A DNA stretch of 64,000 bases, taken from IMG/VR virus record IMGVR_UViG_3300031111_000001, positions 1 to 64,000 of that record. The stretch is one strand, 5' to 3'. A model generated the notes under the pieces. That model was given only the letters and a program-made list of their open reading frames with translations, was not told the origin of the DNA and ran no database searches. The DNA is from a virus. How positions within the stretch are numbered: position 1 is the first letter of the stretch; each line of letters begins with the position of its first letter. Made by a program: the position numbers and the translations under genes. Below, piece after piece: positions 1 through 64,000 of this stretch.

Positions 1-655
1 CAGGCCTGGAACAGGGACACCGTGGCGGGGCAACGCCCGGCCCGGCAACTGTCCCTTGTGCTGAAACGCAAAGGAATCAGCACAGGGGGCATACAGGAAT
101 AGTGAAGGATTGCAGGTGGTTAATATGCACTCGCCACCTATGCGGTATCCATTGGCACGACGTATGCATATGTCCCCGGTCCCCATGGTAGCACGCCAAG
201 GCCTTTGAGTATCACGAAGGTAGCACGCGACACGGAAAAGCAAAAGAATAGCACGGACCCCCCTGTAAAAAACCGAGTAAGTCAGTATGAGGGGTTCCTG
301 CGGATACAATTTTGGACCCCCTCATTTCGGTCAACCCTGGAAAATTTCTGGGCACCCCCATTTTCTCCCGAAGCCATCCAGCAATCATCCGACAACCCTC
401 CCGGTGATCCATCAATGGGTCTTCAGGCTCCCTTATGATCCACTGTTGAGACGTTTCGGAAATCCAAGCGGAAGGAGAGGGTGTGTTTTGGTAGTTGGAT
501 GCCCGTTGGGTCTTGGTTCCCGTTTCGGAAGGAGCAGGATGTACGTGTGATGCGCTTGCGGGCTTTCCGGTGTGTTTTCTTTGCCGCGAGGGGAAATGGT
601 GAAAAACTTTGCGAAGTGAAGTAGATTTTCCTTTCCTTATGTTTGGTGGGGTGAT

Positions 656-976
656 ATGGGTGGAACCATGAAGACCAAAATACCATATCTCACGTTGATC
701 TTGGCTGGGGGCTACACGTTCGCGGCGTACTGGTCGATCACCTATTTGGTGGTCACCAACTACGAGCCGGAATCCATCGTCGAGTTGCTTTTCCGGCCTG
801 CATGGGTGGATACTTTTACGCCCGGATCGATTTCATGGATAGCGGTCGGGCTGGCACTGGTGTGTTTGGTGGTGGGCGTGATCCTTGCCAATGCGCTGGT
901 TCCGAGTGAGCGTCCCAGAGCCCATGCGACAGGTTCAAGCAAACGTCGAGTCTCGGCGCTGATAAACAACCGCTGA
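656..976 (+). CDS. hypothetical membrane protein (2 TM)
   Basis: 106-aa ORF with two hydrophobic stretches. Confidence 0.5.
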   Translation: MGGTMKTKIPYLTLILAGGYTFAAYWSITYLVVTNYEPESIVELLFRPAWVDTFTPGSISWIAVGLALVCLVVGVILANALVPSERPRAHATGSSKRRVSALINNR

Positions 977-1043
977 ACCAGCAGGGTACGGGCCAAGGCC
1001 GGGTGGTGGGTTCTACCGAGGATTCCCACCGCCCGGCCTTGTG

Positions 1044-1256
1044 TTATTGAACTTCCTGAACCTCCAGTTCGTTCAGGTCTTCCTCCCATTCATCGTCCCG
1101 GCGGGTGCCGGTGACCTTCCATTCCAAGTCTCCGAACTTTCCGTCGTCGATCATGGCCTGGACCTTGTCGTTCGCCGCGTCTTCATCCTTGGCGCGGACG
1201 GTGACGAGAGTAGTCAACTCCAGCCTTCGGATCACAGTCGCCTCAAATTCAGCCAT
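1044..1256 (-). CDS. small acidic hypothetical protein
   Basis: MAEFEATVIRR...; GGAGG RBS upstream of ATG at 1256. Confidence 0.65.
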   Translation of the reverse strand: MAEFEATVIRRLELTTLVTVRAKDEDAANDKVQAMIDDGKFGDLEWKVTGTRRDDEWEEDLNELEVQEVQ

Positions 1257-1506
1257 GGTTGGTTCCTCCGGTTTGGGTTTTTGATCGGCTGGACCGTACC
1301 ACACCAGAAAAACCAGTCAAGTGGGGTGGTTGGATGAACGCCACGCGCTGAAACGGCTGTTTTTGTGGCTGGAGGCCCGCTGAACGTAGGGTGAGCTACG
1401 TTCGGCTGCTCAAAGTGACCCATCCCCGCACATTATACGTGCAATACCGCACGTCCCCGCACGCCAGAACTATTTTCGTTGGTTGCGCTTTTTTTTGGAA
1501 AGGGGG

Positions 1507-1542
1507 TTGACATTTTTCTGGTTGCGTAGTAAATCCTACTCA
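1507..1542 (+). promoter_or_regulatory. sigma70-like early promoter
   Basis: TTGACA-N17-TAAATC then CCTACTCA; A/T tract upstream; same downstream octamer at the 5280 promoter. Confidence 0.55.
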
Positions 1543-1570
1543 CCTTCGCAACGAGAAACAAGGAGAACAC

Positions 1571-2101
1571 ATGCTCAAACCCTATGACCTGACCCTGGAC
1601 CAGACCCTGGCCGCTCACCGCGAGATGTGGGCGTGGCTGGCCCAAAACCCCGACAAAAAGAAACACCACTGGCCCGGCTGGCAACGGTTCCGCATGCGGT
1701 ACGGAAACGTGATGGTGCTGGTTGATTGCTTCCTGTGCGCCTATGCCCTGGCGGAAGTGATACGGCTGAACCCCAGCCAGAGCAAAACCTGCTTTTACCT
1801 TGTCGAATCCGGGGGATGCGACAATTACACGTCTTGCGACGACTGCCCCGGTGTTGACACCGGAAATGTGGAAATCATTGACCGCTGCCAGTACTGCCCG
1901 CTGGATATCGGCGAGTGCTGTTCGAATCCCTGTAGCTCCTGCGCCGACTTCAAAACCTGCGACAGCCCGGTAGACTGCGAAAAATACCCGCTGTTCGACC
2001 TCTGGTGCGAATGCGGGAGCCCCACTGTCAAGGTGAAGACCGCTCTGAAGATCGCCCTGGCTCCGCTGTCCGAATACTACAAGGCCAAGGAGGCCGCATA
2101 G
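1571..2101 (+). CDS. Cys-rich hypothetical protein (paralog of 2104-2457)
   Basis: AAGGAG RBS; HREMWAWLA..WPGW, many CxxC motifs. Confidence 0.8.
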   Translation: MLKPYDLTLDQTLAAHREMWAWLAQNPDKKKHHWPGWQRFRMRYGNVMVLVDCFLCAYALAEVIRLNPSQSKTCFYLVESGGCDNYTSCDDCPGVDTGNVEIIDRCQYCPLDIGECCSNPCSSCADFKTCDSPVDCEKYPLFDLWCECGSPTVKVKTALKIALAPLSEYYKAKEAA

Positions 2102-2103
2102 CT

Positions 2104-2457
2104 ATGATTCTGACCAAGGAAAAGACCATCCAGCTTCACCGCGAACTCTGGTCGTGGATGGCGAAAACCGGCTCCCACCGGAAGGACCAGTGGCCCGGCT
2201 GGAAGGAACACGGGATCGATCCCCACGACATAACCATGTGCTGCCCCTGCTGCGAGTATGCCTTGCAGCAAGGTGGTGGTCTGGGCACCGGCTGCAAAAA
2301 GTGCCCGCTGGACCTCAAATGTGTAAAGCGGGGTAGCGCCTACAATCTGTGGACGGGCTCCTTCGACGACGATTTCAACAGCACCCCGGAAACCACGTTG
2401 CTGGCCCAGAAAATCGCTGACATGCCCGAGAGCAAGATCATCAAGGAGGCCGCATGA
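2104..2457 (+). CDS. Cys-rich hypothetical protein (paralog of 1571-2101)
   Basis: MILTKEKTIQLHRELWSWMA..WPGW..CPLD..KEAA; GGAGG RBS. Confidence 0.8.
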   Translation: MILTKEKTIQLHRELWSWMAKTGSHRKDQWPGWKEHGIDPHDITMCCPCCEYALQQGGGLGTGCKKCPLDLKCVKRGSAYNLWTGSFDDDFNSTPETTLLAQKIADMPESKIIKEAA

Positions 2458-2759
2458 CCGCCAGCGAACTGCTTCCCGCCGAGTTCTTCGATAGGGAGTT
2501 CATGTGTGATCTGGTCTATGGGGACCACCCCGACACCGTCACTCTCATTCACAATGAGCAGATTGGCACCAGTCGCTGGAGCGAACAGCGCAGATGCGTT
2601 TTCGAGTGGGAAGGCGATCTCTTCGGCGTGGACTACTCGCAGGGCCTGACGGAGCAGCAAGACGAACGGGCCTTTGAGTTCACGGACCCGAAGCCGTTCT
2701 GCGTTGAGGCGCGTGAGAAAACCATCGTCGAGTACATCAAAATCAAGGGGTCCGAGTAA
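2454..2759 (+). CDS. hypothetical phage protein
   Basis: ATGA overlap with upstream gene; typical codon usage. Confidence 0.75.
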   Translation: MTASELLPAEFFDREFMCDLVYGDHPDTVTLIHNEQIGTSRWSEQRRCVFEWEGDLFGVDYSQGLTEQQDERAFEFTDPKPFCVEAREKTIVEYIKIKGSE

Positions 2760-3415
2760 TGGCCGACCACATCTACGCCACCGACGTGATCACCAAGGAC
2801 AACAAGGACAAGGCGATCCAGTTCCTGCGCTGCCGCAACTCGATCAGCCCCGCGTTGGCGCGGGGAATCGTCGAGGACGCCATGCTCGATCCCAAGTCCA
2901 CCCTGTCCTATGCCATGAAGATCGCGGATCGGTTCACCGGCAGAGGCCGCGAACCCATCACCATGACCACCGAAATCACCGAGAGGAATAAGATCGAGGT
3001 GACCAAGTTCATCCGTAACGAGTGCCAGTGCCATCTGCGGATCGCGTGGTCCGCCGTCAAGGAGGCCATGACCCGCTCGTTTCCCACGGCTGAACTGGCG
3101 GTTCTGATCGCCGAGCGCATGATCATGAAGTCCGAAGATCACAAGGGCGTTTACAAGATGCACCAAGACTTCGGGCGACACGGCGAAATCACCAGTGTGT
3201 TCGTCGCCAAGCGCAGCGAGATAGCCCGGATCAGGAACAAGATCGTGTTCCTTGGCGAGGCTCTGGGGGAGCGCTCCGAGGTCGAAATCTACATTGATGA
3301 CAATACCTTGGAACTGATTTCCGAAGACCCCGCCGTGGTGTGCGTCATCGAGGAACACAAGTTGGTCTGCGGCCCCAGCCCCTTCGACTACTTTGAGGAG
3401 GAGGAAGTCGAATGA
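2759..3415 (+). CDS. hypothetical phage protein
   Basis: 218-aa ORF, translationally coupled. Confidence 0.75.
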   Translation: MADHIYATDVITKDNKDKAIQFLRCRNSISPALARGIVEDAMLDPKSTLSYAMKIADRFTGRGREPITMTTEITERNKIEVTKFIRNECQCHLRIAWSAVKEAMTRSFPTAELAVLIAERMIMKSEDHKGVYKMHQDFGRHGEITSVFVAKRSEIARIRNKIVFLGEALGERSEVEIYIDDNTLELISEDPAVVCVIEEHKLVCGPSPFDYFEEEEVE

Positions 3416-3606
3416 CCATCCTGTGGTTCATCACCATGTGCATCGCTATCGTTTTTTGGTGCAGGTTGGAGAACGCCAAGGACGAGCTTATGGGCCAGTA
3501 CAACCGTGGCGACCGACTGGACAGGAAGAACTACGTCCTTTGGAGCGAGAACAAGGAACTGCGTGAGAAGCTGGGTATGGCGACATACCCAAGGGAACCC
3601 CAATGA
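3412..3606 (+). CDS. small membrane-anchored hypothetical protein
   Basis: N-terminal hydrophobic helix; ATGA overlap. Confidence 0.65.
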   Translation: MTILWFITMCIAIVFWCRLENAKDELMGQYNRGDRLDRKNYVLWSENKELREKLGMATYPREPQ

Positions 3607-3875
3607 GTAAGTGCAAACGCATCGTCATGCATCTGCTGCGCGAAACCGGAGACGGCACTGTCAGAGTCATCAATTTCCTGCTGTATGTCTGGCTGATCTT
3701 TATCATGTGGCCCGTCTGGGTTCATTATGGGGGTCCGTGTGACTTCCACATCCACTGGTACACGATTCCGGGCGTCTTGACACACATTGCCGTCGCTTGG
3801 TGGCTGGACGACTACCTTGATGACAACTGGTACAACATCAAACGCAAAATAGGCTGCTACGACAATGACTACTGA
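3603..3875 (+). CDS. hypothetical membrane protein
   Basis: ATGA overlap; hydrophobic segments. Confidence 0.6.
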   Translation: MSKCKRIVMHLLRETGDGTVRVINFLLYVWLIFIMWPVWVHYGGPCDFHIHWYTIPGVLTHIAVAWWLDDYLDDNWYNIKRKIGCYDNDY

Positions 3876-4056
3876 AGAACGACTCCAGCGCATCGAAGCG
3901 TACTTGGACCTTGGCCCGCCGCCTGACGGCTGGGTGACCATCCAGAAGATCAACGCCATGAGGGAGGTGGGGTTCTCTGTCACGGGTGCCCGCCAGTACC
4001 TGATCAAGAACTGCGGCGAAATGCCGTCCAACATCTGCATCGGAGAAATCCAATGA
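3865..4056 (+). CDS. hypothetical protein
   Basis: coupled ORF in operon. Confidence 0.6.
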   Translation: MTTEERLQRIEAYLDLGPPPDGWVTIQKINAMREVGFSVTGARQYLIKNCGEMPSNICIGEIQ

Positions 4057-4583
4057 GCGAAACCGAAATCAACGTCGGCAAACTGGTCCCGGTGCCCATG
4101 GAAGGCACTATCGAGGAAACCTGCCGGGCCATCCTCCAGCGCGAGTTCCCCGGATGGGAATGGATGGAGTACAGCGATGGCCTGGAAAACCTGAACGAAG
4201 CCGTCAACGATGGCCCGTACTACTTCGCCCACGACGACAAGCTCTACCGCGTCGAAATGGAGATCGAGGACACCACGGGAGGCTACGACATTGATGTCGC
4301 CACCCTGAACCCCGATGGGACCATCAGCTTCGTCCTCCAGTACTACAACGGCGGGTGTAGCTTCGACGAGGCCATGGCTGACGCCATGGGTAAGCTCCGG
4401 GTGCCCGACGAGAAGGATCAGGAATCCCGCGTCTTGCCCATCTGCACGGCTTACGAGCAGGGCTATGGAGACGGCTACCAGGGCAAGCTGCACAAGCAGA
4501 ATCCCTATGCCGTGGGATCGGACTGCGCCTGGGCGTGGGACTACGGCAAGGCCGAAGGCATCGCCAATGGGAACCCCCAATAA
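4053..4583 (+). CDS. hypothetical protein
   Basis: 176-aa ORF, GGAG RBS; C-terminal AYEQGYGDG..NPY..WDYG module common in phage early proteins. Confidence 0.75.
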   Translation: MSETEINVGKLVPVPMEGTIEETCRAILQREFPGWEWMEYSDGLENLNEAVNDGPYYFAHDDKLYRVEMEIEDTTGGYDIDVATLNPDGTISFVLQYYNGGCSFDEAMADAMGKLRVPDEKDQESRVLPICTAYEQGYGDGYQGKLHKQNPYAVGSDCAWAWDYGKAEGIANGNPQ

Positions 4584-4598
4584 CCAAGGAGATATCAA

Positions 4599-4700
4599 GT
4601 GAAAGTCGAACTGAGCATCAAGGACACCGTTATCGGCAAGATCGCCGACATCCCTTTGCATGTGACCATCGGTGATCGCAAGTTCGCGGGGCTTGGCTAA
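4599..4700 (+). CDS. small hypothetical protein (33 aa, not in ORF track)
   Basis: AAGGAG RBS + GTG; stop overlaps next ATG. Confidence 0.5.
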   Translation: MKVELSIKDTVIGKIADIPLHVTIGDRKFAGLG

Positions 4701-4909
4701 TGATCGCTATCATCATGCAATTCATCGGCTGTGCCACCTTAATCGGCGTTGGCGTCTGGATGGCCTATGGCGGGCTCCAGATCACACGGTTTGCCGCACT
4801 CATGACCGGCGAAGCCTGTTGGGAGGGTTTTGTGCTTTTGATCGCAGGTCTTGCTCTGCTTTGCGGCGGATTCTACGGCCTTCCTCTCACCATCACCTTT
4901 GGAGGCTGA
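4700..4909 (+). CDS. small membrane protein (2 TM)
   Basis: hydrophobic 69-aa ORF, TAATG coupling. Confidence 0.65.
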   Translation: MIAIIMQFIGCATLIGVGVWMAYGGLQITRFAALMTGEACWEGFVLLIAGLALLCGGFYGLPLTITFGG

Positions 4910-4911
4910 CC

Positions 4912-5265
4912 GTGACCAAACGCGAGAAGATGATTCAGGCTTTTATCGCGAACCCCATCACCGTCCTTGAGCGGATCGCCGCCGAGGAGATCGTCACCCT
5001 GCGGGAACGCCTCAACGAGCTTCTGGGCGCGAACACGCGGGTGTTGGAGCGGGCAAGGGACGCCGAGCAGCGGGTGAAGCTGCGGGATGCCCAACTCGCC
5101 GGGGTGGAAGTTGCCGCCCACCACCTGATCGACGGCCTCCAGACGGACGGCGGGCACCACAAGCAGTGGGAAATGGACCAAGCCCTCCGCGCCCTGGTCG
5201 GCAAAGCCGGTTACAACTATCTCCAAGAAACCGAAGTGGGATGGGAACCGGGTATTCCCGGCTGA
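4912..5265 (+). CDS. hypothetical coiled-coil protein
   Basis: GGAGG RBS + GTG at 4912; C-terminal DGGHHKQWEMDQALRAL motif. Confidence 0.7.
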   Translation: MTKREKMIQAFIANPITVLERIAAEEIVTLRERLNELLGANTRVLERARDAEQRVKLRDAQLAGVEVAAHHLIDGLQTDGGHHKQWEMDQALRALVGKAGYNYLQETEVGWEPGIPG

Positions 5266-5279
5266 CCGGCAGAAACCCC

Positions 5280-5316
5280 TTGACAAAACGGGTGGTTTAG
5301 GGCAAGCTCCTACTCA
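5280..5316 (+). promoter_or_regulatory. sigma70-like promoter
   Basis: TTGACA-N17-CAAGCT then CCTACTCA (shared with 1507 promoter). Confidence 0.45.
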
Positions 5317-5402
5317 ACACGCCGCATACTCCTTGTTGTGGTTTGTTGCGAAGGAGAGGCACCCATCGGGGGTGCTTCTACTTTGCCCAAAGTGTAGGAG
5401 TT
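5306..5402 (+). ncRNA. candidate small RNA with anti-SD/anti-leader loop
   Basis: CTCCTAC...GTAGGAG closing stem, internal hairpins; 5329-5354 complementary to several phage 5' leaders. Confidence 0.35.
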
Positions 5403-5495
5403 TTCCCTTACCACCGCAATAAAAATTAAAGGCTCCCGAGCCGCGACTGGCAAGGGCTTCCGCTATCCGGCACCTATAAAAATTCAAGAGAAACC

Positions 5496-5957
5496 ATGAG
5501 CGAACAATACGACTCCAGACCTGACACCCAGGCCCACATTCGGCGGGTGATCTACCTGAACTACTGTTTCTGCGGCTTCTTGGCGAAGCAAGTCTGCGAA
5601 CACGACAGGTCCAAGCTGCGCGATCCCGAAAAGGCCATCTTCGACGAGTTCACGCCCAAGCTGAAGCACTCCACCTACGGTTCCGACGAGTACAAGCAGT
5701 TCCTCGCGGACATGCAGATGGGCCTGAAGCACCACTATGCCGAAAACCGGCACCACCCCGAGCATTTCGAGAATGGGATCAGGGACATGACCCTGATCGA
5801 CATCGTGGAAATGCTGCTGGACTGGAAGGCCGCGTCCGAACGCCACGGCGATGGTGACCTGTTCCGGTCCATCGAACTCAACCAGGGCCGCTTCGGCTAC
5901 AGCGACGATCTGAAGATGATCCTCGCCAACACCGCAAGGATACTGAAGGAGCTGTAA
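5496..5957 (+). CDS. DUF5662-like HD-type protein
   Basis: HDRSKL..E, HHYAENRHHPEH, DIVEMLLDW motifs. Confidence 0.75.
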   Translation: MSEQYDSRPDTQAHIRRVIYLNYCFCGFLAKQVCEHDRSKLRDPEKAIFDEFTPKLKHSTYGSDEYKQFLADMQMGLKHHYAENRHHPEHFENGIRDMTLIDIVEMLLDWKAASERHGDGDLFRSIELNQGRFGYSDDLKMILANTARILKEL

Positions 5958-6133
5958 TGGCTGATACCAATTTGGTTTTCCAGCGGGAATACGACTGGGA
6001 AAGCATCATCGATGTCGAGGAAAACATCTTCGACGCCATCAACGACTCTGACGTGGTGCCCGACGACGCTGGCGACGGCGGCTTTCCCGGCACCCTCCGA
6101 GTCACTGTCGAGTACATCGAGGAAGAGGAATGA
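5957..6133 (+). CDS. small acidic hypothetical protein (58 aa)
   Basis: AAGGAG RBS, TAATG coupling. Confidence 0.6.
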   Translation: MADTNLVFQREYDWESIIDVEENIFDAINDSDVVPDDAGDGGFPGTLRVTVEYIEEEE

Positions 6134-6393
6134 TCAAAGAAGGCATGAACATTCAGCCCATGACCCTGGAGCGGGCCAAGGAACTGCTGGAGAGCGAGGG
6201 CACCTTCATGTGCGCGGTGCCTTGCGCCCCCAACTACCCGGCCCACATCACGGACATCGACGAGGAACGGATCACCAAGCTCAAGGTTACCGTCCAGTAC
6301 GCGGACGGCCACATGATCGGGGACAAATACCGCACCCTGCTCAAGAACGTCCGTGAAGAAGTGATCGAAAACATCAACGAGGATATGGAGTAA
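6130..6393 (+). CDS. hypothetical protein
   Basis: ATGA overlap. Confidence 0.65.
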   Translation: MIKEGMNIQPMTLERAKELLESEGTFMCAVPCAPNYPAHITDIDEERITKLKVTVQYADGHMIGDKYRTLLKNVREEVIENINEDME

Positions 6394-6395
6394 TC

Positions 6396-6770
6396 GTGTA
6401 CGACATCGAAAAAGGACTTCCGAACCCCGGCTCCCGAGCCGCAGTGATCCTGGGCTGTACTTGCCCGATTCTCGACAACCACCATGGCGTTGGTTATCAC
6501 GGCATTCGCGGCAAACACTGCATCAATGCCGTGTGCCCACTACATGGCGACAAATGCGAAGACCCAAAGAACTTTACCAAGAAGCTATTATTCATCCAGC
6601 GCAAATCCGATGGCAAGTGGCTTAAGGGCCGCAGTTACTACACCGGCTTTGGCGAGTTCTGCGAAGCACGCCCATTCGTTCGCAAAGGAGATGCCACCAG
6701 CGCGGTCAACAGGCTTCCCAAAAACAAAAGCGAATACACCGTCAGAGAATCCGTCGTTCATTTGTGCTAA
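6396..6770 (+). CDS. hypothetical protein with PNPGSxxAxxxGCTCPxxDNxHG Zn motif
   Basis: recurrent phage motif; GGAG RBS. Confidence 0.7.
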   Translation: MYDIEKGLPNPGSRAAVILGCTCPILDNHHGVGYHGIRGKHCINAVCPLHGDKCEDPKNFTKKLLFIQRKSDGKWLKGRSYYTGFGEFCEARPFVRKGDATSAVNRLPKNKSEYTVRESVVHLC

Positions 6771-6831
6771 AACTCGCTTGACTTCCGTTTCAGCACATGT
6801 TAAGCATGGGTCAACAAACGGGAGACGAGTC

Positions 6832-7506
6832 ATGAAGAAAGTGTTTGGATACATCAGAGTGAGCAGTGAGGGCCAAAAAGATGGGGACGGCCCCAAGCGT
6901 CAACGGGAAGCCATCAGTCGGTACTGTGAAATGCACGGCCTAGAACTGGCTGGCGTGTACGAGGACGCCTTCACAGGAACAGACTCCAACCGACCTTCGT
7001 GGATCAATATGATCCTTGACATCGTCGAAAACGGCCACGAAGTAAAGGCTATCGTGGTGGAGAAGCTGGACCGGCTGGCCCGTGACCTCGTTGTGCAGGA
7101 ACTGCTGATCAAGGACGATCTGAACGCCCACGGCATCGAACTGATCTCCACCATGGAAGGAGAAGACCTTGGGGCCGAGAACCCCACCCGCAAGCTGATC
7201 CGGCAGCTTTTCGGAGCCATCGCCGAGTACGACAAGAACATGATCGTCGAGAAGCTGCGGGTGGCCCGCGAACGCAAGCGGGCCGAATTGGAGCGCAAGG
7301 CCGGGAAGCCGGTCAAGTTCGACGGCAGGAAGAGCTACGCCGAGAGCAATCCCGAGTTGGTGGCTTACGTCAGACGACTCCTACAGGGGAAAAAGCTCTC
7401 CTACGCCCAGATCGCCGAGCGGCTGAACGGAGTTGGGTTCAAGAGCAAGGCCAAGGACGGCCAGTGGACCCGGTTCAGCGTGAGAAACTTGCTTAAGTCC
7501 GTGTAG
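6832..7506 (+). CDS. serine recombinase (resolvase/invertase family) with C-terminal HTH
   Basis: GYIRVSS catalytic motif, FTG..RP, KLDRLARD, GAIAEYDK; GGAG RBS; true start 6832 rather than 6484. Confidence 0.9.
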   Translation: MKKVFGYIRVSSEGQKDGDGPKRQREAISRYCEMHGLELAGVYEDAFTGTDSNRPSWINMILDIVENGHEVKAIVVEKLDRLARDLVVQELLIKDDLNAHGIELISTMEGEDLGAENPTRKLIRQLFGAIAEYDKNMIVEKLRVARERKRAELERKAGKPVKFDGRKSYAESNPELVAYVRRLLQGKKLSYAQIAERLNGVGFKSKAKDGQWTRFSVRNLLKSV

Positions 7507-7511
7507 CTGAC

Positions 7512-7533
7512 GGGCGGCGAAAGCCGCCTTTTG
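7512..7533 (+). terminator. intrinsic terminator
   Basis: GGCGGC-GAAA-GCCGCC-TTTTG. Confidence 0.75.
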
Positions 7534-7601
7534 TCTGGAAACAGTGTAGTTTAAACCTCTTACCTTCGCAACCAAACGCAATGTCAACGACAAGGAGCAT
7601 T

Positions 7602-8147
7602 ATGTACCCCGCAGGACACGAAAAACTCAAGGGACGCCTGGAAGACCGCTACTTCGAGGTCAAAGCCCTGCTGGCGCAGGAACATTCCATCCCCGAGATC
7701 GCGGATATTCTGGATGTCAACCGAGCCTCCGTCTACGAGTTCGTCAAACGCCACGATTACGGCGAGTTCGTTCAGCCCGGCAGGCGTAAGGCCGAATGGC
7801 GTGCCCACTGCGAGGCCATCCGAGCCAAGCAGCCCGGAGGCAAAGCCTGGGCTGACGCTGCCCGAAGCAAGATCGAAGCCTACGCCTCCGCTGTCTTCGG
7901 CGAAATGCGGGCACAGGGCTTCAAGGTGGAGCGCGACGACGTGGTGTCCGAGGTCAATCTGAGCTTCACCAAGGCCATGAAGGGGTTCGATCCCGAGCAG
8001 GAGGCGTCCTTCTACACCTACTTCTACACCACCCTGCTGAACGACATCATCGACTTCAAAAAACGGCTGGCCCGCGCCCTGAAAAAACAGGGCTACGAGG
8101 ACGTGGGCAAGAAACATGAGGACCAACAGCACGCCGAAGCCGCGTAG
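7602..8147 (+). CDS. sigma-factor-like regulator (N-terminal HTH + C-terminal sigma70 region-2-like domain)
   Basis: SIPEIADILDVNRASVY HTH; DDVVSEVNLSFTKAMKGFDPEQEASFYTY region 2 pattern; AAGGAG RBS. Confidence 0.7.
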   Translation: MYPAGHEKLKGRLEDRYFEVKALLAQEHSIPEIADILDVNRASVYEFVKRHDYGEFVQPGRRKAEWRAHCEAIRAKQPGGKAWADAARSKIEAYASAVFGEMRAQGFKVERDDVVSEVNLSFTKAMKGFDPEQEASFYTYFYTTLLNDIIDFKKRLARALKKQGYEDVGKKHEDQQHAEAA

Positions 8148-8160
8148 TTCCCGCCTTCCG

Positions 8161-8203
8161 AAAACCACCCCAGATGCCGTAAGGGATTTTGGGGTGGTTT
8201 TTT
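8161..8203 (+). terminator. intrinsic terminator (possibly bidirectional)
   Basis: AAAACCACCCCA...TGGGGTGGTTTTTT. Confidence 0.7.
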
Positions 8204-8512
8204 AGTTGTCGCCTACGAACTCCCTATAATGAAAAAAAAATTCGCCCCGCTTCCGCTGCCTACCCCTAGACATTCAGAAAATAGACAAAACGTAAATGTC
8301 GAACTCTTGTCGAAATGTCGTATAATATATTCACCAAAGGGGTAGTAGTTTTATTTTATATTACTCCAATCAACAAGAGAAATTGATGGTATAGCAACAA
8401 CTTTGTCATTTCCCTTTATGGGATAAAAGAAAAATCATCAAGTCGCTTTTGGTTCAGGAAACCGGAAGCGATTTTCTCTTTCTAAAGTTCAGGCAACTAT
8501 GGAGAGAACGCG

Positions 8513-9040
8513 ATGTCGGTTCACGGAAGGATCAATTGGGACAAGGTCCGCACGGAATACATCACCGGAGTGGACAACAAAGGCCGCAAGCACAGTTTGC
8601 GAAGCCTTGCAAAGCAATTCGGCATTTCAATTGCCGGTGTCGAGCAGCGCAGCAAGAAAGAAGGGTGGGTCAAGCTCCGCGAGGACTACTTGGACCGTAT
8701 CCAGCGCACCATCGAAAAGCGCAAGGAAGACTTGCTGATTAACCAAGCGTTGCGGTTCGACGAAGAAATTTTCAAAGCCACCCTGGCGATCCTGTCGATC
8801 CTGAACAGCCGACTGATCGTGATCAAAGTGGACGGCACAGCGGAGCCGAACCACAAGCTCCCCACAATGGAAATCCAACGCATCGCGAACATCCTCCAGA
8901 TGATCCAGCCGGTGCGCGAGAAGGCCATCGGCGATGCCGGTGGAGCCGACGAGTCCAGCCTGACTGATCTGAACCGCATGCTGGAGGACGCCCAGAACGA
9001 GTTCGACGGCGAAAACCCGGCGGGTGAGTTTGACGGATGA
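8513..9040 (+). CDS. terS: terminase small subunit
   Basis: NWDKVRTEYITG..SLRSLAKQFGIS..RSKKEGW HTH; directly upstream of TerL. Confidence 0.85.
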   Translation: MSVHGRINWDKVRTEYITGVDNKGRKHSLRSLAKQFGISIAGVEQRSKKEGWVKLREDYLDRIQRTIEKRKEDLLINQALRFDEEIFKATLAILSILNSRLIVIKVDGTAEPNHKLPTMEIQRIANILQMIQPVREKAIGDAGGADESSLTDLNRMLEDAQNEFDGENPAGEFDG

Positions 9041-10347
9041 TCAAACGCAGCGGCGGTGGACTTGGATACGAGAAGTTCCAGTGGAAGCCCTTCTCTGAAA
9101 AAGCCCTCCGCTCCATGCGAGAGTCCACCCACAAACTCAATATCTGGGAGGGCGCAGTCCGATCCGGTAAGACGATCTCCTCGATTGTCCGATGGATGCA
9201 GTATTGCCGACAGGCACCACCCCACTACACGCTGTTGATGGTCGGAAAGACACTTGACTCGCTCAAGCGAAACATCATCGACGTGATCATTTCAATGGTG
9301 GGTCCAGCGAATGCACAATTCAAATTTGGTACACGCGAGTTCAACTTTTTCGGGCGCGTCATCTACACCGTTGGTGCGAACGACGAACGCTCTCAGGAGA
9401 AGATTCGCGGTATCACTCTTGGCGGGGCTTATTGCGACGAAATCACACTGTATCCCGAAAGTTTCTTCAGGATGCTCCGTACTCGTCTCTCGATGCCCGG
9501 CTCCAAGATGTTTTGCACCACAAACCCTGATTCTCCGATGCACTGGTGCAAGGTCGATTACATCGACAGGGCCGCTGAAGGGGTTTGCAAGGTCTTTTCC
9601 TTCAATATCGAGGATAACCCATCCCTTGAAGAGGACTACAAGGAGCAGTTGAAGCTGGAGTTCACAGGACTCTGGTATGACCGCTTCATCCTTGGGAAGT
9701 GGGTCCAGGCCGAGGGTTCCATCTACGACATGTGGGACACGAAGCAGCATTGCATGTTCTGCAATGACTTCCTGAAGAAAAAGAAGAAAAAGCAATTCAA
9801 ATACTACGTCGTCGGTATCGACTACGGCACCAGTAACCCCACCGCGTTCCTGATGATCGGGTACGATGAATGGGATGGGCCGAAATACGTGGTGAAGGAA
9901 TACTACTACAAGGGTGGGTCTACCGCCGGGACCGGGGCAACGCGACAATCGCTACCCCAGAAGACGGACGCCGAGTACCGCGCTGACCTGCACAAGTTCA
10001 TCGCGGGCTACCCCGTCACAGCCATCGTGCTGGACCCGGCTGCTGCCTCGCTCAAGATCGAGCTTCGCAAGAGCGGCTTGATCACCCGAGACGCCGACAA
10101 CTCCGTGTTGGACGGCATTCGATACGTCGGATCACTGCTTCATCAAGGCAATCTTTTTGTGGACCACTCATGCAAGAACCTCGCGAGAGAGTTTTCTGCC
10201 TACGTGTGGAACCCAAAGAAACAAGAAAAGGGCCTTGATGAACCCAAAAAAGAGAACGACCACGCTCTCGATGCTCTCCGGTATGCCCTGTACACCATCT
10301 TTGGTCAGGGACGCCTGGGCATCATCGGCGGCATGAACAAGAGGTAG
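9037..10347 (+). CDS. terL: terminase large subunit (PBSX-like)
   Basis: GAVRSGKT Walker A, YCDE Walker B, TTNP, GIDYGTSNPT and DHALDALRY nuclease motifs. Confidence 0.95.
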   Translation: MIKRSGGGLGYEKFQWKPFSEKALRSMRESTHKLNIWEGAVRSGKTISSIVRWMQYCRQAPPHYTLLMVGKTLDSLKRNIIDVIISMVGPANAQFKFGTREFNFFGRVIYTVGANDERSQEKIRGITLGGAYCDEITLYPESFFRMLRTRLSMPGSKMFCTTNPDSPMHWCKVDYIDRAAEGVCKVFSFNIEDNPSLEEDYKEQLKLEFTGLWYDRFILGKWVQAEGSIYDMWDTKQHCMFCNDFLKKKKKKQFKYYVVGIDYGTSNPTAFLMIGYDEWDGPKYVVKEYYYKGGSTAGTGATRQSLPQKTDAEYRADLHKFIAGYPVTAIVLDPAAASLKIELRKSGLITRDADNSVLDGIRYVGSLLHQGNLFVDHSCKNLAREFSAYVWNPKKQEKGLDEPKKENDHALDALRYALYTIFGQGRLGIIGGMNKR

Positions 10348-10350
10348 ATC

Positions 10351-10632
10351 ATGTATCAGGTTTCAATCAAGCTGAAGAATAAGTCCACAGTGCAAGGTGT
10401 TTTTGACACCTACACGAAGGACGATCAGTTCTTCCTTGCCTACGAGGTCGAGGAAGGCGAGATCATGAGCGAGTTGCAGGTTGCCCTGGACACGATCAGC
10501 CACATGACCATCCAGCGCGTTTTCCTCCAAGAAGAGGAAGAACAGCCTGCGGTCGAGAAAGAACCATGCATCGGATTCGATCTGTCCCCCGAACCCGAGT
10601 TCAATGACGATGACGAGGACTGCGAACAGTAG
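10351..10632 (+). CDS. acidic hypothetical protein
   Basis: GAGG RBS; 93 aa. Confidence 0.65.
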   Translation: MYQVSIKLKNKSTVQGVFDTYTKDDQFFLAYEVEEGEIMSELQVALDTISHMTIQRVFLQEEEEQPAVEKEPCIGFDLSPEPEFNDDDEDCEQ

Positions 10633-10727
10633 CCCTGACGCGCCTCCTGATGCCTTTTGGCTCCCAATGCGGCCCGTGAATCGTCTCGCCATTAAAAACG
10701 CGCCTGCGGGCGCGTAGGGACGTTTCT

Positions 10728-10818
10728 GGAAGGTAGCGCACAATGGTGTGCAACGGGGCTTGAAACCCTGGCTATCGGTGACGAGCCGATAGGGGTTCGA
10801 TTCCTCTACCTTCCTCCA
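10728..10818 (+). tRNA. tRNA-Ser(UGA), non-canonical, probably 8/4 fold
   Basis: anticodon loop CTTGAAA, long variable arm, TTCGATT T-loop, CCA end. Confidence 0.9.
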
Positions 10819-10819
10819 T

Positions 10820-10895
10820 GCCGGGATGGCTCAATTGGCAGAGCAGTGGATTTGTAATCCACAGGTTGTCGGTTCGACTCCGTCTCCCGGCCCCA
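10820..10895 (+). tRNA. tRNA-Thr(UGU)
   Basis: cloverleaf; loop TTTGTAA; CCA. Confidence 0.92.
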
Positions 10896-10896
10896 T

Positions 10897-10975
10897 AGGG
10901 GTGTCGCCAAGTGTGGTCGAAGGCAACGGGCTTTGATCCCGTCATTCGTGGGTTCAAATCCTACCACCCCTGCCA
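10897..10975 (+). tRNA. tRNA-Gln(UUG)
   Basis: cloverleaf; loop CTTTGAT; GCCA. Confidence 0.92.
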
Positions 10976-10984
10976 GTATTTTGC

Positions 10985-11158
10985 ATGTCTGCGGTGAAGC
11001 TGTTGGTTTGTGCGCCCCATGGAGGCAATCGAATTGGCGGTGGACCTGACCAGGGAACGCGGTGGTCCGCGAAGCGTGAAGGCCAAGCGTGGAGATCGCC
11101 AAGAGGCCGCTGCGGGGAGCCCGCAAGCCGGTTGGTTCAAATCCAACCAGACATGCCA
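10985..11158 (+). ncRNA. 174-nt tRNA-like ncRNA (acceptor stem + T arm + CCA, large structured insert)
   Basis: ATGTCTG/CAGACAT-G-CCA acceptor; GTTGG-TTCAAAT-CCAAC T arm; no canonical D or anticodon arm. Confidence 0.7.
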
Positions 11159-11210
11159 CGATAATATTCCTTCGCTAATCGAGCGTTAGCGAAAGAATAT
11201 TATCGTTTTT
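11159..11210 (+). terminator. long (~19-bp) hairpin followed by T tract (terminator or processing site)
   Basis: CGATAATATTCCTTCGCTAA...TTAGCGAAAGAATATTATCG-TTTTT. Confidence 0.55.
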
Positions 11211-11297
11211 GGGGGAGTGGTGGAATTGGTAGACACCCTGGTTTCAGAAACCAGTGTCGATAGCGGCGTGAGAGTTCAAGTCTCTCCTTCCCCACCA
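11211..11297 (+). tRNA. tRNA-Leu(CAG)
   Basis: loop TTCAGAA, variable arm, ACCA. Confidence 0.9.
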
Positions 11298-11301
11298 TCA
11301 T

Positions 11302-11378
11302 CTGTGCGTGGGGCAGTCTGGTAGCCCACCTCCTTCGGACGGAGGTCGTCGGATGTTCAAATCATCCCGCACAGACCA
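11302..11378 (+). tRNA. tRNA-Pro(CGG)
   Basis: loop TTCGGAC, C1-G72, ACCA. Confidence 0.88.
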
Positions 11379-11379
11379 C

Positions 11380-11454
11380 GTCACCATCGTCTAATGGATA
11401 GGACACCGGGCCTTCAACCCGTCAATCGGAGTTCAATTCTCCGTGGTGACGCCA
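11380..11454 (+). tRNA. tRNA-Glu(UUC), with C33
   Basis: loop CCTTCAA; GTCACCA/TGGTGAC acceptor; GCCA. Confidence 0.8.
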
Positions 11455-11460
11455 AATTTT

Positions 11461-11536
11461 GCTTTCATCGTCTAAGTGGGCAGGACGCTGGGTTTCCACC
11501 CCGGAAGTGTCGGATCGTGGCCGTCTGAAAGCTCCA
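11461..11536 (+). tRNA. tRNA-Gly(UCC), atypical T loop
   Basis: loop TTTCCAC; U73; T loop ATCGTGG; CCA. Confidence 0.8.
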
Positions 11537-11547
11537 AGGATCATATC

Positions 11548-11724
11548 ATGGAAAACCCCAACGAGATCGTCCGCGACCTCGCGATTCTGCTTCGCGAATA
11601 CTTCAATGGGAAAATCATCCTTCCTGACGATCCGGTCTACCGCCGGGCTGAACGCTATTTGGTCAGCCTGGGCGCACAGGCCGCGATCAAACGAATAAAT
11701 ACCACCCCGGCCCGGCACACCTAG
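11548..11724 (+). CDS. small hypothetical protein (58 aa) within tRNA cluster
   Basis: AAGGA RBS + ATG 11548. Confidence 0.5.
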   Translation: MENPNEIVRDLAILLREYFNGKIILPDDPVYRRAERYLVSLGAQAAIKRINTTPARHT

Positions 11725-11767
11725 CCTGTAATACCGAGAGACAAGGGGCTGGGGTGGTTAATTTTTC

Positions 11768-11845
11768 GGTCCTGTAGCTCCAATTGGATAGAGCGCGTGG
11801 TTGTCAGCCATGAGGTTGCCGGTTCAAGCCCGGTCTGGACCGCCA
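11768..11845 (+). tRNA. tRNA-Asp(GUC)
   Basis: loop TTGTCAG; GCCA. Confidence 0.88.
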
Positions 11846-11899
11846 TTTCATAACTGGTCTGAAATTCAAGACCCAACAAACTCAAGTGAGGAGAATCCT

Positions 11900-12298
11900 A
11901 TGCCCTGTGTCCCCCTGTCTGCCGCCAAGCTGCCCTTCCCGCATGCCGTGGAGAAGGCCGGTCTGCTGGCCGTCGAGAACATTCTGAGCGACGACACCGA
12001 CACCCCCGCCGTGGACCTGGAGGTCTACGAGTCCCAGATTCGCACCACCGGCTCTGCCGGGGCCGAGAATCTGGCCGTGCCCGATGGCTCTGTGGTCGGT
12101 CAGCGCAAGCTGCTGACCCTGGCTGTTCTGGGCGCTACGGGTGACTCCGTTGCCCTGGTCGCGACCAACATCCACAACGCCAGCGGCACCCAGGCCACTG
12201 GCGTGACCTTCGATGCTGCTGGCGAGTCTCTGCTCGTCGAGTGGACCGGCTCCGAGTGGCAGGCCATCTATACGACCGCCACCATCGCTACCGCCTAG
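11900..12298 (+). CDS. putative virion structural/decoration protein
   Basis: GAGGAG RBS; Ala/Thr/Gly-rich; highly biased codons; C-terminal VTFDAAGESLLVEWTGSEW beta motif. Confidence 0.6.
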   Translation: MPCVPLSAAKLPFPHAVEKAGLLAVENILSDDTDTPAVDLEVYESQIRTTGSAGAENLAVPDGSVVGQRKLLTLAVLGATGDSVALVATNIHNASGTQATGVTFDAAGESLLVEWTGSEWQAIYTTATIATA

Positions 12299-12319
12299 TA
12301 GTGAAGTAGGGAGGTTGGT

Positions 12320-12871
12320 GTGGGAACAGAACGCAAATTGCTTGTAATGGGCAGCGCGTACTGCCTGGATGCAGACCTGTCGAAAGTTGATGTCGCTGAT
12401 TACGACGTAATGGCAGTCAATCATGCAGGCGTGCATTATCCAGGGAAACTCCGCTACTGGGCGTCAGTGCATCCTGAGTTCTTCACCGGGAAGAAGAAGA
12501 TCGACTATATTGGAGAAAGAAAGTCTTGTGGCTACGACATGGACTTTCTCCTTGTGTTCCCTTGGAAGGACATTTGGACACCGGAGTGGCCGAAATTCAT
12601 CGAGATTCGATTCGACAAGCTGGCTGGAACATCGGGTTTATACGCCGCAAGGGCTGGACTGGCTCTTGGGTACACAGACATCACACTCGCCGGGGTTCCA
12701 ATGCGGGCTTCCGAAGGGAGCCTCCAGTACGGTGAAGTGTGGCCTGGGTTTCGGACCAGCAAAACAAAAAATGCCCATCGGAGCGCATGGATTCGCGCCA
12801 AGGACGAAGAGTTCAAGGGCCGAGTCAGATCGCTGTCTGGGTGGACGCGAGAGATATTGAGCGGTGAGTGA
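12320..12871 (+). CDS. Maf/DUF115-like (glycosyltransferase-like) Rossmann protein
   Basis: VMGSA, MAVNHA, GTSGLYAARAGLALGYTDITLAGVPM motifs. Confidence 0.55.
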   Translation: MGTERKLLVMGSAYCLDADLSKVDVADYDVMAVNHAGVHYPGKLRYWASVHPEFFTGKKKIDYIGERKSCGYDMDFLLVFPWKDIWTPEWPKFIEIRFDKLAGTSGLYAARAGLALGYTDITLAGVPMRASEGSLQYGEVWPGFRTSKTKNAHRSAWIRAKDEEFKGRVRSLSGWTREILSGE

Positions 12872-12907
12872 ACCTCGCCGGTTGCATGTTTTCGTGTGTT
12901 ATTACGC

Positions 12908-12983
12908 TGGGATGTAGCTCAGTCGGCAGAGCGGGTGCCTGTTAAGCATCAAGTCGCGGGTTCGATCCCTGCCTTCCCAGCCA
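12908..12983 (+). tRNA. tRNA-Asn(GUU)
   Basis: loop CTGTTAA; GCCA. Confidence 0.9.
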
Positions 12984-13002
12984 AAATTTTATGGAGAAAC
13001 GA

Positions 13003-13341
13003 ATGAGAGCCGCCCCTTATAACCTCTATGTCGAGACGGGTGCCGATCTGGACCTGAATCTGACGCTCAAGGACACGGACGGGAACATTATTGACCTGAC
13101 CGACTACTCCATTGAGGCCATGATCGCCCGCGACTACGGGGACGTAGCCGTGGCGGTTTTCACCGGGACCATTACCGACGCCGTGAACGGTGTCGCGAGT
13201 CTGTCCCTCCCCAATACCGAGTCGTCCAAGCTGACGTTCACCAAGGGCGTCTGGATCGTTGAACTGGTCGAGCCGAGCGGCAAGATCAGGCGCATCATCC
13301 AGGGCCGGGCGACGATCTCGCTGGGAGTGACCGATGCCTAG
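13003..13341 (+). CDS. BppU-like Ig-fold fibre adaptor protein
   Basis: GADLDLNLTLKDTDGNIIDLTDY..DAVNG..SL..TES pattern; GGAG RBS. Confidence 0.65.
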   Translation: MRAAPYNLYVETGADLDLNLTLKDTDGNIIDLTDYSIEAMIARDYGDVAVAVFTGTITDAVNGVASLSLPNTESSKLTFTKGVWIVELVEPSGKIRRIIQGRATISLGVTDA

Positions 13342-14938
13342 CACTGAATCCATCACCATCGAGCAGATAGGGGAACATGACCTCGCGCTCATCGGTGTGG
13401 ATGTAGTTGATGCTTGCGTGGTGGAAGTGTGGGAGCCCAGCCCCATCGTGGTGCAGGTTTCCGATACTGAACCCCCGGCCATCCTGATTCAGGATTCCAG
13501 CCCTGTTGCAATTGAGGTCGCCCAGGCCGTGGAGGCCGTCTCCATCGCCGTTCAGGGCGACGAGGCCATCGAGTGCATCGAGGTCGCTGTCGGGCTGACG
13601 GGTCCACAAGGCCCACAGGGCGAAGCTGGTCCCCAAGGTGAGCGGGGTATCCAGGGAATTCAAGGCCCGCAAGGCGAAACTGGTCCGCAAGGCGAACAGG
13701 GCATTCAGGGAGTCCAAGGAATCCAAGGTGAAACCGGCCCCCAAGGTGCTACTGGTCCACAAGGTCCACAAGGCGAAACTGGTCCGCAAGGCGAAACTGG
13801 TCCGCAAGGCGAAACTGGTCCACAAGGCGAAACTGGTCCGCAAGGCGAAACTGGTCCGCAAGGCGAAACTGGTCCACAAGGCGAAACTGGTCCACAAGGC
13901 GAAACTGGTCCACAAGGCCCGGAGGGTTCACAGGGTGAACAGGGCCTCCAGGGCGTTCAAGGTCAACAGGGTGAACAAGGCCCCCAAGGAATCCAAGGGG
14001 AGACTGGCCCTGCCGGGACAACCGATTACACGCAGCTTGAGAACGTCCCCGAGGTGTTCCCGCCGGATGAACATGCACATTCCTCACTTCAATATGCCGA
14101 TGAAGATTTTCTATCGTGTAGTGGATCATCAATTGATCTGAAACATAAGTGTGAGGGGAAAACCGCAAATACTTCTATGTCGTATAACGGCACAGTCGCA
14201 TCAGATACTGATTGGCACTGTATGTTCAACCAGTGTACCCGTGGTCGTGGCAGTAACCCAGACAATTTATCTCCCGTGCAAGACGGTGATTATCTACTTG
14301 CATTTAAGGGTATTGGTTGCGCGGCTGCTGGTGTAAATTTGAATGGTGGCGGTTTTTCATTAAGAGTTAATAGCACACCAGCCGATGGGGCATTTGCAAC
14401 AAAACTTGATTTTGATGTGCTTAGTGCTTCTGGTGTGGTTAAGCGGCTACAAATTCGAGACTCATCTCTTCAGTTTGATGGGCTCAATTTGCAAGCATGG
14501 AATAGCGCCAATATTGTAAGTGTATATATGTGGTCTAATGTTGACGTTCCAGCATCTGCTGTTGATTTTGCATGGTCTGGTGCCCTACTCAATGGAGCAA
14601 ATTGGGGTTTTACGAACGGCGATGATGTGCTTGAAATTCCGTCTACAAGATATTGGGATATTTATTGGAGTCTTGCATATGAGTGTTATGCATATACATC
14701 TCAGCCAAGAGTAAGACAATATTTATCTAAAAACGGTGCGGCCATTACGCCGATATATCAAGACCACACATTCGGGGCCGCTGGGGAATACGCCACACTG
14801 TCTGGAACGATAACCACGTATTTGACTGCTGGCGACGAAATAGGAATTTCTCGCCTGTTGCAGTCTGGAACAGGTACAATTCGCTCCAGGGCCAGCATGT
14901 GTTATTTTGGGATTAACCCAAGTGACAAAAGGATATAA
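13334..14938 (+). CDS. collagen-like fibre protein with C-terminal (C1q/BclA-like) head
   Basis: long Gly-X-Y tract; lower-GC C-terminal domain ending [10 protein letters not shown]. Confidence 0.85.
13763..13906 (+). repeat. 8 x 18-bp tandem repeat encoding (GPQGET)8
   Basis: GGTCC(A/G)CAAGGCGAAACT units. Confidence 0.95.
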
Positions 14939-14940
14939 CC

Positions 14941-15252
14941 ATGGCATTGCGTGTTTCTTCTCTTCACATCCCCGGTGAGGTCCAGATTGAGGACATCATC
15001 TACACGGCTGGGTTGACACTAATCGACGCCTACGTGGTGCTGGACCGCTTCACTTTTCGAAAGTCCGCCCCAGAGGCCGAGCGAGGCAAATGGGCGGCCC
15101 GCGTCTACACCGGCCATGGCGGCAACTTTGTGGCCCACGTTGGCTACGTCATCGGCCCTTGTGATACCAGTTCAGATGCCCCCGAGGCGACGGCGCAGGG
15201 TTATGCTCTCGCTAAACTGGACCCGCGTTTTGCAGACGCGGAGGACTGTTAA
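14941..15252 (+). CDS. putative fibre assembly/chaperone protein
   Basis: follows fibre gene; C-terminal QGYALAKLDPRFADAEDC pattern. Confidence 0.6.
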   Translation: MALRVSSLHIPGEVQIEDIIYTAGLTLIDAYVVLDRFTFRKSAPEAERGKWAARVYTGHGGNFVAHVGYVIGPCDTSSDAPEATAQGYALAKLDPRFADAEDC

Positions 15253-15283
15253 GTGGGCTTCGATCTGTCGCTAGGTAGATCAT

Positions 15284-15358
15284 GAGGTCGTAGCTCAGAG
15301 GCAGAGCATCTGGCTTTTAACCAGTTGGTCGAAGGTTCGATCCCTTCCGGCCTCACCA
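15284..15358 (+). tRNA. tRNA-Lys(UUU)
   Basis: loop CTTTTAA; ACCA. Confidence 0.92.
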
Positions 15359-15427
15359 TATTCACCAAGTGCAGTTCTCCTTGCTTTGGTTGGCCCGTGG
15401 CGGCGGGGCTAAACGCCGCCCATTTTT

Positions 15428-15510
15428 CTTAATGCCAAGGATTCTTGGCGTTAAGCCCCACAATGCCAAGGATTTTTGGCATTAAGTACCCCTCACAGCA
15501 TGCTGTGAGG
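15428..15510. repeat. two tandem palindromes AATGCCAAG-GATT-(C/T)TTGGC(G/A)TT plus a perfect 20-bp palindrome
   Basis: 15428-15455, 15462-15486; CCTCACAGCATGCTGTGAGG at 15491-15510. Confidence 0.8.
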
Positions 15511-15538
15511 CCAGCGGTGGCCTGTGCCCCGCTGCTTG

Positions 15539-15624
15539 GGGCGTATGGCCCGAATGGTAAGGCAGCGGACTGTAAATCCGTGCCCCGTAAGGGGTTGGTG
15601 GTTCGAATCCATCTGCGCCCACCA
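15539..15624 (+). tRNA. tRNA-Tyr(GUA)
   Basis: loop CTGTAAA; variable arm; ACCA. Confidence 0.92.
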
Positions 15625-15685
15625 GAATTTCAACACAAACTCGCCAATCCAATTTTGGATCGGCGGGTTTTTTATTGGAGGAACC

Positions 15686-17230
15686 ATGACCGTCGAGGAC
15701 AGCAAAGCAGCCCAGGTCAGTTCGATCATCGTTCGGCGACATCCCGAGTACCACCGGATGGTCAACAAGTGGGACTTCTGGCTCGACTCGTATCTTGCCC
15801 CTCTCGACGAGTATTCGATCAAATATCTCTTCAAGAACGAGAAAGAAGGCGATGACGAGTTCAAGCAGCGGTGCGAACGGGCATACCGCGAGAACCACAG
15901 CAAGCGTGTTGTGGACCTGATCAACACGTATCTCTTCAAAGAGGACGCCGTTCGTAAAACCGAAGACAAACAACTGAAGAATTTCATTGCAGACGCCGAT
16001 GGGCGCGGTCACAACCTGCGCCAGTTTTTCAAAGGCGTCTCGCTGTTCTCGTCCATCTTCGGGCGCGTTTATGTGGTCGTGGACCGCAAAGACCCGGAAA
16101 ACTACACCGGGACATACAAGGACAATCTGCAATCGTCCGTATACTGCTATCTGCTGCACCCGCAAGACGTGCTGGACATCGCTTTCGATGACTACGGCAA
16201 CGTCCGTTGGGCGTTGGTCAGGGAGCGTGTCCGTGACGATGAAGACCCATTCACATGCTCCGGTGAGATGCGGGATCGATACCGCCTCTGGACCGTTGGC
16301 AAGTGGTATCTCTGGGACGATGAAGGCAACGAGACGGGCAGCGGGAACACCGGCCTGGACTGCGTGCCGATTGTCCCAGTGAACAATGAAGAGACGTTGT
16401 CGGACTACTACGCGCCGTCTCTGATTTCCGACGTGTCGTATCTCGACAAGTCAATCTTCAATAACTACAGCCGCCTGGATGTAATCGTCGGGGATCAGAC
16501 CTTCTCCCAGTTGATCTTCCCTATCGAGGGTGCCCTGACGACTGCGGTGGCCGACGACCAAGAGATGCAGAAACAGATGATGGCCCGTGCCGTCAACCGC
16601 ATCCTGTTCTATTCGGCCAACAGCGAGGCCCGGCCCGAGTACATCTCGCCCGACGCATCCCAGGCCGAGTTTATTCTGAACATGATCCAGCACCAAACGA
16701 GGCAGTTGTATGCTTGTCTGGGTCTTCAGAACGAAGGCAATGGCGATACCAAGGACTACAAATCTGGACTCTCCAAGTCATACGACTTTGACAAGCTGAA
16801 CAAGTTGCTGGCCTCCAAGGCCGACAACCTTGAACAAGCCGAGATCAAGGTCTTCAACATCGTCAAGCAGTGGAAGGTCATCACTGCCGATGTCGAGGTT
16901 GATTACCCCGACGAATTCGACGTGAAGACTCTCGCGCAGGAAATCATGCTGGCGCAAGAGCTTTCGCTGCTGGATATCAGTCAGAAGTTCATCAAGGAGG
17001 TCTTCAAGCGCGTTGTCGCGAAGGCCCTGCCGAAGATTCCCGAAGAGAAGCTCAAAGAGATTCTCAAGGAAATCGAGGAGAAGGACTACGAGGCTGAGAT
17101 GGTGAAAGAGAACGTGTTCGACTTCGATCAGCAGAATAACGGCACCGACAAGGTCGCCGACAAAAAGAAAAAGGGGAAAGTTGGAGGTCGTCTCAAACAA
17201 GATCAGACGAAGTTTGATCAGGCCAATTAA
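15686..17230 (+). CDS. portal protein
   Basis: GGAGG RBS at 15686; HPEY...RCERAYRENH, NTGLDCVPIVPV; position upstream of scaffold/capsid. Confidence 0.85.
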   Translation: MTVEDSKAAQVSSIIVRRHPEYHRMVNKWDFWLDSYLAPLDEYSIKYLFKNEKEGDDEFKQRCERAYRENHSKRVVDLINTYLFKEDAVRKTEDKQLKNFIADADGRGHNLRQFFKGVSLFSSIFGRVYVVVDRKDPENYTGTYKDNLQSSVYCYLLHPQDVLDIAFDDYGNVRWALVRERVRDDEDPFTCSGEMRDRYRLWTVGKWYLWDDEGNETGSGNTGLDCVPIVPVNNEETLSDYYAPSLISDVSYLDKSIFNNYSRLDVIVGDQTFSQLIFPIEGALTTAVADDQEMQKQMMARAVNRILFYSANSEARPEYISPDASQAEFILNMIQHQTRQLYACLGLQNEGNGDTKDYKSGLSKSYDFDKLNKLLASKADNLEQAEIKVFNIVKQWKVITADVEVDYPDEFDVKTLAQEIMLAQELSLLDISQKFIKEVFKRVVAKALPKIPEEKLKEILKEIEEKDYEAEMVKENVFDFDQQNNGTDKVADKKKKGKVGGRLKQDQTKFDQAN

Positions 17231-17242
17231 CTAGGGGGCGAC

Positions 17243-17644
17243 ATGACCACAGACGAGCGTCTCGCCAAGGTGGAGGCCCATCTTAGCGAGGTGAAATCCG
17301 AATTGTCTGGCATGCGCGGCCACGGAGAGCAACTGAGTCGTTTGACGGCTATGGTCAAGGATATCAAGGACCAGCTTGTCGCGATTACCAATCAGGGGTT
17401 CAACCGTTGTGCCGAGCGTCTTCAGATGGTTCGGGCACTGGAACAAAGGGTAGGTCGCCTGGAGGGCGGCGAATTTCCTGCAATGACTGCAATGGAAGCG
17501 AATCAAAAGGCCATTCGTGATGAACTGAAGGACATCAAGGCCCGCCTGATGCCGCTTGAGAAACGCATTCTCATGTGGATTGGCGGCTTGGGTCTGGTGG
17601 CCTTCGCTGCGCCGTTCGTTTTCCGCTACCTCATGGCGGGGTAG
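17243..17644 (+). CDS. coiled-coil protein with C-terminal TM (XhlA/holin-like)
   Basis: ERLAKVEAHL coiled coil; hydrophobic C-terminus. Confidence 0.55.
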   Translation: MTTDERLAKVEAHLSEVKSELSGMRGHGEQLSRLTAMVKDIKDQLVAITNQGFNRCAERLQMVRALEQRVGRLEGGEFPAMTAMEANQKAIRDELKDIKARLMPLEKRILMWIGGLGLVAFAAPFVFRYLMAG

Positions 17645-17682
17645 TGTAAGCAGGGAGAACAACAACACTTTTAGGAGAAATC

Positions 17683-18537
17683 ATGCCGGATCAGGAATCC
17701 AAAACCGAGGGTCAGGAACCCAAAAACAACGGCGAGAACAACGAGCAGACTCAGGAGAAGACCTTCCCCGAAAGCGTGGTGAAGGAACTCCGTGAAGAAG
17801 CGGCGAAGAACCGTGTTGCCCGCCGGAAGGCCGAAGAAAAGGCCGACGAACTGTCTGTCGAACTGAAAGACCTCAAGTCCAAGTTGGACACCATCGATCT
17901 CGACGAACTGAAGGCCCTGCGCACCGAGAAGGCCCAGGCCGAGGAAGCCAAGAAGGAAGCCGAAAAGAAAGCCCTGGAGAAGAAGGGCGAGTACGACAAG
18001 CTGATCGAACTGGCAAAGTCCGAGGCCGAAGAAAAGGTCATCGAGGCCCAGAAGAAGGCCCAGGCCGAGATCGAAGCGCGAGAAGCGAAGCTGGCCGAAG
18101 CCGAGAAGGCTATCGAAGCCATGCGGCTTTCTCAGCGCAAGTCTCTGATCGACAACGCAATCGTCACGGCTGCTTCCAAAGCCGAGGCCATCGACCCCGA
18201 AGATATTCAGCTTCGCCTTGAGCGGATCGCTGAAGTCCAAGAGATCGACGGCAAAAATGTGGTGGTTCTCAAGGGCGACGACGATGAACCGCTGCGGGAC
18301 GAGGCTGGTAAGCTGAAAACCGTTGCTTCTTACGTCGAAGCCATGAAGAGCGACGAGCGCACCGCGCATCTCTTCAAGGGAGACAAAAAGGGAGCCGGTT
18401 CTCAGACGAAGCCCAATTCCGGCGGCAACTCCGACAACCCCTTCAAAACCGGCAACCTGACGGAACAGTCCCGTCTGTTCCGTGAGAACCCCGCCCAGGC
18501 CAAGGCCCTTGCAAAAGCTGCGGGTATCGACCTGTAG
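17683..18537 (+). CDS. capsid scaffolding protein
   Basis: VKELREEAAKNR coiled coil; HLFKG..GAGS; NPFK..NLTEQ C-terminus. Confidence 0.85.
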   Translation: MPDQESKTEGQEPKNNGENNEQTQEKTFPESVVKELREEAAKNRVARRKAEEKADELSVELKDLKSKLDTIDLDELKALRTEKAQAEEAKKEAEKKALEKKGEYDKLIELAKSEAEEKVIEAQKKAQAEIEAREAKLAEAEKAIEAMRLSQRKSLIDNAIVTAASKAEAIDPEDIQLRLERIAEVQEIDGKNVVVLKGDDDEPLRDEAGKLKTVASYVEAMKSDERTAHLFKGDKKGAGSQTKPNSGGNSDNPFKTGNLTEQSRLFRENPAQAKALAKAAGIDL

Positions 18538-18543
18538 TTTTTT

Positions 18544-18572
18544 TTGACATTCAAAAACAATCGTGATATGAT
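18544..18572 (+). promoter_or_regulatory. near-consensus sigma70 promoter directly upstream of capsid gene
   Basis: TTGACA-N17-TATGAT with extended -10 TG. Confidence 0.6.
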
Positions 18573-18586
18573 AGGAGATTTTTCGT

Positions 18587-19567
18587 ATGCCGACTGCAAC
18601 ACTCACCAAGATCGCCGATTCCATCGAACCGGCCATCTGGAACGCCTATTTCCGCACCAAGATCAACGAGAAGAACGCCCTGGTGGATTCCGGCATCGCC
18701 GTGCCCGATCCCGAACTGGACATTCTCGCTGGTTCGGGCGGCACCATCGTCAACATGCCCTACTGGAACGACATCGACGGCGAGGATGAAGTCCTGGCCG
18801 ACGACACCGCGCTGACCCCCGGCAAGATCACCGCTGGTCAGGACATGGCCCGTCTGCACGGACGCGGCAAGGCCTGGGGTGCCAACGACCTCGTCAAGGT
18901 CATCGCCGGTTCCGACCCGATGGCCGCAATCGCCGACCGCGTGGCCGCGTACTGGAAGCGCCGGGAGCAGGTGTTCATGCTGAAGACCCTGGAAGGCGTC
19001 TTCGGTGTCGCCGCCATGGCCGACCACATTCTCGACGTGTCCGCTGACGACTCCACGGGCGACAAGGTGGACGGCTCCATCATGATCGACGCCGTGACCC
19101 TGCTGGGCGACAACGCCGACGTGCTGACCGCCATCTGCATCCATTCCGGCGTCTACAAGCAGATGCAGAAGAACAACCTGATCGACTTCGTCGAGGAATC
19201 CGACGCCAAGGTCCGCATCCCGTACTACCAGGGCAAGCGCGTGCTGGTGGACGACAACATGCCGGTGGCCTCTTGCGCCAGCGGTGGCGGCAAAATCTAC
19301 ACCTCCTACCTGTTCGGCCCCGGTGCCATCGGCAAGGGCGAAGGCTACGTGCCCGTGCCCGTCGAAGGTGACCGCGACTCCCTGGCCGGTGAGGACGTGC
19401 TGATCACCCGGCGTGCCTTCCTGCTGCACTGCCGTGGCATCAAGTGGAACGAGGCCAGCGTGGACGGGCCTTTCCCGACCAACGACGAAGTCGCCACCGC
19501 CGCCAACTGGACCCGCGTGTACCAGCCGAAGGACATCCGCGTGGTCGCGCTGAAGACCAACGGCTAA
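18587..19567 (+). CDS. major capsid protein
   Basis: SGIAVPD..GGTIVNMPYWNDIDG, RGKAWGANDL, NWTRVYQPKDIRVV coat motifs. Confidence 0.92.
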   Translation: MPTATLTKIADSIEPAIWNAYFRTKINEKNALVDSGIAVPDPELDILAGSGGTIVNMPYWNDIDGEDEVLADDTALTPGKITAGQDMARLHGRGKAWGANDLVKVIAGSDPMAAIADRVAAYWKRREQVFMLKTLEGVFGVAAMADHILDVSADDSTGDKVDGSIMIDAVTLLGDNADVLTAICIHSGVYKQMQKNNLIDFVEESDAKVRIPYYQGKRVLVDDNMPVASCASGGGKIYTSYLFGPGAIGKGEGYVPVPVEGDRDSLAGEDVLITRRAFLLHCRGIKWNEASVDGPFPTNDEVATAANWTRVYQPKDIRVVALKTNG

Positions 19568-19646
19568 TGGACGGCGCATCTGCGCCTACGCCTACTCCGG
19601 GGGCCTCCACATTGGAGGCCCCCTTTCTTTTTACAAGGAGATCACC

Positions 19647-19850
19647 ATGGGACTGATGACGTTCCGTCACTACCGCGCCCAAGTGGACAAAGAGGCCGAG
19701 CAAAAGGCCAAGAAGGAAGCCGAGGCCAAGAAAGCCGAAACCCAGAAGGAAGCCGAGGCCAAGAAGGAAGCCAAGAAGGCCGCTCCTGCTGCCAGGGCCA
19801 AGAGAGCCACCAAGAAGGCCGAGGTCAAGGAAGTCAAGGGCGACGAGTAG
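19647..19850 (+). CDS. small Lys/Ala/Glu-rich virion-associated protein
   Basis: AAGGAG RBS; MGLMTFRH. Confidence 0.7.
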   Translation: MGLMTFRHYRAQVDKEAEQKAKKEAEAKKAETQKEAEAKKEAKKAAPAARAKRATKKAEVKEVKGDE

Positions 19851-19877
19851 ATCACCTTCTGACGCAAGGAGGCTGTA

Positions 19878-20348
19878 ATGCCAATCGTCACCGTTGGAAC
19901 CAACTCCTACATCTCCATCGAGGACGCCGACGAGGCTCTTGATGAACGCTACATGACGGACGACTGGTTCCAGTTGGATGATGACAATAAGGCCCGTCTC
20001 CTGATCATGGCGACAAGACAGATCGACAGACTGCCGTGCAAGTATGACAGTGCAACGGAGGAGCAAACACTCCGATACCCAATTGTACTGTCAGACGGCA
20101 CCACCCCGGCTGGCCTGGAACACGCCCAAGAAGCTGTTCTTGAACAGGCATGGTACATGTTCCGTAACTACGAGAACATTCAGGGTGCGCAGGACCAGTC
20201 GATCAACAACATTCGCTCTGAGAACCTTGGGGCGATCCAGACGGCCAAGTCCAATGCCGGATTCAACCCCTTCAAGCTCTATGCGCCTGAAGCACTCAGG
20301 CTCATGTCGGAGTTTACTGATTTCAAAATGAAAATCAGCAGGGGGTAG
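19878..20348 (+). CDS. head-tail connector/adaptor
   Basis: NSYISIEDAD..W..KARLLIMATRQID..QTLRYP motif. Confidence 0.8.
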   Translation: MPIVTVGTNSYISIEDADEALDERYMTDDWFQLDDDNKARLLIMATRQIDRLPCKYDSATEEQTLRYPIVLSDGTTPAGLEHAQEAVLEQAWYMFRNYENIQGAQDQSINNIRSENLGAIQTAKSNAGFNPFKLYAPEALRLMSEFTDFKMKISRG

Positions 20349-20351
20349 GTC

Positions 20352-21206
20352 ATGGCGCAGATCAGGTATGAGGATGTTGCAGAGCATCTTCAGATCACTC
20401 AGCGCGAGTTTGAGCTTCTGTCGCAAGCAGAAATCAAGGAGTTACTGGGGATTTATGACGATGGCCTGAAGTCCATCATGCTCGACTTCCGGTACTATCT
20501 GCAAGACGAAACATTCTACACCAACAAGAAACAACGGGCGTTGATGATTAAGGTCAACGCTTCTCTTGGTCGCTTTGAAGAGCGGTTCACCGAGCGGCTT
20601 TCATCCTCGATAAATAGCGCAACGTCTCTTGCGAATGAATCTGCAAGGGACGACATCACACGGTCTGGGTTGCCGATCAAGCATGACGAAGAGTTTCATA
20701 AGAAGCTCCGTGCCCGGCTGGTCCAGAATGCGACTGAAGATGCCTACGACTACATTGCCGGGCAGACGAAGCGCATGTCCATGCAGATGAAACAACACCT
20801 CCGGGCGACCTCTGCCGAGGTGTTCCGAAGGGCTGCTGCTGGTGGCCTCACACAACGTGAGGCTGCGCGTGAGATTCAATCCCAGATCAAAAGGGATGAC
20901 CCGCAGTTCAAGTTCGTGGATCGCGCTGGTCGTAGGTGGGATTCTGAGAAGTACTTCCACATGCTGGCCTTCACGGTCATCCAGAACGCCCGCCGGGAAG
21001 CCTACGTCGAGACGTGCGTGCAGGAGGGTCATGACCTCGTCATGATCTCTGCGCATCAAGCTATTGATCGCTGCCGCCCGTGGGAGAATCGCATCCTCTC
21101 ACTGACGGGGAAGACCAAGGGCTATCCCACTTACGCGCAATCCAAGGCAAGCGGAGACATTTGGCATCCACGATGCCGACACTTCCTCATTGCCGTCAAT
21201 CCATAA
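20352..21206 (+). CDS. minor capsid/head morphogenesis protein
   Basis: FVDRAGRRW, CRPWENRILS, WHPRCRH. Confidence 0.85.
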   Translation: MAQIRYEDVAEHLQITQREFELLSQAEIKELLGIYDDGLKSIMLDFRYYLQDETFYTNKKQRALMIKVNASLGRFEERFTERLSSSINSATSLANESARDDITRSGLPIKHDEEFHKKLRARLVQNATEDAYDYIAGQTKRMSMQMKQHLRATSAEVFRRAAAGGLTQREAAREIQSQIKRDDPQFKFVDRAGRRWDSEKYFHMLAFTVIQNARREAYVETCVQEGHDLVMISAHQAIDRCRPWENRILSLTGKTKGYPTYAQSKASGDIWHPRCRHFLIAVNP

Positions 21207-21215
21207 GGGACTCTC

Positions 21216-21545
21216 ATGCAGTTCAAGTCAACTGTCTCCGTGGTCTACAACACATACAATGGCTATGGCGAAGAGGTCGAATCATACCGCGAGTATATGA
21301 AGTGCGCAATTGTGAAACTTAACAAGAGCATCGCGCAGACCATTACGGATCGAACACGCGACTACGACATGAAGTTCATCACATCGTACAAGAGTTTCGC
21401 GCCGTACAAAGACCTCTTGAGCGACGACTCTCTGACCTTCGTTTACGAAGACGTGGAGTACAAGCCCCTTGTGGTGTCCCGCATCAATGATTCGACGGGC
21501 AAAACAAAGTACGTCGAGATCGAACTGAAAGAAAAGGTGAAGTAG
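21216..21545 (+). CDS. head closure protein
   Basis: synteny; YNGYGE motif. Confidence 0.65.
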   Translation: MQFKSTVSVVYNTYNGYGEEVESYREYMKCAIVKLNKSIAQTITDRTRDYDMKFITSYKSFAPYKDLLSDDSLTFVYEDVEYKPLVVSRINDSTGKTKYVEIELKEKVK

Positions 21546-21546
21546 G

Positions 21547-22023
21547 TTGAGGCAAAAAGTCAAGGTCGAAGGCATCGACGCAATGATCGGCAGATTGAAA
21601 CTCATTGGGGCCGACGTACAAGCTGCCGCGAAAGACGCCCTCCAAGAGGCAGTGGACCTCATAAAAGAAGAGAGCGTCAGTCGCGCCCCAGTTGATACGG
21701 GCGACCTTGAAGAATGTCACGAAACAAAAGTCCATGCGTTCAAAGCCCTCAAGAAGGTGGTTGGGATCGTCTACATCGACGACTCTAAGATGCATGAGTT
21801 TCACTACACACCAACATCCAGCTACGCCATCATCATGCATGAGCATCTCGCTCCGTATGGTTCTGGTGAATACCACATGCGGGAAAAATCGCTGAAGAAG
21901 AGTGCCGCAGGGCACGATGTCGGCGGCAAGTTCCTGCTCCGCGCCCTTGAGGACAACCGGGAACGGATCAACGAGATCATCCGAGAGCGCCTTGCAGCGG
22001 TGTTTCAAAGGGGGATCAGATGA
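21547..22023 (+). CDS. HK97 gp10-like tail completion protein
   Basis: APVDTGDL, YAIIMHE, GKFLLRAL. Confidence 0.85.
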   Translation: MRQKVKVEGIDAMIGRLKLIGADVQAAAKDALQEAVDLIKEESVSRAPVDTGDLEECHETKVHAFKALKKVVGIVYIDDSKMHEFHYTPTSSYAIIMHEHLAPYGSGEYHMREKSLKKSAAGHDVGGKFLLRALEDNRERINEIIRERLAAVFQRGIR

Positions 22024-22406
22024 TTTCAGCAGTGCTACGAGACTACCTCGCAACCCAATTCGGGCTTGTGTCTGGCAAGGACATCTTTGCCGAAACAGGC
22101 CAGGGTGAGAAATACGTCCTTGTGAAGGACTCATATCCGAGGCCGTGGACAGGGATGCCCAGTGAGTTCCGTACCAGTCATATCCAAATCACCGTAAAGG
22201 GATATGACGTTGAAGAAGGCTACCTTCTCTCACAGAGAATTGTGAATGCTCTGAAACCACTCCACGGCACATTCACGCTTGGCAACGAGACGTTTATCGT
22301 TCGTTCAGTCAAGTCTGTCGGATTGCCACTGCTGGCGACATACAAGACATTCCGTGCATATTCAACAAACTTTTCCGTGAGTTACATTTACGACCTCACG
22401 GAGTAA
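22020..22406 (+). CDS. tail terminator
   Basis: synteny; IQITVKG, YSTNFSV. Confidence 0.7.
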   Translation: MISAVLRDYLATQFGLVSGKDIFAETGQGEKYVLVKDSYPRPWTGMPSEFRTSHIQITVKGYDVEEGYLLSQRIVNALKPLHGTFTLGNETFIVRSVKSVGLPLLATYKTFRAYSTNFSVSYIYDLTE

Positions 22407-22432
22407 CACATTTCCAATAGGAGATTGCCAAA

Positions 22433-22945
22433 ATGGCGAAAGACGCTACCGCCGTTCAGATGGGCGTGTGCGACGTGACCTTCAATGCCGTGGACCTGGG
22501 CTACACCAGTGGCGGCGTGTCGGTTTCCATGTCCACCGAGTCCAACGAGGTCACCGTGGATCAGGAAGACGTGCCCATTTCCGAACGCATCACCAAGATG
22601 AATTTCGAAATCAAAGTCCCCATGGCCGAGTACGATCTCTCCCGGTTCGCCACCCTGCTGCCCGGTGCCACCCTGGTCGTGGACTCCGTGGACGAAACCA
22701 AGATGAAGCTGGTCCTGTCGGGCGAATCCGGCACCAACCTGCTGAACATGGCGAAGGAACTGATCATCACCCCTGCCGATGGCACCGACAATGACAAGGT
22801 CACCCTGCATCACGCCATCCCCGTGCCCAGCATGGAGTTCGCCTACGAGAAGGACAATCAGCGCGTTTTCGAGGTGACCTTCAAGGCCATGAAGGGCGTC
22901 AACGGTTTCGTCACCTTCGGCGACGTGACTGCCTCCGCTTCGTAA
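22433..22945 (+). CDS. major tail (tube) protein
   Basis: VDLGYTSGGV; synteny; strong RBS and downstream terminator. Confidence 0.85.
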   Translation: MAKDATAVQMGVCDVTFNAVDLGYTSGGVSVSMSTESNEVTVDQEDVPISERITKMNFEIKVPMAEYDLSRFATLLPGATLVVDSVDETKMKLVLSGESGTNLLNMAKELIITPADGTDNDKVTLHHAIPVPSMEFAYEKDNQRVFEVTFKAMKGVNGFVTFGDVTASAS

Positions 22946-22988
22946 GCAGCAGCCCTGCTAGGCCCTAGACCAACAAACCAATCAACCA

Positions 22989-23024
22989 GAAAGGGGTGCC
23001 TCCCATGGGCACCCCTTTCTTTTC
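22989..23024 (+). terminator. intrinsic terminator
   Basis: GAAAGGGGTGCC..GGCACCCCTTTCTTTT. Confidence 0.8.
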
Positions 23025-23039
23025 GCATGGAGTGAAAAC

Positions 23040-23336
23040 ATGAAAGTTATCAATCTCGACAAGTTCAAGACCGAAACTCAGGTTCAACTGGACGGCAAGA
23101 CCTACACCGTCAAGGGCATGACCGTCGAGCAGTGGCTCAACGACTCCGATGGTGACGGCGTCGAGAAGACCGAACGCGAGAAGTTTGTGGAAACCCTGGA
23201 TCGCATTGCCGGGATGTCCGACATTCCGGTCGAAGTTCTGAAGGTCCAGCAGTTCAGCGTCCTGACCGCTCTGATGCAGGTTGCGCAGGGCCTGGACCCC
23301 AACGCCCCCAAGGAAGAGGGTGACGAGGGAAAGTAA
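23040..23336 (+). CDS. tail assembly chaperone (gpG-like)
   Basis: between tube and TMP; ends in slippery G GGA AAG TAA. Confidence 0.85.
   Translation: MKVINLDKFKTETQVQLDGKTYTVKGMTVEQWLNDSDGDGVEKTEREKFVETLDRIAGMSDIPVEVLKVQQFSVLTALMQVAQGLDPNAPKEEGDEGK
23327..23333 (+). other. -1 programmed ribosomal frameshift site GGGAAAG
   Basis: same heptamer as lambda G/GT; -1 frame is open to 23644. Confidence 0.85.
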
Positions 23337-23353
23337 CGCAGCAGATCAAGCAG

Positions 23354-23644
23354 TTGGACTTCGGGTTCCTCGCCTGTCAGGTGATGCGGTATTACTCCGT
23401 CACCCATACAGAACTGCTTGATCTCCCCATTTACACCTTCTGGGAACTCTCCAGAAACATTGATCGTGTTCGTGCGGACGAGGATCGGCGACTGTTGGTC
23501 CTCTTTTCCCAAGCCTTTGGCGGCGATCCAAACAAATATCTCAAGCATTTGGACAGCCAAGTCGGCTCCGTTGCGGAGATCGACAGGTCTAATGCGGCCC
23601 TGGATAAACAGGGATTGCAAAGACTGAAGGCGATGATGTCCTGA
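23354..23644 (+). CDS. tail assembly chaperone C-terminal part (gpT-like, expressed by frameshift)
   Basis: no RBS; in -1 frame from the slippery site. Confidence 0.8.
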   Translation: MDFGFLACQVMRYYSVTHTELLDLPIYTFWELSRNIDRVRADEDRRLLVLFSQAFGGDPNKYLKHLDSQVGSVAEIDRSNAALDKQGLQRLKAMMS

Positions 23645-23655
23645 CGGAGACAGGA

Positions 23656-26600
23656 ATGTCGAACGAAGTAGGGAAGCTGAAAGCCAGCATCGAACTCGAT
23701 ACCAGTGCCTTTGATAGTGGCATTCAGGCCATTATCAAAGGCAACAATCAAATCCTGAATGCGGTTTCAAAAATGAGCGACGAAATGGTCCGCGCAATGC
23801 GGAAGCAGATCGACGCCATGGATGATCTCGCACAGCGGGTTGCCGAAAATACCCGCCGAGAACTTCAATCCGAACAGAAGCGTGTTGCAGCCGCAAAGCA
23901 GAAAGAAATCGCCACCAAGAAAGCTCAAAACTCACAAGAGAGCTACATTAAGTGGTGGCTTGGCGCGATGCAGAAGCTGGAACGCGAAGAAGCTGAACTC
24001 GACTACCAATACCACGTTTTCATGCAAAAGCGCATGCAGACGGAAAAGAAGGTGGCCGATCTCACGGAGAAAGAGCGGCTGAAAGCCACCCGTGCGGCTG
24101 AAAAAGAAGAAGACGAACTCGACTGGCAGTACCACCTTCACATGCAGCGGCGTCAGCAGTTGCAGAAGAAAGCTGCACAGGAACAGATTCGCGAACAAAA
24201 GCGGGTTGCTGCCCAGCGTGAATCTCTCGCGAGGCGGGAGGCTGCTGCCGAGGCCCGGCGCATTAAGGAGCAAGCGAGTAAGCGTGCCACCGCGATGCGC
24301 AACGCCATGAAATCAATCAATATGGACATGGGCGATGCGTCGTCCATGTTCTCGCTGTCTGGCGGCTCCCGCCGCGATGTCAAGCAGTACACAAACGAAC
24401 TGCACCGCTACGCCGCCGCTCTCGACAAAGTCGAGGAAGAGTACAGGGACGTTCGCAAAGCGAATCATGCCCTGGACCTTGACCTGAAGAAAATGCGCAA
24501 CACGCTGAAGCGCAACGAAAAAGCCCTGAAGGACAACCACAGAGGGCTGGCCGGGTTCACCAAGGGCATGAAGAAGATGGGGAAGGGGATTAACGTCACT
24601 TTCCTTGCTGTCGTTGGTTTGAACCAAGCCGTCGAGCTTGGCAAGAGCATTTTCCACGGCATGCGGGCCGCAGTGGAAGGCATTGCGATGCCGTTTCTGG
24701 AAGCAGCCGAGAAGGCCGAGTCTCTCCAGACGCGAATGAGTTCTGTCTTGAACTCGTCGAAAGAAGGTCAGAAGACGTTCGACGACATGGCAGTGTTCGC
24801 CACAACGATTCCATTCACGTTTGAAAGCGTGCTTGGGGCTGCGACCAACCTCCTGCCTGTTCTGAAGAATGGTCGTGAGGAGCTTGGCGAGTGGATGCCC
24901 ATGATGGCAGACCTCGCCGCCGTGTCTGGCCTGACTCTGGAAGAAACGGCCAGCAACTTCATCAAAATGTACAGCGCGGGTGCGGCGGCTGCGGACCTGT
25001 TCCGTGAGCGCGGCATCAACGCCATGCTGGGTTTTATCCCTGGCGTGGCCTATACGGCTGACCAGACCATTGAGCGCATTCGCAACTTGATGGAACAGGG
25101 ATCACTCTTCTTCGAAGGGGCAACCAAGAAGCTGGCCTACACTTGGCAGGGTCAGGTTTCCATGATGCAGGACAAATGGTTCCTGTTCCGCAAGATGCTC
25201 ATGGACCACGGCCCGTTCGATTATATCAAGGGCATCATTCTCGCGATCAACGAATACTTCGACGAGATGCGTGACGATGGCTCTCTTGAGGCCTGGGCTG
25301 ACCACTGGGGCCAAACGGTTACCGGCTGGCTCAAAAGCATCACGGCCATCGTGGTGTATCTGGGTTCGTTCCTTGAGAACATTGGCAGTGCCCTGAAGTC
25401 CATTGAAGACTTCCTGTACAACAGGAAAAAAGAAAGTGGCTTTGGTTTTTGGGACATGATGCTGTCTACGGTGCCAGTCGTTGGGCATATAAATATCGCC
25501 AAAAAGGCCTTCGGGGGAATACTGGATGAAAATGGAGTGCTTGGGGCTGACGACATAGTTGACCCTGACGCACCGATGACCATTGAGCAACGCCTCCAGG
25601 CCATCTTCGCCGCTATCGAAAAGTTTTCAGCGAAAGCCAAACAGATGCGCGAGATGGACAACACCACGTTCATTTCTCCGCGTCTGACGGCGTCTGTGTC
25701 GTCGGCTATCGAGGGATACAACAAAGAGATCGCGAAGCTGAAACTGAAGGCCGACAAGGCCGGATTGACAGCCCGCGAGAAGGCCGAAGTCAAGTTCCAG
25801 CAGGAGCGTGCCGCTCAGTTGGCGAACCTGGGCACTGACGACAGTGGGCTGGAAAAAGCCGAACAGTTCAGGAAGAAGTTCGATGCCATCTTCAAGCGGC
25901 GTAAAGCGACTATCGCTGAAATGCAGAAGCAAGCCGCTTCCGGCGGTGGGACAGCGAGTCTCATACTGGCCGAGCAAAAGATGGAACTTGAAGCCTTCAA
26001 GAAGAAGTCCAATGCCGAGCTTGCCGCCCTTGCAAAACAGGCGGGCATGACTACGGAAATGCTCAACAGCCGACTGCAATTGAACGCGGCTCTCAGGGAC
26101 TATCACAAGGCCCTGCTGGAGGCTGGCGAGGCTGAAGACGCCAAACGCTTCAAGGATCGCCAACTGACCCTTGAAGCTCAAGAAGCGGCCCTGCTGGACA
26201 AGCTGACGGCTGCTGGTGGCTCCACCTACGACAAGGCCATTGCGAAGGCCGCAGGGGACGCGAAAAAGCTCCGGGCCGGAATTGTGAAGGCTCTTGGCGA
26301 AGACGCGGCTCAGAGGCTGGACCCCCTGTTGGATCGCATCAAGGAACTGAACGAACAAGTCGCCGACAAAGACCTTCTCAAGAAGTACACCGACAAAATG
26401 CGCGAACTGCGTCAGCAGTTTGCAATCACTATTGGTGGTGCCGGTGGCGAGTATGTCACAGCCATGCGCGAATTGGAAAAATTTGCGCGTGAAAACGGCA
26501 TGCTCAACGACGAATACCTCAAGCAGCAGAAGCTCCTTGAGGGCATCTACGACCTCCAACTGAAGCTCCAGCAACTGGCCTACAAGAGGTCGGTGGTTGA

Positions 26601-27588
26601 CCGCATGAGCGGCAGTCAGCACAGCGCGGCCATTGACGAGTTCATGGCCCAGCGCACTGCTGTGGCACAGCAATCGGGTCTTTCGCCCGAGCAACGCAGC
26701 AAAGAAAATGCTCTCGCCGGTCAGAAGTTCACAAGTGGACTTGTCGGCACCGGCCAGAACATGGACCCCGACGAGGTGTTCAAGCAGCGGTACGCCATGA
26801 TGCAAACCTGCGTGATGTCGTATCAAGCAGAGATACTCAAGCTGGGTGAAGCGTACAAAAATGGGACCATCAATGCCGATCAGTTCCGAGCCAGTCAGGA
26901 GGCGGCAAAGGTTGCCCTGAATGACTCGCAGACAATCACGGATCAGGTGAGCAAGATCGAAGCCATGTCTTCGGCGATCCATATGCTGGCCGATGTGATC
27001 GGGAACGAATTGACGCAGGCTCTGACCGATCTGGCCGAAACTGGCAGGTTTGACCTTGAGGGATTCCTGAACAGCTTGGCGAAGCAAATCCGTGCGCTGG
27101 CGATCTCCAAGGCGGTGTCACTAACCATCGAAGGCTTGTACCAGACCATTATGGCCTTGATCTACGATTCCGCGTCAATGACGGCGGGAATTGATCCTGC
27201 ACTTGGCGCGGCCTACAAGGCTGCGGCCATTGGAGCCCAAGTCGCCGCTACCGGGGCCTTTGCTGGTGCCGCAATGTTCGGCAGTCTGGGCCTGGGGGCT
27301 TTGTTGGGAGGTATGTCGCACGATGGTATCTCCAGCATTCCCAAGGAAGGCACATGGCTGCTGGATAAGGGTGAGCGCGTTGTGGACTCCAGAACCAACG
27401 AAGACCTGAAGAGTTTCCTCGACAAGCAGAGTGGTGGTGGCGGCGTCAACATGACCGTCAACATCCATAACAGCGACGAAGAGGGTGTTCTGAAGGCCCT
27501 GCCGCAGTTGAAAAAGGTCATTTTGGAAACTGTCAACGTGGACATCTCCACTGGCGGTCAGACCTACAAAACCATTAAGAGTTCTTAG
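23656..27588 (+). CDS. tail tape measure protein
   Basis: 1310 aa helical; VGKLKASIELD N-terminus; FATTIPFT..AAVSG core; MSHDGISSIPKEGTWLLDKGERVV C-terminal motif. Confidence 0.95.
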   Translation: MSNEVGKLKASIELDTSAFDSGIQAIIKGNNQILNAVSKMSDEMVRAMRKQIDAMDDLAQRVAENTRRELQSEQKRVAAAKQKEIATKKAQNSQESYIKWWLGAMQKLEREEAELDYQYHVFMQKRMQTEKKVADLTEKERLKATRAAEKEEDELDWQYHLHMQRRQQLQKKAAQEQIREQKRVAAQRESLARREAAAEARRIKEQASKRATAMRNAMKSINMDMGDASSMFSLSGGSRRDVKQYTNELHRYAAALDKVEEEYRDVRKANHALDLDLKKMRNTLKRNEKALKDNHRGLAGFTKGMKKMGKGINVTFLAVVGLNQAVELGKSIFHGMRAAVEGIAMPFLEAAEKAESLQTRMSSVLNSSKEGQKTFDDMAVFATTIPFTFESVLGAATNLLPVLKNGREELGEWMPMMADLAAVSGLTLEETASNFIKMYSAGAAAADLFRERGINAMLGFIPGVAYTADQTIERIRNLMEQGSLFFEGATKKLAYTWQGQVSMMQDKWFLFRKMLMDHGPFDYIKGIILAINEYFDEMRDDGSLEAWADHWGQTVTGWLKSITAIVVYLGSFLENIGSALKSIEDFLYNRKKESGFGFWDMMLSTVPVVGHINIAKKAFGGILDENGVLGADDIVDPDAPMTIEQRLQAIFAAIEKFSAKAKQMREMDNTTFISPRLTASVSSAIEGYNKEIAKLKLKADKAGLTAREKAEVKFQQERAAQLANLGTDDSGLEKAEQFRKKFDAIFKRRKATIAEMQKQAASGGGTASLILAEQKMELEAFKKKSNAELAALAKQAGMTTEMLNSRLQLNAALRDYHKALLEAGEAEDAKRFKDRQLTLEAQEAALLDKLTAAGGSTYDKAIAKAAGDAKKLRAGIVKALGEDAAQRLDPLLDRIKELNEQVADKDLLKKYTDKMRELRQQFAITIGGAGGEYVTAMRELEKFARENGMLNDEYLKQQKLLEGIYDLQLKLQQLAYKRSVVDRMSGSQHSAAIDEFMAQRTAVAQQSGLSPEQRSKENALAGQKFTSGLVGTGQNMDPDEVFKQRYAMMQTCVMSYQAEILKLGEAYKNGTINADQFRASQEAAKVALNDSQTITDQVSKIEAMSSAIHMLADVIGNELTQALTDLAETGRFDLEGFLNSLAKQIRALAISKAVSLTIEGLYQTIMALIYDSASMTAGIDPALGAAYKAAAIGAQVAATGAFAGAAMFGSLGLGALLGGMSHDGISSIPKEGTWLLDKGERVVDSRTNEDLKSFLDKQSGGGGVNMTVNIHNSDEEGVLKALPQLKKVILETVNVDISTGGQTYKTIKSS

Positions 27589-27613
27589 TAGTTCTCCCAC
27601 ACCATACGAAACA

Positions 27614-27651
27614 TAAGGGGGCGGTTCTTCGGAGCCGTCCCCTTACTTTTC
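27614..27651 (+). terminator. intrinsic terminator
   Basis: TAAGGGGGCGG-TTCTTCGGAG-CCGTCCCCTTA-CTTTT. Confidence 0.7.
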
Positions 27652-27661
27652 GGGAGGAAAC

Positions 27662-28186
27662 ATGCCGACTACCCAAACGCATGTCGTGCCGATTGGCCCC
27701 TGCCGCCTATTCTTTGATGGCGTGGACCTGGGCTACACAATCGACGGCGTCATCCTGACGTTCCAGCGTGAGACTGAAGAAAAGTACGTGGATACATCCG
27801 ATGCCCCTGTGGACATCATCACCACGAAGCGGACCTTCAGCGTCACCGCAAACCTTGCCGAATATAGCTTGGAACTTCTGCACAGCATGATCGGCGCATC
27901 TCAATTCGTCAAAACCATTGACGAAGACGGCAATACACTGCTTTCCCACCTTGCCATCAGCGGCAATCTGGAAGGCTCCAATGTGTCCAGGGCGAAGGAA
28001 CTCCATTTGGTTCCGGTCGGCATGGACGACAATCACATGGTGACCGTTCGCCACGCCATCCCGATGTGCAACATGGAGTGGACGTACTCCAAAGACGCAG
28101 TGCGCTACTGCTCTGTTGTGTTCATCGCCGTGGATGGGGAGAACGGCTTCGTGGCCTTTGGCGATACAGACCTCGCCTTCGCATAG
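27662..28186 (+). CDS. second tail-tube-protein paralog (baseplate-proximal tube ring candidate)
   Basis: VDLGYT, VTVRHAIP, NGFVAFGD match 22433-22945. Confidence 0.8.
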   Translation: MPTTQTHVVPIGPCRLFFDGVDLGYTIDGVILTFQRETEEKYVDTSDAPVDIITTKRTFSVTANLAEYSLELLHSMIGASQFVKTIDEDGNTLLSHLAISGNLEGSNVSRAKELHLVPVGMDDNHMVTVRHAIPMCNMEWTYSKDAVRYCSVVFIAVDGENGFVAFGDTDLAFA

Positions 28187-28195
28187 GAGCAACCC

Positions 28196-28540
28196 ATGCC
28201 CGAGCAAGACACATATCCCTTGATTCCTGATCGGATCACATCGACTGCGCCGGAATACAAAACGACCACAGTCAATTTCGAATCCGGCAATGAACAACGC
28301 CTTGCCAACTGGAGTAATCCCAAGACCACTTTCAGTTTGCAGCACACCTATCTTTCCAAAGCACGCTATGACGAACTCATGGCGTTCTACAAAAGCAAAA
28401 AGGGCAGTTGGAAGAAGTTCTACTTCGTGAATCACGTTGATGGGGAAACGTACACCGTGCGATTCAAGGCTGACGCCATGACCATTACCCACATCAACGC
28501 TGCTCTTTACAACGTGGATGTGGAGTTGGTCACATGTTAG
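28196..28540 (+). CDS. distal tail protein (lambda gpM-like)
   Basis: FESGNEQR, FYKSKKGSWKKF, YTVRF. Confidence 0.75.
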   Translation: MPEQDTYPLIPDRITSTAPEYKTTTVNFESGNEQRLANWSNPKTTFSLQHTYLSKARYDELMAFYKSKKGSWKKFYFVNHVDGETYTVRFKADAMTITHINAALYNVDVELVTC

Positions 28541-29130
28541 AACTGAATGCCGCAACGATTGAAGAGACACAGAGCGACGAACTCATTGTCGTAAACCTTT
28601 ACGAGCTTATCTACGATCCCAACGAAGCTCCTCTTCGCTACACAAACTGGGACGAGCCAGTCTCATACGGCGGCAACATCTACGATCCTGCCGTCATCAA
28701 ACATTCCGAACTCACCCAATCTTCTGACGGGAAACTGAACAATGTGACGCTGATGGTTGGCAACGCCGACAGGATCATCCAGCGATACATTGAAGAGTAC
28801 GATCTTATCGGCAAGCGGGTGAAAGTTATCCAGTTTTTCATCGGGTCTGCCAGCGGTCAAACGCAGGGCACCTTCAAGATCAAGCAGGTAATCGCGAAAA
28901 AGGACACCGCGACATTCACGCTGTCCATCGGCATCGATTACCTGCGCGTGCAGGTTCCCCGGCGTACCGCGTCTGCCCGCCACTGCGGCTGGCAGTTCCG
29001 GTCTGCCGAATGCGGCTACGAAGGGGCCGACACAGACTGCGAAAAGACTTTTGAGGACTGCATGGCAAAGGGGAACATCGCCCGGATCGGATGCTTTCCG
29101 GGGATCATCAATGAAAAAATCTACGTGTAA
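28534..29130 (+). CDS. tail tip protein (lambda gpL-like)
   Basis: VPRR..CGWQFRSAECGY..CEKTFEDC..IGCFPG Cys cluster. Confidence 0.85.
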   Translation: MLELNAATIEETQSDELIVVNLYELIYDPNEAPLRYTNWDEPVSYGGNIYDPAVIKHSELTQSSDGKLNNVTLMVGNADRIIQRYIEEYDLIGKRVKVIQFFIGSASGQTQGTFKIKQVIAKKDTATFTLSIGIDYLRVQVPRRTASARHCGWQFRSAECGYEGADTDCEKTFEDCMAKGNIARIGCFPGIINEKIYV

Positions 29131-29530
29131 CCCGTTCAAAACGATCAAATATTTGGCAATTCCCTACAAGCATAATGGCGACACTTTTGATGGTTGCGAC
29201 TGCTACGGGTTGATCGCCCTCATTTACCGGGAAGAGCTTGGCATTACAATTCAGCCGTTCAAAATGTATGAATCATACAGAGCGGTTGATGAAGATGTCT
29301 TCGTCGATCACGCACAAGACGAATTTGCCCCCGTGAATGAAGATGCGTTGCAACCATACGACGCGATCTTGCTATACACGGATCGCAAATTTCCGACACA
29401 TGTCGGAATGTACATCGGCCAGGGCAGGTTTATCCACACCCGAATGAGGTCCAAAAGGCCGGTTGTTGAGCGATTGTCGGTATGGCGTGATCGCGTTTAC
29501 GCCTTTTACAGGCACAAGGGGTTGACATGA
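29111..29530 (+). CDS. NlpC/P60 tail tip protein (gpK-like)
   Basis: GCDCYGL, HVGMYIGQGRFIH. Confidence 0.9.
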   Translation: MKKSTCNPFKTIKYLAIPYKHNGDTFDGCDCYGLIALIYREELGITIQPFKMYESYRAVDEDVFVDHAQDEFAPVNEDALQPYDAILLYTDRKFPTHVGMYIGQGRFIHTRMRSKRPVVERLSVWRDRVYAFYRHKGLT

Positions 29531-32500
29531 TCATCAAACTGATCCCGAACTTCTTTGAAAAGAAAAAGAAGATCGAACAGGAATGGAAACACAAGGTCGC
29601 CACGGTTCGCGAGGTGTTCGACGAGTGTTTCCCCGAATACAAACACAAAGACTTCACCCCGTCCGTTTCTGGCAAGGTTGTCGAGTGGGACGAATACTTT
29701 GGCCCCAAGGACGATGTGGTATTCATCCAGAATATCGAGGGTGGCGGCGGCATCGTTTCGACTGTTCTTGGCGCTGTGCTAACCGTTGTTGGTGTTGTCT
29801 CCGAGAACCCATACCTGATTGGTATGGGTATTTCGATGATGGTGGGCGGCGTTGTCGGTATGATGTTCGCTGCCACAGTGCCAGACACGAATACAACGCC
29901 GATTCCCACCAGCGAGATGTCGGATTCCAAGACGTATTCGTGGAGCGGTATCCAGAACATCATCGGTGAAGGAAACCCGATTCCTATCGTCTATGGTATC
30001 CATCGAATTGGTGGCATCATCATCGAAGCGTTCATCCATGGCGAAAATGGGTGGGGCCAGCAAGAAAACAAGATTCTCAATGTCTTGACTGGTCTTTCTG
30101 AGGGTCCGATTGAAAAGATCGATACCGATTCCATTCAGATCAACAAGAAGGAAATCGCTTATTACAACGAAGAGTCGGATGCCGTTGAATACGATTTCCG
30201 GCAAGGTGAAAACACGCAGGAGACAGTGGCCGGGTTCAACAAGATTGCCCGGCAGTTCGACCTTTCTGGTATGAAGCTCACTGCCCCGACAGACGATGAA
30301 AGGGACGCGGGGATTGAACATAAATACCAGTATTACAAGACCAGCCGGGCGTGTGACGAAGCGAAAGTCATGGTTTCCTTCCCGGCTTTGTATCACGCCA
30401 AAAAAAATGGCGGCATGACAGACCTGTCTGTCAAATTCGCCGTTAGTTACGCAGTGTATGGTACTGACGATTATTCTACTCCCATAGAATACACGGCGAC
30501 GAACAGCACGAAATCACAGTGCGACTATGCGGTGTACATTCCATTCCCCACGAAGGATAAGTATATGATCCGCGTCGAGCGGATCACAGACAACTTTACA
30601 TCCCTGCGTGACCAGGGCGACTCCTATGTCTCCCGTGTGGTGGAATTTGAAAACGTCTCCCTGACGTATCCGAACACTGCGCTGTTGGGCTACAGATTCC
30701 TCGCTACGGACAAGCTGTCTGGTTCGATGCCTGACTTCACGGTTGTCGCTCACGGCAAGAAGGTCTACAGCGTTCGCGACATTGTTGACAATGGGGATGG
30801 AACATACACCTATGGGGAATTGGTCCACTCTCAAAACCCCGCCGACATCTTGTTCGATTTGCTGACCAACAAGCGTTTCGGCCTTGGGCGGCAAATAGAT
30901 ATCTCCAATATCCATTTGGAGAGCTTTCAAGAGTGGGCTGAGTTCTGCGACGAATTGATCAGGTACACGGAGTTCGACTCGACGACAGGCCGCAAAGTGA
31001 CCAAGACCGAAAAGCGGTTCGATTTCAACTTCGTGATCGACAAGGAGTACAAGGCCCACGATCTGATCTCCAAAATTTGCTCTACCTGCCGGGCAATCCC
31101 AATGTGGGAGGGAGACAAATTTAAGGTCGTGATCGAAAGGGCTGCGGAGCCGGTCCAGTTGTTCACCATGGACAACATCGTCGAGGATTCGTTTCAAGAA
31201 ACCTACATCGGGATCGACGAGATTCCGAACCAGATCGAAGCGGAAATCCTTGACGAGGACGATGACTTTGATCGAGCAACCCTGGTCGCAGTTGACAAAT
31301 CGCGCCTGGACGAGCCGTTGGACTCCAAGAAGATCAACTTCTACGGCCTGACGAAGCGGTCCAGGGCAAAGCGCGAGTTGGCTTTCAACCTGCGTAAGTC
31401 CTTGTCTGCCCGCCGCATGGTGGAGTTTCAGGCCGGGATGGATGCGATCATTTGTGAATGTGGCGACCTTGTGGCCGTTCAATATGGCTATCCTGAGTAT
31501 GGGCTGCGCGGTATCACCATCGAGGCCGTGGAACAGCGCGACGGGTACTTCCTGTTGACTCTGGAAGCCCCAGTAACGATCACAAACGGAGAAGCCTACA
31601 GGATCAAGGTGCGCCAGACCAATGGCACCTTCGTGACCTATCAGTTCGTGTCCCAGACGCTAAACGGCGAGGACACGGAAGAAGGCAATATCGTCCGTAT
31701 CGACGGAAACGTGCCTGACGGCGTCTCTGAGGGACTTTTGGGTTACATTGGACCCATGACCTTCGACGAGACGCAATATCGCGTCATGAGCATCACCAAG
31801 GGCACTGACGACGGGACTATCGCCATCAAGGGCGAACTTTACGACGAGGCCATTTACGAGAGGCTCGACAGCACCGGCTACTACATCGACGATTTGTCTG
31901 TCGTGGTGTCGGAAAAGAACTACACGAAGCTGGGCGTTACCGAGCGGTACGAGCTTGATGGCTCCGCTGACGATCCGACGCCAGTTCCTGTGGCGAACAA
32001 TGCCACGGTGACTTCCGAGTACTATAGCATCCCGCCCTTCGTCACCGCCGTTGAACTTGAGGAGATCAACGACCTTGAGGAAGACAAAGTGGTGACCAGC
32101 ATCGCTATTGATTGGCCTGACGCCACTATGCCGGAAGGCTCCTTGGCGAAGGTGGTCAGGTACGAGGTGTTGCATTCTCTGGACGGCTCGACATGGGAAG
32201 TCCTGACCAGCGTGAAGGGATCACAGTACACCTACCGGAACGTGGCCCGGAGCGTGGACCACTACTTCCTGATCAAGCCGTACACCAACTACGACAAAAC
32301 CAACGAGATTGAGGCCAGTCGCTACGCGACCAGCTTTAAGATCACGCCGACCGGACAGGTGCCCACTCCAGACGCTGTCGAGGGCTTCATGGCCTACCAG
32401 AACGGCGATATGGTCAAGTTCCGATGGGACGAAGTTACGAACACGAAAATCAAGTACTACGAAATCCGAGAGGGCAAGTGGGCACTTGGTAAAATCGTGC

Positions 32501-33438
32501 GTCGCATCAAGGGTGACGAAACTGCGGCTTTTGTCGGTGAATCGGGCAACGTGACCTACTTCATCAAGGCTGTGAACATCAACGGGGTTTACTCTACTGA
32601 AGCTACTTCATTCACGGTTTCCATTTACGATGATGGCAACAGGAACATCATCTTCACCAAAAGCGATGCAGATGATGGCTGGGACGGTGTCAAAAACAAT
32701 GTCCAAGCCTCTGCTGGCGGTGATTTGGAGCTTCCGAATGGAGAAGAAGAGGGATATTACATCTCTGGCTATATTGACCTGACGGAAGCAGTGAAGTGCG
32801 TGAACTACGTTACTTACAATCTGGAAGCCGTTGTCGGCAACATGGATTCATGGAGTGACGCGGATTACGCATGGAACGACGCAGACGCTGAATGGTACGA
32901 TATCACCGACACCGATGGGGTTGGAGTTGAGCATCATATCAGCCTCTTTACGGAGTTGAGCGACGAGTTCGTCGATGTGGTCCGGTTGGCTGACAAAACA
33001 GAATCTGTCAGAGGGACCGAAGCCACGACTGCGGAGGGTATTGAATATGCCTCCGGTACGTTCCACAACGGAGCCGTGCAGCAGCTTGGGGCCATGCTGG
33101 ACTACGATATCTCGTTTCCCGAAAACTATAGCTTCATGTTCCGGCTACGCCTGGGTAATGTTCAACCCGGCTACATCGCGCACCTGAAGTCTGACACTGC
33201 CACGATGACCATCATAATGGTCCGTGAGGGTGTCTTCTGGCTGCGCACGGAAGATCACCAGTACATTGAAGTGAGCCTGACAGTGGAAGCCGATGACAAC
33301 CTGCTCTTTGGCATCGCCAAGAACGGCACTGACTTCCTGTTCTTCATTGGCAATATGACCAAACAAACGGCAAGCCATACCCACGGCGCACTGGCTTTCG
33401 GCACGCCGGATGGGTTCGTTTTCGGCAACGCCGTATAA
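29527..33438 (+). CDS. central tail hub/host specificity protein (gpI+gpJ-like fusion)
   Basis: N-terminal ubiquitin-like + hydrophobic gpI part; PIPIVYG, SEGPIE, YPNTALLG, NPADILFDLLTNKRFGLG; FN3 repeats. Confidence 0.9.
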   Translation: MIIKLIPNFFEKKKKIEQEWKHKVATVREVFDECFPEYKHKDFTPSVSGKVVEWDEYFGPKDDVVFIQNIEGGGGIVSTVLGAVLTVVGVVSENPYLIGMGISMMVGGVVGMMFAATVPDTNTTPIPTSEMSDSKTYSWSGIQNIIGEGNPIPIVYGIHRIGGIIIEAFIHGENGWGQQENKILNVLTGLSEGPIEKIDTDSIQINKKEIAYYNEESDAVEYDFRQGENTQETVAGFNKIARQFDLSGMKLTAPTDDERDAGIEHKYQYYKTSRACDEAKVMVSFPALYHAKKNGGMTDLSVKFAVSYAVYGTDDYSTPIEYTATNSTKSQCDYAVYIPFPTKDKYMIRVERITDNFTSLRDQGDSYVSRVVEFENVSLTYPNTALLGYRFLATDKLSGSMPDFTVVAHGKKVYSVRDIVDNGDGTYTYGELVHSQNPADILFDLLTNKRFGLGRQIDISNIHLESFQEWAEFCDELIRYTEFDSTTGRKVTKTEKRFDFNFVIDKEYKAHDLISKICSTCRAIPMWEGDKFKVVIERAAEPVQLFTMDNIVEDSFQETYIGIDEIPNQIEAEILDEDDDFDRATLVAVDKSRLDEPLDSKKINFYGLTKRSRAKRELAFNLRKSLSARRMVEFQAGMDAIICECGDLVAVQYGYPEYGLRGITIEAVEQRDGYFLLTLEAPVTITNGEAYRIKVRQTNGTFVTYQFVSQTLNGEDTEEGNIVRIDGNVPDGVSEGLLGYIGPMTFDETQYRVMSITKGTDDGTIAIKGELYDEAIYERLDSTGYYIDDLSVVVSEKNYTKLGVTERYELDGSADDPTPVPVANNATVTSEYYSIPPFVTAVELEEINDLEEDKVVTSIAIDWPDATMPEGSLAKVVRYEVLHSLDGSTWEVLTSVKGSQYTYRNVARSVDHYFLIKPYTNYDKTNEIEASRYATSFKITPTGQVPTPDAVEGFMAYQNGDMVKFRWDEVTNTKIKYYEIREGKWALGKIVRRIKGDETAAFVGESGNVTYFIKAVNINGVYSTEATSFTVSIYDDGNRNIIFTKSDADDGWDGVKNNVQASAGGDLELPNGEEEGYYISGYIDLTEAVKCVNYVTYNLEAVVGNMDSWSDADYAWNDADAEWYDITDTDGVGVEHHISLFTELSDEFVDVVRLADKTESVRGTEATTAEGIEYASGTFHNGAVQQLGAMLDYDISFPENYSFMFRLRLGNVQPGYIAHLKSDTATMTIIMVREGVFWLRTEDHQYIEVSLTVEADDNLLFGIAKNGTDFLFFIGNMTKQTASHTHGALAFGTPDGFVFGNAV

Positions 33439-33516
33439 CACACAGTCAAGTTCCCAACACCGAGGGGCATCCGTTTACGCGGGTGCCCCTCTTATATTTC
33501 AAATGGAGATTGAGAC

Positions 33517-33966
33517 ATGATCAAGGAGACTTTGAAGCTCGACGGCATGATGCGTGCCATCCTCACCAAGGCTGACGGAACCACCGAGAAGTTCACGAAA
33601 CACAATTTGATTGTGGACGATGGCGTGGACCTGATCTGCGACTGCCTATCCAAAGGCACGGATCGCCCGGCTGTGGCTGATTACATCGCTGTGGGCACGG
33701 ACGACACTGCCGTGACCGCCGACGACACTGCCCTGGGTTCCGAACTGACCCGGCTCCAGGCCACCTACGGCCACGCCGCTGGAACCGCCAGCTTCACCCT
33801 GACGGCTACCTTCAATGCCGGTGTTGCCACCGGAGCTATCGTGGAAGCGGGCGTGATTAACGCCTCTTCAGGCGGCTCCATGCTTGACCGCGTGGTTTTC
33901 CCTGTCATCAACAAGGAAGCCAACGACGTTTTGACCGTGACTTTCACATTCACTCTGACCATTTAG
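33517..33966 (+). CDS. tail fibre collar/baseplate accessory protein
   Basis: HNLIVDDG, YIAVGT..DTALGSEL, EAGVINA motif. Confidence 0.75.
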   Translation: MIKETLKLDGMMRAILTKADGTTEKFTKHNLIVDDGVDLICDCLSKGTDRPAVADYIAVGTDDTAVTADDTALGSELTRLQATYGHAAGTASFTLTATFNAGVATGAIVEAGVINASSGGSMLDRVVFPVINKEANDVLTVTFTFTLTI

Positions 33967-33978
33967 TGGGGTGATTTC

Positions 33979-34944
33979 ATGAGCGTGGACATTTCGTCCC
34001 GACTCATCAACCTCATTTGGAGCCACCCCGTCATTTGGGAAAATGCTACAATGACGTGGGCTGAAGCTGAAATCGAAGATCACCTTCTCAATGTTGGCGA
34101 AGCTATTCCCATCACAGACGCAAAAGCTGCGGAGATTGCCAAGGCGATCTCCCAGCAATTCTCTGCTGGGGATATGTTCGACCGCGTTGTGGTTGTAAGC
34201 CGTGGCTTCGGAGAAAGTCTTGCGTTGACCGGAGAGTACGCCAGAGCGTTTTTCAAGGCCATCGAGGATGATTTCGCGGCTGGAGGTGCAGTCACGAAGG
34301 CTGGTTCCAAGGCGTTGATAGAGTCGGCAACCGTTGCTGAGAATGAAACTGACCCAACCGATTACCGCCGACACTATTACGAGTCTTTTCAGGTTGCCGA
34401 CGCCATCGTCAAGCATTTGGAAAAGAGACGCACCCAAAACATTACCCTGGTTGACTCGTTTATCGGGCCGAACGTGCCGGGGGTCATCTCCGACGTTGCG
34501 ATCAAAAACACCATCGTCACCGAGGGACAAATCGATCCCATGGTAAACAAGGGATCGGCTTTTGGTTTTGGCGACTGGATTCCTTTTGTGGACGGTGAGT
34601 ACTACTACCGCGAAGCATTGTTCAAGATGACAATCAAGAACACAAAAACAGGCACCATCAATAGTGTCAAAATTCCAAGCCACAAGTTGACTTGCGATGT
34701 CTATGAGATCGTGGACAAAGGCAGTGGGGCAATCAGTAGTTCTAATGCTGATGGCACTGAAATCAGTTTCAACAAAACTTTTCGGCAAGCACCCATTGTT
34801 ACTCTGACGCTTTCTACAAGCCCGGATGGGTTTTGTGTGCCACAAATTGTTAGCGTTTCTAGCAGTTCTGTGACGGTTAAACTCGTAAAACCTGATGGCA
34901 CATTGGCTACCGGCGGCGTTATGTGGAACGCAGTTGGATTTTAA
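33979..34944 (+). CDS. tail structural protein with C-terminal H-type-lectin-like domain
   Basis: ISFNKTFRQAPIVTLT..WNAVGF. Confidence 0.7.
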   Translation: MSVDISSRLINLIWSHPVIWENATMTWAEAEIEDHLLNVGEAIPITDAKAAEIAKAISQQFSAGDMFDRVVVVSRGFGESLALTGEYARAFFKAIEDDFAAGGAVTKAGSKALIESATVAENETDPTDYRRHYYESFQVADAIVKHLEKRRTQNITLVDSFIGPNVPGVISDVAIKNTIVTEGQIDPMVNKGSAFGFGDWIPFVDGEYYYREALFKMTIKNTKTGTINSVKIPSHKLTCDVYEIVDKGSGAISSSNADGTEISFNKTFRQAPIVTLTLSTSPDGFCVPQIVSVSSSSVTVKLVKPDGTLATGGVMWNAVGF

Positions 34945-34965
34945 TTTCTGAGACAGGAGAACACA

Positions 34966-35502
34966 ATGGCTCAGGCCTATTACGATATTCCCAATACTGA
35001 GGCTTTGAAGGATTCGCATCCGAAAATTGTTGCGAATTTTGGAACCTTGCGGTCCAGCTTTGAGGGAGATGCTGCCCCGGATGATCCCGTTAAAGGTCAG
35101 CGGGCGTTCGTGAATGGTGTTTGGCAGACATGGGATGGCTCCGTATGGAAGACCGACCCCGAACTGCACAATCACGACGACAGATACTACACCGAGACAG
35201 AAACCGATACTCTGTTGGCCGACAAATCCAATACCGACCATACGCATGACGACAGATACTACACCGAGACAGAAACCGATGCTCTGTTGGCCGACAAATC
35301 CGACGATGGTCACGTTCACGATTCCCGATACTATACTGAATCAGAGGTTGACTCTGCTTTGGCCGGGAAGTCTGACACAACTCACGACCACGATACCCGG
35401 TACGCAGCCTCCTTCACCATTTCCAACGGGCAACTGACGCTGAAGGATGCGGACGGGAACGTATTGCAGGGGCCGGTGAACATCTATGCTCGATACGCAT
35501 AG
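34966..35502 (+). CDS. tail fibre protein with HxHDDRYYTE repeats
   Basis: 3-4 copies of a 24-aa repeat. Confidence 0.75.
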   Translation: MAQAYYDIPNTEALKDSHPKIVANFGTLRSSFEGDAAPDDPVKGQRAFVNGVWQTWDGSVWKTDPELHNHDDRYYTETETDTLLADKSNTDHTHDDRYYTETETDALLADKSDDGHVHDSRYYTESEVDSALAGKSDTTHDHDTRYAASFTISNGQLTLKDADGNVLQGPVNIYARYA

Positions 35503-35511
35503 GAGGGCTGC

Positions 35512-36519
35512 ATGACTGACCTTTCTTCATTCAACGGGTCTGACATCACCTACAGCGCCGATATCAAGGCTCTCAACAATTTGGCCAACTCTAAATGTAG
35601 TGAAGCTGGTGTGACTGGCACCGGCCTTAACAACGCATATTTGGACGTTGGCGACATCATCTACGCTTCACATATCAACCAAATTATCAACGCCTATCGT
35701 CGTGCATGGGACGCATCAAGCAATGCACCCGGAACGAAACAAAGTGCTGTCTCTCAAAATGCCCTTATTGATAACGCTGTGTACTACCATATGTGGTACC
35801 AGTTGAACGATATGGAATTTGGTCTTCCGGTTGTTGAATCTGGGGCCAGCACTACGATTTATGTAATTGAACCAGCAAATGGGCTGTTGGGCACTGGTGG
35901 AAATCTTTCTACCACAAACCGGACCCTTCAGGACCACGGAGTTGCGTCGGTTTCTGATGGATATAGGGTTTACCCAGCAAACACGTATCTTTACAGCTAT
36001 ACGGCTAGAGTTGCCAATGCACTTGAGGGCGCAAGCAAGTGGTGCTACTTGACCCAGCTAAAAATCAACTCATCGTTCTCGAGTGGGCGCATGGTTGCCA
36101 CTTCGTTTTCCATTAGAAATAATCTTGGAAAGCCGCTGTCGATAAACTACACTTGTGGCACGGCGTATGGTGGAATTTTATATTCCATGATTAACTACAT
36201 GCCCAATCGTGATCCGTGCCAGACTTACACAAATATCGACACTGGCCGTTATTGGCCGGTTGGACAAGACCTTTGGCTTGCTGTTTGGTATGATGGAACC
36301 TCCGTCAAGATGGGCTGGAAAACTGGAGCCAAGCCAAAAGCGTGGGGTGACTTCCTTTCCGCAAATAGAAGGGACTCAGGTTGCAATCCTGGTGTTCTGA
36401 ACAATTTGGATTTCACAACCTCCGACAATATTCACGTTGCTAGTGCAAGCGGCACCGGATGTTCGGTTGGGGTCAAATCATACACTCTCGCTAAAAATGT
36501 GGATATCACAGGCTCATAA
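35512..36519 (+). CDS. putative receptor-binding protein
   Basis: VGDIIYASHINQI N-terminus; low-GC beta-rich C-terminus. Confidence 0.6.
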   Translation: MTDLSSFNGSDITYSADIKALNNLANSKCSEAGVTGTGLNNAYLDVGDIIYASHINQIINAYRRAWDASSNAPGTKQSAVSQNALIDNAVYYHMWYQLNDMEFGLPVVESGASTTIYVIEPANGLLGTGGNLSTTNRTLQDHGVASVSDGYRVYPANTYLYSYTARVANALEGASKWCYLTQLKINSSFSSGRMVATSFSIRNNLGKPLSINYTCGTAYGGILYSMINYMPNRDPCQTYTNIDTGRYWPVGQDLWLAVWYDGTSVKMGWKTGAKPKAWGDFLSANRRDSGCNPGVLNNLDFTTSDNIHVASASGTGCSVGVKSYTLAKNVDITGS

Positions 36520-36528
36520 GAGGCGACT

Positions 36529-36873
36529 ATGAACTTACAACTTCCAGATGGATGGACCCTCAAAGAGGACCAATACGGCAATGACGGCGTGTTTGCCCGC
36601 TGCTCCTTCAAGGACAAAACCATCACCATAACGGTTCCGTGGTATCTCCGACCGCTCAAGCGGTGGATTCTGCTTCACGAATTGGGTCACGCCAACGGAA
36701 TACCCCAGGACTGCTCCGACAAAACCTGCATCATGTACGGAACCCCCGGTAACGATGGGTGGCATGAGAAGGTGTCTGTTCTGGCCCGCCTGTGGGGCCG
36801 CGTGAAGCGGGGCGATTGGTTCTGCAAACGGTGCCGCAACTGCCTCCGGGCGTACAAAAAGTTCGGGGTGTAG
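36529..36873 (+). CDS. small Zn metallopeptidase (archaemetzincin-like motif)
   Basis: HELGHANGIPQDCSDKTCIM...FCKRC. Confidence 0.6.
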   Translation: MNLQLPDGWTLKEDQYGNDGVFARCSFKDKTITITVPWYLRPLKRWILLHELGHANGIPQDCSDKTCIMYGTPGNDGWHEKVSVLARLWGRVKRGDWFCKRCRNCLRAYKKFGV

Positions 36874-36968
36874 CCATCTACACAGGCTGGCCCATGTAAT
36901 AGGCTAAATCCCTAGACAAATTAAAGGGTCACCTTTCGGGGTGACCCTTTTCTTTTGGAGTGAGAGAC

Positions 36969-37334
36969 ATGAAAAATTATTTTCCCGACAATGAGTTGCA
37001 GTGCCCATGCTGCGGAAAACTCAATTTTTCCAAAGATACCAAACTCAAACTGAATCTTGCCCGCGCTCTGGCCGGGATTCCGTTCATTCTCAATTCTGCG
37101 TGCCGCTGCAAAGCCCACAACACCGAGGTGGGCGGCAAAGAAAACTCCTCGCACCTTTGCGAAGGGCAGGAATGCACCGCCGTGGATATCAAAGCAACCA
37201 CTTCCAGACAACGCTATCTCATTCTCGCTGCCCTGATCGGGGCGGGGTTTAATCGCATCGGCATTGCGAAGACATTCGTCCACGCCGACGCAGACCCCAC
37301 CAAGGACGAGAAGGTGATTTGGCTTTACACGTAG
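36969..37334 (+). CDS. endolysin, peptidase M15 (D-Ala-D-Ala carboxypeptidase-like)
   Basis: ELQCPCCG, NSACRCKAHNTEVGG..SSH..AVDI, RIGIAKTFVHAD. Confidence 0.9.
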   Translation: MKNYFPDNELQCPCCGKLNFSKDTKLKLNLARALAGIPFILNSACRCKAHNTEVGGKENSSHLCEGQECTAVDIKATTSRQRYLILAALIGAGFNRIGIAKTFVHADADPTKDEKVIWLYT

Positions 37335-37343
37335 GAGCGCAAT

Positions 37344-37850
37344 GTGACCGCCAGAAAAATCAACGAGCAACTGCGCCTCCGCAAGAAGCGTCTGGAGCGT
37401 GCCGGGTTGCTTCCTCACAATGAAACTTGGCTGGAGTTCTACAATCGGACCAATGGCACCGAGAAGATCGTCAACCCCGAGTTTACGGCCTGGACCACAA
37501 ACAACCCCGATGGCTGGACGGTTCCGTCTGAGAGTCATGACGAGGTTGATCCCGAGTTTTACATTTCTGAACACAACGGGAAAGCCAAGTTCGTCGCCAC
37601 GGACATCGGAGTTGCCTCGATGCATCAGGCGGACATCTTTGCCGCCGACAAAGAATATTCCGTGATCGTGGACGTGCGGACTATCACCGAGGACGGCGAG
37701 TTCCGCGTCTATTGCGGAGCCCTGCTGACCCAGATCACCGTGCCGGGCTACTACGTTTTCGACGTGAGCGGCCAGACCGGCAACTTTCAAATTCGAACTG
37801 AAGGACCGTGTGAGGTTGTGGTCGCCAAGGCCAGCGTCACCGAGTTCTAG
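37344..37850 (+). CDS. hypothetical beta-sandwich (carbohydrate-binding-like) protein
   Basis: IVNPEFTAW..PDGW pattern; AGGAG RBS + GTG. Confidence 0.6.
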   Translation: MTARKINEQLRLRKKRLERAGLLPHNETWLEFYNRTNGTEKIVNPEFTAWTTNNPDGWTVPSESHDEVDPEFYISEHNGKAKFVATDIGVASMHQADIFAADKEYSVIVDVRTITEDGEFRVYCGALLTQITVPGYYVFDVSGQTGNFQIRTEGPCEVVVAKASVTEF

Positions 37851-37861
37851 GAGTATATCAA

Positions 37862-38419
37862 ATGTTTGGAATCGCAAGCATTGTGGGGCTTTTGGCCTCC
37901 AAAGGCATCGACATGCTGTCGGATTGTATCGGCAACGCCACCGAGAAGGGCGTCGAGGCGATCACCGACAAAGTCAAGGAAGTGACGGGCATCGACCTGT
38001 CCAACAAGGAAGAGGTTGCCAGTCTCACCCCGGAGCAGGCCCTGGAACTCAAGAAGTTTGAGACGCAGCACGCCGAGTTCTTGCTGGAAATGCGCGTCAA
38101 GGAGGCCAAGCTCTATCTGGAGGACCGGCAAGACGCCCGCGACATGCAGAAAACAGCCCTGAAGCAGGACGACAAGTTCTCCAAACGGTTTGTCCCGGTT
38201 TTGGGCGCGGCTGTGATCCTCGTCTGCCTGGGCTACGCCGTGGCGATCACTTTCATCCCCATCCCCGAGAACAACATCCGCTTCGCCGACACCACCCTTG
38301 GCTTCGCCTTGGGCACCGGCATCGCGACCATTCTGAACTTCTTCTTCGGAACCTCCCACAAGCGGGAGAGCGGCGAGATCGAAGCTGCCGTGGCGTCCAT
38401 CGCCCAGCAGAACAAATAG
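37862..38419 (+). CDS. holin-like membrane protein
   Basis: DRQDARDMQ, two TMs, ILNFFFGTS. Confidence 0.75.
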   Translation: MFGIASIVGLLASKGIDMLSDCIGNATEKGVEAITDKVKEVTGIDLSNKEEVASLTPEQALELKKFETQHAEFLLEMRVKEAKLYLEDRQDARDMQKTALKQDDKFSKRFVPVLGAAVILVCLGYAVAITFIPIPENNIRFADTTLGFALGTGIATILNFFFGTSHKRESGEIEAAVASIAQQNK

Positions 38420-38543
38420 CACATTCACAGACCGCTCTCACTCGCCCTCTGGGCGCGTTTAGCTCCGAATCCGACCTCCGGGTTGGGCCGGGTCCGCAAA
38501 ACGCCTCAGAGGGCGTTTTCTGTGGGGCGAACGAAGGACGACC

Positions 38544-39314
38544 ATGAATATTTCGCAATACAATTTCGACAAGGATATCCGGGTTATCAATATTGGCGAT
38601 GTACACCGGGGCGATCATTGCTGCGACACGGAACTGCTGTACAAGCACATCGACCTAATCGCCAAGGACGAGAACACATTTTGGTTGTCCACGGGCGACC
38701 TCCTAAACACCGCGACACGGGGCGGGAGACATGACAGCATCCACGGCAGCGACATTCTGGAGACGGAGTTCGACAACATTTGTGATGAACTGGCTCCGAT
38801 TGCTGACAAATGCTTGGGCGTCGTTTCCTCCAACCACCCTCACCGTGTCAAGAATCTCACCGGCCTCGATCTCGACAAGGTGATGTGCAAGCAGCTTGGG
38901 ATTCCCTACTTGGGGGACTTCGGCACGCTGAACGTCACTTGCGGGCGATGCAGCTATTTCATCGTCATGCACCACGGTTCGCCGGGTGGCGGCGGGCGCA
39001 TGAAGGGGGCCAAGATCAACGCCCTCGACGGCATGAGCGGCATCATCCAGGGGGCCGACATTTATCTGACCGGCCACACACATCAGTACATGACGCATAT
39101 CAACGAACGGTGCTTCGTGGACCGGAAGCGGAACATAGTGTCCTACCAGAAGGTCTACTTCAATACCTGTGCCCACTACCTGTCGTGGGACGACTCCTAC
39201 GCTCAGAGGTTGCGGCTTGGCCCGGCCCCCAAGGGCGCGACGGAGATCAAGCTGGGCGCATCCATGAACGGGCAGAACTCCAACAAGCGCGTGGAAATCA
39301 ACCTGCTCTCCTAA
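38544..39314 (+). CDS. calcineurin-like metallophosphoesterase
   Basis: GDVH, GDLL, SNH, HHG, GHTH. Confidence 0.85.
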   Translation: MNISQYNFDKDIRVINIGDVHRGDHCCDTELLYKHIDLIAKDENTFWLSTGDLLNTATRGGRHDSIHGSDILETEFDNICDELAPIADKCLGVVSSNHPHRVKNLTGLDLDKVMCKQLGIPYLGDFGTLNVTCGRCSYFIVMHHGSPGGGGRMKGAKINALDGMSGIIQGADIYLTGHTHQYMTHINERCFVDRKRNIVSYQKVYFNTCAHYLSWDDSYAQRLRLGPAPKGATEIKLGASMNGQNSNKRVEINLLS

Positions 39315-39542
39315 TTTCCTGTCTCACTCCATGGGTGGGGTGGTCCTCTTCGGGGGATCGCCCCTATCCATCCTATCACTTCTGACACGGTTGGGGCCTC
39401 CAATCGTATCATCCTTCGGGTTTCTTCAACCCACCAAAGAAAAAAGTCATTTTTCCTACATAGGGTTTGCAAAGGGTTAAAATCTGAGCTTCAGAAACAA
39501 CAAAACCCCTTGCTTTCACAAGGGGTTACGCTTCCGAGTATT

Positions 39543-39585
39543 TCAGCTTGGGAAGCTGACACTCTACCAACTGAGTTACACCCGC
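39543..39585 (-). mobile_element. attP core: 5' half of tRNA-Gly(CCC)
   Basis: GCGGGTGTAACTCAGTTGGTAGAGTGTCAGCTTCCCAAGCTGA with no T arm or 3' end; ~200 bp from integrase. Confidence 0.8.
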
Positions 39586-39663
39586 TCAGTCTCACCTTGT
39601 CCTTGAATTTCGGCTATTTAGCTTTCCATCCAAGGTTCACCGTTGCCGGTGGCTGTTCCTCTG

Positions 39664-39690
39664 AATCGGATCAAATCGGATCAAATCGGA
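39664..39690. repeat. 10-bp tandem repeats AATCGGATCA (Int arm-type/Xis sites)
   Basis: 2.7 copies; related AATCGTATCA at ~39402 on the other side of the core. Confidence 0.6.
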
Positions 39691-39780
39691 GGAACAGGGT
39701 TATAATTTCGGGTTGACATTTCCGCGTCAAGGGTTATTACGCAGTCAACCAGCCCGGAAACCGCGACCACGGAGGCTCAA

Positions 39781-41067
39781 ATGGCTGGACGACTCAAATT
39801 CAACCTGAACAGCTACCCTTGCGGGAAAACCGTCCTCGTCTACCCCGACCACAAGGAGTGGGCTGGGATTCGCATCAGAAGGACGCTCGACGGAAAGGAC
39901 GCAGCCTTCACGTTCACGTATAAAGACCACGCGAACAAAACCAAATCCGGGCACGCCGGTCTTCTCAGCGAGGGGGCAACCCCCACAAGTGCCCGCGACA
40001 GGAAGCGAGAGAAGGTAGCCCGGATCAAGCGAGAACGCAAGGGCCATCCTTTGATGCCTCCCACAAGCAAGGGGATGACGTTTAGCGAACTCTGGGCCGA
40101 ATATCAAGCCTCCAGGCCGACCAGAACCGTAAATCATGACGGCCAGTACTATGAAGGCTATCTTTTGCCGTGGTTTAAGAAGGATTTCAAGGTGGTTAAT
40201 TTCACCGCCCCTACTATCGAATCGTACAGCAAACACCTTGTGGATAACGATCCGATGGCCTTTCAGACCATGGAACACATCTTGAGTGCCCTGCATCGAA
40301 TCGTCCACTTCGGGGCCAACTTGGGCGCGATCCCAAGCCCGCCCGACAAAAAGTCGTACAAGGTTGAAGAGGCTATCGATAATGAGCGCGAGAGGTATCT
40401 CGATCCCGATAAGGAAGAAATCGATATTCTTTACGAGGGGATATGTGAGGCGACGGTTGGGGACTGGCTGTACCAGTTGGTCCGCACGTCGTTGGTGACG
40501 GGGATGCGGAAAGGCGAGTTGCTCATGATGATGCCCGACTGGATCGACTTCAAGGCCAACCGAATCGACATTCCCGCCTTTGATAGGTTCGGCAGGATCA
40601 CCAAGAACAAGAAGGGAAGGTTCACATTCTTCGACGATAAACAGGCGGTATTCCTTGAGGAACGAGCCCATACTAACCCTAGAGAGTTGATCTTCGCGAC
40701 CAAGACGGGGAACAGGATTTACCCGGCGAATGTGGACAGGGCCATGAACAAGGCAGCGTTCCTCTTCAACGAGGAATTGAAGGCCACCCTGGATGACGCT
40801 GAAGAGCAGTACAAAAAGAAGACCATCGACGCCTCGCGGCTTCGATTTGAGCGGGCCTACTACCGAAAGTGGGCCGTGGTATTTCACACCTTGAGGCACA
40901 CCTACGCGACCATTCAGGTGTCGAGTGGGGTGCCCATCGAAATGGTGGGAGCCACTATGGGGCATAGTAGCGAAAGGATCACGCGGCGGTATGGGAAGTT
41001 CATTCCCGGCAGCGTGCAGAAGTTCCAACTTGCCGGGCATGCCGCGCTCAAGCGGCACGGGCTATAA
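39781..41067 (+). CDS. int: tyrosine integrase
   Basis: TGMRKGE, TKNK, FHTLRHTYAT, MGHSS, RRY catalytic residues. Confidence 0.95.
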   Translation: MAGRLKFNLNSYPCGKTVLVYPDHKEWAGIRIRRTLDGKDAAFTFTYKDHANKTKSGHAGLLSEGATPTSARDRKREKVARIKRERKGHPLMPPTSKGMTFSELWAEYQASRPTRTVNHDGQYYEGYLLPWFKKDFKVVNFTAPTIESYSKHLVDNDPMAFQTMEHILSALHRIVHFGANLGAIPSPPDKKSYKVEEAIDNERERYLDPDKEEIDILYEGICEATVGDWLYQLVRTSLVTGMRKGELLMMMPDWIDFKANRIDIPAFDRFGRITKNKKGRFTFFDDKQAVFLEERAHTNPRELIFATKTGNRIYPANVDRAMNKAAFLFNEELKATLDDAEEQYKKKTIDASRLRFERAYYRKWAVVFHTLRHTYATIQVSSGVPIEMVGATMGHSSERITRRYGKFIPGSVQKFQLAGHAALKRHGL

Positions 41068-41245
41068 GAGGGTGCCCGTTCTTGAGGAATTTTTCGATGT
41101 CGTCGCGATGGTAGCGGATTGACCGGCCAGCGCGGCTGAACTCCGGGCCGATGCCATCGTGCCGCCAGCGGTACAAGGTGTCGGTCTTCAAACCCCAGAT
41201 CGCTTCCACCTCCTTGGGTGAGAAGTATTGCCTTTCAAAGACCAT
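41048..41245 (-). CDS. xis: excisionase (AlpA/MerR-type HTH)
   Basis: YFSPKEV..TLYRWR..GIGPEF..GRSIRY; adjacent to int; GGAGG RBS. Confidence 0.8.
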   Translation of the reverse strand: MVFERQYFSPKEVEAIWGLKTDTLYRWRHDGIGPEFSRAGRSIRYHRDDIEKFLKNGHPLIARAA

Positions 41246-41333
41246 AGTCCCTCCAAAAAGAGGGCAGGGATTTGACTCCCTGCCCTATTGCTATTTGTTT
41301 GATATCATTGAAGAAAATGTTTCACGGGAAACA

Positions 41334-41951
41334 TCAGGCGTCGAGGCCGAAAAGGTTGTAGAACAGGCTCAAGAACTTCTCGTAGCTCTGTTCCGGCGTC
41401 CACGGCTCGATGCAGAACTTCAGCGGGCGCAGCCCCCAGTCCTTGTAGTAAGGCCACTCCTTCCATCGCTCGTCCCTGAAGAAGCTCTTGGCCTCGGTGA
41501 GCAACATGGTCTTGTCCACCAAATCCACCCGGCTCCAGGGAGAACACTCGTCCTTCTTGTCGAAGAAGGGCAAGCCGAACCGCTGGGCGATACGATAGTG
41601 GATCATATCCTCCACGTTCTCGATGTGAGTCTCCATCGTCCAGGGCTGATGGCTGGGGTGTACCTTCATGCAGGTATGGGCCTTGATGGGAATCGGGATG
41701 TCGCCGATATACGCCTCGCTGGCGTCATGCATCAGTGCCCACTTCCGCAGCACGTCGTCATCTACGATCTGTTGGGCGCAGAGAATGGAATGCTGGGCGA
41801 CGGAGTAGAACTTCGGCACATGACCGCCGTACCGGCAAGTGTTCGCCAGAGAGCGGGCGATGTCCTTGATATTGATGTCTTCGGCGCGGGGGTCCAGAGG
41901 GTAGAAGTGGATGCCGCTCAAGGTGGTCTGGAATCGTCCGATACGCGACAT
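41334..41951 (-). CDS. HD-domain 5'-deoxynucleotidase (YfbR/YfdR-like)
   Basis: DIARSLANTCRYGGH..YSVAQHS..LMHDASEAYIGDI; true start 41951. Confidence 0.88.
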   Translation of the reverse strand: MSRIGRFQTTLSGIHFYPLDPRAEDINIKDIARSLANTCRYGGHVPKFYSVAQHSILCAQQIVDDDVLRKWALMHDASEAYIGDIPIPIKAHTCMKVHPSHQPWTMETHIENVEDMIHYRIAQRFGLPFFDKKDECSPWSRVDLVDKTMLLTEAKSFFRDERWKEWPYYKDWGLRPLKFCIEPWTPEQSYEKFLSLFYNLFGLDA

Positions 41952-42523
41952 CACGCAGCCTCCTTGAATCCGACACGCAGCATGGGGAGGATCATGTTCA
42001 CGATGAAGGCCTCGTATTCCTCCATGGATGCCCAGCCGTGGCCGTTGACCACCAGATTCGCGTCGTCGCGCATACTGGGGACTTCCGTCTCTGAGTTGTG
42101 GTTCGGAATCCACTCCAGGCCCAGATGTTCGGCCCGCGCCTTGCGGATGTTTTCCGGGGTGTCCACATAGACCACGCTGAAGCCAAGCTCCTTGACCTTG
42201 GTGAGTTCGTAGGTCCGCCGCACGTCGTCGCAGAGGACCATATCGTACATGTTGATCCACTCGTTGCCGTGAGAGGCTAGGGCGTCGGCCCGGAAAGACT
42301 TCTCGAAAGCGTTTACAAAAACCATTTCTCCGAAGTGACGCTTGGCGAGATCGCCGAAGTCCTGCATGAACGCACGGCACTTCGGCTGGCCCAGGCCGTT
42401 CTGGGCGTGGTAGATGGGGTCCGCGAACTTGATGACGCGGCTGTGCGGAACGTGCTTCCGCAACATGTTGGACAGCGTGGTCTTGCCAGAACACTGCTGC
42501 CCGATGATTGCAACCTTGATCAC
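41951..42523 (-). CDS. deoxynucleoside monophosphate kinase
   Basis: GQQCSGKTT P-loop, KFADPIY, R.FMQDFG, DDVRR, HNSE. Confidence 0.85.
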   Translation of the reverse strand: MIKVAIIGQQCSGKTTLSNMLRKHVPHSRVIKFADPIYHAQNGLGQPKCRAFMQDFGDLAKRHFGEMVFVNAFEKSFRADALASHGNEWINMYDMVLCDDVRRTYELTKVKELGFSVVYVDTPENIRKARAEHLGLEWIPNHNSETEVPSMRDDANLVVNGHGWASMEEYEAFIVNMILPMLRVGFKEAA

Positions 42524-42921
42524 GAAATAACTCCTAGTTTTTTCTGAATCTTCTTTTGGACTCTGTGGATCATTTTGAAGTACCCTCGAACCACAATGGT
42601 GGGCGGGGTGTTTGGGTCCATAGCCATGGACGAACAGATACCTGCTCCGTTGACCTCGCAGCACGCCGTGTAGATGACCTCCCGGTTCTCAAAGTCTGAA
42701 TGCTGCGTGATCTGAGCCGTGTTCAGGATTTCCTCTGCGCACGGGCGAGGGTCTAGCGGGACCGTCTCCATCCATGGAGTCGCAGGGTCATTCGGATCAC
42801 GCGGGAGCGGATCAGGCGGCATGAGGAGGTTCAGGATGCCCGGAATCCGAAGCCGCTCTCCATGGAGCGCGACAGCAATGAAGGCTTCTGCGAATTTGGC
42901 GTCGTCAGTCAGCAAGCACAT
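42520..42921 (-). CDS. hypothetical protein
   Basis: coupled ORF in operon. Confidence 0.6.
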   Translation of the reverse strand: MCLLTDDAKFAEAFIAVALHGERLRIPGILNLLMPPDPLPRDPNDPATPWMETVPLDPRPCAEEILNTAQITQHSDFENREVIYTACCEVNGAGICSSMAMDPNTPPTIVVRGYFKMIHRVQKKIQKKLGVIS

Positions 42922-43534
42922 CTTCGACCAGGGTTTTGGCCTCTTCCGGCAGCGCGTCGTAGACTTTGTAGGCCAATTCGCGAATCTCGAAATGGGCCTT
43001 GGGGGAGGTGCGCAGGAACAGGAAATTGCGCAGGGACCGGGCGTTGATGGTCCAGATCAGGTTGGTCTTGAAGGCTTCCGGCAGGGGGTATTTGAGTTTG
43101 TCGTTGGAGATGTCGGGGTGTTCCATCATGAGATCGATGACGTTTTGTAGGTTCTGAAGAACCACGACATTGACCCGTTCATCGCCGGTATCAACCACGA
43201 AATCGCTGATTTCGTTGACATTCGGCTTCAAAAGCCGTTTGAGGCAAAAACGAGTTGACTCAACACTCAAACTGGCTATACGGTGCCTCGCCAGTTCTTG
43301 GAGAATAGCCCTGGACATGCCGGTGATCTGGAAAGTGAAAACTGCATGTTCCAGGGTGGACGTATGTCCGAAACCGATGATCCGGTGGATCAAATCTTCG
43401 TCATTGGGTCCAATGGTTGTTTTTTTGCCATCGCTGCCAAGGACAGAGTCGAGCTTACCCTCGGACCTCCAACACTGCCTGATGGCCTTGATTGCGCCCA
43501 TGATGGGAGTGTGGGCGACCAATTCGACTTGCAT
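42905..43534 (-). CDS. thyX: flavin-dependent thymidylate synthase
   Basis: GHTSTLEH, SRAILQELARHRIASLSVESTR, NARSLRNFL..R..AHFEIR. Confidence 0.95.
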   Translation of the reverse strand: MQVELVAHTPIMGAIKAIRQCWRSEGKLDSVLGSDGKKTTIGPNDEDLIHRIIGFGHTSTLEHAVFTFQITGMSRAILQELARHRIASLSVESTRFCLKRLLKPNVNEISDFVVDTGDERVNVVVLQNLQNVIDLMMEHPDISNDKLKYPLPEAFKTNLIWTINARSLRNFLFLRTSPKAHFEIRELAYKVYDALPEEAKTLVEDVLAD

Positions 43535-43653
43535 TTGACTCCTTCTGACGGCTGTATTGAACCGCCATGTGTTGTGATTTGAGCGGGGGGGGGGTGGCTG
43601 CTTGCCCATAGCGGGCTTGTGAATGTTTGCTCATAGCCTTGGGAGAACTTGAC

Positions 43654-44244
43654 ATGATGGATGCTCTTGGCATCCTTGGGAGTGGAGACGCACTGTTGAC
43701 TGCAATGCCGCTGTCTCACATTTCTAAGGTTCCGTTTCGGCCAGCACCGTTGTTTGACAGGGGATTGTTCTGGAACAACAAGCGGGTTACTATGTTCGCC
43801 GTACCCGTTGAAGAAGCCGCTTTGGTCTTGATGTTGCGAAACGATTTCTGGCGTCCGACGCTCGACGCAGACCCAGCGGAAAGCAAGGTGCTGGTCAACA
43901 ACTTCCTGCTGCATCAACTATCCAAATCGCCAGAGGCAATAGCCCCGTTTGGCATCTGTGGTTCGTGGCACACGCTTGACATGATGGGGCAGCACGAAAC
44001 GATAAAACTGTCTGACGGACAGGCATACTTGGGGGTGGCGCACGGGATGGCGAATTTCTACTATCCAGACTTCGCCAATAACCGCGTTTTTGTGTGTAGC
44101 GTGCCCCCTCACGGGCTTTTAGGGGAGAGGGCGATTGCAGGTGTGCAATCGCCCCCAGAAAGGCCCCTAGAGCCGCTGCGCGGCCTGGGCAGCAAGGGCA
44201 CTGCGCTCGGACTTGGTCATGTTCAGGATCGCCACGTTGGATAG
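43654..44244 (+). CDS. possible counter-oriented hypothetical protein (alternatively a structured ncRNA)
   Basis: GGAG RBS + ATG; ~196 stop-free codons, but overlaps PhoH 3' end and the region is hairpin-rich. Confidence 0.35.
   Translation: MMDALGILGSGDALLTAMPLSHISKVPFRPAPLFDRGLFWNNKRVTMFAVPVEEAALVLMLRNDFWRPTLDADPAESKVLVNNFLLHQLSKSPEAIAPFGICGSWHTLDMMGQHETIKLSDGQAYLGVAHGMANFYYPDFANNRVFVCSVPPHGLLGERAIAGVQSPPERPLEPLRGLGSKGTALGLGHVQDRHVG
44130..44153. terminator. hairpin after PhoH stop
   Basis: GGCGATTGCA-GGTG-TGCAATCGCC. Confidence 0.5.
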
Positions 44245-45504
44245 ACCCTGCATGCGCTCCATGGCGTGCGCCAGTCCGCAGTTGGATTTGGTCAAGTAGG
44301 GACTGTCGATCTGCTGAAGGTCGCCCAGCAGGATCAGTTTGGACGAGTTCCCGATCCGGGTGACCAGAGTCTTGATCTCCTTGGGGGTCAGGTTCTGGCA
44401 CTCGTCCACGACCACGATCCGATTCATCAGGGACCGGCCCCGGATGAAGCAGAGGGCGTCCACTTCGATCTGGCCTTTGTCCTTGAGGTCCATGACGGTG
44501 GCACTGTCGTGCTTCAGCAGGAACTCAAGGTTGTCCGTGAAGGGTTTCACCCAGGCTTCCATCTTCTCGTCGAGGTCGCCCGGCAGGAAGCCGATCCCGT
44601 TGCCCACGTCCATGACCACCTTGGTGATCATGATTCGGTCGATGTGGTGCCCGTTGAACTTCTTGGAATGGACCACATGCTCCAGGCCAGCGGCCATGGA
44701 CAACAGGGTCTTGCCGGTGCCCGCGATGCCGTTGCAGATCACGCATTCGATCTTCTCGTCCATCAGCACGTCGGCGAGGAACCGCTGTTCGGCGTTCCGG
44801 GGCTTGATGTGGAAGATGTCGTCCACCTTGCGGATGACCCGCATGTAGCCTTCAGAGAATCGACACAGAGCCGACTGCCCGTTCATCATGTTGCTCATGA
44901 TCTGGTAGCAGCCGTTCACGCGAGGGTTTTCCACCCCAATCTCGGCGGCGTCGAGCTTGCGAAGCTCGTACAACTTGTCGATCATGCCGGGGTCAGCATA
45001 AACGGCCTGGACGGACACGCCCTCGTCGATGTCTGCCTTGTCGGTGAAGTAGGGCTGGGCCACGATGCCCAGAGCGTCAGCCTTGCATCGCATGTTGATA
45101 TCGTTGGTGACGAGAATAATCTCATGGGGGCCGAAACACGCAGTGACGCCTTCGTTTTCGGCCCATTCCTTGAGCCGCCGGGCCACGCCGATGATGTAGT
45201 TGTCGTTGGACCGGCGCAGGGCTGCATGGCTGAACTCGATGTTGTCGGAGTAGACCCGCAAGGTGCCACCATTTTCCAGAACCACCCCCGGAGAAGCCAA
45301 GGCCGACTTGTCCATGTCGCGCAGTTCGTCGATCTTCCGGGCCACGGCGCGGGCGTTCGCGCCCAACTCGCCCGGCTCGTTCTTGAACTTGTCCAGTTCC
45401 TCCAGGGCGGTGAGCGGGATCACCACTTGGTTGTCGTCGAAGCTGGTGATGCTGTCGCAGTCGTGCAGCAGCACGTTGGTGTCCAGCACGAATATCTTAT
45501 TCAC
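44167..45504 (-). CDS. phoH: PIN-PhoH (PhoH2) protein
   Basis: VLDTNVLLHD PIN; GIAGTGKT, IRGRSL, VDECQN, GDLQQID. Confidence 0.95.
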   Translation of the reverse strand: MNKIFVLDTNVLLHDCDSITSFDDNQVVIPLTALEELDKFKNEPGELGANARAVARKIDELRDMDKSALASPGVVLENGGTLRVYSDNIEFSHAALRRSNDNYIIGVARRLKEWAENEGVTACFGPHEIILVTNDINMRCKADALGIVAQPYFTDKADIDEGVSVQAVYADPGMIDKLYELRKLDAAEIGVENPRVNGCYQIMSNMMNGQSALCRFSEGYMRVIRKVDDIFHIKPRNAEQRFLADVLMDEKIECVICNGIAGTGKTLLSMAAGLEHVVHSKKFNGHHIDRIMITKVVMDVGNGIGFLPGDLDEKMEAWVKPFTDNLEFLLKHDSATVMDLKDKGQIEVDALCFIRGRSLMNRIVVVDECQNLTPKEIKTLVTRIGNSSKLILLGDLQQIDSPYLTKSNCGLAHAMERMQGLSNVAILNMTKSERSALAAQAAQRL

Positions 45505-46387
45505 TTGCCCTCGCTTTCAAGTTGAAGGGGAGTTTGTCACAGGTGAACCCTGCGGCCCCTGCATGCCCGCCACCGCCGTACTGCTTGGCGATCACGGACA
45601 CATCCACGTCGAGACGCTCGGTATACATGGAGACGTACCAGTGGCCGCTGGCCGTCCACGCGAAGGGCATGACGGCGTCGTATTCCTTCCAGTTGATCAT
45701 GGAGTCGAACAGCTTGCTCCCGCAGCCCTGCCGGTTCGCGGCAAGGAAGCGAAGGCCATGAAACTCCACAGAGAAGGCAGAGGATTTACAGGATCGCCTG
45801 AAGTCGTTCTCGATGTATTGCTGAACCGTCTCCCCCTGCCGGGTGATTTCTCCGACGTACCCACGGGAATGGAACCGTTCGCTGAAGAGAGTGGTCCACA
45901 TGAGCATCGCATTTTCATGCGCGGGATTCGTATCCTTGAGCCGCATACCGTACTGGAAGGGCAGGACCCGCCCATCAAAGGCATGATCCCACACGTCGTA
46001 TCGTCCCAGCAGGGTGACAGTGAGAGGCATGGGCAGGGGGTCGGAGGCGAAGAAGTATTCCCAGCAAAGCTCACAGGCAGCTTTGCCAAGCTCCCGCTTG
46101 CCCTCGATGAAGATGCCTTCGATGATCTCGTCGGCGCGGGCCTCCTCCATGGCCGTCTTGTGGTGGTCGATCCAGATCAGCCTGTTGCGCTTTGCCAGTC
46201 GGCGCATTTCATCCCATGGAGACAGGCTGAGATCGGCCATGATGACCTTCTCGCCCGGCGGCACCTTACTCCACGGGAATGGTTCGTTATAGTTGAAGGG
46301 GACCATTTTGCAGTCGGGGAACTTGTATTTGACCACGGCCCCAGAACAATGTCCGTCGAGATCGGCAGCGTGATAAAAGCACCACAT
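45497..46387 (-). CDS. DHH/DHHA1 phosphoesterase
   Basis: DLDG, IDHH, GGGGHAGAAGF. Confidence 0.92.
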   Translation of the reverse strand: MWCFYHAADLDGHCSGAVVKYKFPDCKMVPFNYNEPFPWSKVPPGEKVIMADLSLSPWDEMRRLAKRNRLIWIDHHKTAMEEARADEIIEGIFIEGKRELGKAACELCWEYFFASDPLPMPLTVTLLGRYDVWDHAFDGRVLPFQYGMRLKDTNPAHENAMLMWTTLFSERFHSRGYVGEITRQGETVQQYIENDFRRSCKSSAFSVEFHGLRFLAANRQGCGSKLFDSMINWKEYDAVMPFAWTASGHWYVSMYTERLDVDVSVIAKQYGGGGHAGAAGFTCDKLPFNLKARASE

Positions 46388-46388
46388 A

Positions 46389-46496
46389 CTACCACCCCAA
46401 GGCGGTACGAATTTTGACGATCTCGGCCTGGATTTCGTCGGACCACTCCACGCCGATGCAGATGCCCAGAATCAGGGCGAAGATGAACCAAGACAT
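46389..46496 (-). CDS. small membrane peptide (35 aa)
   Basis: AAGGA RBS; MSWFIFALILGICIG. Confidence 0.5.
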   Translation of the reverse strand: MSWFIFALILGICIGVEWSDEIQAEIVKIRTALGW

Positions 46497-46563
46497 GCTT
46501 TTTCCTTGTGGTATGGACGAAGAAAGGCGGGCCACCGCGAAGTAGCCCGCCTTGTGATGTTGG

Positions 46564-46698
46564 CTACACGCTCTTGAAGTCGGCAAACTTGCGGTCGGCA
46601 AGCTCCTGCTTCTTGCCCGCATTCCAGCGGGTGATCGGGCGGTAGTAGCCAACGATACGGGCCATGGTACAGGTCGTCTTGACCTTCGGTTGCGCCAT
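46564..46698 (-). CDS. standalone glycyl-radical domain of class III RNR (44 aa, not in ORF track)
   Basis: MAQPKVKTTCTMARIVGYYRPITRWNAGKKQELADRKFADFKSV; GGAGGT RBS. Confidence 0.88.
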   Translation of the reverse strand: MAQPKVKTTCTMARIVGYYRPITRWNAGKKQELADRKFADFKSV

Positions 46699-46700
46699 GG

Positions 46701-47273
46701 TCACACCTCCTTGTTCGGCTGAACCCATTTCACGGTCCAGCGATTCAGAAGATCACCGGAGAGCTTCTCCAGTGAGGCCCCGTAGTCGTCCTTGTATTTG
46801 GGGAAATCCACGATGCGGAGTTCGCGATATTTCGCGCTGGAGTAGTATTCCAGAGCGCATCGCAAGCGTCCGATGTATTCCTGTTCCGGCATGATGCTGA
46901 CCTCGCTGGTCGGCTTCAAAGACAGGATCACAGACTCAAAGGGATTTCGGATGTTCCTCGGTAGGACCAGTCCGTTGGATTGCAGTGCCAGTGGGCGTCC
47001 GAAGAAGAATCGAACGGCGTTGTGAAACTCCGGGTGGCATGTCGGTTCGCCCCCAGAGAGGACGATGCCGACCTTCTGCGTGTGAAACGCAAGCTGCATC
47101 CGGTTGAGGTGGTGCGCAATGTCCTTGAGGGAATAAACGGCCTCGCCGCGCACCACGATCTTGTTGTGGCAGAAACTGCAATTCAGGTTACATCCATTGA
47201 AGAACAGGGTCATTGCCAATTTGCCGGGGAAGTCGATCATGCCCGTGCAGAACCCGGTGAATGCCTCCATCAT
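46701..47273 (-). CDS. nrdG: class III RNR activating radical-SAM enzyme
   Basis: IDFPG..GCNLNCSFCHN, SGGEPT. Confidence 0.9.
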   Translation of the reverse strand: MMEAFTGFCTGMIDFPGKLAMTLFFNGCNLNCSFCHNKIVVRGEAVYSLKDIAHHLNRMQLAFHTQKVGIVLSGGEPTCHPEFHNAVRFFFGRPLALQSNGLVLPRNIRNPFESVILSLKPTSEVSIMPEQEYIGRLRCALEYYSSAKYRELRIVDFPKYKDDYGASLEKLSGDLLNRWTVKWVQPNKEV

Positions 47274-47494
47274 GGAACCCTCCGATCTACCTGATCGATC
47301 AGCTTGGATAGCATTTCGACCATCATGTTCCTGATCCGCTCTTTTGTGTGCTGCCTAATGTATTGGCGTTGGGCGGCAGAGCAGAGTAGATCGGTGTTCA
47401 ATGGAGAAAACCGCACTCGCTCTTGAAGAGCCAAAAGTTGCTCACGAAGGGCGAATGCTGCCAATTGACGGGCAGTCATCGCTGCCCGGCTCAT
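47270..47494 (-). CDS. hypothetical protein
   Basis: coupled ORF. Confidence 0.5.
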   Translation of the reverse strand: MSRAAMTARQLAAFALREQLLALQERVRFSPLNTDLLCSAAQRQYIRQHTKERIRNMMVEMLSKLIDQVDRRVP

Positions 47495-47769
47495 TAGGCG
47501 TTCAGGGAGGCCTTGAAGGTGCCGCTGACCGTAAACTTCACGGACTTGGTGGCCGGGATCAGAATCTTCTCGCCGGTCTTGGGATTGCGGCCATCACGCG
47601 GGGCACGCTCCACGGGCACCAGCTTGCCGAAGCCGCTGATGGCAACGGTGTCGCCACCGGCCAGCACGTCCTTGATCTCGCCGAAGATCAGGTCCACGGT
47701 GGCCTCGGTCTTGGCTTTGGACAGGCCCAGCTTGGGAGCGATCTGCTCCACGAACTCCATACGATTCAT
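47494..47769 (-). CDS. hup: HU-family DNA-binding protein
   Basis: ISGFGK..RDGRNPKTGEKI. Confidence 0.95.
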   Translation of the reverse strand: MNRMEFVEQIAPKLGLSKAKTEATVDLIFGEIKDVLAGGDTVAISGFGKLVPVERAPRDGRNPKTGEKILIPATKSVKFTVSGTFKASLNA

Positions 47770-47806
47770 TGTTGCTCCTTGTTCTTGTATTGCGAAGGGT
47801 TAGAGG

Positions 47807-49648
47807 TTATCCCTCGACCAGTTCGGGATGCTCTTTGCGCAGAGCTTCGATCTGTTCGGGGGTATGTTCGTTCGGGCACGCTTCGTGAATGCCCTGGACC
47901 GGCCCACAGATGGGGCACATTGAGTAGGTCACGTTCAGCCCGAAATAGGGCAGATTGGTGTCGCAGATCATCCGCACCAGAGCCTCGGCGTCCTTCTCGT
48001 CGATCTCATGATCGAGATAGAAGTGCTGGACCGTGCCCCCGGATGGGATCACCTGAAGCTGCGTTTGGGTGGCGAAGACCAGATCAAGCTGATCCTGCAT
48101 GTCAGCCGGGACAAAATGGCTGTTCGTGAAGTACGGCCTGACCTTCAGCCCCTGATGCTCGATGTCGGGGAAGCTCTTGAGAGCCTTCTTTGCCAGCTTG
48201 TAGGACGCGCTTTCGGCAGGGGTGGCCTCAAGATTGAAGAGCGTCCCTGTCTCGTTGATGAAGCGATCCACGTTGGATTTCATGCGATGCAGGACGCCCT
48301 TGGCAAACTCCAGGCCTTCCGGCGAGGCAAAGCCGAAGCTGTCGTTGGTCGCGATGCAAGTGGCCTCCCAGAGGCCCACAAAGCCGATGGTCGTAAAGAA
48401 CGTGTCGAAACGGCGCGGCAGGTTTGCCATGCACATGGGGAAAAACCCCTTGTCGTAAAACTCGTTCACGACCTTGCGCTTCCATAGTTCCTCGTCCTTG
48501 ATCAATTCCATCCAGCGGTCCAGTTCCTCCCAGAAGCTCAAGTCGTTCGCCTTGCAGTGCTGGGCGAGGTACGGGAGGGAGATTGTGACAACCTGAAGGG
48601 AGCCAGTGCTGTCTCCAGCACCAAACAACCCGCCCGTATGGGAACGGAGGTCGTTCAGGTCGAGAGACAGGCGGCAGCACATGCTGCGCACGTCTCTGGG
48701 ATCAAGCCGCTTGTCGCCGGAAGTCACGCCGTTTATGAAGTTCTGAAAGAACGGCGTGCCGTATTTCGCGGTAAGTCTCCAGACCCTGGACCTGATATGG
48801 TCGATTTCAGGATCGTCGAGGAAGTCTTCCGTGACGTTGATGGTCAGGACAGGGAACGTAAAGCCCTTGCCGGTATAGTCGCCCTCGATGAAGATATCCA
48901 AGATCGTGGCACACACAAGCTGCTGCCAGTGTTCCAATTCCCCGTAGGTGCTGTTTTTCACCTTGATTCCGTCTTCGTGATACGAATAGAAATCGTCGAG
49001 GGATTTGCTGCCGATGCTGGCGCGTTGATCTCTCATATCTTCCGGGCACTTCATCGCCAACGTGATGTTGGTGAAGGGTGTCTGACCGCCGTAGCGGTTG
49101 GTCTGGTTCAAATGGAAGATCAACTCTTGGATGCTTTGTCGCACCTCCTCCCGCGTTTGCTGGAAGGCGATCTGGCGCGGCACCCCTTGCTTCTTCTTGT
49201 CGAGGTAGAACTTGTATGCGTAGGCCCCAAGGTACACGTCGATGTCGTTGAATGCGATGGCCCCAGCCACTTCGTTGCACACGGAGCCGATGGTGTTCAC
49301 CATGTGGTTGATGACCGTGCGGAAGTGTTTTGGGGGACCAGACGGCACGGGGCCTGTGTTCATGCCGTTGTTGATCAGCATCGCCATTGATAGGCCGATG
49401 CAGTAAGGGGTCAGGTAGCCCAGTGACAGATCGTGGATATGACAGCCACCAGCCTTGTGGAGGTCCACAAGTTCCCCAAACTCTTCTTCAAGTCGTTTCA
49501 GGTTGTCCCGGTTGAGACAAACCCCGCCAACTGTGAAGAGCAAACCGTTTGGTGTGACTCCCATGTTGGCGTTTTCGTTGTTGTAGTCGCCGCCCGCCAC
49601 GTAATCATCAATGATCGTGTCTATGCGGACGCGAACCTCCTTGGTCAT
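47807..49648 (-). CDS. nrdD: anaerobic (class III) ribonucleotide reductase catalytic subunit lacking the C-terminal glycyl-radical motif
   Basis: HIHDL, YC, QTPFTN, FTFP, RSMCCRL, TGSLQVVTI, NLEATPAES, SGGTV, CPICG; no RVxGY. Confidence 0.92.
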   Translation of the reverse strand: MTKEVRVRIDTIIDDYVAGGDYNNENANMGVTPNGLLFTVGGVCLNRDNLKRLEEEFGELVDLHKAGGCHIHDLSLGYLTPYCIGLSMAMLINNGMNTGPVPSGPPKHFRTVINHMVNTIGSVCNEVAGAIAFNDIDVYLGAYAYKFYLDKKKQGVPRQIAFQQTREEVRQSIQELIFHLNQTNRYGGQTPFTNITLAMKCPEDMRDQRASIGSKSLDDFYSYHEDGIKVKNSTYGELEHWQQLVCATILDIFIEGDYTGKGFTFPVLTINVTEDFLDDPEIDHIRSRVWRLTAKYGTPFFQNFINGVTSGDKRLDPRDVRSMCCRLSLDLNDLRSHTGGLFGAGDSTGSLQVVTISLPYLAQHCKANDLSFWEELDRWMELIKDEELWKRKVVNEFYDKGFFPMCMANLPRRFDTFFTTIGFVGLWEATCIATNDSFGFASPEGLEFAKGVLHRMKSNVDRFINETGTLFNLEATPAESASYKLAKKALKSFPDIEHQGLKVRPYFTNSHFVPADMQDQLDLVFATQTQLQVIPSGGTVQHFYLDHEIDEKDAEALVRMICDTNLPYFGLNVTYSMCPICGPVQGIHEACPNEHTPEQIEALRKEHPELVEG

Positions 49649-49723
49649 TCGGAGATCACTCCTTTGTTGAGCAGTTAATCCTCAAGCCTTAACCGGATGA
49701 TACTTGTCGATTGTACTTGATGA

Positions 49724-50257
49724 TTACTGCCCGGAGTGACCGAAGCCGCCTTCCCCGCGTTCGGAGTCGGCCAATTCGTTTGCCACCACGAACTTCAGAT
49801 TACGATTGATGACGGGCTTGATGACGCCCTGCGCGATCCTGTCGCCCTTTTTGATGATCAAGGGCATGTTCATTGTCACGATGCCCAGGTCAGCCATGTT
49901 CGTGACGTGGCCGTCGATATCCACCTCGATAGTGTCCTTGCCTTCGTACTGGGCATTCATCAGGCAATGGACGATTATGTTCAGTGGGCCTCGGTAGCCT
50001 TCGTCCACGGTGCCGGGCGAGTTCTTGATGATGTAGGGGGTTTCGAGGGCCATGCCGCTACGCGGACGGACCTGCATTTCGGTGTTTGGGGGAAGTTCCA
50101 TCGAGAGCCCGGTCTGAATCACGACAGTTTCGCCGGGCAGGACGATCACATCCTCGATGGTGTAAAAGTCAAAACCAGCATCGCCTGCTTTGGCGATGGT
50201 TGGGATAACGGCGTCAGGATGCCGTTTTCTCCACTTCACAGTCTGCAATCGCTGCAC
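49724..50257 (-). CDS. dut: trimeric dUTPase
   Basis: AGFD, RPRSG, GTVDEGYRG, GDRIAQ, RGEGGFGHSG. Confidence 0.95.
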   Translation of the reverse strand: MQRLQTVKWRKRHPDAVIPTIAKAGDAGFDFYTIEDVIVLPGETVVIQTGLSMELPPNTEMQVRPRSGMALETPYIIKNSPGTVDEGYRGPLNIIVHCLMNAQYEGKDTIEVDIDGHVTNMADLGIVTMNMPLIIKKGDRIAQGVIKPVINRNLKFVVANELADSERGEGGFGHSGQ

Positions 50258-50477
50258 CTCCGGTGATAATGGTTTGGAGTTGGGCCTTCACGTTGGCCGC
50301 AGCCGTGATCTCGGCGACGATGGCGTTGTTGCGTTGCTTCAGGGTGTCGATCTTGGTGTTGTTGGTGGTCTTCTCGCCCTGGAGCAGCTTGGTCCCTTCG
50401 TCGAGCTTCGCAACCATGGTCTTGAACTGCCCGATGACTCCACGAATCTTCTTGAAACCCTTGTCTTTGTTGAACAT
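50214..50477 (-). CDS. coiled-coil hypothetical protein
   Basis: GGAG RBS; heptad pattern. Confidence 0.65.
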   Translation of the reverse strand: MFNKDKGFKKIRGVIGQFKTMVAKLDEGTKLLQGEKTTNNTKIDTLKQRNNAIVAEITAAANVKAQLQTIITGGAAIADCEVEKTAS

Positions 50478-50488
50478 GTTGTACTCCG

Positions 50489-51112
50489 CTAGGGGGTCTG
50501 GACGGCCATGGTATTGTCGCCAGTCCCACGGTAAGCCGTGGTGTAAGCCGACATGGTTGCGCCGGAAGCGATCAGGCCACTGCTGCTGCGGTCAAAGGAC
50601 GCGCACTTGGAAGCGTTCAGGCCCAGCTTCGCGCCCTCGGCCTTCCCGTCGATCCCGGCAGCGAGGAAGATGAAGTCCCAATTGTACTTCTCCTTCTGGT
50701 GCCGGACCATCTCGTTGATGATGGTCGCGCCGTACTCGCGAGACTGATTCTCATGGCCGTCCGTGAGGACCACGAACAGGACGCGGGCGGGCCGCTCGTC
50801 TTCGGGCAAAGCGTTCAGTTCGTTGCCCACCCTGGTGATCGTGATGCCAACGGCGTCCAGCAGGGCGGTCATGCCACGGGGCTGGTACGTCTCGCCCAGG
50901 ATCAGGTCGGGGCAGTCCTTGATGGGCTTACGGGTGTAGATCACCTCCACCACATCATCGAACTGCGTGAGGGACAGTTCGGCCTCGTCGGGGCCGGTGC
51001 GCTGTTCGTCGAGGAAACGGTTGAACATCCCCACGGCCTCCGGGGCAATGCTGCCCATGGAGCCAGAACGGTCCAGAATCACGTTGATCAGAGTCATGTC
51101 TTTCATGGTCAA
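50489..51112 (-). CDS. standalone vWA-domain protein
   Basis: ILDRSGSM MIDAS, PRGMTALLDA, LTDGHENQS, WDFIFLAA. Confidence 0.9.
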   Translation of the reverse strand: MTMKDMTLINVILDRSGSMGSIAPEAVGMFNRFLDEQRTGPDEAELSLTQFDDVVEVIYTRKPIKDCPDLILGETYQPRGMTALLDAVGITITRVGNELNALPEDERPARVLFVVLTDGHENQSREYGATIINEMVRHQKEKYNWDFIFLAAGIDGKAEGAKLGLNASKCASFDRSSSGLIASGATMSAYTTAYRGTGDNTMAVQTP

Positions 51113-52500
51113 TTGTCCATCCAGTTGTACTTGTTATTCATGATGGCCTTGAGCATGACGTTGGTGGGCGTCAGGCTTTCCAGACCCGCTTCCATGATCG
51201 CCTTCATCACCGCCGGGGAGTACCCGCTGACGAGGGCAGCACCAGACTGATGCTGGCGCACGGGACAGTTGCCGGGCCGGGCGTTCAGGTTCCAAAACAC
51301 GACGTTCGGAAGCTCGTAGCCGTACCGGGTAAACTCGGCAGTAGCGTTGGTGAAAAGGTGGTTGCTGCCCGTGACACAGGAATCGAACTCCATGTCGGAG
51401 AAGATGATCAGCGTCCTGGGCATGTCCTCGGCGGGCACCTTATTCCCGACGGCCACCTTGAGGATTTCTCCCATGGCCTTCTCGATGTTGGTGTTCATGC
51501 CCCAATGGGCACGCTCCAGATTCGCCTTTTTGGCAATGATGTCTCGACCATGCAGGGTGTGGAACTGCGGATTCTTAGAAAAGGTCAAGACCAAGTCCTT
51601 GAAGGCCCCGGTCTGCCGGGTGGCGATGAACAACCCCATGGCAACAGAAACGTCGAGGGCAGAGAGATTGGGAGAAATCTGCGCCCACATGGACCCGGAG
51701 ACATCAACCATCGGCAGCACGCCGTTCAGGTTGGCCGGGAACGGAATGGCATCCCACTGCGCCTGGACGGCCTTCCGCTGCGTGCCCTTCAGCACGTCGT
51801 GGGGGAAGATTGCACTGGCGTTGATCTTGGCCTCGCCCTTCTCCAGAGCGTTCAGGTACGCACCGTAGCGGTCACCGCAGTTGCGGGTGAACGCCTTCTG
51901 GTAACGGGCCGACGCGACGGACGGAACGTGGTTGAACTCGATCTTGTCCCACTCCCCGGCGCACATCTTCTGCTCGACGGTGTTGGACAGGCCCACCAGC
52001 AGCTTGCGATACTGCTTGGGGGCCAGACCCATGAACTCGCGCAGGGCCACGGCATTGTCGCCCTTGCGGGGCATCCATTTGGCACACAGGCCGTCACCGG
52101 CTTCCAGTGCCTCGGCGATGAAGGGGAAGATGTCGTGTTCGCGCAGTTCGTCGTCCCCGAAGTGCAGGAGGTCATCCCAACGGCCCACGACGGGCACCAG
52201 CGGGATCAGTTTTTCGACCACTTCGGGCCGCTCATGGCAGAGCGTGTCCATCAGGTTGCGGAAGGTCTGGCGCTCACCGGCACCACCACGGCAGTCTCGC
52301 GCCCAGAGCAGGGTGCGGATGGCCTTGTCCTCGTCCGCGACAAAAGCGTCCCAAAAGGGATCGGAAACGTCCTTGCCACGGCTGGCCCCGATCATGAAGA
52401 ACAGATCGACAAGCGGGTTCAGGGTGGTGGAGAACGCCTCCATTCCGTTGGCAGTGTGGGAGTCACGGATGTTGTTGACGCCATTGACAAACTGGTTCAT
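51109..52500 (-). CDS. DUF2828-type helical + vWA protein (Ro60/TROVE-like architecture)
   Basis: LVDLFF, RDCRGGAGER, GRWDDL, CAKWMPR, VPSVAS; DVSGSM MIDAS, SDMEFD, VVFWNL, VSGYSP. Confidence 0.85.
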   Translation of the reverse strand: MNQFVNGVNNIRDSHTANGMEAFSTTLNPLVDLFFMIGASRGKDVSDPFWDAFVADEDKAIRTLLWARDCRGGAGERQTFRNLMDTLCHERPEVVEKLIPLVPVVGRWDDLLHFGDDELREHDIFPFIAEALEAGDGLCAKWMPRKGDNAVALREFMGLAPKQYRKLLVGLSNTVEQKMCAGEWDKIEFNHVPSVASARYQKAFTRNCGDRYGAYLNALEKGEAKINASAIFPHDVLKGTQRKAVQAQWDAIPFPANLNGVLPMVDVSGSMWAQISPNLSALDVSVAMGLFIATRQTGAFKDLVLTFSKNPQFHTLHGRDIIAKKANLERAHWGMNTNIEKAMGEILKVAVGNKVPAEDMPRTLIIFSDMEFDSCVTGSNHLFTNATAEFTRYGYELPNVVFWNLNARPGNCPVRQHQSGAALVSGYSPAVMKAIMEAGLESLTPTNVMLKAIMNNKYNWMDN

Positions 52501-52545
52501 CTTGTTTTCCTTTTCAATGGAGGTTGTAATTGCTGAAATGAACCA
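52491..52545 (-). promoter_or_regulatory. Y-stem-like operator hairpin sequestering the start codon of 51109-52500
   Basis: UGGUUCAU-UUCAGCAA...RBS...AUGAACCA-GU. Confidence 0.7.
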
Positions 52546-52560
52546 TAGACAGTGGACAAT

Positions 52561-52705
52561 ACAGAGTGGTGGGTTTGCATACGCGCTCTACCAGACTAAG
52601 CTACATCCCCCTGGCCCGAAGGCTTTAGTGTCGGGAGACGACAGGATTTGAACCTGCGACCTCGTCCTTCATATGGATTGCGGTTTTAGTTGCTGAAACC
52701 ACTCT
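52561..52705 (-). ncRNA. Y-RNA-like unit 1 with circularly permuted tRNA module (T-AS-D)
   Basis: AGAGUGGU/ACCACUCU stem + UUCAGCAA; GCAGG-UUCAAAU-CCUGU T arm; closed acceptor; GCUU-AGUCUGGUA-GAGC D arm. Confidence 0.75.
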
Positions 52706-52712
52706 AAAAGAA

Positions 52713-52773
52713 GCGGGATGGATAACTTGAATGAATCCATTTCATTTTGTTGTTTGATTGCTGAAACCATCCC
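52713..52773 (-). ncRNA. Y-RNA-like unit 2 (short)
   Basis: GGGAUGG/CCAUCCC stem + UUUCAGCAA. Confidence 0.65.
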
Positions 52774-52780
52774 AAACAAT

Positions 52781-52961
52781 ACGGAGTGGGTTCTGTAATG
52801 CCCCTAGTGTATGGGGCCTCACCAGTGGCATCGGATGTGCCTTACAGTACGGCAAGCGAACTGGTGCCGGATTCCCACCGGATGCTCAGATTGCATTATG
52901 GATTTCAGTTCTCAAGAGACGTTGTTCCCGTGTTTTCTTGTAGAAGACTGAACCCACTCCG
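52781..52961 (-). ncRNA. Y-RNA-like unit 3 with divergent permuted tRNA-like module
   Basis: 12-bp CGGAGUGGGUUC stem; CCGG-UGGGAAU-CCGG, CACCAGU/ACUGGUG, GCCCC/GGGGC arms. Confidence 0.65.
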
Positions 52962-52967
52962 AAAGAA

Positions 52968-53099
52968 ACGGAGTACAGTTTTTGCATTACAAAGGTTCTA
53001 CCAGTTGAACTACCTCCCGGTACTGTGGTTGGTCGGGAGGGGTGGACTTGAACCACCAACCGTTTGTTCCTATTGCGTTTGGCTTGCTGCATGTACTCC
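52968..53099 (-). ncRNA. Y-RNA-like unit 4 with circularly permuted tRNA module
   Basis: GGAGUACA/UGUACUCC stem + UGCAGCAA; GGUGG-UUCAAGU-CCACC; CCUCCCG-ACCA..-CGGGAGG; GUUC-AACUGGUA-GAAC. Confidence 0.78.
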
Positions 53100-53106
53100 A
53101 AAAATT

Positions 53107-53183
53107 TGTCGAGAGGTGCCGGAATTGAACCGACGTTGCCGGGTAAGGCCGCCCAGTATCCTCGCCAACTGGATGAACCTCTC
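53107..53183 (-). tRNA. aberrant tRNA-like RNA with 8-nt anticodon loop (identity undetermined)
   Basis: intact acceptor, D and T arms; loop CGGCCUUA; 3' end G-ACA. Confidence 0.65.
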
Positions 53184-53188
53184 GATTC

Positions 53189-53264
53189 TGGGGAGATCGG
53201 GCAGAATCGAACTTCCACTCCACGGGTCACAACCGTGTGCTTTGACCATTAAGCTACGAACTCC
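53189..53264 (-). tRNA. tRNA-His(GUG)
   Basis: G-1:C73, loop UUGUGAC, CCA. Confidence 0.88.
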
Positions 53265-53284
53265 ATAACGATCCCCCAAAAAAA

Positions 53285-53350
53285 ACAGGATGGGCTACTT
53301 GTCAGGTGGTTAGACCAGAGTTTTTCGCATTTGTTTGCTGAATCCATCCT
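53285..53350 (-). ncRNA. Y-RNA-like unit 5 (short)
   Basis: AGGAUGG/CCAUCCU stem + AUUCAGCAA; 3' GU. Confidence 0.65.
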
Positions 53351-53356
53351 AGCGAT

Positions 53357-53414
53357 ACAGAGTGCTTACGTTTTTGCTTAACAGGCAATTGTTTTTGGTT
53401 GCTGAATGCACTCT
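53357..53414 (-). ncRNA. Y-RNA-like unit 6 (short)
   Basis: AGAGUGC/GCACUCU stem + AUUCAGCAA; 3' GU. Confidence 0.65.
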
Positions 53415-53696
53415 TAAAGATTCGCGGCCATACATCCAGTGGTTCGCGATACCACTACATCATGATGCAGGGAGGGTCCGTTTCCATCACCGTTGTGTCA
53501 CCGGGGCTCTACGGTGCGAGTGGGTGAACTATTCGCACCGTACCGCAAAAGTGGTGCGGCTTGCCTACCGCACTTGCCGGGGCTTAAACCGGATCAGGAT
53601 AATCGGGAGCAGATCGGCCACATGCGCGGGCCATAGCGTTCAGCTTTCAACTTCCTTTTGCTGCTCAACCGATTTTCGTTTACTCCTTTCATCGAG

Positions 53697-53728
53697 TTAG
53701 TCGTACCGACGCCCGTGTCTGGATGAAT
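53697..53728 (-). promoter_or_regulatory. 32-bp repeat copy 1, putative phage-specific promoter
   Basis: identical to 57072-57103; AT-rich tract upstream on - strand. Confidence 0.6.
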
Positions 53729-54017
53729 GATTTTCGAAGTTTTTGAATATTTTTGAATAAAATTTAGCTGCCAAATTTGCTTTGCATTACCGCAAGAGCG
53801 GCAATAAAGAAAATCATACCAATGAAGAATATCGGAGCAGAGCCTCCAGGGATCACCAATTCGGTTCCGCAATCAATTAAAATACTATACATTTGGCTTC
53901 CTTGTTGTCTTAGTAGGCTGGCGATCTACCACAAGGAGTTGGAACCATAATTCCAACCCCTTGGGGTGGCCGGGAATATCCCGTCCCGGCCAATCGGGCT
54001 TCGGAGGAGGGTGTGGG

Positions 54018-55265
54018 CTACTTGCCCACGGTGGGGTCCAGGGCGAGTTTCTTCGCCATGTCCACCTGAATCATGTTCAGGATGCCCATGATCTCGCTGT
54101 CGGAGCCGGTGCCACCGTTGGCACCACCGGACACGATCACGGTGTCGGGCACCTGACGCTTGGCGATGGCTCCAGCCATGTTCGCATAGACGCGCTCGTA
54201 GGTCGCCAGCTTCTTGTCGAGGGCACCGTCAGCGGCGATCCGCATCTTTGCGGCCTGGGCATCACCCTCGGCACGCAGAATGGTGGCCTTTTTGTACTCT
54301 TCAGCGGCCTGACGATCCAGCTTGGCGACTTCCAGTTCCTGCGCGGCCTTGGTTTCGGCGACTTCCTTGGCCTGTTCGGCCTCGGTCACCTTCTGGGCCT
54401 TGATGACCTTCTGCGCCCACTCGGCCTTGGCCGCATCGGCAGCACCCTGACGCTCGGTGGTCAGCTTATCCTGCTCGGCCTTCTTGGCATTGGCGATGGC
54501 GGTCTGCACGTCCATGGTGATCTTGCGCTGCTGCTCGATCTGGGCCTGGACCTTGTCGTCGTACCGGATGTCGTTCACTGCGAAGTTGTAGAAAGTGATG
54601 CCAAACGCGGCGATAGGCGACTCTTCCTGACGCTTCCAGCCGCCGGGGGACTTGGGATCGGCGATGCGTTCCGTCAGGGTGACGGTCTTCGTCTCGCCGG
54701 TCAGTTCGTCCGTGATCTTCGTGTCACGGGTGGTGGTCGCATAGATGCCGAACTTGGCCTGATCCTCGATGAAGTTTACCAGTTGGCTGCGCTTCTCGGC
54801 GTAGGACTCGCGAGACGACACCAGCGGGCCGGATGCGAAGATCGCCTTGCGCACGACGGTGCGGATCAGGTTGTCCTCGATACCGGGCATGGAGCGGTAC
54901 TTTTCGTGCAGCTTCAGCATGTTGACGGGGTCAACGGGCAGATCGTAGCGCACGGAGCCGCTGACCATGGCCGTACCGGCATCGTTGAAGGTGATCTTCA
55001 GGGACTGGTCGGCGGTGCCGCCCTCGTCGGTCTGGGACGAGAACCAAAGCTGGTTCGACTTGGTGTAGTAGGTCAGGTCACCGAAAAGCTGGGCCTTGGG
55101 GCCAGCGGTAACCCATGGCGTCAGTTCGCCCGTGGTGATGGCCTGCTTGACACAGATGTTTCCGGCAGGGACATTCTCGATCAGGGAGCCGCCCATGGCG
55201 ACGACCACGACCAGAATGATGCCGAACACAGCGGCCATCACACCCTTCTTGGGGGTGAATTTCAT
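54018..55265 (-). CDS. SPFH/band-7 (prohibitin-like) membrane protein
   Basis: N-terminal TM, ITFNDAG..SGSVRY, AE-rich coiled coil. Confidence 0.85.
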   Translation of the reverse strand: MKFTPKKGVMAAVFGIILVVVVAMGGSLIENVPAGNICVKQAITTGELTPWVTAGPKAQLFGDLTYYTKSNQLWFSSQTDEGGTADQSLKITFNDAGTAMVSGSVRYDLPVDPVNMLKLHEKYRSMPGIEDNLIRTVVRKAIFASGPLVSSRESYAEKRSQLVNFIEDQAKFGIYATTTRDTKITDELTGETKTVTLTERIADPKSPGGWKRQEESPIAAFGITFYNFAVNDIRYDDKVQAQIEQQRKITMDVQTAIANAKKAEQDKLTTERQGAADAAKAEWAQKVIKAQKVTEAEQAKEVAETKAAQELEVAKLDRQAAEEYKKATILRAEGDAQAAKMRIAADGALDKKLATYERVYANMAGAIAKRQVPDTVIVSGGANGGTGSDSEIMGILNMIQVDMAKKLALDPTVGK

Positions 55266-55319
55266 ACAGTTGTTCTCCTTGATGGTTGTTGAGGCGAAGG
55301 TGTTGTGGCTGTCGGGCCA

Positions 55320-55613
55320 CTAGGTGATCTTGGTGATCTTCTTCTTGGCGTCGGCCAGGGTGTCGCTGATGCTCTCGGTAACCTCTTCGGCGAGGTCTTC
55401 GGCACGGTCCTTGACGGCGTCCACGGTGTTCTTGAGCTTTTTCTGCACGTCGATCTCGGACAGCGCGATCTCGGCCTCCCGTGCCAGCTTGTTGGACTTG
55501 CTGAACAGCGGAAACAAGGCCTCACCCTTGATCATGGGCAGAGCGATCTGAGTGACGAAGAAGATCGCAAGCAGGGCGAGGCCCGCCAGCATGAAGATGT
55601 AGTACATCTTCAC
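55320..55613 (-). CDS. membrane-anchored SPFH partner protein
   Basis: N-terminal TM, QIALPMIKG..LFPLF, coiled coil. Confidence 0.7.
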   Translation of the reverse strand: MKMYYIFMLAGLALLAIFFVTQIALPMIKGEALFPLFSKSNKLAREAEIALSEIDVQKKLKNTVDAVKDRAEDLAEEVTESISDTLADAKKKITKIT

Positions 55614-55789
55614 TCTCCTTTGTTTTTGGGTTTGCGGAAAATCCAGAACAGAAGGCCCGGAATGGCGAACGCCATATAGAGAGTGCAGACCTTGTAGTGC
55701 TGGACCTGATACTCGGCCATTAGATCGGGGTTGAAGACGCCGAAGACAATCAGCAGCAGCCCCACGAAGAGATAGAGAATGACCGGCAT
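55610..55789 (-). CDS. small membrane protein (59 aa, not in ORF track)
   Basis: MPVILYLFVGLLLIVFG; AGGGGG RBS. Confidence 0.5.
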   Translation of the reverse strand: MPVILYLFVGLLLIVFGVFNPDLMAEYQVQHYKVCTLYMAFAIPGLLFWIFRKPKNKGE

Positions 55790-55876
55790 GGCCTAGCCCC
55801 CTTTCTGGCGATTGATTGCAGGTTGAAGGATCATTCAGGCCTTTCCGCTGCGAAGGTGTTGTGTATTTCCTGCGCT

Positions 55877-56398
55877 TTAGCCAAACGAAACCACCAGTTC
55901 ATGCTCCTTGAGCGCATGGTAGGAGGCTACGGCGTCAGCGATGTGTTCAAAGCGATTCTTGAACTTCGGCCATTGGAAATCGGGGTAAAGGGCGCGGACA
56001 GCGTCCATCATCTGGTCCTTCTCAGCACCGCGAAGGCCAGTTAGAGCTTTCTTTCCGGCCAAAGGGGTAGACCATGCGTGTTTGATCTCCCGCATGGAGA
56101 CGACCACGGCCACTACAGCGGTTGCCATCGCCATCTGGGTGGCCGCACTGGCTGATTGCGCACCGCCCGTTGGGAGTTCCCCGATGATTGCCTGGGGTTT
56201 GTACTTGTTGATGACCTCGATCAGCCCGGCGGCAAGCCCCTGCGATCTACGGACATTGTCATCGGCGACTCGAAACTTGCTCTTGGAAAGCCCAAGCTCG
56301 TTCTTCTTCGTCTTGATGCACCCGCAGTCAATGGGCTTGCCGCCGTCGAAGGCACACCATCCCGTGTTGGCGAAACCAACGTCCAGGGCGATCAGCAT
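55877..56398 (-). CDS. RuvC-like Holliday junction resolvase
   Basis: LIALDVGFANTGW, IIGE, KKALTG..AEKDQM, EHIADA. Confidence 0.88.
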   Translation of the reverse strand: MLIALDVGFANTGWCAFDGGKPIDCGCIKTKKNELGLSKSKFRVADDNVRRSQGLAAGLIEVINKYKPQAIIGELPTGGAQSASAATQMAMATAVVAVVVSMREIKHAWSTPLAGKKALTGLRGAEKDQMMDAVRALYPDFQWPKFKNRFEHIADAVASYHALKEHELVVSFG

Positions 56399-57018
56399 TC
56401 CTTGCGGTTGGCCGGGAGCATGCAGAGCAGCTTGATCTTCTCGGCGTCGAGGACTTTGCCGCTCTCGACGCTGTACCACTCGTTGCAGAGGATGCAGCGG
56501 GCACCCGTGCCATCGGCGACGAGCTTGCCGCCACAGGGGCAGAGCTTCATGAGGTGGCCGTACATGCCCTGAAGGATGGAGTTGGTGATGTCCTGGGAGC
56601 CATAGGCAAACGGCTTGTCCTCGACGATCTCGCCGTCATCCTCCAGGCCCGGATGAACCTTGTCCTTGTAGCACTCGCCGTCGATCTCGCAGGCGGTGCC
56701 CTGATCGACGACGCCACGGCACAGACACTCGCCGTCGTCGCACGCGGAACAGTCCACTTCGACGTTCTCGATCTCGCAGACCTCGTCCTTCATGAGGGTT
56801 TCGGTGGCTTCGTGGCTGGACGGGGACAGGATAAAGTTGCCCTTGTCGTAGTTGATCATGAGGCCGCGAACATCGTCCAGCAGGGACTCGTTGATGACCA
56901 TGGGCCTGCCGGTGCGTTTCTTGTAAAGGCTGGCGAGAGCGGCCAGCAGTGCCACCTCCAGGGTGAGTTCCTTTCCGTTCACGACGACCTTGTCGCCGTA
57001 GATCGCTTCGATCTGCAT
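56392..57018 (-). CDS. Cys-rich hypothetical protein
   Basis: AAGGAG RBS; CPCGG..CILC. Confidence 0.7.
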   Translation of the reverse strand: MQIEAIYGDKVVVNGKELTLEVALLAALASLYKKRTGRPMVINESLLDDVRGLMINYDKGNFILSPSSHEATETLMKDEVCEIENVEVDCSACDDGECLCRGVVDQGTACEIDGECYKDKVHPGLEDDGEIVEDKPFAYGSQDITNSILQGMYGHLMKLCPCGGKLVADGTGARCILCNEWYSVESGKVLDAEKIKLLCMLPANRKEC

Positions 57019-57071
57019 CGTGTCTCCTTGAATGTTGTTGTGCTGCGAAGTGTTTCAGTCTGCTCGTCGGA

Positions 57072-57103
57072 TTAGTCGTACCGACGCCCGTGTCTGGATG
57101 AAT
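57072..57103 (-). promoter_or_regulatory. 32-bp repeat copy 2, putative phage-specific promoter
   Basis: TTAGTCGTACCGACGCCCGTGTCTGGATGAAT, identical to 53697-53728. Confidence 0.6.
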
Positions 57104-57143
57104 ATTTCAGAAGAAATTTTAATTTTTCTTCTAGTGACCTGGA

Positions 57144-59039
57144 CTAATAGGAAAAAGTTCCTCGCCGTCCAGTTTTAGAAACGGTCAAAATGTCGCCCAC
57201 AAGGCTCTTGAAATGGGACTGGTGGGTGATCAGGAAGACGTGGGGGATTTCCTTCGTGATCCTGAAGCAGAGGTCCATGACCGGCTCCGCAGAGCCTGAG
57301 TCCAGGCTTTCAAAAACCTCGTCGAGGAAAATGAAGTTCAAAGAACTCGCGGCCATAGACCGCACCAGCGCATTGAAAGACACCGCCAGGGCAAGGTTGA
57401 TTTTCTGCCTCTCGCCGCCAGAACTCCCGACAAACGATGACGCGCCATGCTCGTTTTTGACCTCGATATCGAATTTCTCGCGCACTTCACCGGACTTGAG
57501 TTTCTTCAGCGTGGACACCGTAATCTCGATGTCGTCCAATAACATGGCGTTATCGTAAATGATTCTATTCAACTCCGGGGTCACGGAGTCGAACACGTAG
57601 GATTTCAATCCGCCGTTCCCGAAGGTGGCCTCCAGCATGTTGACTAGGGCCATCCGTTCTTCCAGCGGAGAGAGCAGGGCGTTGTGTTCGGACAGCTTGG
57701 ATCGGGCAGCGTCTAAATTCGCCTTCTGAGCGTCTCTAATGGGGCGATGCGGACACGACTCCGTTTCAATGGCTTGGAGCCGTCTACGGGCCTCTGAGAG
57801 CCTCTGGGAGGCATATTGAAGGTCAGACTCCAACTGCTGTCGGCGGGCCACGTCGGCACCGTTCTGAATCACCTGCTCACGGGCCTGGGCTGCTTCGGCG
57901 GCTCTGGCGGCAAGCTGCTCTCTGAGGTTGGTGAGATTCGCAACAGATGTCGCGACGGTAGCCGTCTCGATGTCAAGCGCAGCTACTTCGGCCTCCAGCT
58001 TGTCGGACTCGTCCTGAAGCCTCTTGAGCATGGCCGCGATGTCCTGCGGGCCGAATGCGCGACCACATGCTTCGCACTTCGCGCCGTCGTTGGTGAGCGT
58101 CGAAGCCGTCTCGGCCACCTTGCGCTGTCTGGTCAGAACGCCTTCCTGCTTGAGGGTCAGGGCGTATTGTTCCTGAGACACCCGCTCGATCTTGGCGTTA
58201 AGCTGCTGGGCCAAATCATTGAACTTCGACACGGTTGCGTCGGCGACAGCAAGGTTCTGCCGGTACTGCTCGACATTCGCCGGGCACTGATCCAGGGCTT
58301 CCTTGGCTCGGCGCTCCTCAAGCTCCAGTCGGCCCTTGTCGCTATTCGCCTCCAGCACCCTGGAGCCGAAGTCCGTTTGCCAGACGGCCATGGCCCGTTC
58401 AGCGGCCTCCAGGCTCTGCTCGGCGTTGGTGATCTCGTATTCCGTGATTACCCTTATGGTGTCCCTTATCCGGGTGATCTCGGCCTCCAGACGCTTCTGT
58501 TCGGCCTTGATCTTGGCATGATCCTCGGAGAAGAACGTCAGGCCCAGAGCCTCCTCAAAAACCGTTTTGAACTCCTTGTCTGTGGACGCGGCAAACGCCT
58601 TCACGTCGCCCTGGCCGAAGTGGGCCACCTTGGAGAACGTGCCCTCGGACATGCCCACGATCTGTTCGATCATGATCTGCGTGTCGAAGGACGTGCCCTT
58701 GGTGATCTCCTGCCCGGCCTTCCAGATACGCAGGGAGTTCTTCAGCTTGGCGTCCTTCCGGGTACGGATGATCACCACGTCGTCGAAGTGAAACTCCACC
58801 CGGCAGTCCTTGTCGGCCTCCTCGTTCACTACGGCATCACCCTTCAGGCCGCGCTTCGTGGTCCCCCACAGCGCCCAATGGATCGCCTCGTAGATGGTTG
58901 ATTTCGAGGCACCGTTGGAAATAGAGGTCGGGCTGGAGTTGTTGATGCCCTCGATCAAGACCAGACCCGGCTTTGTAAAGGTAAGTTCCCCTTTGCCGAT
59001 GCCCATGAAGTTCTGTATTTTGAGTAGTTTGGCGATCAC
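57144..59039 (-). CDS. sbcC: SbcC/Rad50-like ATPase (gp46-like)
   Basis: IQNFM, NGASKST, CEACG Zn hook, SSGGERQK, FLDEVF, ITH. Confidence 0.92.
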   Translation of the reverse strand: MIAKLLKIQNFMGIGKGELTFTKPGLVLIEGINNSSPTSISNGASKSTIYEAIHWALWGTTKRGLKGDAVVNEEADKDCRVEFHFDDVVIIRTRKDAKLKNSLRIWKAGQEITKGTSFDTQIMIEQIVGMSEGTFSKVAHFGQGDVKAFAASTDKEFKTVFEEALGLTFFSEDHAKIKAEQKRLEAEITRIRDTIRVITEYEITNAEQSLEAAERAMAVWQTDFGSRVLEANSDKGRLELEERRAKEALDQCPANVEQYRQNLAVADATVSKFNDLAQQLNAKIERVSQEQYALTLKQEGVLTRQRKVAETASTLTNDGAKCEACGRAFGPQDIAAMLKRLQDESDKLEAEVAALDIETATVATSVANLTNLREQLAARAAEAAQAREQVIQNGADVARRQQLESDLQYASQRLSEARRRLQAIETESCPHRPIRDAQKANLDAARSKLSEHNALLSPLEERMALVNMLEATFGNGGLKSYVFDSVTPELNRIIYDNAMLLDDIEITVSTLKKLKSGEVREKFDIEVKNEHGASSFVGSSGGERQKINLALAVSFNALVRSMAASSLNFIFLDEVFESLDSGSAEPVMDLCFRITKEIPHVFLITHQSHFKSLVGDILTVSKTGRRGTFSY

Positions 59040-59278
59040 AAAGTCACCCTGATCACCGGCACCCAAATGTTGCGAACCCATTCGGCGGCGCGACCATCAG
59101 CCCCATTGACCAGCAGGAACTGTGTATCGGTCTTAGAGACGCCCAGGACTTTCTCCAATTGGTCATCGTTGATACAGACGGCATCCTTGATACAAAACGC
59201 CTTCCGTGCCAAAACAGCCTCCTTGTAGGACGGGGCGATGATAATGGTTCGTTTTTCGGGATTGATCATATACTCCAC
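59036..59278 (-). CDS. hypothetical protein
   Basis: coupled ORF. Confidence 0.55.
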   Translation of the reverse strand: MEYMINPEKRTIIIAPSYKEAVLARKAFCIKDAVCINDDQLEKVLGVSKTDTQFLLVNGADGRAAEWVRNIWVPVIRVTL

Positions 59279-59727
59279 CAGTCTTTCTGGACGTTCTTCA
59301 TGCGGGCTGCGCCAAGTCCGCGATCCACAAACAGGTTCCCACCGTAGTCGTGAGCTACAACCTTGCCATTAAGCAACCCGAAGTTTTGGTACTTGAGATC
59401 GGTGAAGAAGTTAGGGAGCTTCTTCGGGGCCATATCTGGTGGCAGAGGATGTGTCCGATGCTGGATCAGCACTTGTGCGCAGGGCGAAACAGCAACGCAG
59501 GGGGCGAACCACTGCGCCCACTTCGTGTACTGGACCTGATCCCATACATCCCATTCAATCGCGTTTTGGAATCGGTTATGGGAACTGAACTCAATCTTCA
59601 CAACGAGGTTCTTGGGATCAAGCGCGTACTCATAGACGTGTCGGAAGCAGCCACCCCCGATGAAACACCCCACGAACATTCGCAGGGCGTCATCGAGGCA
59701 GACTTTGGGTTCGTCGAGGATGTACAT
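59266..59727 (-). CDS. minimal protein-kinase-like protein
   Basis: IGGGCFRHVY, VVK, NAIE, DLKYQNFG, HDYG. Confidence 0.7.
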   Translation of the reverse strand: MYILDEPKVCLDDALRMFVGCFIGGGCFRHVYEYALDPKNLVVKIEFSSHNRFQNAIEWDVWDQVQYTKWAQWFAPCVAVSPCAQVLIQHRTHPLPPDMAPKKLPNFFTDLKYQNFGLLNGKVVAHDYGGNLFVDRGLGAARMKNVQKDWWSI

Positions 59728-59951
59728 CACCCGCTCCCAAGAGCCGCGCACGTACCACCAACAAAAATCCCCAGCGGTAATGCAGCCACGATGGCTCCCC
59801 AGCCGAACTGGTGCCCCATGATGGCCGACATCAACCCGCCGATCACTGGCGTGAAAATCAACGTGAGTACCAGTGCCACGATCATGAACGATCCAGAAGG
59901 CGGATCGATGGGAATATCGCCTTCGGGGCTAATGAAAATAGGAACAAACAT
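59727..59951 (-). CDS. small membrane protein
   Basis: two TM segments; GGAG RBS. Confidence 0.6.
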   Translation of the reverse strand: MFVPIFISPEGDIPIDPPSGSFMIVALVLTLIFTPVIGGLMSAIMGHQFGWGAIVAALPLGIFVGGTCAALGSG

Positions 59952-59953
59952 GG

Positions 59954-61327
59954 CTACTCCCTGTCCAGTTTCAGCACCCGGAACGTGGGGAACTGCAAGG
60001 CCCAGACGCCGTCCTCGTTAGGCTCGTCGGAGAAGGTCTGGAACTGGATTTCGGCCAGCAACCCCTTCAGGCGGTCCCGGTTGGCGTACATCCAGTCACG
60101 GGTGGGTTTTTCCTGCCAGCCCCAATCCCCGCCGTCCCAATCGAGCTTCTGGGCGATCTTATTGCCGTCACGGTCCAGGCTGAACTCGGAAAACCCGGAG
60201 CCGCACTCGCACCGCACGAAGCGCTCCTCATATTGTCCATCGACCTTCCACTTCACCGTGCCGCTGATGACGATGGTGCCGCACGTATTCGCGAAGCGAC
60301 CATCAGGTTCGCCAAGCTGCACCTCTTCAATGATGAAGTCGGCTTCGTGGAAAGGCTTGTACTTGAGAAGCTGGTTGCTGCGCTTCCACTCGTAGGGAAT
60401 ATCCGGGTGGCGCAACATCAAGCCTTCGAAACCTTCCTTGTACATCGCCAGCATGAAGTCTTCGATCAACTGCGGCTTATTGACCACTTTGAAGTACTCC
60501 AGCGGGCGCAGGTACTCGTACTTGCTCCAGTCGATTTCGCGGAGCTTGTTGATCATGTCGTCGGTGGTTTTGATCTCGTCGCCACCAATGGCGAAGACAT
60601 TGAAGAAGATTTTCTTCTTGTTTTTCTCGGAGACGTTGCGATTGCCGCGCACGAAGCTCTGGATGCGCTGGAACGGAATCTGACGGTTGAAGAGTTCGCC
60701 GTCGATGAACTGGAGGTCGTATTCGGCTGCAAGAGCGGCCAATTCGGACACGACGTGACCAAAACCGAAGAAAGGATGGCCCTCACGGGAGCGGATGACG
60801 TTGACGCCCTCCAGCACTTCGCCGTCGATGTCCCAATAGCCGCGCAGGCCGTTCAGTTTACGGCTACACCACCAGTGGTCCACGCCCTTGTACTTCTTTT
60901 CGGAATCGTACTTGTTGGCGAGTTGGACGGTGAAGATCGGGATGAAACCATGCCCCAGAACGGTGTTGACCAGCTTCGCGCCGATGCCAACCTTGAGGTC
61001 TTTCTTGATGATTCTGGAAAATACGTCCTGTGCAATGCCGTTGCATTGGCCCAAGAACCTTTTGACAGCGTCCTTGGCGTTGTTGCCGGTGAGCTTTCGG
61101 GTGGTAAGCTGGTAGAAAAGCTGGCAGAAGTCCTGATAGGCTTGGTCGAATGTTAAACCACCCAGCGCGGGAGGATCGACTTTCGGCAGCTTCTTCATAA
61201 AGGTCGGCGTGAACGGGTTCAGGGCCATGACCAACGCGCTATGCACGCGAGGAGAGGCCGACCTGATCAGATCGGCCTTGGCGTTGGTGCCGGGGGTGGA
61301 AGTGGCTTCGACTAGGAATCGCTCCAT
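59954..61327 (-). CDS. lig: ATP-dependent DNA ligase
   Basis: RKLNGLR, IDGEL, FNVF, EGLML, LLKYK, CGSGFS, LQFPTF. Confidence 0.92.
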   Translation of the reverse strand: MERFLVEATSTPGTNAKADLIRSASPRVHSALVMALNPFTPTFMKKLPKVDPPALGGLTFDQAYQDFCQLFYQLTTRKLTGNNAKDAVKRFLGQCNGIAQDVFSRIIKKDLKVGIGAKLVNTVLGHGFIPIFTVQLANKYDSEKKYKGVDHWWCSRKLNGLRGYWDIDGEVLEGVNVIRSREGHPFFGFGHVVSELAALAAEYDLQFIDGELFNRQIPFQRIQSFVRGNRNVSEKNKKKIFFNVFAIGGDEIKTTDDMINKLREIDWSKYEYLRPLEYFKVVNKPQLIEDFMLAMYKEGFEGLMLRHPDIPYEWKRSNQLLKYKPFHEADFIIEEVQLGEPDGRFANTCGTIVISGTVKWKVDGQYEERFVRCECGSGFSEFSLDRDGNKIAQKLDWDGGDWGWQEKPTRDWMYANRDRLKGLLAEIQFQTFSDEPNEDGVWALQFPTFRVLKLDRE

Positions 61328-61329
61328 CG

Positions 61330-61482
61330 CTACTTCACCTCGGTGTTCTGGAAGCAAAAGTTGCAGCGGACAACCCGCGTGCCCCACCACTCGATAACCT
61401 CCCAGACTGTGCTGGGGTGGGTGGTTCCGCAGTGCGGGCACTTGAAGACTTTCTTTTTGTCGAAGGTTTTCTCAAAGGGCAT
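61330..61482 (-). CDS. small Zn-finger protein (50 aa, not in ORF track)
   Basis: CPHC...CNFC; coupled to SbcD stop. Confidence 0.55.
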   Translation of the reverse strand: MPFEKTFDKKKVFKCPHCGTTHPSTVWEVIEWWGTRVVRCNFCFQNTEVK

Positions 61483-62537
61483 TATACTTTTTCTCCACAT
61501 AGTTCGTTGTACATGGACAGCAGTTCCCTTTTGTGAGGGACAAGATCGGGCTTCATGTCGATGTATTCCCCAAGCATTTGTGTCGGGGTACTCAGGCCAA
61601 TGGTTTGTGAGTGCGCTGTTGCGAACTCTTTTTCGTACCTAATGGCGAAGCCTGGACAGTTGTTCTGCTGGCAATATTCCTTGATCTTTTCCGATAGCCG
61701 CTTATTTTTGATCTTCCATGTCGTGAATATATTCTCGACAGTGACGTTCCGCATTTCCTTGACGTTCGACACGGACACAGTCTGGAAGGAGGGATGTGAT
61801 TCGATTTTGTGATGCAGCAGTTGGTCGTCGTCCGTCAGGACGTAACAAAACCGGGTACTCCCGGCATCGCCGAAGTTGTGCTGCACCAACGCTCCAGGGC
61901 TGAAGACCTTAGAGTGCGTGGGGTTTATCATCGGGTAGTGATAGTGCCCGGCAATCACCCAAGCATTAGTCACTGACTCCAAATAGGAGGCGGTGAGTTT
62001 GGTTTCCGGCATGTTGCCGTGGGGCCTGAAGTCATCCACGCCCTGGTGGATCAGAATGATCCGTGGGTTGCCTTTGGCGATCCGCTCGTACTCGCGCCGG
62101 AAGTCATCCAGATCGTGACAGTAGGGGATGGCAGCAATCTTGCCGATGCTGGTATCCAGGGCCACGGGCTCCATAACGATATGGATACGGAATTGACCGC
62201 GTCCGAAACCATCAAGCATGTCCAGACTGGACACGTCGTAGTTGTAGTTTTCCAGGTCATGGTTGCCGACAGAAATGATAGGCTCCATTCCGTGGTCCAT
62301 GGCGTAGATTAAACAACGCTTGACGACTTTACCGACTGAAGGACGAATATGAGCGCGTGTGTGAAACACATCGCCGGGAATCAATAAATAATTGCAGTTG
62401 TGATTTGCGCCAAATCGCACGGCTTCTCGAAAGGCTGCTTCGATAAGAAGGAGGCGAGAAGGGAACCCTCCCGCCTCCATTTTTGAGAACGCCTTGAAAC
62501 CGTGGAAATGCGGATCACTAAGAACCAGTGCTGGCAT
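61482..62537 (-). CDS. sbcD: SbcD/Mre11-like nuclease (gp47-like)
   Basis: SDPH, GDVFH, GNHD, GHYH, PGALVQHNFGD. Confidence 0.9.
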   Translation of the reverse strand: MPALVLSDPHFHGFKAFSKMEAGGFPSRLLLIEAAFREAVRFGANHNCNYLLIPGDVFHTRAHIRPSVGKVVKRCLIYAMDHGMEPIISVGNHDLENYNYDVSSLDMLDGFGRGQFRIHIVMEPVALDTSIGKIAAIPYCHDLDDFRREYERIAKGNPRIILIHQGVDDFRPHGNMPETKLTASYLESVTNAWVIAGHYHYPMINPTHSKVFSPGALVQHNFGDAGSTRFCYVLTDDDQLLHHKIESHPSFQTVSVSNVKEMRNVTVENIFTTWKIKNKRLSEKIKEYCQQNNCPGFAIRYEKEFATAHSQTIGLSTPTQMLGEYIDMKPDLVPHKRELLSMYNELCGEKV

Positions 62538-63522
62538 CGTCGTCCTTGAACGACTCAGCGATGAACTTCTGGTACTCCTCCGGGTTACTTTGGAATAGTT
62601 CGGTCAAGTCCTTTGCGCGGTACTTTTTCCCGTCCCACTCCAACCATCCCTGCGAGTCACCCAGCAACCCAAGCTCGTTGGCGAATTTGAGGTGGGAGCC
62701 GATGAAATCGATCCCCGTCTCAAACAGGTTGATGTACTCGCCCGTGACCAGCGGCGGTGCGGTCTTGTTCTTCTTGCCCAGCGCCCGAATGATTTCCCCG
62801 AAAGCGTTTTCGCTTCCTTTGAGGGTTTTGATCTTGGTAAGCTGGATACGCACGGATGCGTAGAACTTGGTCGCGTTGCCACCGGGAGTCTTCGTCTTGT
62901 CGCCCATCATCTGGCCCACGTTGTCGCGAGTCTGGTTCAGCAGGATCAACGTGACGTTCATCTTGTTGATCATGCTGGCGAGTTTGGGCAGGGCCGAAGA
63001 CATGACGGTGGGAAGATTGATGCGTGTGTTCATCTTCTCTTCCCCGAAGGCGGTTTCCTGCTGGCTCTTGGTGACCATCGCCGCCACAGAGTCCACCACG
63101 ATGGTGATGTGGCGCTGGGAATCACTGTTACGCACGATGTTGATGATCTTCTCGATCAGGGCGAAGCTCTCTTCCGCAGTCGTTGGCTGCTTGTACAGCC
63201 ACTTGTTCGGATCGTCGTCCAGACCAAATTGCTTGGCCCGGCTCAGAGAGAAGCTGTGTTCATGATCGAGGAAGACGCAGAAGCCACCAACACGCTGGGT
63301 TTCAACCATCGCAACGGTGGCGATGGCCGTCTTACCGCAGGACTCCTTTCCGTAAATCTCGGTGATGCGCCCCACAGGGAACCCACCGTGATATCTGCCG
63401 GAAAGCACTTTGTTCAGTTGGACAAGGCCAGTGGAGAGCCACTGGTTCACGTCCTGATTATCGTCGCTGAGTCCGCATTCCTTTTGGATTTCATCCACAA
63501 GACTCATGGGTTTCTTAGCCAC
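62518..63522 (-). CDS. recA: RecA/UvsX-like recombinase
   Basis: STG..L, GRITEIYGKESCGKT, VVDSVAAM, LNQTR, PGGNATKFYASVR. Confidence 0.95.
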   Translation of the reverse strand: MAKKPMSLVDEIQKECGLSDDNQDVNQWLSTGLVQLNKVLSGRYHGGFPVGRITEIYGKESCGKTAIATVAMVETQRVGGFCVFLDHEHSFSLSRAKQFGLDDDPNKWLYKQPTTAEESFALIEKIINIVRNSDSQRHITIVVDSVAAMVTKSQQETAFGEEKMNTRINLPTVMSSALPKLASMINKMNVTLILLNQTRDNVGQMMGDKTKTPGGNATKFYASVRIQLTKIKTLKGSENAFGEIIRALGKKNKTAPPLVTGEYINLFETGIDFIGSHLKFANELGLLGDSQGWLEWDGKKYRAKDLTELFQSNPEEYQKFIAESFKDDDASTGS

Positions 63523-63584
63523 TATGGCCTCCTAATGGGGGCCGCAGAGCGGGGGCCTTGCGGCCCCCTTTCAGATTGCTCTGG

Positions 63585-64000
63585 TTACTCCTGACAGGCA
63601 CCCAGAATGGATGCCTCAAGGTCGGTGTCAGCCGGGGTGGACGCCACGGGAGGCGCGGCGTCAGGGGCCGGGGCGGGAACGCCATAGCCCGGAGGCAGTT
63701 CGCCCAACTGACTGGAGGCGGGAGCCGCCGGGGCGGCAGGAGTCGCATCGTAGGTCGTCGGGGCCTGGGCAGGGGCCGCAGCAGGAGCAGCGGCAGGGGC
63801 AGCAGTGCCGGGAGCGGCGTTCTGTTTGCCGCCCCGGCGGGCCTCGATGTTCCGGTTCATGATCTCGATGGTTTCCAGAGCGGCCATGTGTTGGTCGTAG
63901 AGCTTGCGAATCGGCTCCATGTCGCCACCGGGGCCAGCCATGAACTGGCCCTTGGTCAGGACCGGCTCAAAGTAGGTGATGCCGCCGTTCTTCTTCATGA
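63585..64000 (-). CDS. 3' end of a gene truncated by the window edge (possible ssDNA-binding protein; Pro/Ala-rich tail)
   Basis: open to window edge; precedes recA. Confidence 0.5.
   Translation of the reverse strand, partial: MKKNGGITYFEPVLTKGQFMAGPGGDMEPIRKLYDQHMAALETIEIMNRNIEARRGGKQNAAPGTAAPAAAPAAAPAQAPTTYDATPAAPAAPASSQLGELPPGYGVPAPAPDAAPPVASTPADTDLEASILGACQE

What the first reader, a model, noticed from the sequence alone, without database searches (positions are those of the whole stretch)
52491..52545. The same RNA motif occludes the Ro-like gene's own start codon (autoregulatory switch)
A seventh copy of the motif lies in the mRNA leader: UGGUUCAU-UUCAGCAA-UUACAACCUCCAUUGAAAAGGAAAACAAG-AUGAACCA-GU. 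Its 3' stem strand is the AUG and the first codons (AUG AAC CA), its loop holds the AAGGA RBS, and the 3' GU is preserved. Inference: excess protein binds its own mRNA and represses translation, while the array RNAs titrate it and set RNP stoichiometry. This independently links the motif to this particular protein.
Basis: partly seen in the sequence, partly recalled or inferred. Interest (0 to 1): 0.85.

Follow-up and report, generated by a model that had tools for sequence, protein, structure and literature searches.

The report
Ro-like gene leader mimics partner RNAs
The ribosome-binding site and start codon of a phage gene for a Ro60-like RNA-binding protein lie inside a copy of the small-RNA module carried by the neighbouring partner RNAs, which probably lets the protein switch off its own synthesis; many related phages keep such a copy right beside the ribosome-binding site.

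Summary
An 8-bp stem (UGGUUCAU/AUGAACCA) is followed at once by UUCAGCAA. The AAGGA ribosome-binding site lies in the loop, the AUG and codons 2-3 form the 3' strand, and GU follows.

A covariance model built without this copy finds it as the only non-seed hit in the 64-kb window (38.9 bits, E about 1e-8). The gene (DUF2828+DUF7788) folds like Ro60.

The motif accompanies this gene in more than 100 phage loci, always on the gene's strand, and its stem covaries strongly.

In homologues, the last copy in about 46% of dereplicated loci ends 12-25 nt before the AUG, against the ribosome-binding site, but does not pair with the start codon. Only one other locus (L114) encloses the initiation region as this window does. 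In one clade, bare hairpins with no RNA body alternate with full tRNA-like RNAs at this position.

Autoregulation by operator mimicry is therefore plausible (about 0.5) but unproven. Dense packing of a processed RNA array is the main rival.

In passing: Rfam's Dictyostelium Class I RNA model repeatedly picks out these phage RNAs below its threshold. First readers of this scan noted the same stretch twice more, on the same genome only.

The parts
52491..52545 (-). Leader copy of the stem-UUCAGCAA-...-stem-GU module. It encloses the ribosome-binding site (52508-52512). Its 3' strand is the AUG plus codons 2-3 (52493-52500).
   Evidence: Sequence. Covariance model hit at 52489-52546, 38.9 bits, E 1.2e-8. 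The hairpin is kept in the 291-nt context fold.
51109..52500 (-). Gene for a 463-aa Ro60-like protein: a helical-repeat ring plus a vWA domain with a DxSxS MIDAS motif.
   Evidence: Pfam DUF2828 (2e-23) and DUF7788 (1e-45). AlphaFold2 model with pLDDT 91, pTM 0.90. The top 12 PDB fold matches are all Ro60 (9kop, 1yvr, 2i91, 2nvo), TM 0.47-0.65. D266, S268 and S270 are invariant.
53355..53415 (-). Array copy A, short form of about 60 nt.
   Evidence: R1 57 bits. Rfam Dicty_Class_I_RNA 25.2 bits.
53283..53351 (-). Array copy B, short form.
   Evidence: R1 52.1 bits.
53189..53263 (-). tRNA-His inside the array.
   Evidence: ARAGORN and Rfam tRNA, 55 bits.
52969..53100 (-). Array copy D. A 9-bp closing stem, UGCAGCAA, and a tRNA-like (YrlA-like) body.
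   Evidence: Descriptor scan. Rfam YrlA 28.9 bits, below the threshold of 69.
52783..52960 (-). Array copy E. A degenerate motif (UUCAGUC) with an 11-bp closing stem followed by GUAU.
   Evidence: Read from the sequence. Not found by R1.
52711..52774 (-). Array copy F, short form.
   Evidence: R1 50.2 bits.
52562..52706 (-). Array copy G. Closing stem, UUCAGCAA, and a tRNA-like (YrlA-like) body. It ends 16 nt before the leader copy.
   Evidence: Descriptor scan. Rfam YrlA 29 bits. Its closing stem is kept in the context fold.
53697..53774 (-). Promoter-like region upstream of the array. No sigma-70-like promoter or terminator was found between it and the gene on this strand.
   Evidence: Consensus scan: TTGGCA-17-AATATT at 53774-53746. 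A first-reader note describes a phage-specific promoter motif at about 53697-53726; I did not test it.
50489..51112 (-). Second, small vWA-domain gene directly after the Ro-like gene. The ORF as listed (TTG at 51112) overlaps the Ro-like gene's stop codon; an in-frame ATG follows two codons on, at 51106.
   Evidence: Pfam VWA, 3.9e-5. ORF list and sequence.

Best explanation
The leader element is a cis-acting copy, on the mRNA itself, of the module shared by the partner RNAs of this Ro60-like protein. That module is a 7-8 bp closing stem, then (U)UCAGCAA directly after the 5' strand, then G(U) after the 3' strand.

The array and the gene are probably one transcript. When free protein exceeds its RNA partners, it binds the leader copy. 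In this phage that clamps a hairpin holding the ribosome-binding site in its loop and the AUG in its stem, so 30S binding is blocked and synthesis of the protein falls. The array RNAs compete for the same protein and relieve the block.

Shown:
- The element is a statistically secure member of the RNA family.
- It covers the initiation region.
- The RNA family is specific to this protein family.
- The protein has the Ro60 fold.
- Relatives keep a copy against the ribosome-binding site.

Inferred:
- The protein binds this module.
- It binds the leader version.
- The effect is repression.
- The array RNAs titrate the protein.
For: - The leader copy is the only non-seed hit of model R1 in 64 kb (38.9 bits, E 1.2e-8) and keeps every invariant position.
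- Module and gene go together. All 180 hits in 160 loci lie on the gene's strand. The stem is 98.8% paired, 6 of 7 pairs show compensatory changes, and one G-C pair is invariant in 70 of 70 copies. Copies also occur in cultured phages of Aeromonas, Campylobacter, Bacillus, Listeria, Staphylococcus, Mycobacterium and E. coli.
- The protein has the Ro60 fold. Ro60 is known to bind the closing stem of Y RNAs (PMC4201824, PMC12135203).
- Position is conserved. In 36 of 79 dereplicated loci the last copy ends between -12 and +30 nt of the AUG, against 2% in shuffles, peaking at 12-25 nt with the ribosome-binding site 2-10 nt after the stem.
- In a 21-row clade every member has a leader copy. Ten carry a tRNA-like body, nine are bare hairpins (loop of 25 nt or less) and two are short forms, all interspersed on the tree. 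L104 and L106 are near-identical proteins with a bare and a full copy respectively. What persists at this site is the binding module, not the RNA body.
- Bare hairpins make up 6 of 50 leader copies against 1 of 153 other upstream copies.
- L114, a second lineage, has the ribosome-binding site and AUG in the loop and the 3' strand in codons 12-14.
- No promoter or terminator consensus separates the array from the gene.
Against: - There is no experimental or RNA-seq evidence.
- The arrays are densely packed. Gaps between copies are 0-22 nt. A last copy ending 12-25 nt before the AUG is therefore also what plain compaction of a co-transcribed, processed array would give.
- In nearly all relatives the stem does not include the start codon, so 'occlusion of the AUG' is particular to this phage and L114.
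- The closest relative (L081, 52% identity) has no leader copy. Whole clades have none, and neither do the T4-like cultured phages examined.
- The hairpin's energy is ordinary (z -0.63).
- The leader's loop lacks the inner hairpin and the A-rich tract of the short-form RNAs, so binding strength is uncertain.
Confidence: 0.5

Rival explanations
1. The element is simply the last small RNA of a co-transcribed array that is cut into mature RNAs. Its closeness to the gene start, or overlap with it, reflects dense packing. It acts in trans like the others. Any effect on translation is a by-product, since excising it would destroy the initiation region.
For: Copies in arrays are separated by only 0-22 nt, the same order as the distance from the last copy to the ribosome-binding site. 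Many leader-position copies are full tRNA-like RNAs with loops of 90-106 nt, which look like functional Y-like RNAs. Co-transcription of Y RNAs with Ro genes is known in bacteria (PMC4201824).
Against: - In this window the copy contains the ribosome-binding site and AUG, so it cannot be released without killing the mRNA.
- Its loop has none of the features of the short-form RNAs (alignment).
- Bare hairpins without a body are enriched at the leader position. In L040, L104 and L125 they lie 450-650 nt from the nearest other model hit.
Confidence: 0.25
2. The leader copy has a positive or assembly role. Bound protein or the 5' hairpin might protect the mRNA end left after the upstream RNAs are processed. 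Alternatively, the nascent protein might load in cis onto its own transcript to nucleate RNP assembly. Neither would be repression.
For: The same positional evidence as for the operator model. In most relatives the stem lies upstream of the ribosome-binding site and leaves the AUG free, the geometry of known stabilising 5' stem-loops (general knowledge).
Against: In this window and in L114 the ribosome-binding site and AUG are inside the structure. That favours inhibition when the stem is clamped.
Confidence: 0.15
3. The element is a chance or protein-independent hairpin. The resemblance to the array motif has no function.
For: The folding energy is not unusual. TTCAGCAA alone occurs 7 times in the window against 2.7 expected, with 4 of 100 shuffles as high.
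Against: The model score has E about 1e-8 and there are no other false hits in 128 kb of sequence searched on both strands. The register of stem, motif and 3' G is the same as in the array copies. Relatives show a recurrent leader position.
Confidence: 0.05

Closest known systems
Ro60/Rsr with Y RNAs (bacterial YrlA; Thermus phage phiLo Ro60 with Yrl1/Yrl2)
   Same: A ring-shaped helical-repeat plus vWA protein (fold match) is encoded beside small RNAs whose 5' and 3' ends form a closing stem. Some of these RNAs carry a tRNA-like T-arm/D-arm body (weak YrlA hits). Phage-encoded examples are known (PMC4201824, PMC12135203).
   Different: The protein is DUF2828/DUF7788, not Pfam TROVE, and has no sequence-level match to solved Ro60 structures. 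The RNA module (stem, CAGCAA, CUG) is unlike the bulged Y-RNA helix or the CGAA motif. YrlA scores 29 bits against a threshold of 69. I found no report of a Y-RNA-like operator on a Ro60 mRNA.
Autogenous translational repression by ligand mimicry (E. coli ThrRS operator mimicking tRNA-Thr; ribosomal proteins L1, S8, S15, L20; T4 gp32 and RegA; MS2 coat protein hairpin holding the replicase AUG)
   Same: The protein's own mRNA carries a copy of its RNA ligand at the initiation region, in competition with the ribosome. The MS2-type geometry, with the AUG in the stem-loop, matches this window. The ThrRS/S15-type geometry, with the site just upstream of the ribosome-binding site, matches most relatives. 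This comparison rests on general knowledge.
   Different: Binding and repression are untested here. The competing ligands are encoded as a tandem array immediately upstream, probably on the same transcript.
Dictyostelium Class I RNAs (Rfam RF01414)
   Same: RNAs of about 55-65 nt. A 5' G pairs with the C of a 3' CUG(U). The stem is short and variable. (C)UUACAGCAA follows directly after the 5' strand, and the loop is variable and rich in A and C. Rfam's model, built from Dictyostelium only, hits the phage RNAs exactly where R1 does in 9 of 16 phage records, at 19.5-35 bits and E down to 1.3e-6 per genome.
   Different: No hit reaches the gathering score of 41.5, and the leader copy scores only 10.2 bits. 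The spacer differs by one nucleotide. The known Class I binder is an RRM protein, CIBP/Rnp1A (PMC7919456). I could not test whether Dictyostelium has a DUF2828 protein.
Bas63 gp130 (Felixounavirus Ro60-like protein, counter of the ppl defence system; preprint 10.1101/2024.10.10.617714)
   Same: Felixounavirus DUF2828 proteins are homologues at about 39% identity. They sit next to a tRNA array, and that array holds three unannotated copies of the motif in E. coli phage CL1.
   Different: There the RNAs lie downstream of the gene and there is no leader copy. I did not examine the Bas63 sequence itself.

Membership tests
Ro60 / TROVE proteins | Helical-repeat ring plus a C-terminal vWA domain with a MIDAS motif | tested here: met
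   AlphaFold2 model with pLDDT 91. The top 12 PDB fold hits are all Ro60, aligned over their full length, TM 0.47-0.65. DxSxS is invariant.
Ro60 / TROVE proteins | Sequence signature of the TROVE domain (Pfam) or sequence similarity to solved Ro60 structures | tested here: not met
   Pfam gives only DUF2828 and DUF7788. phmmer against the PDB finds no Ro60 at E<=10. Identity in the fold alignments is 12-17%.
Y RNA / YrlA (RF02553) | Reaches the family's gathering score; Ro-binding helix plus a tRNA-like body | tested here: not met
   Copies D and G score 29 bits against a threshold of 69. The match comes only from the T and D arms. The leader copy has no tRNA-like body.
Dictyostelium Class I RNA (RF01414) | Reaches the gathering score of 41.5; 5' G, short stem, 11-nt CCUUACAGCAA, 3' CUGU | tested here: not met
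   The leader scores 10.2 bits, copy A 25.2 bits, and the best phage copy 35 bits. The layout is shared, but the score is below threshold.
Autogenous translational operator by ligand mimicry | The mRNA element resembles the protein's RNA ligand | tested here: met
   A model built without it scores it 38.9 bits, E 1.2e-8. That the array RNAs are the protein's ligands is itself an inference from co-occurrence.
Autogenous translational operator by ligand mimicry | The element overlaps the ribosome-binding site or start codon | tested here: met
   AAGGA lies in the loop and the AUG in the 3' strand. The start codon is validated by the N-terminal alignment.
Autogenous translational operator by ligand mimicry | The protein binds the element and represses its own translation | not testable with these tools
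   No protein-RNA binding tool is available, and no RNA run is listed for this phage.
Autogenous translational operator by ligand mimicry | The element is conserved at the initiation region in homologues | tested here: inconclusive
   A copy abuts the ribosome-binding site in about 46% of dereplicated loci, including bare hairpins. Only L114 encloses the AUG. Whole clades lack a leader copy, and dense packing could explain the adjacency.

The most novel reading that the evidence does not exclude
The stem-CAGCAA-CUG module is the recognition element of a large, undescribed branch of Ro60-like RNPs: DUF2828 proteins with their own Y-like RNAs. This branch would span hundreds of phages and also eukaryotes. 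The Dictyostelium Class I RNAs, so far thought unique to dictyostelids and of unknown mechanism, would be its eukaryotic members. In phages the same module, placed on the protein's mRNA, would serve as an autoregulatory operator.
Probability: 0.25. Interest if true: 0.9.

Novelty: new variant of a known kind. Interest (0 to 1): 0.7.

Why it matters
Ro60 proteins and Y RNAs are studied from bacteria to human autoimmunity. I found no report of feedback through a Y-RNA-like site on a Ro60 mRNA. If it holds, it gives a simple rule for how the ratio of protein to RNA in the particle is set.

The result also pins the protein's binding module down to about 25 nucleotides that can be tested directly.

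The protein family is common. It occurs in about 710 phage records, including Felix O1-like, Listeria P100-like and Campylobacter phages. One member (Bas63 gp130) was recently reported to counter a bacterial defence system. Knowing its partner RNAs and its control would therefore help work on phage counter-defence.

The unexpected likeness to Dictyostelium Class I RNAs offers a concrete, testable lead on a class of RNAs whose mechanism is still unknown.

Tried and rejected
- Folding energy as a test of the hairpin was uninformative (z -0.63).
- Counting TTCAGCAA alone gives only weak enrichment.
The closest locus obtained is 52% identical (L081) and has no leader copy.
- The first metagenome scan gave no answer and was repeated.
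- Sequencing runs: only the probable source DNA run was found (a marine sediment metagenome). No RNA holder is listed.
- The first statistics script read the wrong tuple field. It was corrected.
- Literature: searches for DUF2828, PF11443 and UCP015417 found nothing on RNA partners. The Avesson 2011 paper on Class I RNA-binding proteins is not held. DDB_G0281243 appears only in the preprint, without domain information.
- Looking for a Dictyostelium DUF2828 protein: the protein atlas shows only viral clusters. The search for longer proteins found plant, fungal, dinoflagellate, gregarine and cryptophyte members, but no Dictyostelium among proteins over 861 aa. This does not show absence.
- T4-like cultured phages (Citrobacter Ci1, Vibrio nt-1, Ochrobactrum OC, Erwinia Kaldavass, Aeromonas Ah1) show no model hit near the gene at E<0.1.
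- Complex prediction was not used, because it does not score protein-RNA pairs.

Full report
**Setting.** The window is part of a complete 114,562-bp virus record with direct terminal repeats. The only run found to hold it is a marine sediment metagenome. The ORF 51109..52500 on the minus strand encodes a 463-aa protein. Pfam matches it only to DUF2828 and DUF7788. An AlphaFold2 model built on 58 homologues is confident (pLDDT 91, pTM 0.90). Its 12 best PDB matches are all Ro60: Thermus phage phiLo, Xenopus, human and Deinococcus, aligned over their full length at TM 0.47-0.65 and 12-17% identity. The vWA MIDAS motif DxSxS is invariant in the family. 'Ro-like' is therefore correct at the level of fold. 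The protein is not a sequence-level TROVE member.

**The observation.**
- 5' strand UGGUUCAU at 52545-52538;
- UUCAGCAA at 52537-52530;
- a 29-nt loop with AAGGA at 52512-52508;
- 3' strand AUGAACCA at 52500-52493;
- GU at 52492-52491.

The AUG is the true start. Homologues begin M-(N/S/T)-x-F at the aligned position, and residues 16-19 are conserved.

The 900 nt upstream carry the array:
- short copies A, B and F;
- long copies D and G with tRNA-like bodies (weak YrlA hits of 29 bits);
- a degenerate copy E;
- a tRNA-His and a tRNA-like element.

**Is it more than chance?** Folding energy says nothing (z -0.63). I built a covariance model (R1) from 14 short copies found in other phages plus window copies A, B and F. 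The leader copy was left out, and only the 7-bp closing stem was given as structure. In the whole window, on both strands and at E<=10, the model returns its three seeds and one further hit. That hit is the leader copy, at 38.9 bits and E 1.2e-8 (the tool warns that E-values are rough). The leader has all eight invariant columns of the seed alignment. The hairpin also survives in the MFE and centroid folds of a 291-nt context.

**The motif belongs to this protein family.** tblastn finds homologues in about 710 phage records. I fetched 160 loci from viral and metagenome collections.
- R1 gives 180 hits at E<=0.01, all on the gene's strand. They lie just upstream or just downstream of the gene.
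- On 70 hits from dereplicated loci, the stem is 98.8% paired. Six of seven pairs show compensatory changes, and one G-C pair is invariant. That alignment is fitted to the model.
- The window's other tRNA array has no copy.
- Copies also occur in cultured phages: Aeromonas LAh_9 (eight copies), Campylobacter CP81, Bacillus Tsamsa, Listeria LMTA-148, Staphylococcus BE02, mycobacteriophage DuncansLeg, and E. coli Felixounavirus CL1. In CL1 three copies sit in unannotated gaps of the tRNA array.
- No Rfam family covers these RNAs above threshold.

I assigned start codons by alignment and scanned 79 dereplicated upstream regions with a simple descriptor: a stem of at least 7 bp, a spacer of at most 4 nt, C[ACG]GCA[AU], and a loop of 14-260 nt.
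- 49 regions have a copy within 300 nt.
- In 36 (46%) the 3' strand ends between -12 and +30 nt of the AUG, against 2% in shuffles. There is a sharp peak at 12-25 nt.
- R1 confirms this independently. In 48 of the 160 loci its hit ends 9-19 nt before the AUG, or 29 nt in one case (read).
- The usual layout is stem, G, 2-10 nt, ribosome-binding site, about 7 nt, AUG. An example is Aeromonas phage LAh_9...ACAUUCU-GAAAGGAGUUCUU-AUG.

So homologue leaders do keep a copy at the initiation region, but the stem does not pair with the start codon. The window's geometry is shifted about 25 nt downstream, so that the ribosome-binding site lies in the loop and the AUG in the stem. Only L114 shares this. 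There the ribosome-binding site and AUG are in the loop and the 3' strand lies in codons 12-14 (24.7 bits).

**Operator, or merely the last RNA of the array?** The arrays are tightly packed, with gaps of 0-22 nt. Adjacency alone therefore does not prove regulation. Three things favour a cis role:
1. In the window and in L114 the copy cannot be released without destroying the initiation region.
2. The window's leader keeps only the stem, motif and G module. It lacks the inner hairpin and the A-rich tract of the short RNAs (alignment).
3. In a well-supported clade of 21 proteins every member has a leader copy. Ten have a tRNA-like body, nine are bare hairpins with loops of 14-25 nt, and two are short forms, and these types are interspersed on the tree. 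Near-identical proteins L104 and L106 carry a bare and a full copy, with the same downstream ribosome-binding-site sequence.

Bare hairpins are enriched at the leader position: 6 of 50 against 1 of 153 other upstream copies.

Against generality, a 23-row clade has no leader copy, and neither do the Felixounavirus, mycobacteriophage and Staphylococcus phage representatives I checked, whose RNAs lie downstream of the gene. The window's nearest relative, L081, also lacks one.

**Mechanism.** The best reading is autogenous translational control by ligand mimicry. The Ro-like protein binds the module on its own mRNA and blocks 30S entry, and the array RNAs compete for the protein.
- This matches known systems: the ThrRS operator, ribosomal proteins, T4 gp32 and RegA, and the MS2 coat protein hairpin that holds the replicase AUG (general knowledge).
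- No promoter or terminator consensus separates the array from the gene, so a single transcript is likely.
- Binding, the direction of the effect, and titration are all inferred.
- I put this reading at about 0.5, a processed trans-acting RNA with incidental overlap at 0.25, a stabilising or assembly role at 0.15, and chance at 0.05.

**What is known.** Phage Ro60 with Y-like RNAs is established for TROVE-type proteins (PMC4201824, PMC12135203). A preprint reports that the Ro60-like gp130 of Felixounavirus Bas63 counters the ppl defence system, and it guesses that neighbouring tRNAs may be Y RNAs (10.1101/2024.10.10.617714). My model instead points to unannotated RNAs of about 60-75 nt between the tRNA genes. 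I found no description of the CAGCAA module, nor of a leader operator for a Ro-like gene.

**A side result.** Rfam's Dictyostelium Class I RNA model was the best non-tRNA, non-YrlA hit in the array (25.2 bits).
- Run alone, it hits the phage RNAs at exactly the R1 positions in 9 of 16 further phage records: 19.5-35 bits, E down to 1.3e-6 per genome, none above the cut-off of 41.5.
- Class I RNAs share several features: a 5' G paired to the C of a 3' CUGU, a short variable stem, CCUUACAGCAA directly after the 5' strand, and a length of about 60 nt (PMC7919456; sequences in its supplement).
- DUF2828/DUF7788 proteins exist in plants, fungi, alveolates and cryptophytes.
- One of four proteins pulled down with a Class I RNA, DDB_G0281243, has no known function.
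- I could not test whether Dictyostelium has a DUF2828 protein. This remains a lead.

**Verdict.** It is a new variant of a known kind of control, set within an RNA-protein family that appears undescribed.

Noticed in passing
window 53355-53415(-); L018 889-943 and 2925-2978; L011 2927-2982; L001 2928-2978; L030 4719-4778; L044 4727-4788; L037 4761-4817: Rfam's Dictyostelium Class I RNA model (RF01414) hits the phage DUF2828-associated RNAs at the same places as my own model. Scores are 19.5-35 bits, below the cut-off of 41.5. The layout is shared: G...C closure, UU(A)CAGCAA after the 5' strand, and a 3' CUGU. Class I RNAs are described as unique to dictyostelids.
   Followed up: partly
L165 (Escherichia phage CL1, Felixounavirus) 4212-4283, 4379-4438, 4796-4872: Three unannotated copies of the motif lie in gaps of the tRNA array just downstream of the DUF2828 gene. 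These RNAs, rather than the tRNAs, are the likely partners of the Ro60-like protein that a preprint reports as a ppl counter-defence factor in Bas63.
   Followed up: partly
L169 (Aeromonas phage LAh_9) 1396-1501; L170 (Campylobacter phage CP81) 1364-1501: Deposited annotations run through the small RNAs. The LAh_9 DUF2828 CDS starts at 1396, but homology and the ribosome-binding site place the start at 1501. CP81 'ORF140' overlaps two motif copies and is probably not a gene.
   Followed up: partly
window 54018-55265(-); L169 3052-3960; L171 1-135: An SPFH/band-7 gene sits next to the DUF2828 gene in three distant phages: this window, Aeromonas LAh_9 and mycobacteriophage DuncansLeg. RNA ligase or RtcB-type genes lie nearby in Erwinia phage Kaldavass and Listeria phage LMTA-148.
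   Followed up: no
window 53420-53680(-): About 250 nt lie between the promoter-like region and copy A. They hold GC-rich inverted repeats and a weak extra motif-like hairpin (53673-53613, 7 bp with 2 G-U pairs). No Rfam match and no explanation.
   Followed up: no
window 53110-53184(-): A tRNA-like element lies between tRNA-His and copy D. ARAGORN does not call it, and Rfam gives only a weak tRNA-Sec match (19.8 bits).
   Followed up: no
window 50489-51112(-): A small second vWA protein (207 aa as listed, DRSGSM MIDAS motif) follows the Ro-like gene. The listed TTG start overlaps that gene's stop codon, and an in-frame ATG follows two codons on. This suggests translational coupling.
   Followed up: no
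L114 1972-2040: This is the second locus where the motif encloses the initiation region. AGGAG and the AUG (2001) lie in the loop, and the 3' strand is formed by codons 12-14 (24.7 bits).
   Followed up: yes
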